Counted from the stretch's first letter, positions 1 through 24,180 are shown. The stretch is DNA of 24,180 nucleotides from Selaginella moellendorffii (GCF_000143415.4 NW_003314304.1:880300-904479); one strand, 5' to 3'. Made by a program: numbers and translations. The notes: a model not told the origin generated them from the letters alone.

Positions 1-262
1 TTGAGCAACCAAAAACTTTCATAATGATGCACGTGTTCCACTAGGTAATCTTGAAACAGAAAGGATATTTAAACTTTAGAAAGCATATTTATTTCAAACA
101 TTCATTCTACATTTATATATATAAATTCATATAAATATAATAGTTTTATAAAAAACAATTAAAAACACTATAAAAAAGTAAAACTTAATAGTATTCTCTT
201 AAAAAAAATTATATTTTAAATCATAATTTTGACTTAAATAATGTTAAAAAATGTTAATATAA

Positions 263-1450
263 GGAAATCGTAGGAATTATTTATTACAAAAATGTTTTTA
301 TGAGAAACTAATTTTCCTCTTTTTTTCTATATGGGAATCGATTTGCAGTTTCATTAATGTCAATCAGGTATATTATTGTAAGGATTACAGAGCTTGTTAG
401 AGAAATTTTTATAAGTACTGCAAGGTAGGTTTACCTTATAGTGCAATATTTCCATTAGGAGATAACAAAAGAGTTTTATTTACTTTTTATATTCACCCTA
501 ATAAAGTAGAAGAAATATTTTCTACATATTTAAACATGATTGATACTGTCTTTGGTAATACCATTTTAAGAGCATCACAAAGAATTCTTGGAAATGCCAA
601 TAGTGATACAGAAGAATTTTGTTCAGATGACTTTAAAGTAAGACTGGTTATTCAATTGAATATAAAGTTAAAAGAAAGACTTGGTTTAGAATTATAATTT
701 TAGATTTGCAAACATTAATATTCACATTAGAGATTTATATTATGAATCAGTACAAAAACTACATTATTTAGTTCACAATGTTCTTTTATCAAAAAAACGT
801 TAAAAAAAACTCAATTTACTCATCAAACAACAATTTAATTTTAATTATGCCACGTGATTGCAATTTAGTCATCTATTTTAAAAATGAACCTAAATGGTTT
901 ACTAAAACCAATGCTAATGGAGCATTTGGCAACTCATTTTACAAAGTGATAGAAATTTAGTTATATATAATGATTTTCAAAGCATTTGGAATAGTGACAC
1001 ATATGGATGTTTAATACCATCTTTTTTGTCTCTTCAAAATTATGCAAGTTAGTGCTTTAATAATATTCCAGTATCAACAAGAGATCAAATTACTACTTCA
1101 TGGCTTTAAATTCAGTAAATTGTGAGAGAAAGTAGTGTTATTTATAGTTTGGCCCATACATAACTTAATTTGGAAAGGATTTCAAAGTATTTGGAATATT
1201 GCAGAGTAGTTGGATGTTTAATACTAACATAGACGTCTAACAAGGATGGTAATGCTTGTATTTAAAAGCATTTACCAAGATTAAAGATCAATAAACCACT
1301 AATACTATATTAAACTACAAAAAAGTAATATAAAGCATCCATTACTACAACATTATTAGAAACAATTGATTGAATTTTTAAGATATTAATTTATTAAAAT
1401 TCAAATATTCCATCTAGATGCTGGTTGTCTTTGGCATGAAAGCATTGGAA
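263..1450 (+). pseudogene. Possible decayed coding relic, partly LRR-like
   Basis: Frame 263..697 has only one internal stop (TAG 398-400) over ~145 codons despite very AT-rich DNA. From ~900-1300 there are stop-riddled repeats resembling Cys-containing LRRs (MEHLATHFTK, SKHLE**HI-GCLI, SLAHT*LNLERISKYLEYCRVVGCLIL, KHLPRLKI). Confidence 0.3.
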
Positions 1451-1543
1451 AATAACATCATTCTTACCAATCTAGTTTTTTCTGGAGCGGTTTCAGATTC
1501 CAGAACGAGCACCCACTCATTCATAACGATACATTCCAGTCCA

Positions 1544-1728
1544 GTGCATGATCCTCGGCTTGCAGCTATGGTGGAGGCACGTTACTTGCCTGGTCGCTCT
1601 GGCAGCTTACTTGTAAACCAGCAGCCTCTCGGCCTAGCAGAGCAAACGCACCAAGTTGTGGTGTGTGAGAATCTCCATCATGAGCTTATCAGCGTAGCCA
1701 AGAGCTCGAGCCTCTTGATCGCGACCAT
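1544..1728 (-). pseudogene. Degenerate receptor-like protein kinase fragment
   Basis: The minus strand gives ordered kinase subdomain remnants: MVAIKRL (II), frameshift, HHNLVRLLC* (IV), ERLLVYK* (V), ARATRQVTCLHHSCKPRIMH (VIa). It has two stops, a frameshift and internal deletions. Confidence 0.7.
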
Positions 1729-2142
1729 GGAAACATGTGTTTCGAGGTCGCTTGTTTCTCTTGCAAGGTAATTTCACAGCTTGATAGCTCACGTCCAGTT
1801 CCCGCTCACTCCTTTTTGCAAGCCAACAAAACATGGATTAATCACAACAAGCACTTTTTTGGAAGAGAAGAAAATACGCACCTGTTTTTCTCCATGACCT
1901 ACACTTGCACTTGAAGCGCATTGTGGAGGCTTCCCATGTTCATGGGAAAAAGATGGATCCCGACCACACAGCCGACTCCGACTTGCGAGGGAGGGGCAAT
2001 TAGAAATAAAAACCATGAGCCAAGGCGTATATTAGATGGTATACATCCATGCATTTTATGCCATGCATGCGCTGGACACATCATGACCTGGTCTACTGGA
2101 TTGTTTACATTTGACATTCCATATTCTCAATCAACTTGAGGC

Positions 2143-2194
2143 CAAATTTGTTGACGCACGAACGCGCAAATTTGATAACCCACGAACGCGCAAA
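2143..2194 (+). repeat. Two-copy 24-nt tandem repeat upstream of the NLR, each copy giving a CGCG box
   Basis: caaatttgttgacgcacgaacgcg (2143-2166) and caaatttgataacccacgaacgcg (2167-2190), followed by caaa. Confidence 0.8.
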
Positions 2195-2321
2195 CGTGTT
2201 GCCTCATTCGAATTCGCATGTAAGTCTGGCATTAGCAAACATGTTGCATGGCGTAGTGATCTCTATCTGATATGCTTGTTATACAATATGCTCGTGTTGA
2301 TGAAACACAGGACTTGCAGTC

Positions 2322-5300
2322 ATGGCCAATGTTGATCCCACGGGTGTGTTGAGTGCGCTTGTTTCTGCAGCTGTCAACGAAGTGATTGGGCTCTCCAAGT
2401 CTGGCATTCATTGCAAGGAGAAGTGCAGCGATTTGGAGGATTCTTTGACCGAAGCATCAGCTCTGCTGGGTGAACTGAACAGGTATTCGGGCTCTTTGAG
2501 CTCCTCACATTTGAATACCTGGCTAAAAGCCCTCAAAACCAAGGTTGAAGAGGCTAAATCTCTTGTTCTTGAGTGCCAGTCCCTACAAAATCCCATTCTA
2601 GATTTCCCAAAGAGGTCGGTTGTGCTTCTCTTGAAATACTCTTGGCTGAGTTGTGACTTGTTGCAGGATAACACTTGCTACCAAGATTGACCAGTGCTCC
2701 AAGGCGATTCACGGGCACTTGGCTGCAGCTTCTCGGCATCTTGGCGTTGAGCTTCTGCAGAGAGTTGCATTGAAGAAGCAAAAGGAGGTGCCCTCTAATG
2801 TGGTTCCAAAGGAAGAACAGCATGTTGTTCCTCTGGATGAGCACATTTTTGGTATGGAAGAGATGCTGGAGCGGGTTGTATCAGACTTGCTGGGGTCCCC
2901 TGTAAGCAGCAAGTGGGTTGGAGTTCATGGAGTAGGAGGTGCTGGAAAAACACTCTTGGCCAAACGAGTATGTGAAAACCACCAAGTCAAGGAGCATTTC
3001 GATCCAGTTTTGTGGCTAACATTCGGTCAGACATGTCAGGTAACTCCTTAAGCTTATCATAGCTTCAAGCAATACATATATTGCTATGGTTGCATCTCCT
3101 CAGGTGGAAGCAAAACAAGCCGAACTTGCCAATCAAATCAGACTAGAAAGTCGGATTAGCAATGAAACACTGAGGAGGGGGCTTGCAGGAAAGAGGTGCT
3201 TGATGGTGTTGGATGATGTCTGGACATCTGGCGATCTTTTGGATCTGTTTGATGTGGTGCAAGAGAATGGAAGCAAGATCTTCATTACCACTCGAAAACT
3301 TGATGTGCTTGACAGCAGAGGTGCAATTAAAACCAAAATGGGGCTTTTGGGAAAGGAAGACAGTTTGAAATTGTTCACAGTCCATGCGTACCCAAACCAA
3401 AAATATGCTCAGAATCAAGTCAAGAAGATAGTAATGGAGCAAGTTGTGGAGAAGTGTGGGGGGCTTCCACTGGTGTTGAAGGTAATTGGCAGAAGAATGG
3501 CAGGCAAACAAGATTGGGACTTTGTTTTGGGAAAACTCAATGATCAACAACTTGCTACTCTTGATGAGGAACAACAGGTATTGCAGCGACTTAAGCTGGG
3601 GTATGATGCATTGTTACCTCTTGGCATCCAGCAGCACTTTCTCTTCTTTGCTGCATTTCCAGAAGACAGGCAAATTGGATTCTGGGATCTATTCAAGTGT
3701 TGGAAAGGGGAAGGGCTGGTTGCCAACGCAGCAGAGGCCGTGAATGTTTTAGAAAGGCTCAAGAATCACGCACTTATCACTGACGAAGAAGACTCTCCAG
3801 GTGGACGGTGGCTGGGGGATAAGAGGTACAGGATTCACGATGCGTTATTGGCTCTTGCTTTGCACATATTGGAACAAGAAGGCCCCAAGTGTTACTTCAA
3901 GGTTGGCTGCTCGAATGCTTGGGATGGCTTCACAAGTAACTACAGCAAGATTTCACTGGTAGGGTGTCGTCTACCTATAGGGAAGAACAGGGTCACAGTT
4001 TCAAGCACCACTTGCATGCTCCTGGATCAAAATTATTTCCATCTTACTTCATTGCCAAGCCTCTCTCTTTTCAAAAGCTTGAAGGTTTTGTGCTTGAGTC
4101 GCAGTGGAGTGGTAACCCTACCACATAGCATTGGAAAGCTCAAGAATTTACAGACTCTAGACTTGTCTTGGAATACATCACTCCAAAGCATTCCAGATTC
4201 GCTGGGAAAGTTGACCAACTTGTCATATCTGGACTTGGGGAATTGTCGGACACTCGAGACTTTCCCCGTGGATGCTTTGCTCAAACTCACCAACCTGGTC
4301 TATATAAATGGAGAGAACAACTTTGCAATGTGGACTTGCCACAGGTTGCATCATCGACTTTTCAAACATAAGAAATGCTTAAACAGGAGGTTTGGTCTCC
4401 ATCTAGATGGAATGTTTCAGGCATTGACAAAGTTGGAAGTGTTGATTATTCATACAATGTTAGCTGTGGAGCTACCTGCAAGCATAGGCGAACTGTCCAA
4501 TTTAAAAGAGCTGGAAATAAGGGGTCAGACGAGGGTAACATATGACAGCTTTCAATGCTTGACCAACCTTGAAAGTGTGAAACTGCAGGAATTGGATCTT
4601 CCATTGTCAGACTGGGATTGGAGCAGATTTCCAAGGTTGAGAACTTTGGAAGTGGGAGGCTTAAATGGGGAATGTGAGTTTAAAGTAACCTCCAGCATGG
4701 AGAACTTGCAAACCTTGGTTATAGGTTGGAATCACCACCTTGAGTGCCTTCCTTTCTTAACACAGGAAATGCTTCCCATGCTGACAAGCCTCTCCCTTTC
4801 GAATTGTGAAAATTTGACTGAGGTGCTTACCATTTCTCAATTGGCATCACTAAAGGACCTCAGCATCTGGATGTGTCCATCCTTGAAGGACTTGCCTATC
4901 TCGTTCCTTCCAAATCTAGATACACTTTATCTAAGTTCTTGCGACAAAGTGACCACACTCAACATATCCGAGTGCCCATCACTGAGACGTGTTAAAATCG
5001 ATAGCTTCGGCATGCTTGCCTGTGTTGCATTTGGTGGCAAGTTCCCACGACTTCAAGAAATATTCCTCGAAGGATTTGAAAATCTCCCACATGTCTCTCT
5101 AGGTGCCATGGATGCGTTCCCACAGCTGACACGGTTGGAAATAGAGAGCTGTGGTATTCACCAGCTACCAGAATGGTACACTTCATTCACAAAGTTGAGA
5201 GCTCTGAATTTAAGGCATCTGGAAAATTTGGATGTGATACCTGATGGTGTTGCAAGGCTTCCTTTGCTAAGAGAGCTTGATCTGATGGGTTGCAGGAAGA

Positions 5301-5467
5301 TCAGCATGTTACCCTCTGCAGATTCTGAGGACAGCTCCTTTTATCCATCCTTGGAGTACTTAACCTTGACTGGCACGTCTGTCTCTCAGGAGCACCTCTC
5401 GCAACGCCTTCTAAAAGTTGTACGAAATGGACAGAAGTTACCAGATAATATCGATGACTTTGCTTGA
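2322..5467 (+). CDS. NLR (NB-ARC-LRR) immune receptor with RPW8/Cbl-N-like four-helix N-terminal domain; join(2322..2614,2667..3039,3104..5467), 1009 aa
   Basis: GT-AG introns 2615-2666 (phase 2) and 3040-3103 (phase 0) join three ORFs in frame. Motifs: P-loop GVGGAGKT, kinase-2 LMVLDDVW, RNBS-B GSKIFITTR, GLPL, RNBS-D-like FLFFAAFPED, MHD as IHD, then many LxxLxLxxC LRRs. Confidence 0.93.
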
Positions 5468-5490
5468 AGTTTATGAAAGTTGACAGTGTG

Positions 5491-7080
5491 TCATCTATGG
5501 TGTAGAGGGCGATCCAAAGAGTCTGGAAATCCAGCGATCATGACATATGGAACACATTCCCCAGGCCGTAGCTGTGATGCTTTCTCCGCCGCCAAGGCAC
5601 CTAGGCCGGGATCGTTGTGAATCTTGCACGCATTCAGCAGTGCAATCCACATAGAATCGATGGGCAAGCACGGCATCCTCTCAGCCAAATCTTCGATTTC
5701 CTGGAGCAATCCCGCGCGGCCGAGCATGTCCGCAACGCAACTATAGTGCATGGGCGATGGAGTGAGAGAGTGATCCACCGCCATAGCCGCAAAGTAGTCC
5801 AGGCCCAACCGGATCAGCCCACCATGGCTACACGCGCTCAGCAGCGTCGTGAACATCGCCCCATCCGGTTCTATGCGTCCTTCCAGTTCCAAGGTCCGGA
5901 ACAGGTGGACTGCCTCAAGTGGGTATCCATTCCTCGAGTATGCCTCCATGAGAACCGTGCATGGCTCTAAGTGTCTCTCAGGGAGATTCTCTAGCACGGC
6001 TCTTGCTCTGGAAAGATTCCCCGCTTTTCCATAGCCTTCGATCACGGCCGTTGCCGAGAGTGAATCGTAGCGTGGCAGTTTTGCCAGCATTGCCTGGGCT
6101 ACTGACGGATGCCCGCTTTGGGCATATGCCTGGAGGAGGATTGTCCACGAGACAATGTCTCTGGCGTGCATTCCATCGAAGATGTGTTTTAGCTCGTGAA
6201 GATTTTGGGTCTGTGATTTTGAGCAAGCTGTGACGATGGCGTTGCATGAGACGAGATCGTGCTGCGGCATTTTGTCGAATACAATGCGTGCGTTTTTATA
6301 ATCCCCTCCCTGGTCATACGCTGTTAGTAACGCCGTCATGGAGATTATGGATCGCTCTCTCATCTTTTCAAACACGAACTTTGCCTGTGTGGCCATGGCG
6401 GCTTGGCTGTAGGCGTGGAGCAGTGGATTCATCGCCGAAGAGCCCAGCATTGGCATTTTGTCTAGAATTTCTGACGCTGTTTCTAAATGCCCATTAAAGG
6501 CATTTGCAGAAACCAGAGCATTCCAAGCCACGGAGTCCTTCGTTTGCATACCGTCAAAAACTTTTATTGCGGATTCCAAATATTGTCTATCGGAAAACGC
6601 TTTGATAAGAATCGTTCCTGAAAATACGTCTGGAACCAACATCTTGTCGTAGAGTTCCTTTGCTTCCTGCAAATGCCCTATTCTGGCATATGCATTGAGC
6701 ATGACACTCCAGGTAAAGGATGGTTTTTGCGTCAGAGAATCAAACACCTCCCTCGCCAAGTTGACATTCCCGTTGTGGGCATACGCACTGAGCAGCGCCA
6801 GCCGCGAAGAATCATCCCGCGGCTCGTCAATTCCCTCATAAACAATCTCCGCCTCACGCAAGCTCCCGACTCTCCCATACATTTGCACCAGCAAATTCGC
6901 GAGAAATCGGTTGCCCCTGTGCCCTGCCGCGACGATCTCGCGGTGAATCCCTCGCACTTGCGACAAATCCCGGCACTGGCGCAGTCGCTCAACGCAGGAT
7001 TCGAAATTAAAACCCCGCGAAGAAGAAGAAGAAGAAGAAGCTAGCTTTGATTTGATCCACTCTGCGCGAACCCTCCTCAT
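5491..7080 (-). CDS. PLS-class PPR protein (S/SS array, P2-L2-S2-E1, truncated E2), 529 aa
   Basis: Intronless ORF with ~31-aa repeats (..FDKMP.D.VSW..), then LLSACSHGGL, HYSCVADMLGRAG and WIALLNACKIH. No PG box or DYW. The Arg/Ser-rich N-terminus is compatible with organelle targeting. Confidence 0.93.
   Translation of the reverse strand: MRRVRAEWIKSKLASSSSSSSRGFNFESCVERLRQCRDLSQVRGIHREIVAAGHRGNRFLANLLVQMYGRVGSLREAEIVYEGIDEPRDDSSRLALLSAYAHNGNVNLAREVFDSLTQKPSFTWSVMLNAYARIGHLQEAKELYDKMLVPDVFSGTILIKAFSDRQYLESAIKVFDGMQTKDSVAWNALVSANAFNGHLETASEILDKMPMLGSSAMNPLLHAYSQAAMATQAKFVFEKMRERSIISMTALLTAYDQGGDYKNARIVFDKMPQHDLVSCNAIVTACSKSQTQNLHELKHIFDGMHARDIVSWTILLQAYAQSGHPSVAQAMLAKLPRYDSLSATAVIEGYGKAGNLSRARAVLENLPERHLEPCTVLMEAYSRNGYPLEAVHLFRTLELEGRIEPDGAMFTTLLSACSHGGLIRLGLDYFAAMAVDHSLTPSPMHYSCVADMLGRAGLLQEIEDLAERMPCLPIDSMWIALLNACKIHNDPGLGALAAEKASQLRPGECVPYVMIAGFPDSLDRPLHHR
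7019..7040. repeat. (GAA)n microsatellite encoding poly-Ser in the PPR N-terminus
   Basis: gaagaagaagaagaagaagaag gives SSSSSSS on the minus strand. Confidence 0.9.
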
Positions 7081-7408
7081 GCGCCAGGCATCTTTCCCCT
7101 GCCCGGAAAAATCCCTCTCTGGAGCTCACGAGAATCGAACGCGCGCGTGTGGCGAGTCCCCATTCGCGGTACAGTCGGCCAAATGGTACTACCGATATTC
7201 GCGCAATTTGCTCACTCTCTCTCTCTCGCATTGCTCGCTCGCTCGATCGGCGCGCACTCATACAATTACGCTGGCTGGTCGATCCGATCGGTGTCAGAAA
7301 TTAGGAGCGATCGAGCCACGAGCGCTATAAAACCCCAGCGTTTGCTTCCTTCTTTCCATCGCTCACTGGGATTCGCGTTCGCCCCTTTCTTCCTCCTCTT
7401 CCTCGTCC
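7081..7408. promoter_or_regulatory. Divergent intergenic promoter between PPR (-) and nsLTP (+)
   Basis: 328 nt between opposing start codons; TATAAAA at 7326-7332 ahead of a pyrimidine-rich LTP leader; (CT)n tract at ~7215-7227. Confidence 0.6.
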
Positions 7409-7823
7409 ATGGCGATCAAGTTCGCGCTCGTGTTCTTCTTCCTCGTCGCCGCGATCGTGCTCGCCGATCGCGCCAGTGGCGCCTGCGATGCCACCAACAA
7501 CATGGGCAAGCTTCTTCCCTGCCGCCAAGCTGCTGTCAAGAACGGGAAGGATCCCAAGCAGCTCGCGGGGTGCTGCGATGCCGTGAAGCCCTTCAGCGGC
7601 AGCAAGGACGCCGCGGATTGCCTGTGCCAGAGCCTCCTCGCCGCGCAGAAGGTGGACAAGACTGTGGATCTTCACTCGGCGATCGCGATTCCAGCCAAGT
7701 GTGGCATCCCCGTCCAGGCCAATCTCAAATGCAACGGTAAATCCATGCGATTCTTCTCGAGCTGGGTGTTTGTTTGATCGTTCTTGTGATTGTCTTGCAG
7801 GAATGGCGGTTCCACAGCACTGA
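7409..7823 (+). CDS. Non-specific lipid transfer protein (8-Cys motif, type D-like); join(7409..7736,7801..7823), 116 aa
   Basis: Signal peptide, then C-X11-C-X16-CC-X14-CLC-X24-C-X9-C. A GT-AG intron (7737-7800) starts 4 nt after the 8th Cys codon. Short tail NGMAVPQH with no GPI signal. Confidence 0.92.
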
Positions 7824-8030
7824 AAATGGATCAAATCGATGCGCCCAGTGATGCGCAGCGCTTGTCTTAGCTTGTGCTTAGTTGTGATCTATGTAGCTGC
7901 CGCACCCAATGTGGTGGGCTGGTTCTATAACGCCTTCTGCGTGATGCGCGTTCTCTGAATCAATCAATCAATCTCTTCTTCTTCCAAGACTCTCGAGCGA
8001 TCAATCCTCAAGAGCCCTAGAAACAGGGGA

Positions 8031-9827
8031 ATGACCCAATGTGCTCTTTTTCTCATCTTCGTGAGCACCCAAATTTCAGTCCCCAGCCCCGGCGCCATCG
8101 CCAGGAGGAAACAGCGCCAGGAGCAGGATTTCTTTGCGGATCTCCTCCGGTCCTGCACTGGAATCGACGATCTCGACCGCGGCAAGCAGATCCACGCTCG
8201 AATTCTCGGCACCCAGCACGGCAGCAACAGATTTCTCGCCAACACGCTGGTCGAGATGTATGGGAAATGCGGCAGCATGGAGGACGCGAAGATGGTCTTC
8301 CATGGGATTGAAGACCCCAATTTGTTCTCGTGGAGCATTCTCCTTGTGGGATATGCCCAGAATGGGTATCTGGAAGATGCGGAGAAAATATTCGCTGCCA
8401 TGCCCGAGAGAAATGTTGTGGCGTGGACGGCGATGCTGGCAATGCATGCCCAGGCGGCCAATCTCGAGGAGGCTAAAAGACTATTCGACGCCATGCCCGA
8501 GCAAAACGATGTGTCCAAGAACACGATGCTTGCAGCGTATGCGCAGAATGGGCATCTGGAAAAGGCGAGACTACTCTTTGACGGCATGGGCGATCGAAAC
8601 GTAGTCTCCTGGACGATTATGGTCAGCGCCTACGGGCAGAATGGGCTAGTCAATGAGGCGAGGACTCTATTTGACCGAATGCCTACGCGCGGTGTGGTTG
8701 CATGGAACGCTCTCCTTACAGCAAATGCCAGGCTTGGGCATCTTGAGGAAGCAAAGAAGCTTTTTGATTTAATGCCCGAGTGGAATGTGATCTCCTGGAC
8801 GGCCATGGTTGAGGCGTTTGCTCGCGATGGCTACCTCAAGCAGGCTAGGCAGGTGTTTGATCGTATGAAAGAGCGAAATCTCGTTTCCTGGACCGCGATC
8901 TTGAGCGGCTATGCGCAGAGTGGAATGATTGAAGAAACGAAATGCTTCTTTGACAGGAGTCCCGAGCAAAACATCTTCACCTGGAATTCACTGCTAGCCG
9001 CATTTGCGCTCCACGGCTTTCTCGTCGAGGCACAGCAATTTTTCGATCTCAAAATGGTGGAGCATGATCTGGTTTCCTGGAACACCATGATCACTGGCTA
9101 TGCTCAAGCAGGGTATATGCAAGAAGCGGTATCTCTCTTCAACCGGATGCCGTCCAAAGACGCAGTGACATGGACGGCTATGATTACCGGGCATGCGCAG
9201 CTTATGCAGCACCACGAAGCCCAAAGAGTCTTTCGACTAATGCCCGAGAGAGACGTTCTCTCGTGGTCTGCAATGGTAGGAGTGAATGCCCAGAACGGGC
9301 ATTTGGAAGAATCGCGGAGAATTTTCGATGAAATGCCCTTCCGGGACGTTGTTTGCTGGAACTCGATGATCTCGTCGTACGCGGGGTCGGGCCGTGGAGA
9401 GGAATCGCTCGAGGTTTTCCATTTGATGGATCTGGATGGCACGAAACCCGATCACGTAACGTTCTCCAGCATCCTCACCGCGTGTAGCCATCTCGGACTC
9501 TTAAACTCCGGGTGGCGGATGTTCGTGGTCTTGGCGGTGGATCACGGCGTCCCGCCGCGGCAGGAGCACTACGCGAGCATGATCGATATCTTGGCCCGGC
9601 TGGGAAAGCTGGGCGAGGCGGAGGAGCTCGTCAAGAGCATGCCTTTCGTGCCAGATCTCCAAGAGTGGGCGACTTTGCTTGGAGCTTCCAGAGTCCATCG
9701 CAACAAGAAACTGGGGATGGAGGCGGCCAAGTCGGCGATCCATCTCGGCACCAAAACCTCGTCCACGTTTGTGCTCCTGTCGGATATGTACAAGGAAGAT
9801 CGATCGCTGCGAAGACTAGCAACTTAG
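8031..9827 (+). CDS. PLS-class PPR protein (12 tandem S/SS motifs, P2-L2-S2-E1, truncated E2), 598 aa
   Basis: Intronless ORF with very regular 31-aa repeats, ILTACSHLGL, HYASMIDILARLG and WATLLGASRVH. It ends shortly after TFVLLSDMY. Confidence 0.95.
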   Translation: MTQCALFLIFVSTQISVPSPGAIARRKQRQEQDFFADLLRSCTGIDDLDRGKQIHARILGTQHGSNRFLANTLVEMYGKCGSMEDAKMVFHGIEDPNLFSWSILLVGYAQNGYLEDAEKIFAAMPERNVVAWTAMLAMHAQAANLEEAKRLFDAMPEQNDVSKNTMLAAYAQNGHLEKARLLFDGMGDRNVVSWTIMVSAYGQNGLVNEARTLFDRMPTRGVVAWNALLTANARLGHLEEAKKLFDLMPEWNVISWTAMVEAFARDGYLKQARQVFDRMKERNLVSWTAILSGYAQSGMIEETKCFFDRSPEQNIFTWNSLLAAFALHGFLVEAQQFFDLKMVEHDLVSWNTMITGYAQAGYMQEAVSLFNRMPSKDAVTWTAMITGHAQLMQHHEAQRVFRLMPERDVLSWSAMVGVNAQNGHLEESRRIFDEMPFRDVVCWNSMISSYAGSGRGEESLEVFHLMDLDGTKPDHVTFSSILTACSHLGLLNSGWRMFVVLAVDHGVPPRQEHYASMIDILARLGKLGEAEELVKSMPFVPDLQEWATLLGASRVHRNKKLGMEAAKSAIHLGTKTSSTFVLLSDMYKEDRSLRRLAT

Positions 9828-9893
9828 AGGATAGTTTATATCGGACGATCTTTTCTTTCCAACATTCTGGGAGCTGAGATCGCAGCTTGCGAT

Positions 9894-12800
9894 CTAGTTG
9901 GCGATCCATTCGATCGGGTACTTTTGTGGGCCGGAACCAGGGAGCGTGGACCAATTCACGGGCACCCAAAACTCGAGCGTCCTCACGAGCACATTCCACT
10001 GCCGCCACACCGTCTCCTCGTCAAGAACAACCCACTTGTTGGAGGAGTCGAGCGCCTCCTCCTCCGCCACATCGCCGCTGGACACCCGCTGGAGCACCGC
10101 CAGCTTCACTTGCTGCGTCCGGATCTTCACATCGCGCACGACCGCGTGGGTGAATTCGCCGGTGCCGCTGCCGCGCACGATGACGATGTCTCCCTTGAGC
10201 GGCCATGGTGGGATGCACGGCACATTGCGCGCCTTGAGCACCGTCCTCGCGGAGCCGACGATGGAGCCAAGCCCGCCTTTCACGCCCCACGACGGAATAT
10301 CTTTGTCTGCAAACAGCACATTCCGTCAGTAGCATATACCGTTACCCCACGAGAATATGCCAGATTTCTGGCGGGATTTTTCAAAATCGTGTTCTTACCG
10401 GAGATTCTAGGGCCGCCCATGAGCTCGGAGGCGCTGCGCTCGTCCGCTAGGGCTTCAGCGAAGGCGACGAGCTTGTCCTTGACGCGCGTCGTAGCGCAGG
10501 ATGGCTGGACGTTCAATTTGCTGAGCTGCGGCACTCGCGGCTCCACCAGGCCGTCGAGCATCTGGACGACGCGCCCCATGGTAGGCCGCTGCGTCGGATC
10601 TTCCTGGATGCAGCACAGCGCCACACGGATCGAGCGCTTGGCTTGATCCTCGTAGAAATATTCCACCTCCTCGTGGAGCTGCTCGTCGATGAGCTCCATC
10701 GGCCGCCCCTCCTCGACCATTCTCACGGCCCACGCCGGTAAGTACCACTGCTCTGATCCCTTAGAGAGGTCGATCGTTTCGCGGCCACAGATTAGCTCCA
10801 GGAGGACCATTCCAAAGCTGTAGACATCGGCCTTGGCCGTGACTGCTGTTCCGTGCAGCCATTCTGGAGCTAGATACCCAGGTGTTCCTCTCATGTTTGT
10901 GACCACCCGGCTCTTATCTCGATCCATGAGCTTCGCTAGCCCAAAGTCCGAGACCTGCCACCATTTCCATCTTAGTTCCTTCTATCTTTCTATACCTTCT
11001 AGCGAGTGTTTTTGTTACCTTTGGCAGGAAGTTCTGGTCGAGAAGAATGTTCTCGGGCTTCACGTCCAAGTGAATGATTTTTTGGCTGCATTCTTCATGG
11101 AGGTAAGCAAGTCCTCGGGCCGTGCCAAGCGCAATGCTGTATCTCCGTGACCAGTCAAGCATGCAATCCTTTCCTGCTCAATGGTTTTTTATGGTAAGCT
11201 CGCTCTCTTTCTCTCTTGTAATGACCAGGAAAACTTACCAGGTGTTATGAACAGCCACTTGTCAAGGGAGCTGTTTGGCATGAAGTCATAGATGAGTATT
11301 CTCCGCGGCCCTTGCGCGCAGTATCCTCTCAGTCGGATGAGATTCAGGTGACGAACCGTTGCCATCACACTCACCTCTGCCTTGAATTCTTTCTCACCTT
11401 GTGTTGACGTTCTTTCCAGCATCTTGACGGCTACTTTGCTCCCGTCCTTGAGTGTTCCTTCGTACACCAGCCCAAAGCCACCGTCTCCTAGCTTGACACT
11501 GAAGTTGTTTGTGATCTTGCGGACTTGCTTGAACGAGAACTTCGCGGGACCGGCTTGTGGTACAATGTCTTTGATTGATGCTGAAGATTCCGTCTTGACC
11601 GGTGTTGGTTTCTTACGCAGCTTTTTTTGAATGCAGATTCCACCGCACAATGCCAATGCTGTAGCACTAAGAAGCACCGTTATTGATATCACAGCTTTCC
11701 GCTGCAACACAAACAAGTAAGTATTGAGCTTTTGTCTTTGATAGTATACCTTGCGCTGATTTGGCTCTTGTTTTTGTGTTGAAACAGCCTGTGTTGGTGG
11801 TAATGCTGTCTCCTTCACGCCAGAGGAAGGTTGAGAACACATCACTAAGTTCAAACTTTGGAAAATTACCTTCTTTTCTGCCAGGCGTTCTTGCTCGGGC
11901 TGCTCAGATATGGAAAGCAACGTTCGTCCAGCCTCCGACGAAGAAGTTGAAATAGGCCTTTTACCGCGGGTCTTTTGGGCAAGAAACATAAGGTACTTCA
12001 TCCCAAGTAGCTTCCGAGATTTCCACTTGCTATACAAAGAAATTTACCTTTTCAGCTGAATGGAAGATAAAAGAATGCCAACAACTTACTCGGGTTTCGG
12101 GCACTGGACATCTATGTGCACAGCCCCGTAGCAACTGAGTCGCAGACCGGCAGCTTTATAGCCATCTGAGAGGACAATGGGATCTATGCTTTTGACAGAG
12201 TAGTTCAGAAGATCCTCAGAAATGGTTCTGGTAACGATGTTAGCATCTTGGGAGAGATGAAGGCCTTTTTCGGTAAATTCTGCGTACGTTGGTCGCTTAC
12301 AGGTGTATAAGACGTCCCTTCACAAACAACCAGCACAAGAATTGGAATTTGGAAGAGCTGGGAAGCAAGCTCCTTACGTGAGATCACCAACGTTGTAGAA
12401 GCTCCAAAACCACTTGACGGAACTTCCAGAATACAGAACCAGACCGCCAACTTCCATTTTCAACGTATATATCCCGTTTATCTGCTTTTGAACATCAGTT
12501 TTTGTGAAGGCGAAGATCAACGTACCAATTTCATGCCGGGACTAAGAATCTGTCCAGGGAGCATCGTATCAACGGGAAACTTGAAACTTTCCCACACTGG
12601 CTGCTGTGCTGAGTTATACAGACCTAAGTTACCGGTGTCCAGGAGATTCATGCTCAAGATCTCCATGCTCGAGGTGAGTGTTTCCCATACATTGCTGGCA
12701 TCACTGTGGGATAAAACCAGGTTCCCATTCTCTTCAAACTGCAGCACCGTATTTTCCTTGAGCATACAAGGAGTCCCTGCTTCGGTCTTCGCGGACCACA

Positions 12801-13211
12801 CTCTTTGAATGACGCTCTCATTTTCAATAGGATAAGACAAGTCATAAATCGAGAGAGTGAAGATGCCAGACGATTCGCTGAAGAAACCGAAGAGGTATCT
12901 GCATTGTGATCCTTTTTGTGAGGCACGTCGGGATCATAAAAGACTTACCTCGCGTTGGGTGACTGCAGGATAACACGGGCAGAAATGCCTCTCTTTTTGC
13001 TGATAACAGCAAGCTGTCCACCGTTTTCCCATGAGATCGTCTTATGCGCAAGCAGAGAAATGAAGCTTGGAGTGTCCGCACTGTACGTTGCCTCTGATTT
13101 ATGAGACGAGAAGCAGTATTCAAGAAGGGCACTAGCCATTAAGAGCAGCAAGAGAAAAGAGCAGCTGTGACGAACTATGACGAGCTTTCTGGTGTTTGGG
13201 GAGTATATCAT
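9894..13211 (-). CDS. G-type (bulb) lectin receptor-like Ser/Thr kinase, SD2-like non-RD, with extra C-terminal domain; complement exons 13211-12949, 12898-12526, 12481-12378, 12317-12090, 12029-11870, 11812-11750, 11701-11239, 11173-11019, 10954-10399, 10306-9894; ~925 aa
   Basis: Nine GT-AG introns keep one frame. Signal peptide; B-lectin motifs ([40 protein letters not shown]); TM helix [22 protein letters not shown]; kinase motifs [31 protein letters not shown]. Introns 11869-11813 and 11749-11702 are in-frame and stop-free, so they are less certain. Without the last intron the frame stops at 10280. Confidence 0.85.
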
Positions 13212-13965
13212 CTATGGCGATCGATTCGTAAGCAGCGGCATTGCAAGCGTTTCGCTCATGAGGACAGCTGAGATACCGCTTTAAGGCAGCTGGAGTTTAT
13301 CTCACAGCAACAAGCGCCGGTTCCTATCCTCTGTCACTTCAGGGGCTACATCTCAAAATAATCTTCTGGCCGTGCTCCTGCCAAGTGATACTGGCCCATC
13401 CTTTTCAACCTTCACATGGATATATCGCGTATACAAGCATATATGCTCCTGACGAGACTCACTACGGACAACGTAAAATATGGAAGTCCTGTTGGTCCAG
13501 AAGCAAGCTGTTTTCTTACCATCGGAAGCAACGTTAATGTGTTATAGAAGATTCCAAACTGGTTCAGGTCAGTTTCTTAGCTCAACTTTGTTTTTCTTTT
13601 TTTTTCTTGGTATTCTTGCTGATCTTGTCTTCTAACTCATTTTCAGCATGGGCTACTAGCTAATGAGACAATGCTTGACCACGTGATAGAGTCAGGCCTA
13701 GCAAATGCTCAGAAAAGTCGAATAAAGGTACAACTTGGTTGTTTTACGAGTTTTCTTCGTCCGTGATCGTATCTTCCCTGTGAAAGTTATGCCTTCAGCA
13801 GGCACGCATGGGTCTTTTGTAGTTTTTCTCTTGGCTCAACGCTCAAACGTTCCATGTTACGAGGAAACAGGAGCGAGCGTCTTTCACTTTCGTGCCTTAT
13901 CATTACGCTGCCAGCGGTGCTTCTCGTGAGCTTTTTATAGTCTTTTCATTCTCTCTCGCTGTTAC

Positions 13966-16320
13966 TTAACGAAGATGTTGCAGGCTCGCGCTTGTGGCAG
14001 CGATGCTGGAAAGCATCACATAAGCTGCCGCTGCTTTTCTTGGATCCATGCTTACAATACCATCAGCAACATCTCCACCCGGTAAGCTTTCATCTCCCAC
14101 AGCTTTCGAGGCGCCGAGTATTGTATTCCAGGCAACGCTGTCGGGATTGTAAGGCATGCTATTGACCAGCTCCCGGGCCTCCTCCAGCCTCCCCGCTCGT
14201 CCCAGAATGTCGACCATGCAACAAAAGTGCTGGAAAGTCGGGACCATCCCGTGCTCCGCTCTCATCGCAACGAAGAACGCTCGTCCATCTTCGACAAACC
14301 CGGCATGGCTGCACGAAACCAAGGCTGCCACAAACGTCACCTCGTTCGCGGCAACGCCAGTCACAGCCATGAGACGCTGGAGCTCGGTCACGTCCTCCCG
14401 GAGCCCGTTGCAAGAGAAGGCCCCCACCAGCGCATTCCAGGAGGTGACATCGCTTTGATCCATGGCATCGAAGACGAGCTTCACTTGGTCGAGATGCCCA
14501 TTCTGGGCATACGCGGAGAGCATCACGGCCTGCAAAGTGGCATCCTTCTCCGGGGCCGAGTTAAAAGTTTCCATGGCTTCACGCAGATCACCATTCCTCG
14601 CAGCCAAGGCCAAGATCAGCGTCCATGCCAGGACATTCCGGCTGGGAATTCTTCGAAACAAAGCTCTGGCTTGATCGCCATCTCCATTCTGGACGTGCGC
14701 TTCCATCAGAGCCGTCCATGAGACCACGTCCTTCTGCGGCATGGAGTCAAAGAAGGCCTTGGCCCGGTCAACGCGACCGCTGCCGGCCATCGCAGTCAGC
14801 ACCACTGTTGACGACTCGACGGTCAACTCGGGCATCCTGCCGGTCAATGTCAACACCTGGTCCAGCTGCCCGTTCGTCGCGAGGGCTGAGGCCATGGTAT
14901 TCCACGTTGACTCGTCCCTTGTCGGCATTTCTCCAAAGACCTTAGAAGCGTTTACTAAGAAGCCGCGTTGACTGTAAGAGACGAGAAGAGAGTTCCACGC
15001 AGTGACGTTCCACTGCGGCATGAGATAGAAGGTATTTAAAGCGAGATCCAAATGACCAGCACAGGCATTTGTAGAAACCATGGCGTTCCAAGCAACAGGG
15101 TTTCTTTGAGGCAGTTTCACGAAAAGAGCCAAGGCTTCCGTGTGAGAACCTTGTTTGCCAAGACAGATGATCGCTGAGGTACGGGAAACTACATCGTGCT
15201 GTGGCATTCTTTCAAACCAGATCATAGCAGAGGCAAACTGGCCATTCTCCACTGAAGCCTGGAGCATCGAATTGTAAGTAAAGACGTCCCGGAAGGACAT
15301 TGAATCAAAGATCCGCTTCGCATCGTTAGTGTTTCCCACTTGGGCGTAAGCCGAGATCATGGCATTCATCAAAACGACGTCCCACTGCGGCATTCTTTCC
15401 AGAACCTCTTTAGCTTGCGCAATCTCTCCTCGTTCCTCAAACAATCCAAGCATCGTCGTCCATGAAACAATGTTGCGCTCGGGCATTTGATAGAAAACAC
15501 TCTCTCCCCCGCTTGCCTTGAGCAAACAGTTCCACGACTCCACGCTATGTTTGGCCATTCTTTCGAGAACATCCATTTCCAAAAAACAACTTCCAGTGCT
15601 CGCCACCGCTCTCAACATCACATTCCAAGTGATGGAGCTTCGCTGCGGCATCGCATCAAAGAGTTCCTTACACTCTTTAAACTGCCCATGCTCGGCTTTT
15701 GCAGACATCACGGCTGTACACGAAACCAGGTTGTGGTGTGCCATCTTCACGAAACACTCAAACGATTCTTCTACGAGATCTCTAAACAAAAATCCAGTTA
15801 CAAGAACTGTCCACGCAAAAACATCTTTTTTAGGCATTTGATCAAACAAGATCCAACATTCATCAAGATGCCCATTCTCGACAAACATTTGCAGCACAGC
15901 GGTACAGACCCGAGAATCAAAATGGGGGATCTTGAGCATGTACTGCTCGGCCTGAGCGATCATACTCTTCTGGGCTAAGCCAGTGATGATCACAGTCCAG
16001 GAAACACAGTCGCGCTGTGCCATCGCATGGAAGATCTCGATGGCCTCGCGGAGGCGATCGTTCTGCGTGAATGCCGCGGCCAGGATGTTCCAGGAGAAGG
16101 CATTGGGCGCGAGGATACGATCAAACGCCTCCTTGGCGTCCTGCAGTCGGCCGCACTTGCCATGCATCTCCACGAGGAGGTTGGCGAGAAGAAGCGAGCC
16201 GTGGTGCTCACTGCTGCTGCGAATACATGCCTCGATCTGGCGGCCCAGGTGCCAATCTCTCGTGGAAGAACACGACCTCACAAGCCGTGCCAATCCCTCT
16301 ATCGACTTTGGAATATACAT
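13966..16320 (-). CDS. PLS-class PPR protein (long S/SS array, P2-L2-S2-E1, truncated E2), 784 aa
   Basis: Intronless ORF with ~31-aa repeats, ALVSCSHAGF, HFCCMVDILGRAG and WNTILGAS. It ends after AYVMLSSI. No DYW. Confidence 0.94.
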   Translation of the reverse strand: MYIPKSIEGLARLVRSCSSTRDWHLGRQIEACIRSSSEHHGSLLLANLLVEMHGKCGRLQDAKEAFDRILAPNAFSWNILAAAFTQNDRLREAIEIFHAMAQRDCVSWTVIITGLAQKSMIAQAEQYMLKIPHFDSRVCTAVLQMFVENGHLDECWILFDQMPKKDVFAWTVLVTGFLFRDLVEESFECFVKMAHHNLVSCTAVMSAKAEHGQFKECKELFDAMPQRSSITWNVMLRAVASTGSCFLEMDVLERMAKHSVESWNCLLKASGGESVFYQMPERNIVSWTTMLGLFEERGEIAQAKEVLERMPQWDVVLMNAMISAYAQVGNTNDAKRIFDSMSFRDVFTYNSMLQASVENGQFASAMIWFERMPQHDVVSRTSAIICLGKQGSHTEALALFVKLPQRNPVAWNAMVSTNACAGHLDLALNTFYLMPQWNVTAWNSLLVSYSQRGFLVNASKVFGEMPTRDESTWNTMASALATNGQLDQVLTLTGRMPELTVESSTVVLTAMAGSGRVDRAKAFFDSMPQKDVVSWTALMEAHVQNGDGDQARALFRRIPSRNVLAWTLILALAARNGDLREAMETFNSAPEKDATLQAVMLSAYAQNGHLDQVKLVFDAMDQSDVTSWNALVGAFSCNGLREDVTELQRLMAVTGVAANEVTFVAALVSCSHAGFVEDGRAFFVAMRAEHGMVPTFQHFCCMVDILGRAGRLEEARELVNSMPYNPDSVAWNTILGASKAVGDESLPGGDVADGIVSMDPRKAAAAYVMLSSIAATSASLQHLR

Positions 16321-18439
16321 CCATCCTTTATCACCTCTATCGACTTAGAGCCTTAAACTTAGCATGGGCTTCTTCTCGGAAAGGGGAGAGAGAGCGGGGG
16401 GGGTGGTTGTGGGGGAATACTTAAATCTGGTTAAGCCACATCATATTGCCCAGCTCCCCAGTCCAGTAAGAATGTTTCCATGGAGATGTCTACAGTAACA
16501 ACTCTCATGGAAAAGAGATTTTACTCCATGACGTACAGCTTGCCAATAGCAGTAAAATTGCAAAGTATCGACCTTCAAGCAAATGCATTGTCAAAACCAA
16601 GTGAAACTGGAACACAAATTTCACTTTGCACCTAAGAGATTAGCTTAAAAGTTTGCAACTCCACAAAAAAATCAATGTACCCGGATTAACGTTTAATTGT
16701 GGAACACTTTGAATTCTTCTAGTTTATTTTGTCATGAATAATGCTAAAATAATGGACATGAATTTGGTACTATAATATCAACTCTTATGCTTTGGTCTTT
16801 GAGCATGGTCTTTGCGTACATATATTTTTCGATATGTAAAACCAACTCACGCAGCCTCCAAACAAGATCGAGTTTGCACGCCTTGACTGCGGGCTACTCT
16901 GAGAACAGAAAGAAAGCACATGAACAAAAGAAAATCCAAGTGTTTTCCAATGCTGGTTTATATCACACTCCATTACTCTCACACTTCCCTTCTTTTCTTG
17001 CTTCTCTTTTTATCGTCTTTTCTTGTTCCATGGTTTTCTTCCCATGTTTTACCTCTCTTCTTGTAGTCTTTCTTTACATTTAACTTTTCGTTCAACCCAA
17101 GGTCAAACAAGAACATTCGATCCACTAGCTAGTTTTTCCCTTGTTTCATTGCTTTATTTGCATTGATTCCTTCATGAGTCATATTGTCCCTCTAACTCAA
17201 GTTATACTATTCTTCTCTAAGATTTTTAGGATCTCTCTGAAAATCCTTGACTCCCTCAACTCTACCATCTTTTCTAGTCTAAACCAAGATGAGAACAATT
17301 ACTTTTGCTTCAAGTCCACAATTTGGTGACTAGTCTTTGAGATAGAAAATTTGTACAGAATTAACAAATACCACAGCCCCGTGACCCAGCACATAAGCTG
17401 GTATTTCCTTGTTCTGGCCAAGTCGATTTGGGAAAAAGACTGATTCAGACGAACATCCTCAGACCCAGTGTGTTGAACATAGAACTCCCTAATCATTGCT
17501 AACACGCAAGAAACCAAAAGTTTGAATTGCCAAATATTCCCAGGGATCTTCAAACGGACGGCCCAGATCGGTAGTATGACTAATTCGCGCTGTGGGCAAA
17601 ACGTATCATAGAAATATCCACGACCGCTCCCGCGAGAATTCTCTTTCACCACTGCTTACTCAGCAGGCTGATTGAAGACTGGGAGAGGATTTGTTGGCAG
17701 ATGATCTCTTGGAGAAGTGCGACCAGTCTCTACGGGACAGATGCCCCAAATTTGCCAACAGAAACCAATCAGGAACTGTTTCCAGAGGGTCGCAGCCAGT
17801 ATTGAGAACATTGGATTATCCAAAGGTCGTCAGAGTTGACAAAATTATGGACTTCTGTGCTAACAGAAATATTACTATAAGAATACTCAAGGCCAGTGCA
17901 ATGGGGCTTGAAACATGATTCTTTTCATTGCTCTTTTGCGCGAGTGCTCCTCCTTTCTTTTAATTCTTTATCTGTTCTCTATAGCCGTTGGTATTAAAAA
18001 GAAGATTTCCAATGCTAGCATTTTATAAGGCACTGACCTTGATATATTGCATTCTGTCTCACCAATTCCAAGAAAACTCCACACTACCGTAGCATTACCT
18101 AATCCATTCCTGGAACATCTCTGGGATTTTATGGCTCCTACTCGTCCTGTTCCCTGTCTAGCCGGCATTGACATGGACGGACATCTTGAACTTTGTGAGA
18201 GAGCTCAATTGTCTAGATCAAGTGGAAAGATCAGAAAGTCTAAAAAACAAAAAAAGTTGGCATCAAGCTTGAAGTCACACCACCAGCTAAGGAGTCTTGT
18301 TCTTAGACTTGAAAGTAGCATTTCCACACAGATTTCTCTAGTGTGATAAAACCTTGGAGGCTGCCAGAAAGATCCAGGAGTGCCAGCAGCTCTTCACGAC
18401 ATTTTTTGTGATCATGGCATTTTAGAAATATAGCATGGC

Positions 18440-18462
<23 letters not shown>
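18440..18462. repeat. (TA)n microsatellite
   Basis: Pure TA dinucleotide run. Confidence 0.9.
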
Positions 18463-18470
<8 letters not shown>

Positions 18471-19886
18471 AAATCTATATTTTGGACTGAATCTGCTCCA
18501 TTCAATTGCAACAAGTTCAAACAAAACTAGTGTTTTAGAATTTTCTTTCTTTCTTTTTCTTTAAAGAAAGGGATAAAAAGGATATAGAAGATACAAGGAG
18601 TGACCTGACCTTTATTATATAATGCTGGAAGAGGATAAAAGTCATGAATTTGAGTTAACATCAGTCTCAAAAGCTAATTAGAGGGAAAATAGATTTTGTT
18701 ATTTGCTGCAATAATGTTTTATAGACTGTAGTTACTCTCAAAGTTATTTACTTTAGTTGATACTCTCAAAGTTGGTTCGCGCATTTGAGTGTAGGACATA
18801 GAGTTTTAATTTATTCATTGGCATTCCTTAGTGATTGATATTTATGTTATAACTTTGAATTTTTTTTTCTATCATAGTTATCAACAATTATATTAGTGGT
18901 TATATAGGAGTTTCAAGTTCTTATGGTAGTATATAATCCATTAGCAAAATCTTTAATGTTCTATCTGACTTAATGTCATCACATTTTCATCTTTTAGAAA
19001 GGAGTATTGTATAATTTTTATAAATATATGTAATTGTATAGCATATAGACCATCAATTTAGGATTAAATTTGGTCCATCCATTTCTATATATAAGTAGGA
19101 GTATAAACCTCAATTAATATATTATTCTTACATTTTGAGAAATTATACAATACTATATTATTATATTAATTTTTAGAAGTTTATATATATATATATGAAA
19201 GAAATAATTTATTTATTACCACGCACTATGTTTATGGTTTTATAAAAAGCATTATATATAGATATAGGAATCATTCAATAGCATATTTATCAAGTTTAAA
19301 ATATTAAGGATTTTAAAGGTTATTTGAGAAATACTTAATTGATATTTTACACTGCAAATTTTGCAATAGAAAAAAATTAAAGTGTTCTTTATATTCACTC
19401 TAATAAAAAAGAAATAGCTGCAACTAAACCAGATTATTCAAGGAGTTATTTTTACATGTGTTATATAAAGGCTTATAGGATGCTCAAATAATAAAGCAAA
19501 AAAAAACATATTCAATATAATTTTAAAATGATAAGCTGACTATATTTTTAAGAAAAAATTGTATTAGAATATTATAGTAATAATTATTCAACAACTATTA
19601 TTCATGAAATTACTGAAGAAGATATATATTGTGCTTCATTAACAAAAGCAACTTTATTTAGTTGGTGGAGTAGACTCATAATCACAAACTTCTTCTATGG
19701 CATAACATCTAAGGGATACAAATATAATATTTAATAAATTTTATAGCATGTAATTTAGTTATCTATTTTAATTATCAGTCTAAATCATCACTGAACTATA
19801 TTGTTTTCATTACAAAGTGATAAAACATTTAGTGATAAGTATTTAATATATTAACCTGCCCAAAATGGCTTTGGTTTAAATAGCAC

Positions 19887-20646
19887 NNNNNNNNNNNNNN
19901 NNNNNNNNNNNNNNNNNNNNNNNNNNNNNNNNNNNNNNNNNNNNNNNNNNNNNNNNNNNNNNNNNNNNNNNNNNNNNNNNNNNNNNNNNNNNNNNNNNNN
20001 NNNNNNNNNNNNNNNNNNNNNNNNNNNNNNNNNNNNNNNNNNNNNNNNNNNNNNNNNNNNNNNNNNNNNNNNNNNNNNNNNNNNNNNNNNNNNNNNNNNN
20101 NNNNNNNNNNNNNNNNNNNNNNNNNNNNNNNNNNNNNNNNNNNNNNNNNNNNNNNNNNNNNNNNNNNNNNNNNNNNNNNNNNNNNNNNNNNNNNNNNNNN
20201 NNNNNNNNNNNNNNNNNNNNNNNNNNNNNNNNNNNNNNNNNNNNNNNNNNNNNNNNNNNNNNNNNNNNNNNNNNNNNNNNNNNNNNNNNNNNNNNNNNNN
20301 NNNNNNNNNNNNNNNNNNNNNNNNNNNNNNNNNNNNNNNNNNNNNNNNNNNNNNNNNNNNNNNNNNNNNNNNNNNNNNNNNNNNNNNNNNNNNNNNNNNN
20401 NNNNNNNNNNNNNNNNNNNNNNNNNNNNNNNNNNNNNNNNNNNNNNNNNNNNNNNNNNNNNNNNNNNNNNNNNNNNNNNNNNNNNNNNNNNNNNNNNNNN
20501 NNNNNNNNNNNNNNNNNNNNNNNNNNNNNNNNNNNNNNNNNNNNNNNNNNNNNNNNNNNNNNNNNNNNNNNNNNNNNNNNNNNNNNNNNNNNNNNNNNNN
20601 NNNNNNNNNNNNNNNNNNNNNNNNNNNNNNNNNNNNNNNNNNNNNN
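19887..20646. other. Assembly gap
   Basis: Run of N. Confidence 1.
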
Positions 20647-21550
20647 TTCGCTACGATCTCAGTCCCTTTACAAGTTTGCTTAAACAAACCAAAAATTAGT
20701 ACTGCTAAATCCGTTATGAGTCCCTCTTATAATAGTTGAGTTAATTAAGCATTTTGACTGTACTTAAACTAAATAAGCATAAAGATGAAATTCTTATATG
20801 TTATTAGCTAATCATACTTAGCTTAGTAAGGAGTTTCCTCTAAATTGTATCTTGCATTGACTAGTGACAAAAACCCTCATGTATTAAACACTGGTCCCTC
20901 AATATCTCTATGTGATAATTTATTATTTACCAGACACCCTCACTATTATATCCTATATGTTACCAGTCCTATTACCTATATATTAAAAGTGTCATATTTA
21001 TAAAAATGTAGAGAATATCCTAAATATGATGGTATTGTTTCCATATCCAAATTTACAAACTAACATCATTCCATATTTAATAATTTTTTAAGTATTTTAT
21101 AGAGACTAACACTTTTAGTGGTGAAAGCTTGAAATGTGTTTTTAAATAAGGGGGTTCTAATAGTAAGGATCAGATATGGTTGAAAAACTTTAGATATTGT
21201 CTATTTAATGTGTTTGTCCTTATTCTATGTGGAAACAATGGTCTATCTTGACTAGCACAAATCCTAATTCAAGCATGGTGCTATATACAAAACCTCTTCA
21301 CATTAGGGCTTTTAATTGCCTTGTCTTTAGCATTAAGTTATTAGATATTTATCAAATAATATGAGTGATCTAGCTTTATCTAAAGCTTACTTATCAAATG
21401 GTATTGCAAAGGATAGATTTTTCTATACTAGTAGGTTGATTCCACCTCTGTCAGTATTATTTGGTTATATTTAATCTATAATGTTGGATTACATTGAGTC
21501 TTTAATATAGCGATTCACTTCTTGATGAAGTGATCACTCCATCTGTTGGG

Positions 21551-21650
21551 NNNNNNNNNNNNNNNNNNNNNNNNNNNNNNNNNNNNNNNNNNNNNNNNNN
21601 NNNNNNNNNNNNNNNNNNNNNNNNNNNNNNNNNNNNNNNNNNNNNNNNNN
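21551..21650. other. Assembly gap
   Basis: 100 N. Confidence 1.
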
Positions 21651-22689
21651 ACACTCTCACTATCATTCATTATTTATTGATCCCATTTTGGTCCAATTAA
21701 TTATTTATAGAAAGTGTGTAAATTTGGTTGTTAGGCATCTTTATATAATATAGAGATTGTTCTAAACAAGATGATGTTATTCCTACATTCAAATTCATAA
21801 TCAGTAAGTTTTTAACAAGTTATCTTTTGTAACTAGGGTGAAAGCTTAAAGGAGGGGGTTCGTTCCAAATATATAGTCATACCAACTTTAGGCATTTTTA
21901 AGTTATTTATTGGGTGTGTTTATCTTTGTTTTTTATCTAGCTTAAGTATAAGCCCAAATTCCATACTATGCTAACTAGTATAGTACTCATATCCTCATGT
22001 TAAACCACCAATATGCTAAAATAGCATTAGATTTAGTTTGACTTCATTTTATATATTAGTTTTGGTGTTGGGATGTTGGATGTTTTAAGATTGTTTAATT
22101 TATACTCCATACTCTTATTCCTTCTTTCCTAAATGATATGTTTAAGTATCTTTTTGTTCATTAATAGGCCAAATCCCACACTATTGCCCTTGGCACATAT
22201 GTCTAAAGGAGATTTTTTCTTTGTAGTTATTTTATAGTAAATCACTGTAAAATATAAAGTGAAAACTACATACACCATATTTAACATGTCCACACATCAT
22301 AGCAATCATGTTATACATCTTCAGTTACATCTCTTGTTGATTCTTATTGAGGGCTTGTAATTCATAAATAACATCATGGATAATTCAAACCCTAGATACA
22401 ACTAATCAACTAAAAGCCCCATTATCTCTCTTATAATTCTTGTAAAGTTTAACCTTTTACATCAAGTCATGTTCCTTCCCTTCTGCGGCTAGCTATATGA
22501 ACATATAGCTTAGACACTCCGTGTGCTCCAACATGTCACCTCCATCTTTAAAGACACATGCCTCCAATTGCAAGTGAATCCTGATGACCACTCTTTTTTT
22601 GAAAGTGTCCTCACCTCCCTTTGCCAGGCTTCCAGCCCAGATCCAACCACTGGCTTGGATCAAAGAGATTCACAATGCCATACATGCTC

Positions 22690-22789
22690 NNNNNNNNNNN
22701 NNNNNNNNNNNNNNNNNNNNNNNNNNNNNNNNNNNNNNNNNNNNNNNNNNNNNNNNNNNNNNNNNNNNNNNNNNNNNNNNNNNNNNNNN
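22690..22789. other. Assembly gap
   Basis: 100 N. Confidence 1.
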
Positions 22790-23611
22790 TTGTTACCTCC
22801 ATCTGGTGGGAAGCTGCTCTCACCATACCGCAAGATCCAGCTCTACTAATACCACGACCTAGAATAATGTTTATTAGGTTAATTGGGTAGGCCACTAATG
22901 AGGATTGCTGCTTCTAATGTGGAAATGGAGGAACCATCATTGCTGCCACTAGCAAGAATCTAGAAAGAAATAAGAGTGGAAAGTATGATCTAACATGAGC
23001 TACACTAAAATCTCTCAAGCTCACACACTGAAACATTCAACACGCTCCAAAAACACTTTTAAACATTATTAATCACTGTAAGACTTCGCTGTCACGTCCT
23101 TCTTCCATATCTCCTCGGATCACAAATCTTCCTTGCCCTTTGTCTCGTAGCAAAGATTTTACATATCTTGGTGGATCTCCCCCCCCCCCATATAAATACA
23201 TAGTTGGATAGAATGATTTCAATTCCATAGCACTGATTTGATTAGTGAAATCTCAGTGAATTTTGGAATCCTTGGAATACTTGATACAGAATTATAAACT
23301 TTGCTCGGATTTTTCTGAACTTCTGCGAGAAGTGTGATGAATCTTCCTAGTCCGGCCAGGCTCCTAATGTTTGCTCAAACAGTCAAGTCTGTGCTCCAAA
23401 TTTCAACATGATTTTATACACAAGATTTGCAAATCTCGCCTAAGACTTAGTCTCGAGTCAATCGCCACATTTTAGTCCATCATGGCTGTTTCCTAGTACT
23501 GGAGCAACGTCATGCGAAAGGCCAACGCTCCTATGTATGTATATATATATATACGTAATTTCCTGATATACAATCATCTTGTTTTGTATTGCTGTGTTGA
23601 TCTTGATCGCC

Positions 23612-24180
23612 ATGTTGAAGTTTTACGTGTCCTTCATTGTAGTGATCTATTGCATGCTCAGGATAATCGAGGCCAACGATGATGGCACTGTTTCATTTAT
23701 CAGGGAAGCAAACAGCACAACTCTAAAGCAGAAGTATGACTATATCGTTGTTGGAGGAGGAACTGCTGGCTGTGCGATCGCTGCAACCCTATCTCAGCGC
23801 TACAAAGTTCTTGTTCTCGAGCGAGGCGGCTCCCCGTATGGAAATCCGCTGCTCTTGCGGATCGAGAACTCTGGGACCAACTTCGCCAACCCGGGTGGAT
23901 TGGAGGCTCCCAATCAGGCATTCACATCCGAGGATGGCGTGGCAAGCATCAGGCCAAATGTTTTGGGAGGAGGCAGCAGCATCAATGGAGCCGTCTACAA
24001 TCGTGCTCCAGACGAGTTTATCAGCGATGCCAAGCTCGACAAGAACTTGGTCGAGAGCTCATACGCTTGGGTGGAGAAAGTTGGTGGCATCCAGGCCAAG
24101 AAACTTCAGTGCTTTCCAGAATTCCATCCGTGGAGCACTGCTCGAAGTCGGTGTGACGCCAGATTTTGGTTTCACCTACA
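23612..24180 (+). CDS. Secreted GMC oxidoreductase (HOTHEAD / mandelonitrile lyase-like), 5' part, running off the window; apparent +1 frameshift at ~24083
   Basis: Signal peptide MLKFYVSFIVVIYCMLRIIEA; FAD-binding YDYIVVGGGTAGC; VLVLERGG; FTSEDGV; VLGGGSSING; YAWVEK. Homology continues in the +1 frame (ALLEVGVTPDFGFTY). Absent from the ORF track because no stop is reached. Confidence 0.9.
   Translation, partial: MLKFYVSFIVVIYCMLRIIEANDDGTVSFIREANSTTLKQKYDYIVVGGGTAGCAIAATLSQRYKVLVLERGGSPYGNPLLLRIENSGTNFANPGGLEAPNQAFTSEDGVASIRPNVLGGGSSINGAVYNRAPDEFISDAKLDKNLVESSYAWVEKVGGIQAKKLQCFPEFHPWSTARSRCDARFWFHL

What the first reader, a model, noticed from the sequence alone, without database searches (positions are those of the whole stretch)
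9894..10520. Lectin receptor kinase spliced to an unexplained ~137-aa C-terminal domain (possible integrated/decoy domain)
Seen: after the kinase ends there is a short helical-looking linker, a donor TCCG|GTAAGA (10399/10398) and an acceptor TGTTTGCAG|AC (10307/10306). Splicing this 92-nt phase-1 intron lands exactly in the frame of ORF 9894..10319. That adds DKDIPSWG...[41 protein letters not shown]...[18 protein letters not shown]...YPIEWIAN, a GC-rich, Trp-rich, coding-like exon. Established: S-domain/G-lectin kinases normally end in a short tail. Inference: the P-x-x-GDxVxV / AVVxxV / VKL strand pattern suggests an SH3-like barrel (Tudor/KOW/BAH-type). The protein could be a receptor kinase with an integrated cytoplasmic sensor or reader domain, an architecture I do not recognise.
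Basis: partly seen in the sequence, partly recalled or inferred. Interest (0 to 1): 0.85.

Follow-up and report, generated by a model that had tools for sequence, protein, structure and literature searches.

The report
Receptor kinase with conserved barrel tail
A spikemoss-type lectin receptor kinase really is spliced to an extra ~110-residue tail domain; the tail has no catalogue entry, models as a small SH3-like barrel, has been kept on related kinases since mosses and clubmosses split, and also ends some transposase-like proteins.

Summary
Transcript contigs from three runs in three studies remove exactly 10307-10398, a 92-nt, GT..AG, phase-1 intron. One 2,879-nt contig carries all ten exons, from the lectin exons to the last exon. 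The gene encodes a 925-aa type-I G-lectin, non-RD receptor kinase.

The last exon has no Pfam or PDB sequence match, but it is not an oddity of this gene. The same domain ends related kinases in Diphasiastrum, Selaginella moellendorffii, Sphagnum and Physcomitrium. In Sphagnum it lies in one exon with the kinase C-lobe.

It is the second best conserved part of the protein: 48-58% identity, against 66-72% for the kinase and 14-30% for the linker.

AlphaFold gives a confident seven-strand SH3-like barrel (pLDDT 82.5). Structural matches are generic (Tudor, BAH, UBE2O-SH3, KOW; Z at most 6.8), so it joins no named family.

A profile built from the kinase tails alone also finds the C-termini of TNP2/KDZ-like transposase-type proteins (E 4e-11 to 7e-6 at a 1.8-billion-sequence scale).

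The decoy reading is disfavoured by this deep conservation. The most likely role is a cytoplasmic docking or regulatory module; that is inferred, not shown. The scan noted a similar kinase on another piece of this genome (s1-399001).

The parts
12949..13211 (-). Exon 1: start codon (13211), hydrophobic signal-peptide-like N-terminus, start of the ectodomain
   Evidence: Longest ORF of the joined transcript starts here. Hydropathy peak at residues 10-35. Joint 12898/12949 seen in X1, X2 and X7.
12526..12898 (-). Exon 2: bulb-type (GNA) lectin domain
   Evidence: PF01453 B_lectin, E 2e-15. Joints.
12378..12481 (-). Exon 3 (ectodomain)
   Evidence: Joints 12481/12526 and 12316/12377 (cut +1) in X1, X2 and X7. 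GT..AG checked.
12090..12317 (-). Exon 4 (ectodomain, no Pfam match)
11870..12029 (-). Exon 5 (ectodomain or stalk)
11750..11812 (-). Exon 6
11239..11701 (-). Exon 7: transmembrane helix (residues ~399-421), juxtamembrane segment, kinase N-lobe (GDGGFG, VAVK)
   Evidence: Hydropathy. Pkinase / PK_Tyr_Ser-Thr hits. Motifs.
11019..11173 (-). Exon 8: kinase catalytic loop HLDVKPEN (non-RD)
10399..10954 (-). Exon 9: DFG, APE and the kinase C-lobe, then a poorly conserved ~70-residue linker (residues 743-788 lie in this exon)
   Evidence: Pkinase E 2.8e-13. Linker identity 14-30%.
10307..10398 (-). Intron 9: 92 nt, GTAAGA..TTGCAG, phase 1. A phase-1 intron sits at the matching place in the Diphasiastrum orthologue and in a Selaginella moellendorffii paralogue.
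9894..10306 (-). Exon 10 coding part (residues 789-925 plus stop at 9894-9896): the rest of the linker, then the conserved C-terminal barrel
   Evidence: No Pfam family.
9897..10226 (-). The conserved tail domain itself (residues 816-925): seven predicted strands, invariant PPW, V-x-R(D)V, EE, and several Trp. A window-specific acidic loop ([14 protein letters not shown]) lies between strands 3 and 4.
   Evidence: Alignments A1 and A3. AlphaFold pLDDT 82.5, pTM 0.74. Fold searches.
9842..9893 (-). 3' UTR, at least this far. It runs towards, and probably overlaps, the 3' end of the convergent PPR gene that stops at 9827.
   Evidence: X2 contig ends at 9842; X1 contig runs unbroken from 9400 to 10306.

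Best explanation
This is a real, expressed gene for a 925-residue type-I membrane protein. In order it has a signal peptide, a bulb-type lectin ectodomain, one transmembrane helix, a catalytically complete non-RD Ser/Thr kinase, a ~70-residue variable linker and a ~110-residue C-terminal SH3-like beta-barrel.

The barrel belongs to no catalogued family. It is an ancient, constrained part of an S-domain (SD-2-like) kinase lineage found, with or without an ectodomain, in mosses and lycophytes. It is homologous to the C-terminal domain of TNP2/KDZ-like transposase-type proteins.

Shown here: splicing, fusion, conservation, homology to the transposase tails, and the predicted fold.

Inferred: the barrel sits in the cytoplasm and acts as a docking or regulatory module. 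It would bind a short peptide motif of a partner or substrate, or of the kinase's own linker, and so couple or gate the kinase, as small barrels do in other kinases. The domain was most likely exchanged between a transposon and a kinase gene by the time of the last common ancestor of mosses and vascular plants; the direction is not resolved.
For: Splicing and fusion:
- The exact joint appears in three runs, and one contig spans all ten exons.
- The joined frame is open for 925 aa.
- In Sphagnum the kinase C-lobe, linker and barrel lie in one uninterrupted exon (P0021 residues 184-564 on L001 6757-7932), so the fusion does not depend on any splice call.

Conservation:
- phmmer of the exon against 1.84 billion representatives gives kinase-linked hits from Diphasiastrum (E 8e-33), Sphagnum, Selaginella moellendorffii and Physcomitrium.
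- Identity by region is kinase 66-72%, barrel 48-58%, linker 14-30%, ectodomain 14-35%.
- A phase-1 intron in front of the barrel exon is shared with Diphasiastrum and with a Selaginella paralogue.
- Across runs the last exon shows 2 differences in 413 nt: one synonymous, one in the variable acidic loop. The intron shows 7 in 92 nt.

Fold:
- pLDDT 82.5, seven strands.
- All top structural matches are SH3-like barrels: UBE2O SH3, PHF19/SMN/TDRD3 Tudor, BAH, PWWP, KOW.
- A sub-threshold Pfam hit of one member to SH3-B_UBE2O, E 0.004.

Transposase link:
- An HMM built only from kinase tails finds P0009, P0010, P0049 and P0047 at E 3.8e-11 to 7.4e-6 with Z set to 1.8e9.
- P0049's nearest named Atlas clusters carry Transposase_21 or Plavaka (score 0.95, 193 shared features).
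- hmmscan gives Transposase_21 at E 0.036.

Kinase competence: [21 protein letters not shown] and APE are all present.
Against: - No experiment or partner is known, and the docking role rests on analogy with other small barrels.
- Structural matches are weak (best Z 6.8; Foldseek E no better than 0.08), which the tool itself rates as a common arrangement only.
- The alignment behind the model is shallow (15 sequences), and three of the five models scored only about 60.
- The transposase identity of P0049, P0047 and P0010 rests on sub-threshold and feature-based hits, and no DNA could be fetched for them.
- Absence from seed plants, ferns (as a kinase tail), liverworts and hornworts was not shown. 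It is only that no representative appeared at E up to 0.001.
- Short intron-retaining contigs exist in X7 and X8.
Confidence: 0.6

Rival explanations
1. The tail is a chromatin, nucleic-acid or methyl-mark reader, true to its Tudor/BAH/KOW-like shape and its transposase relatives. It would work after the intracellular part of the receptor is released and moves to the nucleus, or it would bind RNA or DNA in the cytoplasm.
For: Most structural neighbours are histone-mark or nucleic-acid binders: PHF19, SMN, TDRD3, AIPP3, EBS, DNMT1 BAH, Spt5/NusG KOW and the MLV integrase CTD. The same domain ends transposase-like proteins, where a C-terminal barrel would plausibly act in target or chromatin binding. 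The domain has many invariant Trp residues that could form an aromatic cage.
Against: No match is specific (Z below 8). No cleavage site or nuclear signal was identified. The SH3-like fold is equally used for plain protein docking.
Confidence: 0.15
2. The tail is an integrated decoy: a copy of a host or transposon protein domain that pathogen effectors target, fused to a kinase so that tampering triggers immunity (as in NLR-ID or kinase-fusion resistance proteins).
For: The kinase is non-RD, a type often linked to immune receptors (general knowledge). An NB-ARC-LRR gene lies about 4.5 kb away. The domain also occurs outside kinases.
Against: The fusion is shared by mosses and lycophytes and is the second best conserved region of the protein. 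Within the species the last exon shows far fewer differences than the neighbouring intron. Integrated decoys are typically lineage-specific and variable. No free-standing host protein with this domain was found other than transposase-like ones.
Confidence: 0.05
3. The tail has no ligand of its own. It is an intramolecular regulator or stabiliser that packs on the kinase domain (pseudo-substrate, dimerisation or folding aid).
For: It always follows the same kinase clade, at the extreme C-terminus, behind a flexible linker that contains a short conserved helix (R-x-K-x-K-L-x-A-F/Y). Moss linkers carry repeated ESP(R/K)V motifs that could be phospho-switches.
Against: The same barrel functions at the end of kinase-less transposase-like proteins, so it cannot depend on a kinase partner. 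No two-domain model or contact prediction was made.
Confidence: 0.18
4. There is no fusion: the last exon belongs to a separate transcript, or it is a transposon relic picked up by chance read-through splicing.
For: Short unspliced contigs appear in X7 and X8. The domain has transposase-type relatives.
Against: Single contigs span lectin, kinase and tail. The same architecture is found in four other genera, and in one exon in Sphagnum. The phase-1 intron is conserved. There is strong sequence constraint.
Confidence: 0.02

Closest known systems
G-type lectin S-domain receptor-like kinases, SD-2 group (NCBI names the Selaginella moellendorffii paralogue XP_002968897.2 'SD2-5'; group described in PMC3616866)
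   Same: Bulb-type lectin ectodomain, single transmembrane helix, and a non-RD Ser/Thr kinase 66-72% identical to moss and lycophyte relatives. The lineage has both receptor forms and ectodomain-less forms, as that paper describes for SRLK and SRLCK.
   Different: It carries a conserved ~110-residue barrel after the kinase. PMC3616866 never uses the term 'C-terminal', and Pfam has no model for the barrel. No S-locus-glycoprotein or PAN domain was detected in the exons tested.
Royal-family / SH3-like small beta-barrels (Tudor, chromo-barrel, PWWP, BAH core, KOW, UBE2O SH3-B)
   Same: The predicted five-strand barrel core superposes on these domains (51-56 residues at 1.6-2.1 A rmsd, Z 6.6-6.8).
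   Different: No sequence-profile membership. It has two extra C-terminal strands and a PPW-containing N-terminal lead-in. Structural scores are at the level of a common arrangement. An aromatic cage was not verified.
C-terminal region of TNP2 (Transposase_21) / KDZ-Plavaka-type transposase-like proteins (P0049, P0010; Adiantum KAI5066799.1 = P0047)
   Same: Significant sequence homology across the whole barrel, including the 'LLK...GC(V/I)PPW' lead-in, and the same position at the very C-terminus.
   Different: The window gene has no transposase part. Identity is only about 30%. The transposase assignment of those proteins is itself sub-threshold.
Kinases with attached small interaction barrels or extra domains (animal Src-type SH3-kinases; plant kinase-fusion resistance proteins)
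   Same: A protein kinase is joined to a small non-catalytic domain through a flexible linker. This is a work-alike for docking or autoregulation.
   Different: There is no homology. Here the barrel is C-terminal, sits on a transmembrane receptor, and is anciently conserved rather than recently integrated.

Membership tests
G-type lectin (S-domain) receptor-like kinase | Bulb-type (GNA) lectin domain in the ectodomain | tested here: met
   PF01453, E 2e-15, on exon 2. The same domain is found in orthologue P0001.
G-type lectin (S-domain) receptor-like kinase | Signal peptide and a single transmembrane helix between ectodomain and kinase | tested here: met
   Hydropathy peaks at residues 10-35 and 399-422 only. 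No dedicated predictor was run.
G-type lectin (S-domain) receptor-like kinase | RLK/Pelle-type Ser/Thr kinase domain with catalytic motifs | tested here: met
   Pkinase / PK_Tyr_Ser-Thr hits. [18 protein letters not shown] (non-RD), DFG and APE are present.
G-type lectin (S-domain) receptor-like kinase | S-locus glycoprotein and PAN/apple domains (the 'typical' SRK layout) | tested here: not met
   No such hit in the exons scanned or in P0001. This is the atypical lectin-only layout that PMC3616866 also counts among the SRLKs.
Tudor / royal family readers | Five-strand SH3-like barrel | tested here: met
   AlphaFold model, pLDDT 82.5. It superposes on PHF19, SMN and TDRD3 Tudor domains at 1.8-2.6 A over 56-59 residues.
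Tudor / royal family readers | Sequence-profile match to a family model | tested here: not met
   No Pfam hit at E up to 10 other than scattered single-member noise. No PDB profile hit.
Tudor / royal family readers | Aromatic cage that binds methyl-Lys/Arg | not testable with these tools
Many invariant Trp residues exist, but their geometry is unknown.
BAH domain | Specific structural or sequence match over the ~130-residue BAH fold | tested here: inconclusive
   AIPP3, Rsc2, DNMT1 and EBS BAH domains align over 80-93 residues, but at 4-4.4 A rmsd and Z 5.7-6.7. There is no sequence match.
Integrated decoy domain (NLR-ID / kinase-fusion type) | Lineage-specific, recently acquired, variable domain copied from an effector target | tested here: not met
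   It is present on the same kinase clade in mosses and lycophytes, with 48-58% identity and few differences within the species.
TNP2/KDZ transposase C-terminal domain (uncatalogued) | Significant homology of the barrel to the C-terminus of transposase-like proteins | tested here: met
   An HMM of kinase tails only gives E 3.8e-11 to 7.4e-6 at Z 1.8e9. phmmer gives E 1.8e-4 and 3.7e-4.
TNP2/KDZ transposase C-terminal domain (uncatalogued) | The holders are truly TNP2/KDZ transposases | tested here: inconclusive
   Transposase_21 at E 0.036, below the cut-off. Atlas feature hits to Transposase_21 and Plavaka clusters, 0.95 / 193. No DNA or terminal repeats could be examined.

The most novel reading that the evidence does not exclude
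The barrel was captured from (or donated to) a TNP2/KDZ-type transposon by the time of the last common ancestor of mosses and vascular plants. On this reading it works as a reader of a modified peptide, chromatin or nucleic acid, giving a cell-surface lectin kinase a direct line to a nuclear or RNA target. Such a signalling route would be kept in mosses and lycophytes, and no seed-plant example turned up in the one search made.
Probability: 0.12. Interest if true: 0.85.

Novelty: new variant of a known kind. Interest (0 to 1): 0.6.

Why it matters
Plant receptor kinases are usually described as ectodomain, membrane helix, kinase and a short tail. Here a whole extra folded domain is fused behind the kinase. 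It has no Pfam model and was not mentioned in the papers I could search. It has been kept on one kinase lineage across the moss-lycophyte divergence.

That gives a defined, testable handle on how this lineage signals: Physcomitrium has a member and is easy to edit. It adds a candidate new domain family for the databases. It also offers a clean case of a protein module shared between a transposon protein and a host signalling receptor.

No seed-plant member appeared among the representative hits. If the tail proves truly absent from seed plants, it would also mark a signalling feature lost on the way to flowering plants.

Tried and rejected
- Pfam on the exon, on the trimmed domain and on all 15 aligned members gave no family.
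- A PDB sequence-profile search gave 0 hits at E up to 10.
- An ESM Atlas feature search of the exon gave no usable hit.
- Foldseek against PDB and viral models gave nothing at E up to 0.001.
I treated these as leads only.
- The search for homologous proteins with the domain profile returned only the Adiantum fragment because of the length filter. With P0047 it returned only P0049.
- No DNA could be fetched for the transposase-like proteins, so terminal repeats and copy number could not be checked.
- The phmmer hits P0007 (Ceratitis repeat protein) and P0008 (bacterial repeat protein) were rejected as spurious. The kinase-tail HMM does not find them even with filters off.
- dN/dS against orthologues was not attempted, because silent sites would be saturated at 48-58% protein identity.
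- An exact look-up of the flanking PPR proteins to name the organism found nothing. The 'Selaginella' label for the window rests on the scan's earlier notes plus the closest paralogues.

Full report
**Observation**

On the minus strand the kinase reading frame runs into ...CCT AGA ATC TCC G|GTAAGA. Ninety-two bases later the sequence TGTTTGCAG|AC AAA GAT ATT CCG... follows. Joining at these sites makes the codon G+AC (Asp) and continues in the frame of ORF 9894..10319.

Public runs that hold the stretch were found, and four of them, from four studies, were laid on 9400-13600. X1, X2 and X7 each contain contigs with the joint 10306 -> 10399 (skips 92, CT..AC on the plus strand, which is GT..AG on the gene's strand). 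The same contigs lack eight further short introns. X2 record 3 (2,879 nt) runs from 13260 to 9842 with all nine introns removed, so lectin exons, kinase exons and the last exon sit on one spliced molecule. Because the introns are gone, these contigs must derive from RNA, although the runs are only guessed to be RNA.

After shifting the ambiguous cuts, all nine introns are GT..AG and 44-92 nt long. The CDS is 925 codons plus a stop.

Intron-retaining contigs exist only as 148-157-nt pieces in X7 and X8, each with 7 mismatches. X8 shows none of this gene's joints, so it looks DNA-like or antisense. In X1 and X2 nothing covers the intron.

**The protein**

- A hydrophobic N-terminus and a single hydrophobic span at residues 399-422.
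- A B_lectin domain (E 2e-15).
- A split Pkinase match with [18 protein letters not shown] (non-RD), DFG and APE.

By topology, the kinase, the linker (743-815) and the tail (816-925) are cytoplasmic. This is an inference.

**The tail is a conserved domain**

The tail has no Pfam family, no PDB sequence relative and no Atlas feature hit.

phmmer of the 136-residue exon against 1.84 billion representatives gave 10 hits. Six are kinases with the match at their extreme C-terminus:

| Protein | Description |
|---|---|
| P0001 | G-lectin receptor kinase of Diphasiastrum complanatum, E 7.7e-33 |
| P0005 / P0032 | Selaginella moellendorffii XP_002968897.2 / XP_002974074.2, named 'SD2-5', no ectodomain |
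| P0004 / P0021 | Sphagnum |
| P0006 / P0033 | Physcomitrium patens XP_024398914.1 |
| P0003 | kinase fragment from an unnamed transcriptome assembly, moss-like by sequence; P0002 from the same source holds only linker and tail (no Pfam kinase hit) |

(Names.)

Aligned to the window protein, the kinase is 66-72% identical, the tail 48-58%, the linker 14-30% and the ectodomain 14-35%. The tail is therefore the second most constrained part of the protein.

In a Sphagnum contig, residues 184-564 of P0021 (kinase C-lobe, linker and tail) map to one uninterrupted stretch, L001 6757-7932. The fusion there needs no splicing at all.

In Diphasiastrum (L005) and in the Selaginella paralogue (L004) a phase-1 intron lies 24-35 residues before the PPW motif, as in the window.

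Between runs, the last exon differs at 2 of 413 positions: K790 synonymous, and E870A in a window-specific acidic loop. The intron differs at 7 of 92.

**Fold**

With the 11-sequence alignment A1 the whole exon modelled at pLDDT 65.9, with a disordered first 30 residues. The trimmed domain with 15 sequences (A3) gave pLDDT 82.5 and pTM 0.74, with seven strands.

Foldseek found nothing at E up to 0.001 in PDB or viral models. The exhaustive aligner gave Z 5-6.8, all to SH3-like barrels:
- UBE2O SH3
- PHF19, SMN and TDRD3 Tudor
- AIPP3, Rsc2, DNMT1 and EBS BAH
- PWWP, chromo-barrel and KOW
- MLV integrase CTD
- MazF

The tool warns that Z under 8 may mean only a common arrangement. My reading is therefore 'SH3-like barrel core plus a C-terminal hairpin, no assignable family'. 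One member has a sub-threshold Pfam hit to SH3-B_UBE2O (E 0.004), which points the same way.

**Link to transposase-like proteins**

Two weaker phmmer hits are not kinases: P0009 / P0047 (Adiantum capillus-veneris) and P0010 (an environmental assembly). A search with P0047 added P0049 (780 aa).

An HMM built only from the twelve kinase tails finds all four at E 3.8e-11 to 7.4e-6 with the database size set to 1.8 billion. The match covers the whole barrel and again lies at the very C-terminus. The repeat proteins P0007 and P0008 drop out.

P0049's nearest named Atlas clusters carry Transposase_21 (TNP2) or Plavaka (KDZ), with score 0.95 and 193 shared features. hmmscan gives Transposase_21 at E 0.036. 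The contigs that carry these proteins hold several same-strand ORFs, but no DNA was served.

So the barrel is shared between a kinase lineage and what are probably CACTA-superfamily transposase proteins. The direction of transfer is open.

**Mechanism**

Deep conservation, low variation within the species and a fixed position argue against an integrated decoy and against an artefact.

The same barrel also sits at the end of kinase-less transposase-like proteins. It therefore probably has a ligand of its own rather than being only a packing partner of the kinase.

I rate the readings as follows:
- A cytoplasmic docking or regulatory module for the non-RD kinase: most likely, 0.6 together with the structural facts.
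- A purely intramolecular regulator: 0.18.
- A chromatin or nucleic-acid reader: 0.15.
- A decoy: 0.05.

None of these functions is shown.

**Known or new**

The proteins are in public databases under generic names. The papers found on S-domain kinase evolution and plant lectin architectures do not mention a C-terminal domain, and no Pfam model exists.

Another note (s1-375121) mentions a transposase with a BAH/Tudor-like C-terminal domain. Neither was tested here.

I class the finding as a new variant of a known kind: a known receptor-kinase family with an undescribed, conserved, transposase-related tail domain.

Noticed in passing
window 11344-11417 and 11990-12054 (+ strand): Runs X7 and X8 show joints with GT..AG on the plus strand (72 and 63 nt). 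X8 record 13 keeps the kinase gene's own introns while skipping 11991-12053. This looks like a spliced antisense transcript over the lectin/stalk exons.
   Followed up: no
window 9827-9896: The PPR gene (8031-9827, +) and the kinase gene (stop at 9894-9896, -) converge with stop codons 67 nt apart. An X1 contig runs unbroken from 9400 to 10306, so their 3' ends probably overlap.
   Followed up: partly
window 3086-5467 (+), 5491-7080 (-), 13966-16320 (-): Neighbours are an NB-ARC-LRR resistance-type ORF and two more long PPR ORFs. The gene island is GC-rich.
   Followed up: partly
window 1-1500 and 18500-22800: Very AT-rich flanks (GC 0.17-0.30) with runs of N at 19887-20646, 21551-21650 and 22690-22789.
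   Followed up: no
P0004, P0021, P0033, P0015 (linker between kinase and barrel): Moss homologues carry several (V/M)ESP(R/K/Q)V repeats in the linker. These are possible proline-directed phosphorylation sites or ligands for the barrel. The lycophyte proteins lack them.
   Followed up: no
P0049 ~560-620, P0010 ~195-250, P0047 ~245-300: By eye, the transposase-like proteins have a second barrel-like stretch (GDxVVVR...HWKAxV..FF) about 130 residues upstream of the shared tail domain. It was not tested.
   Followed up: no
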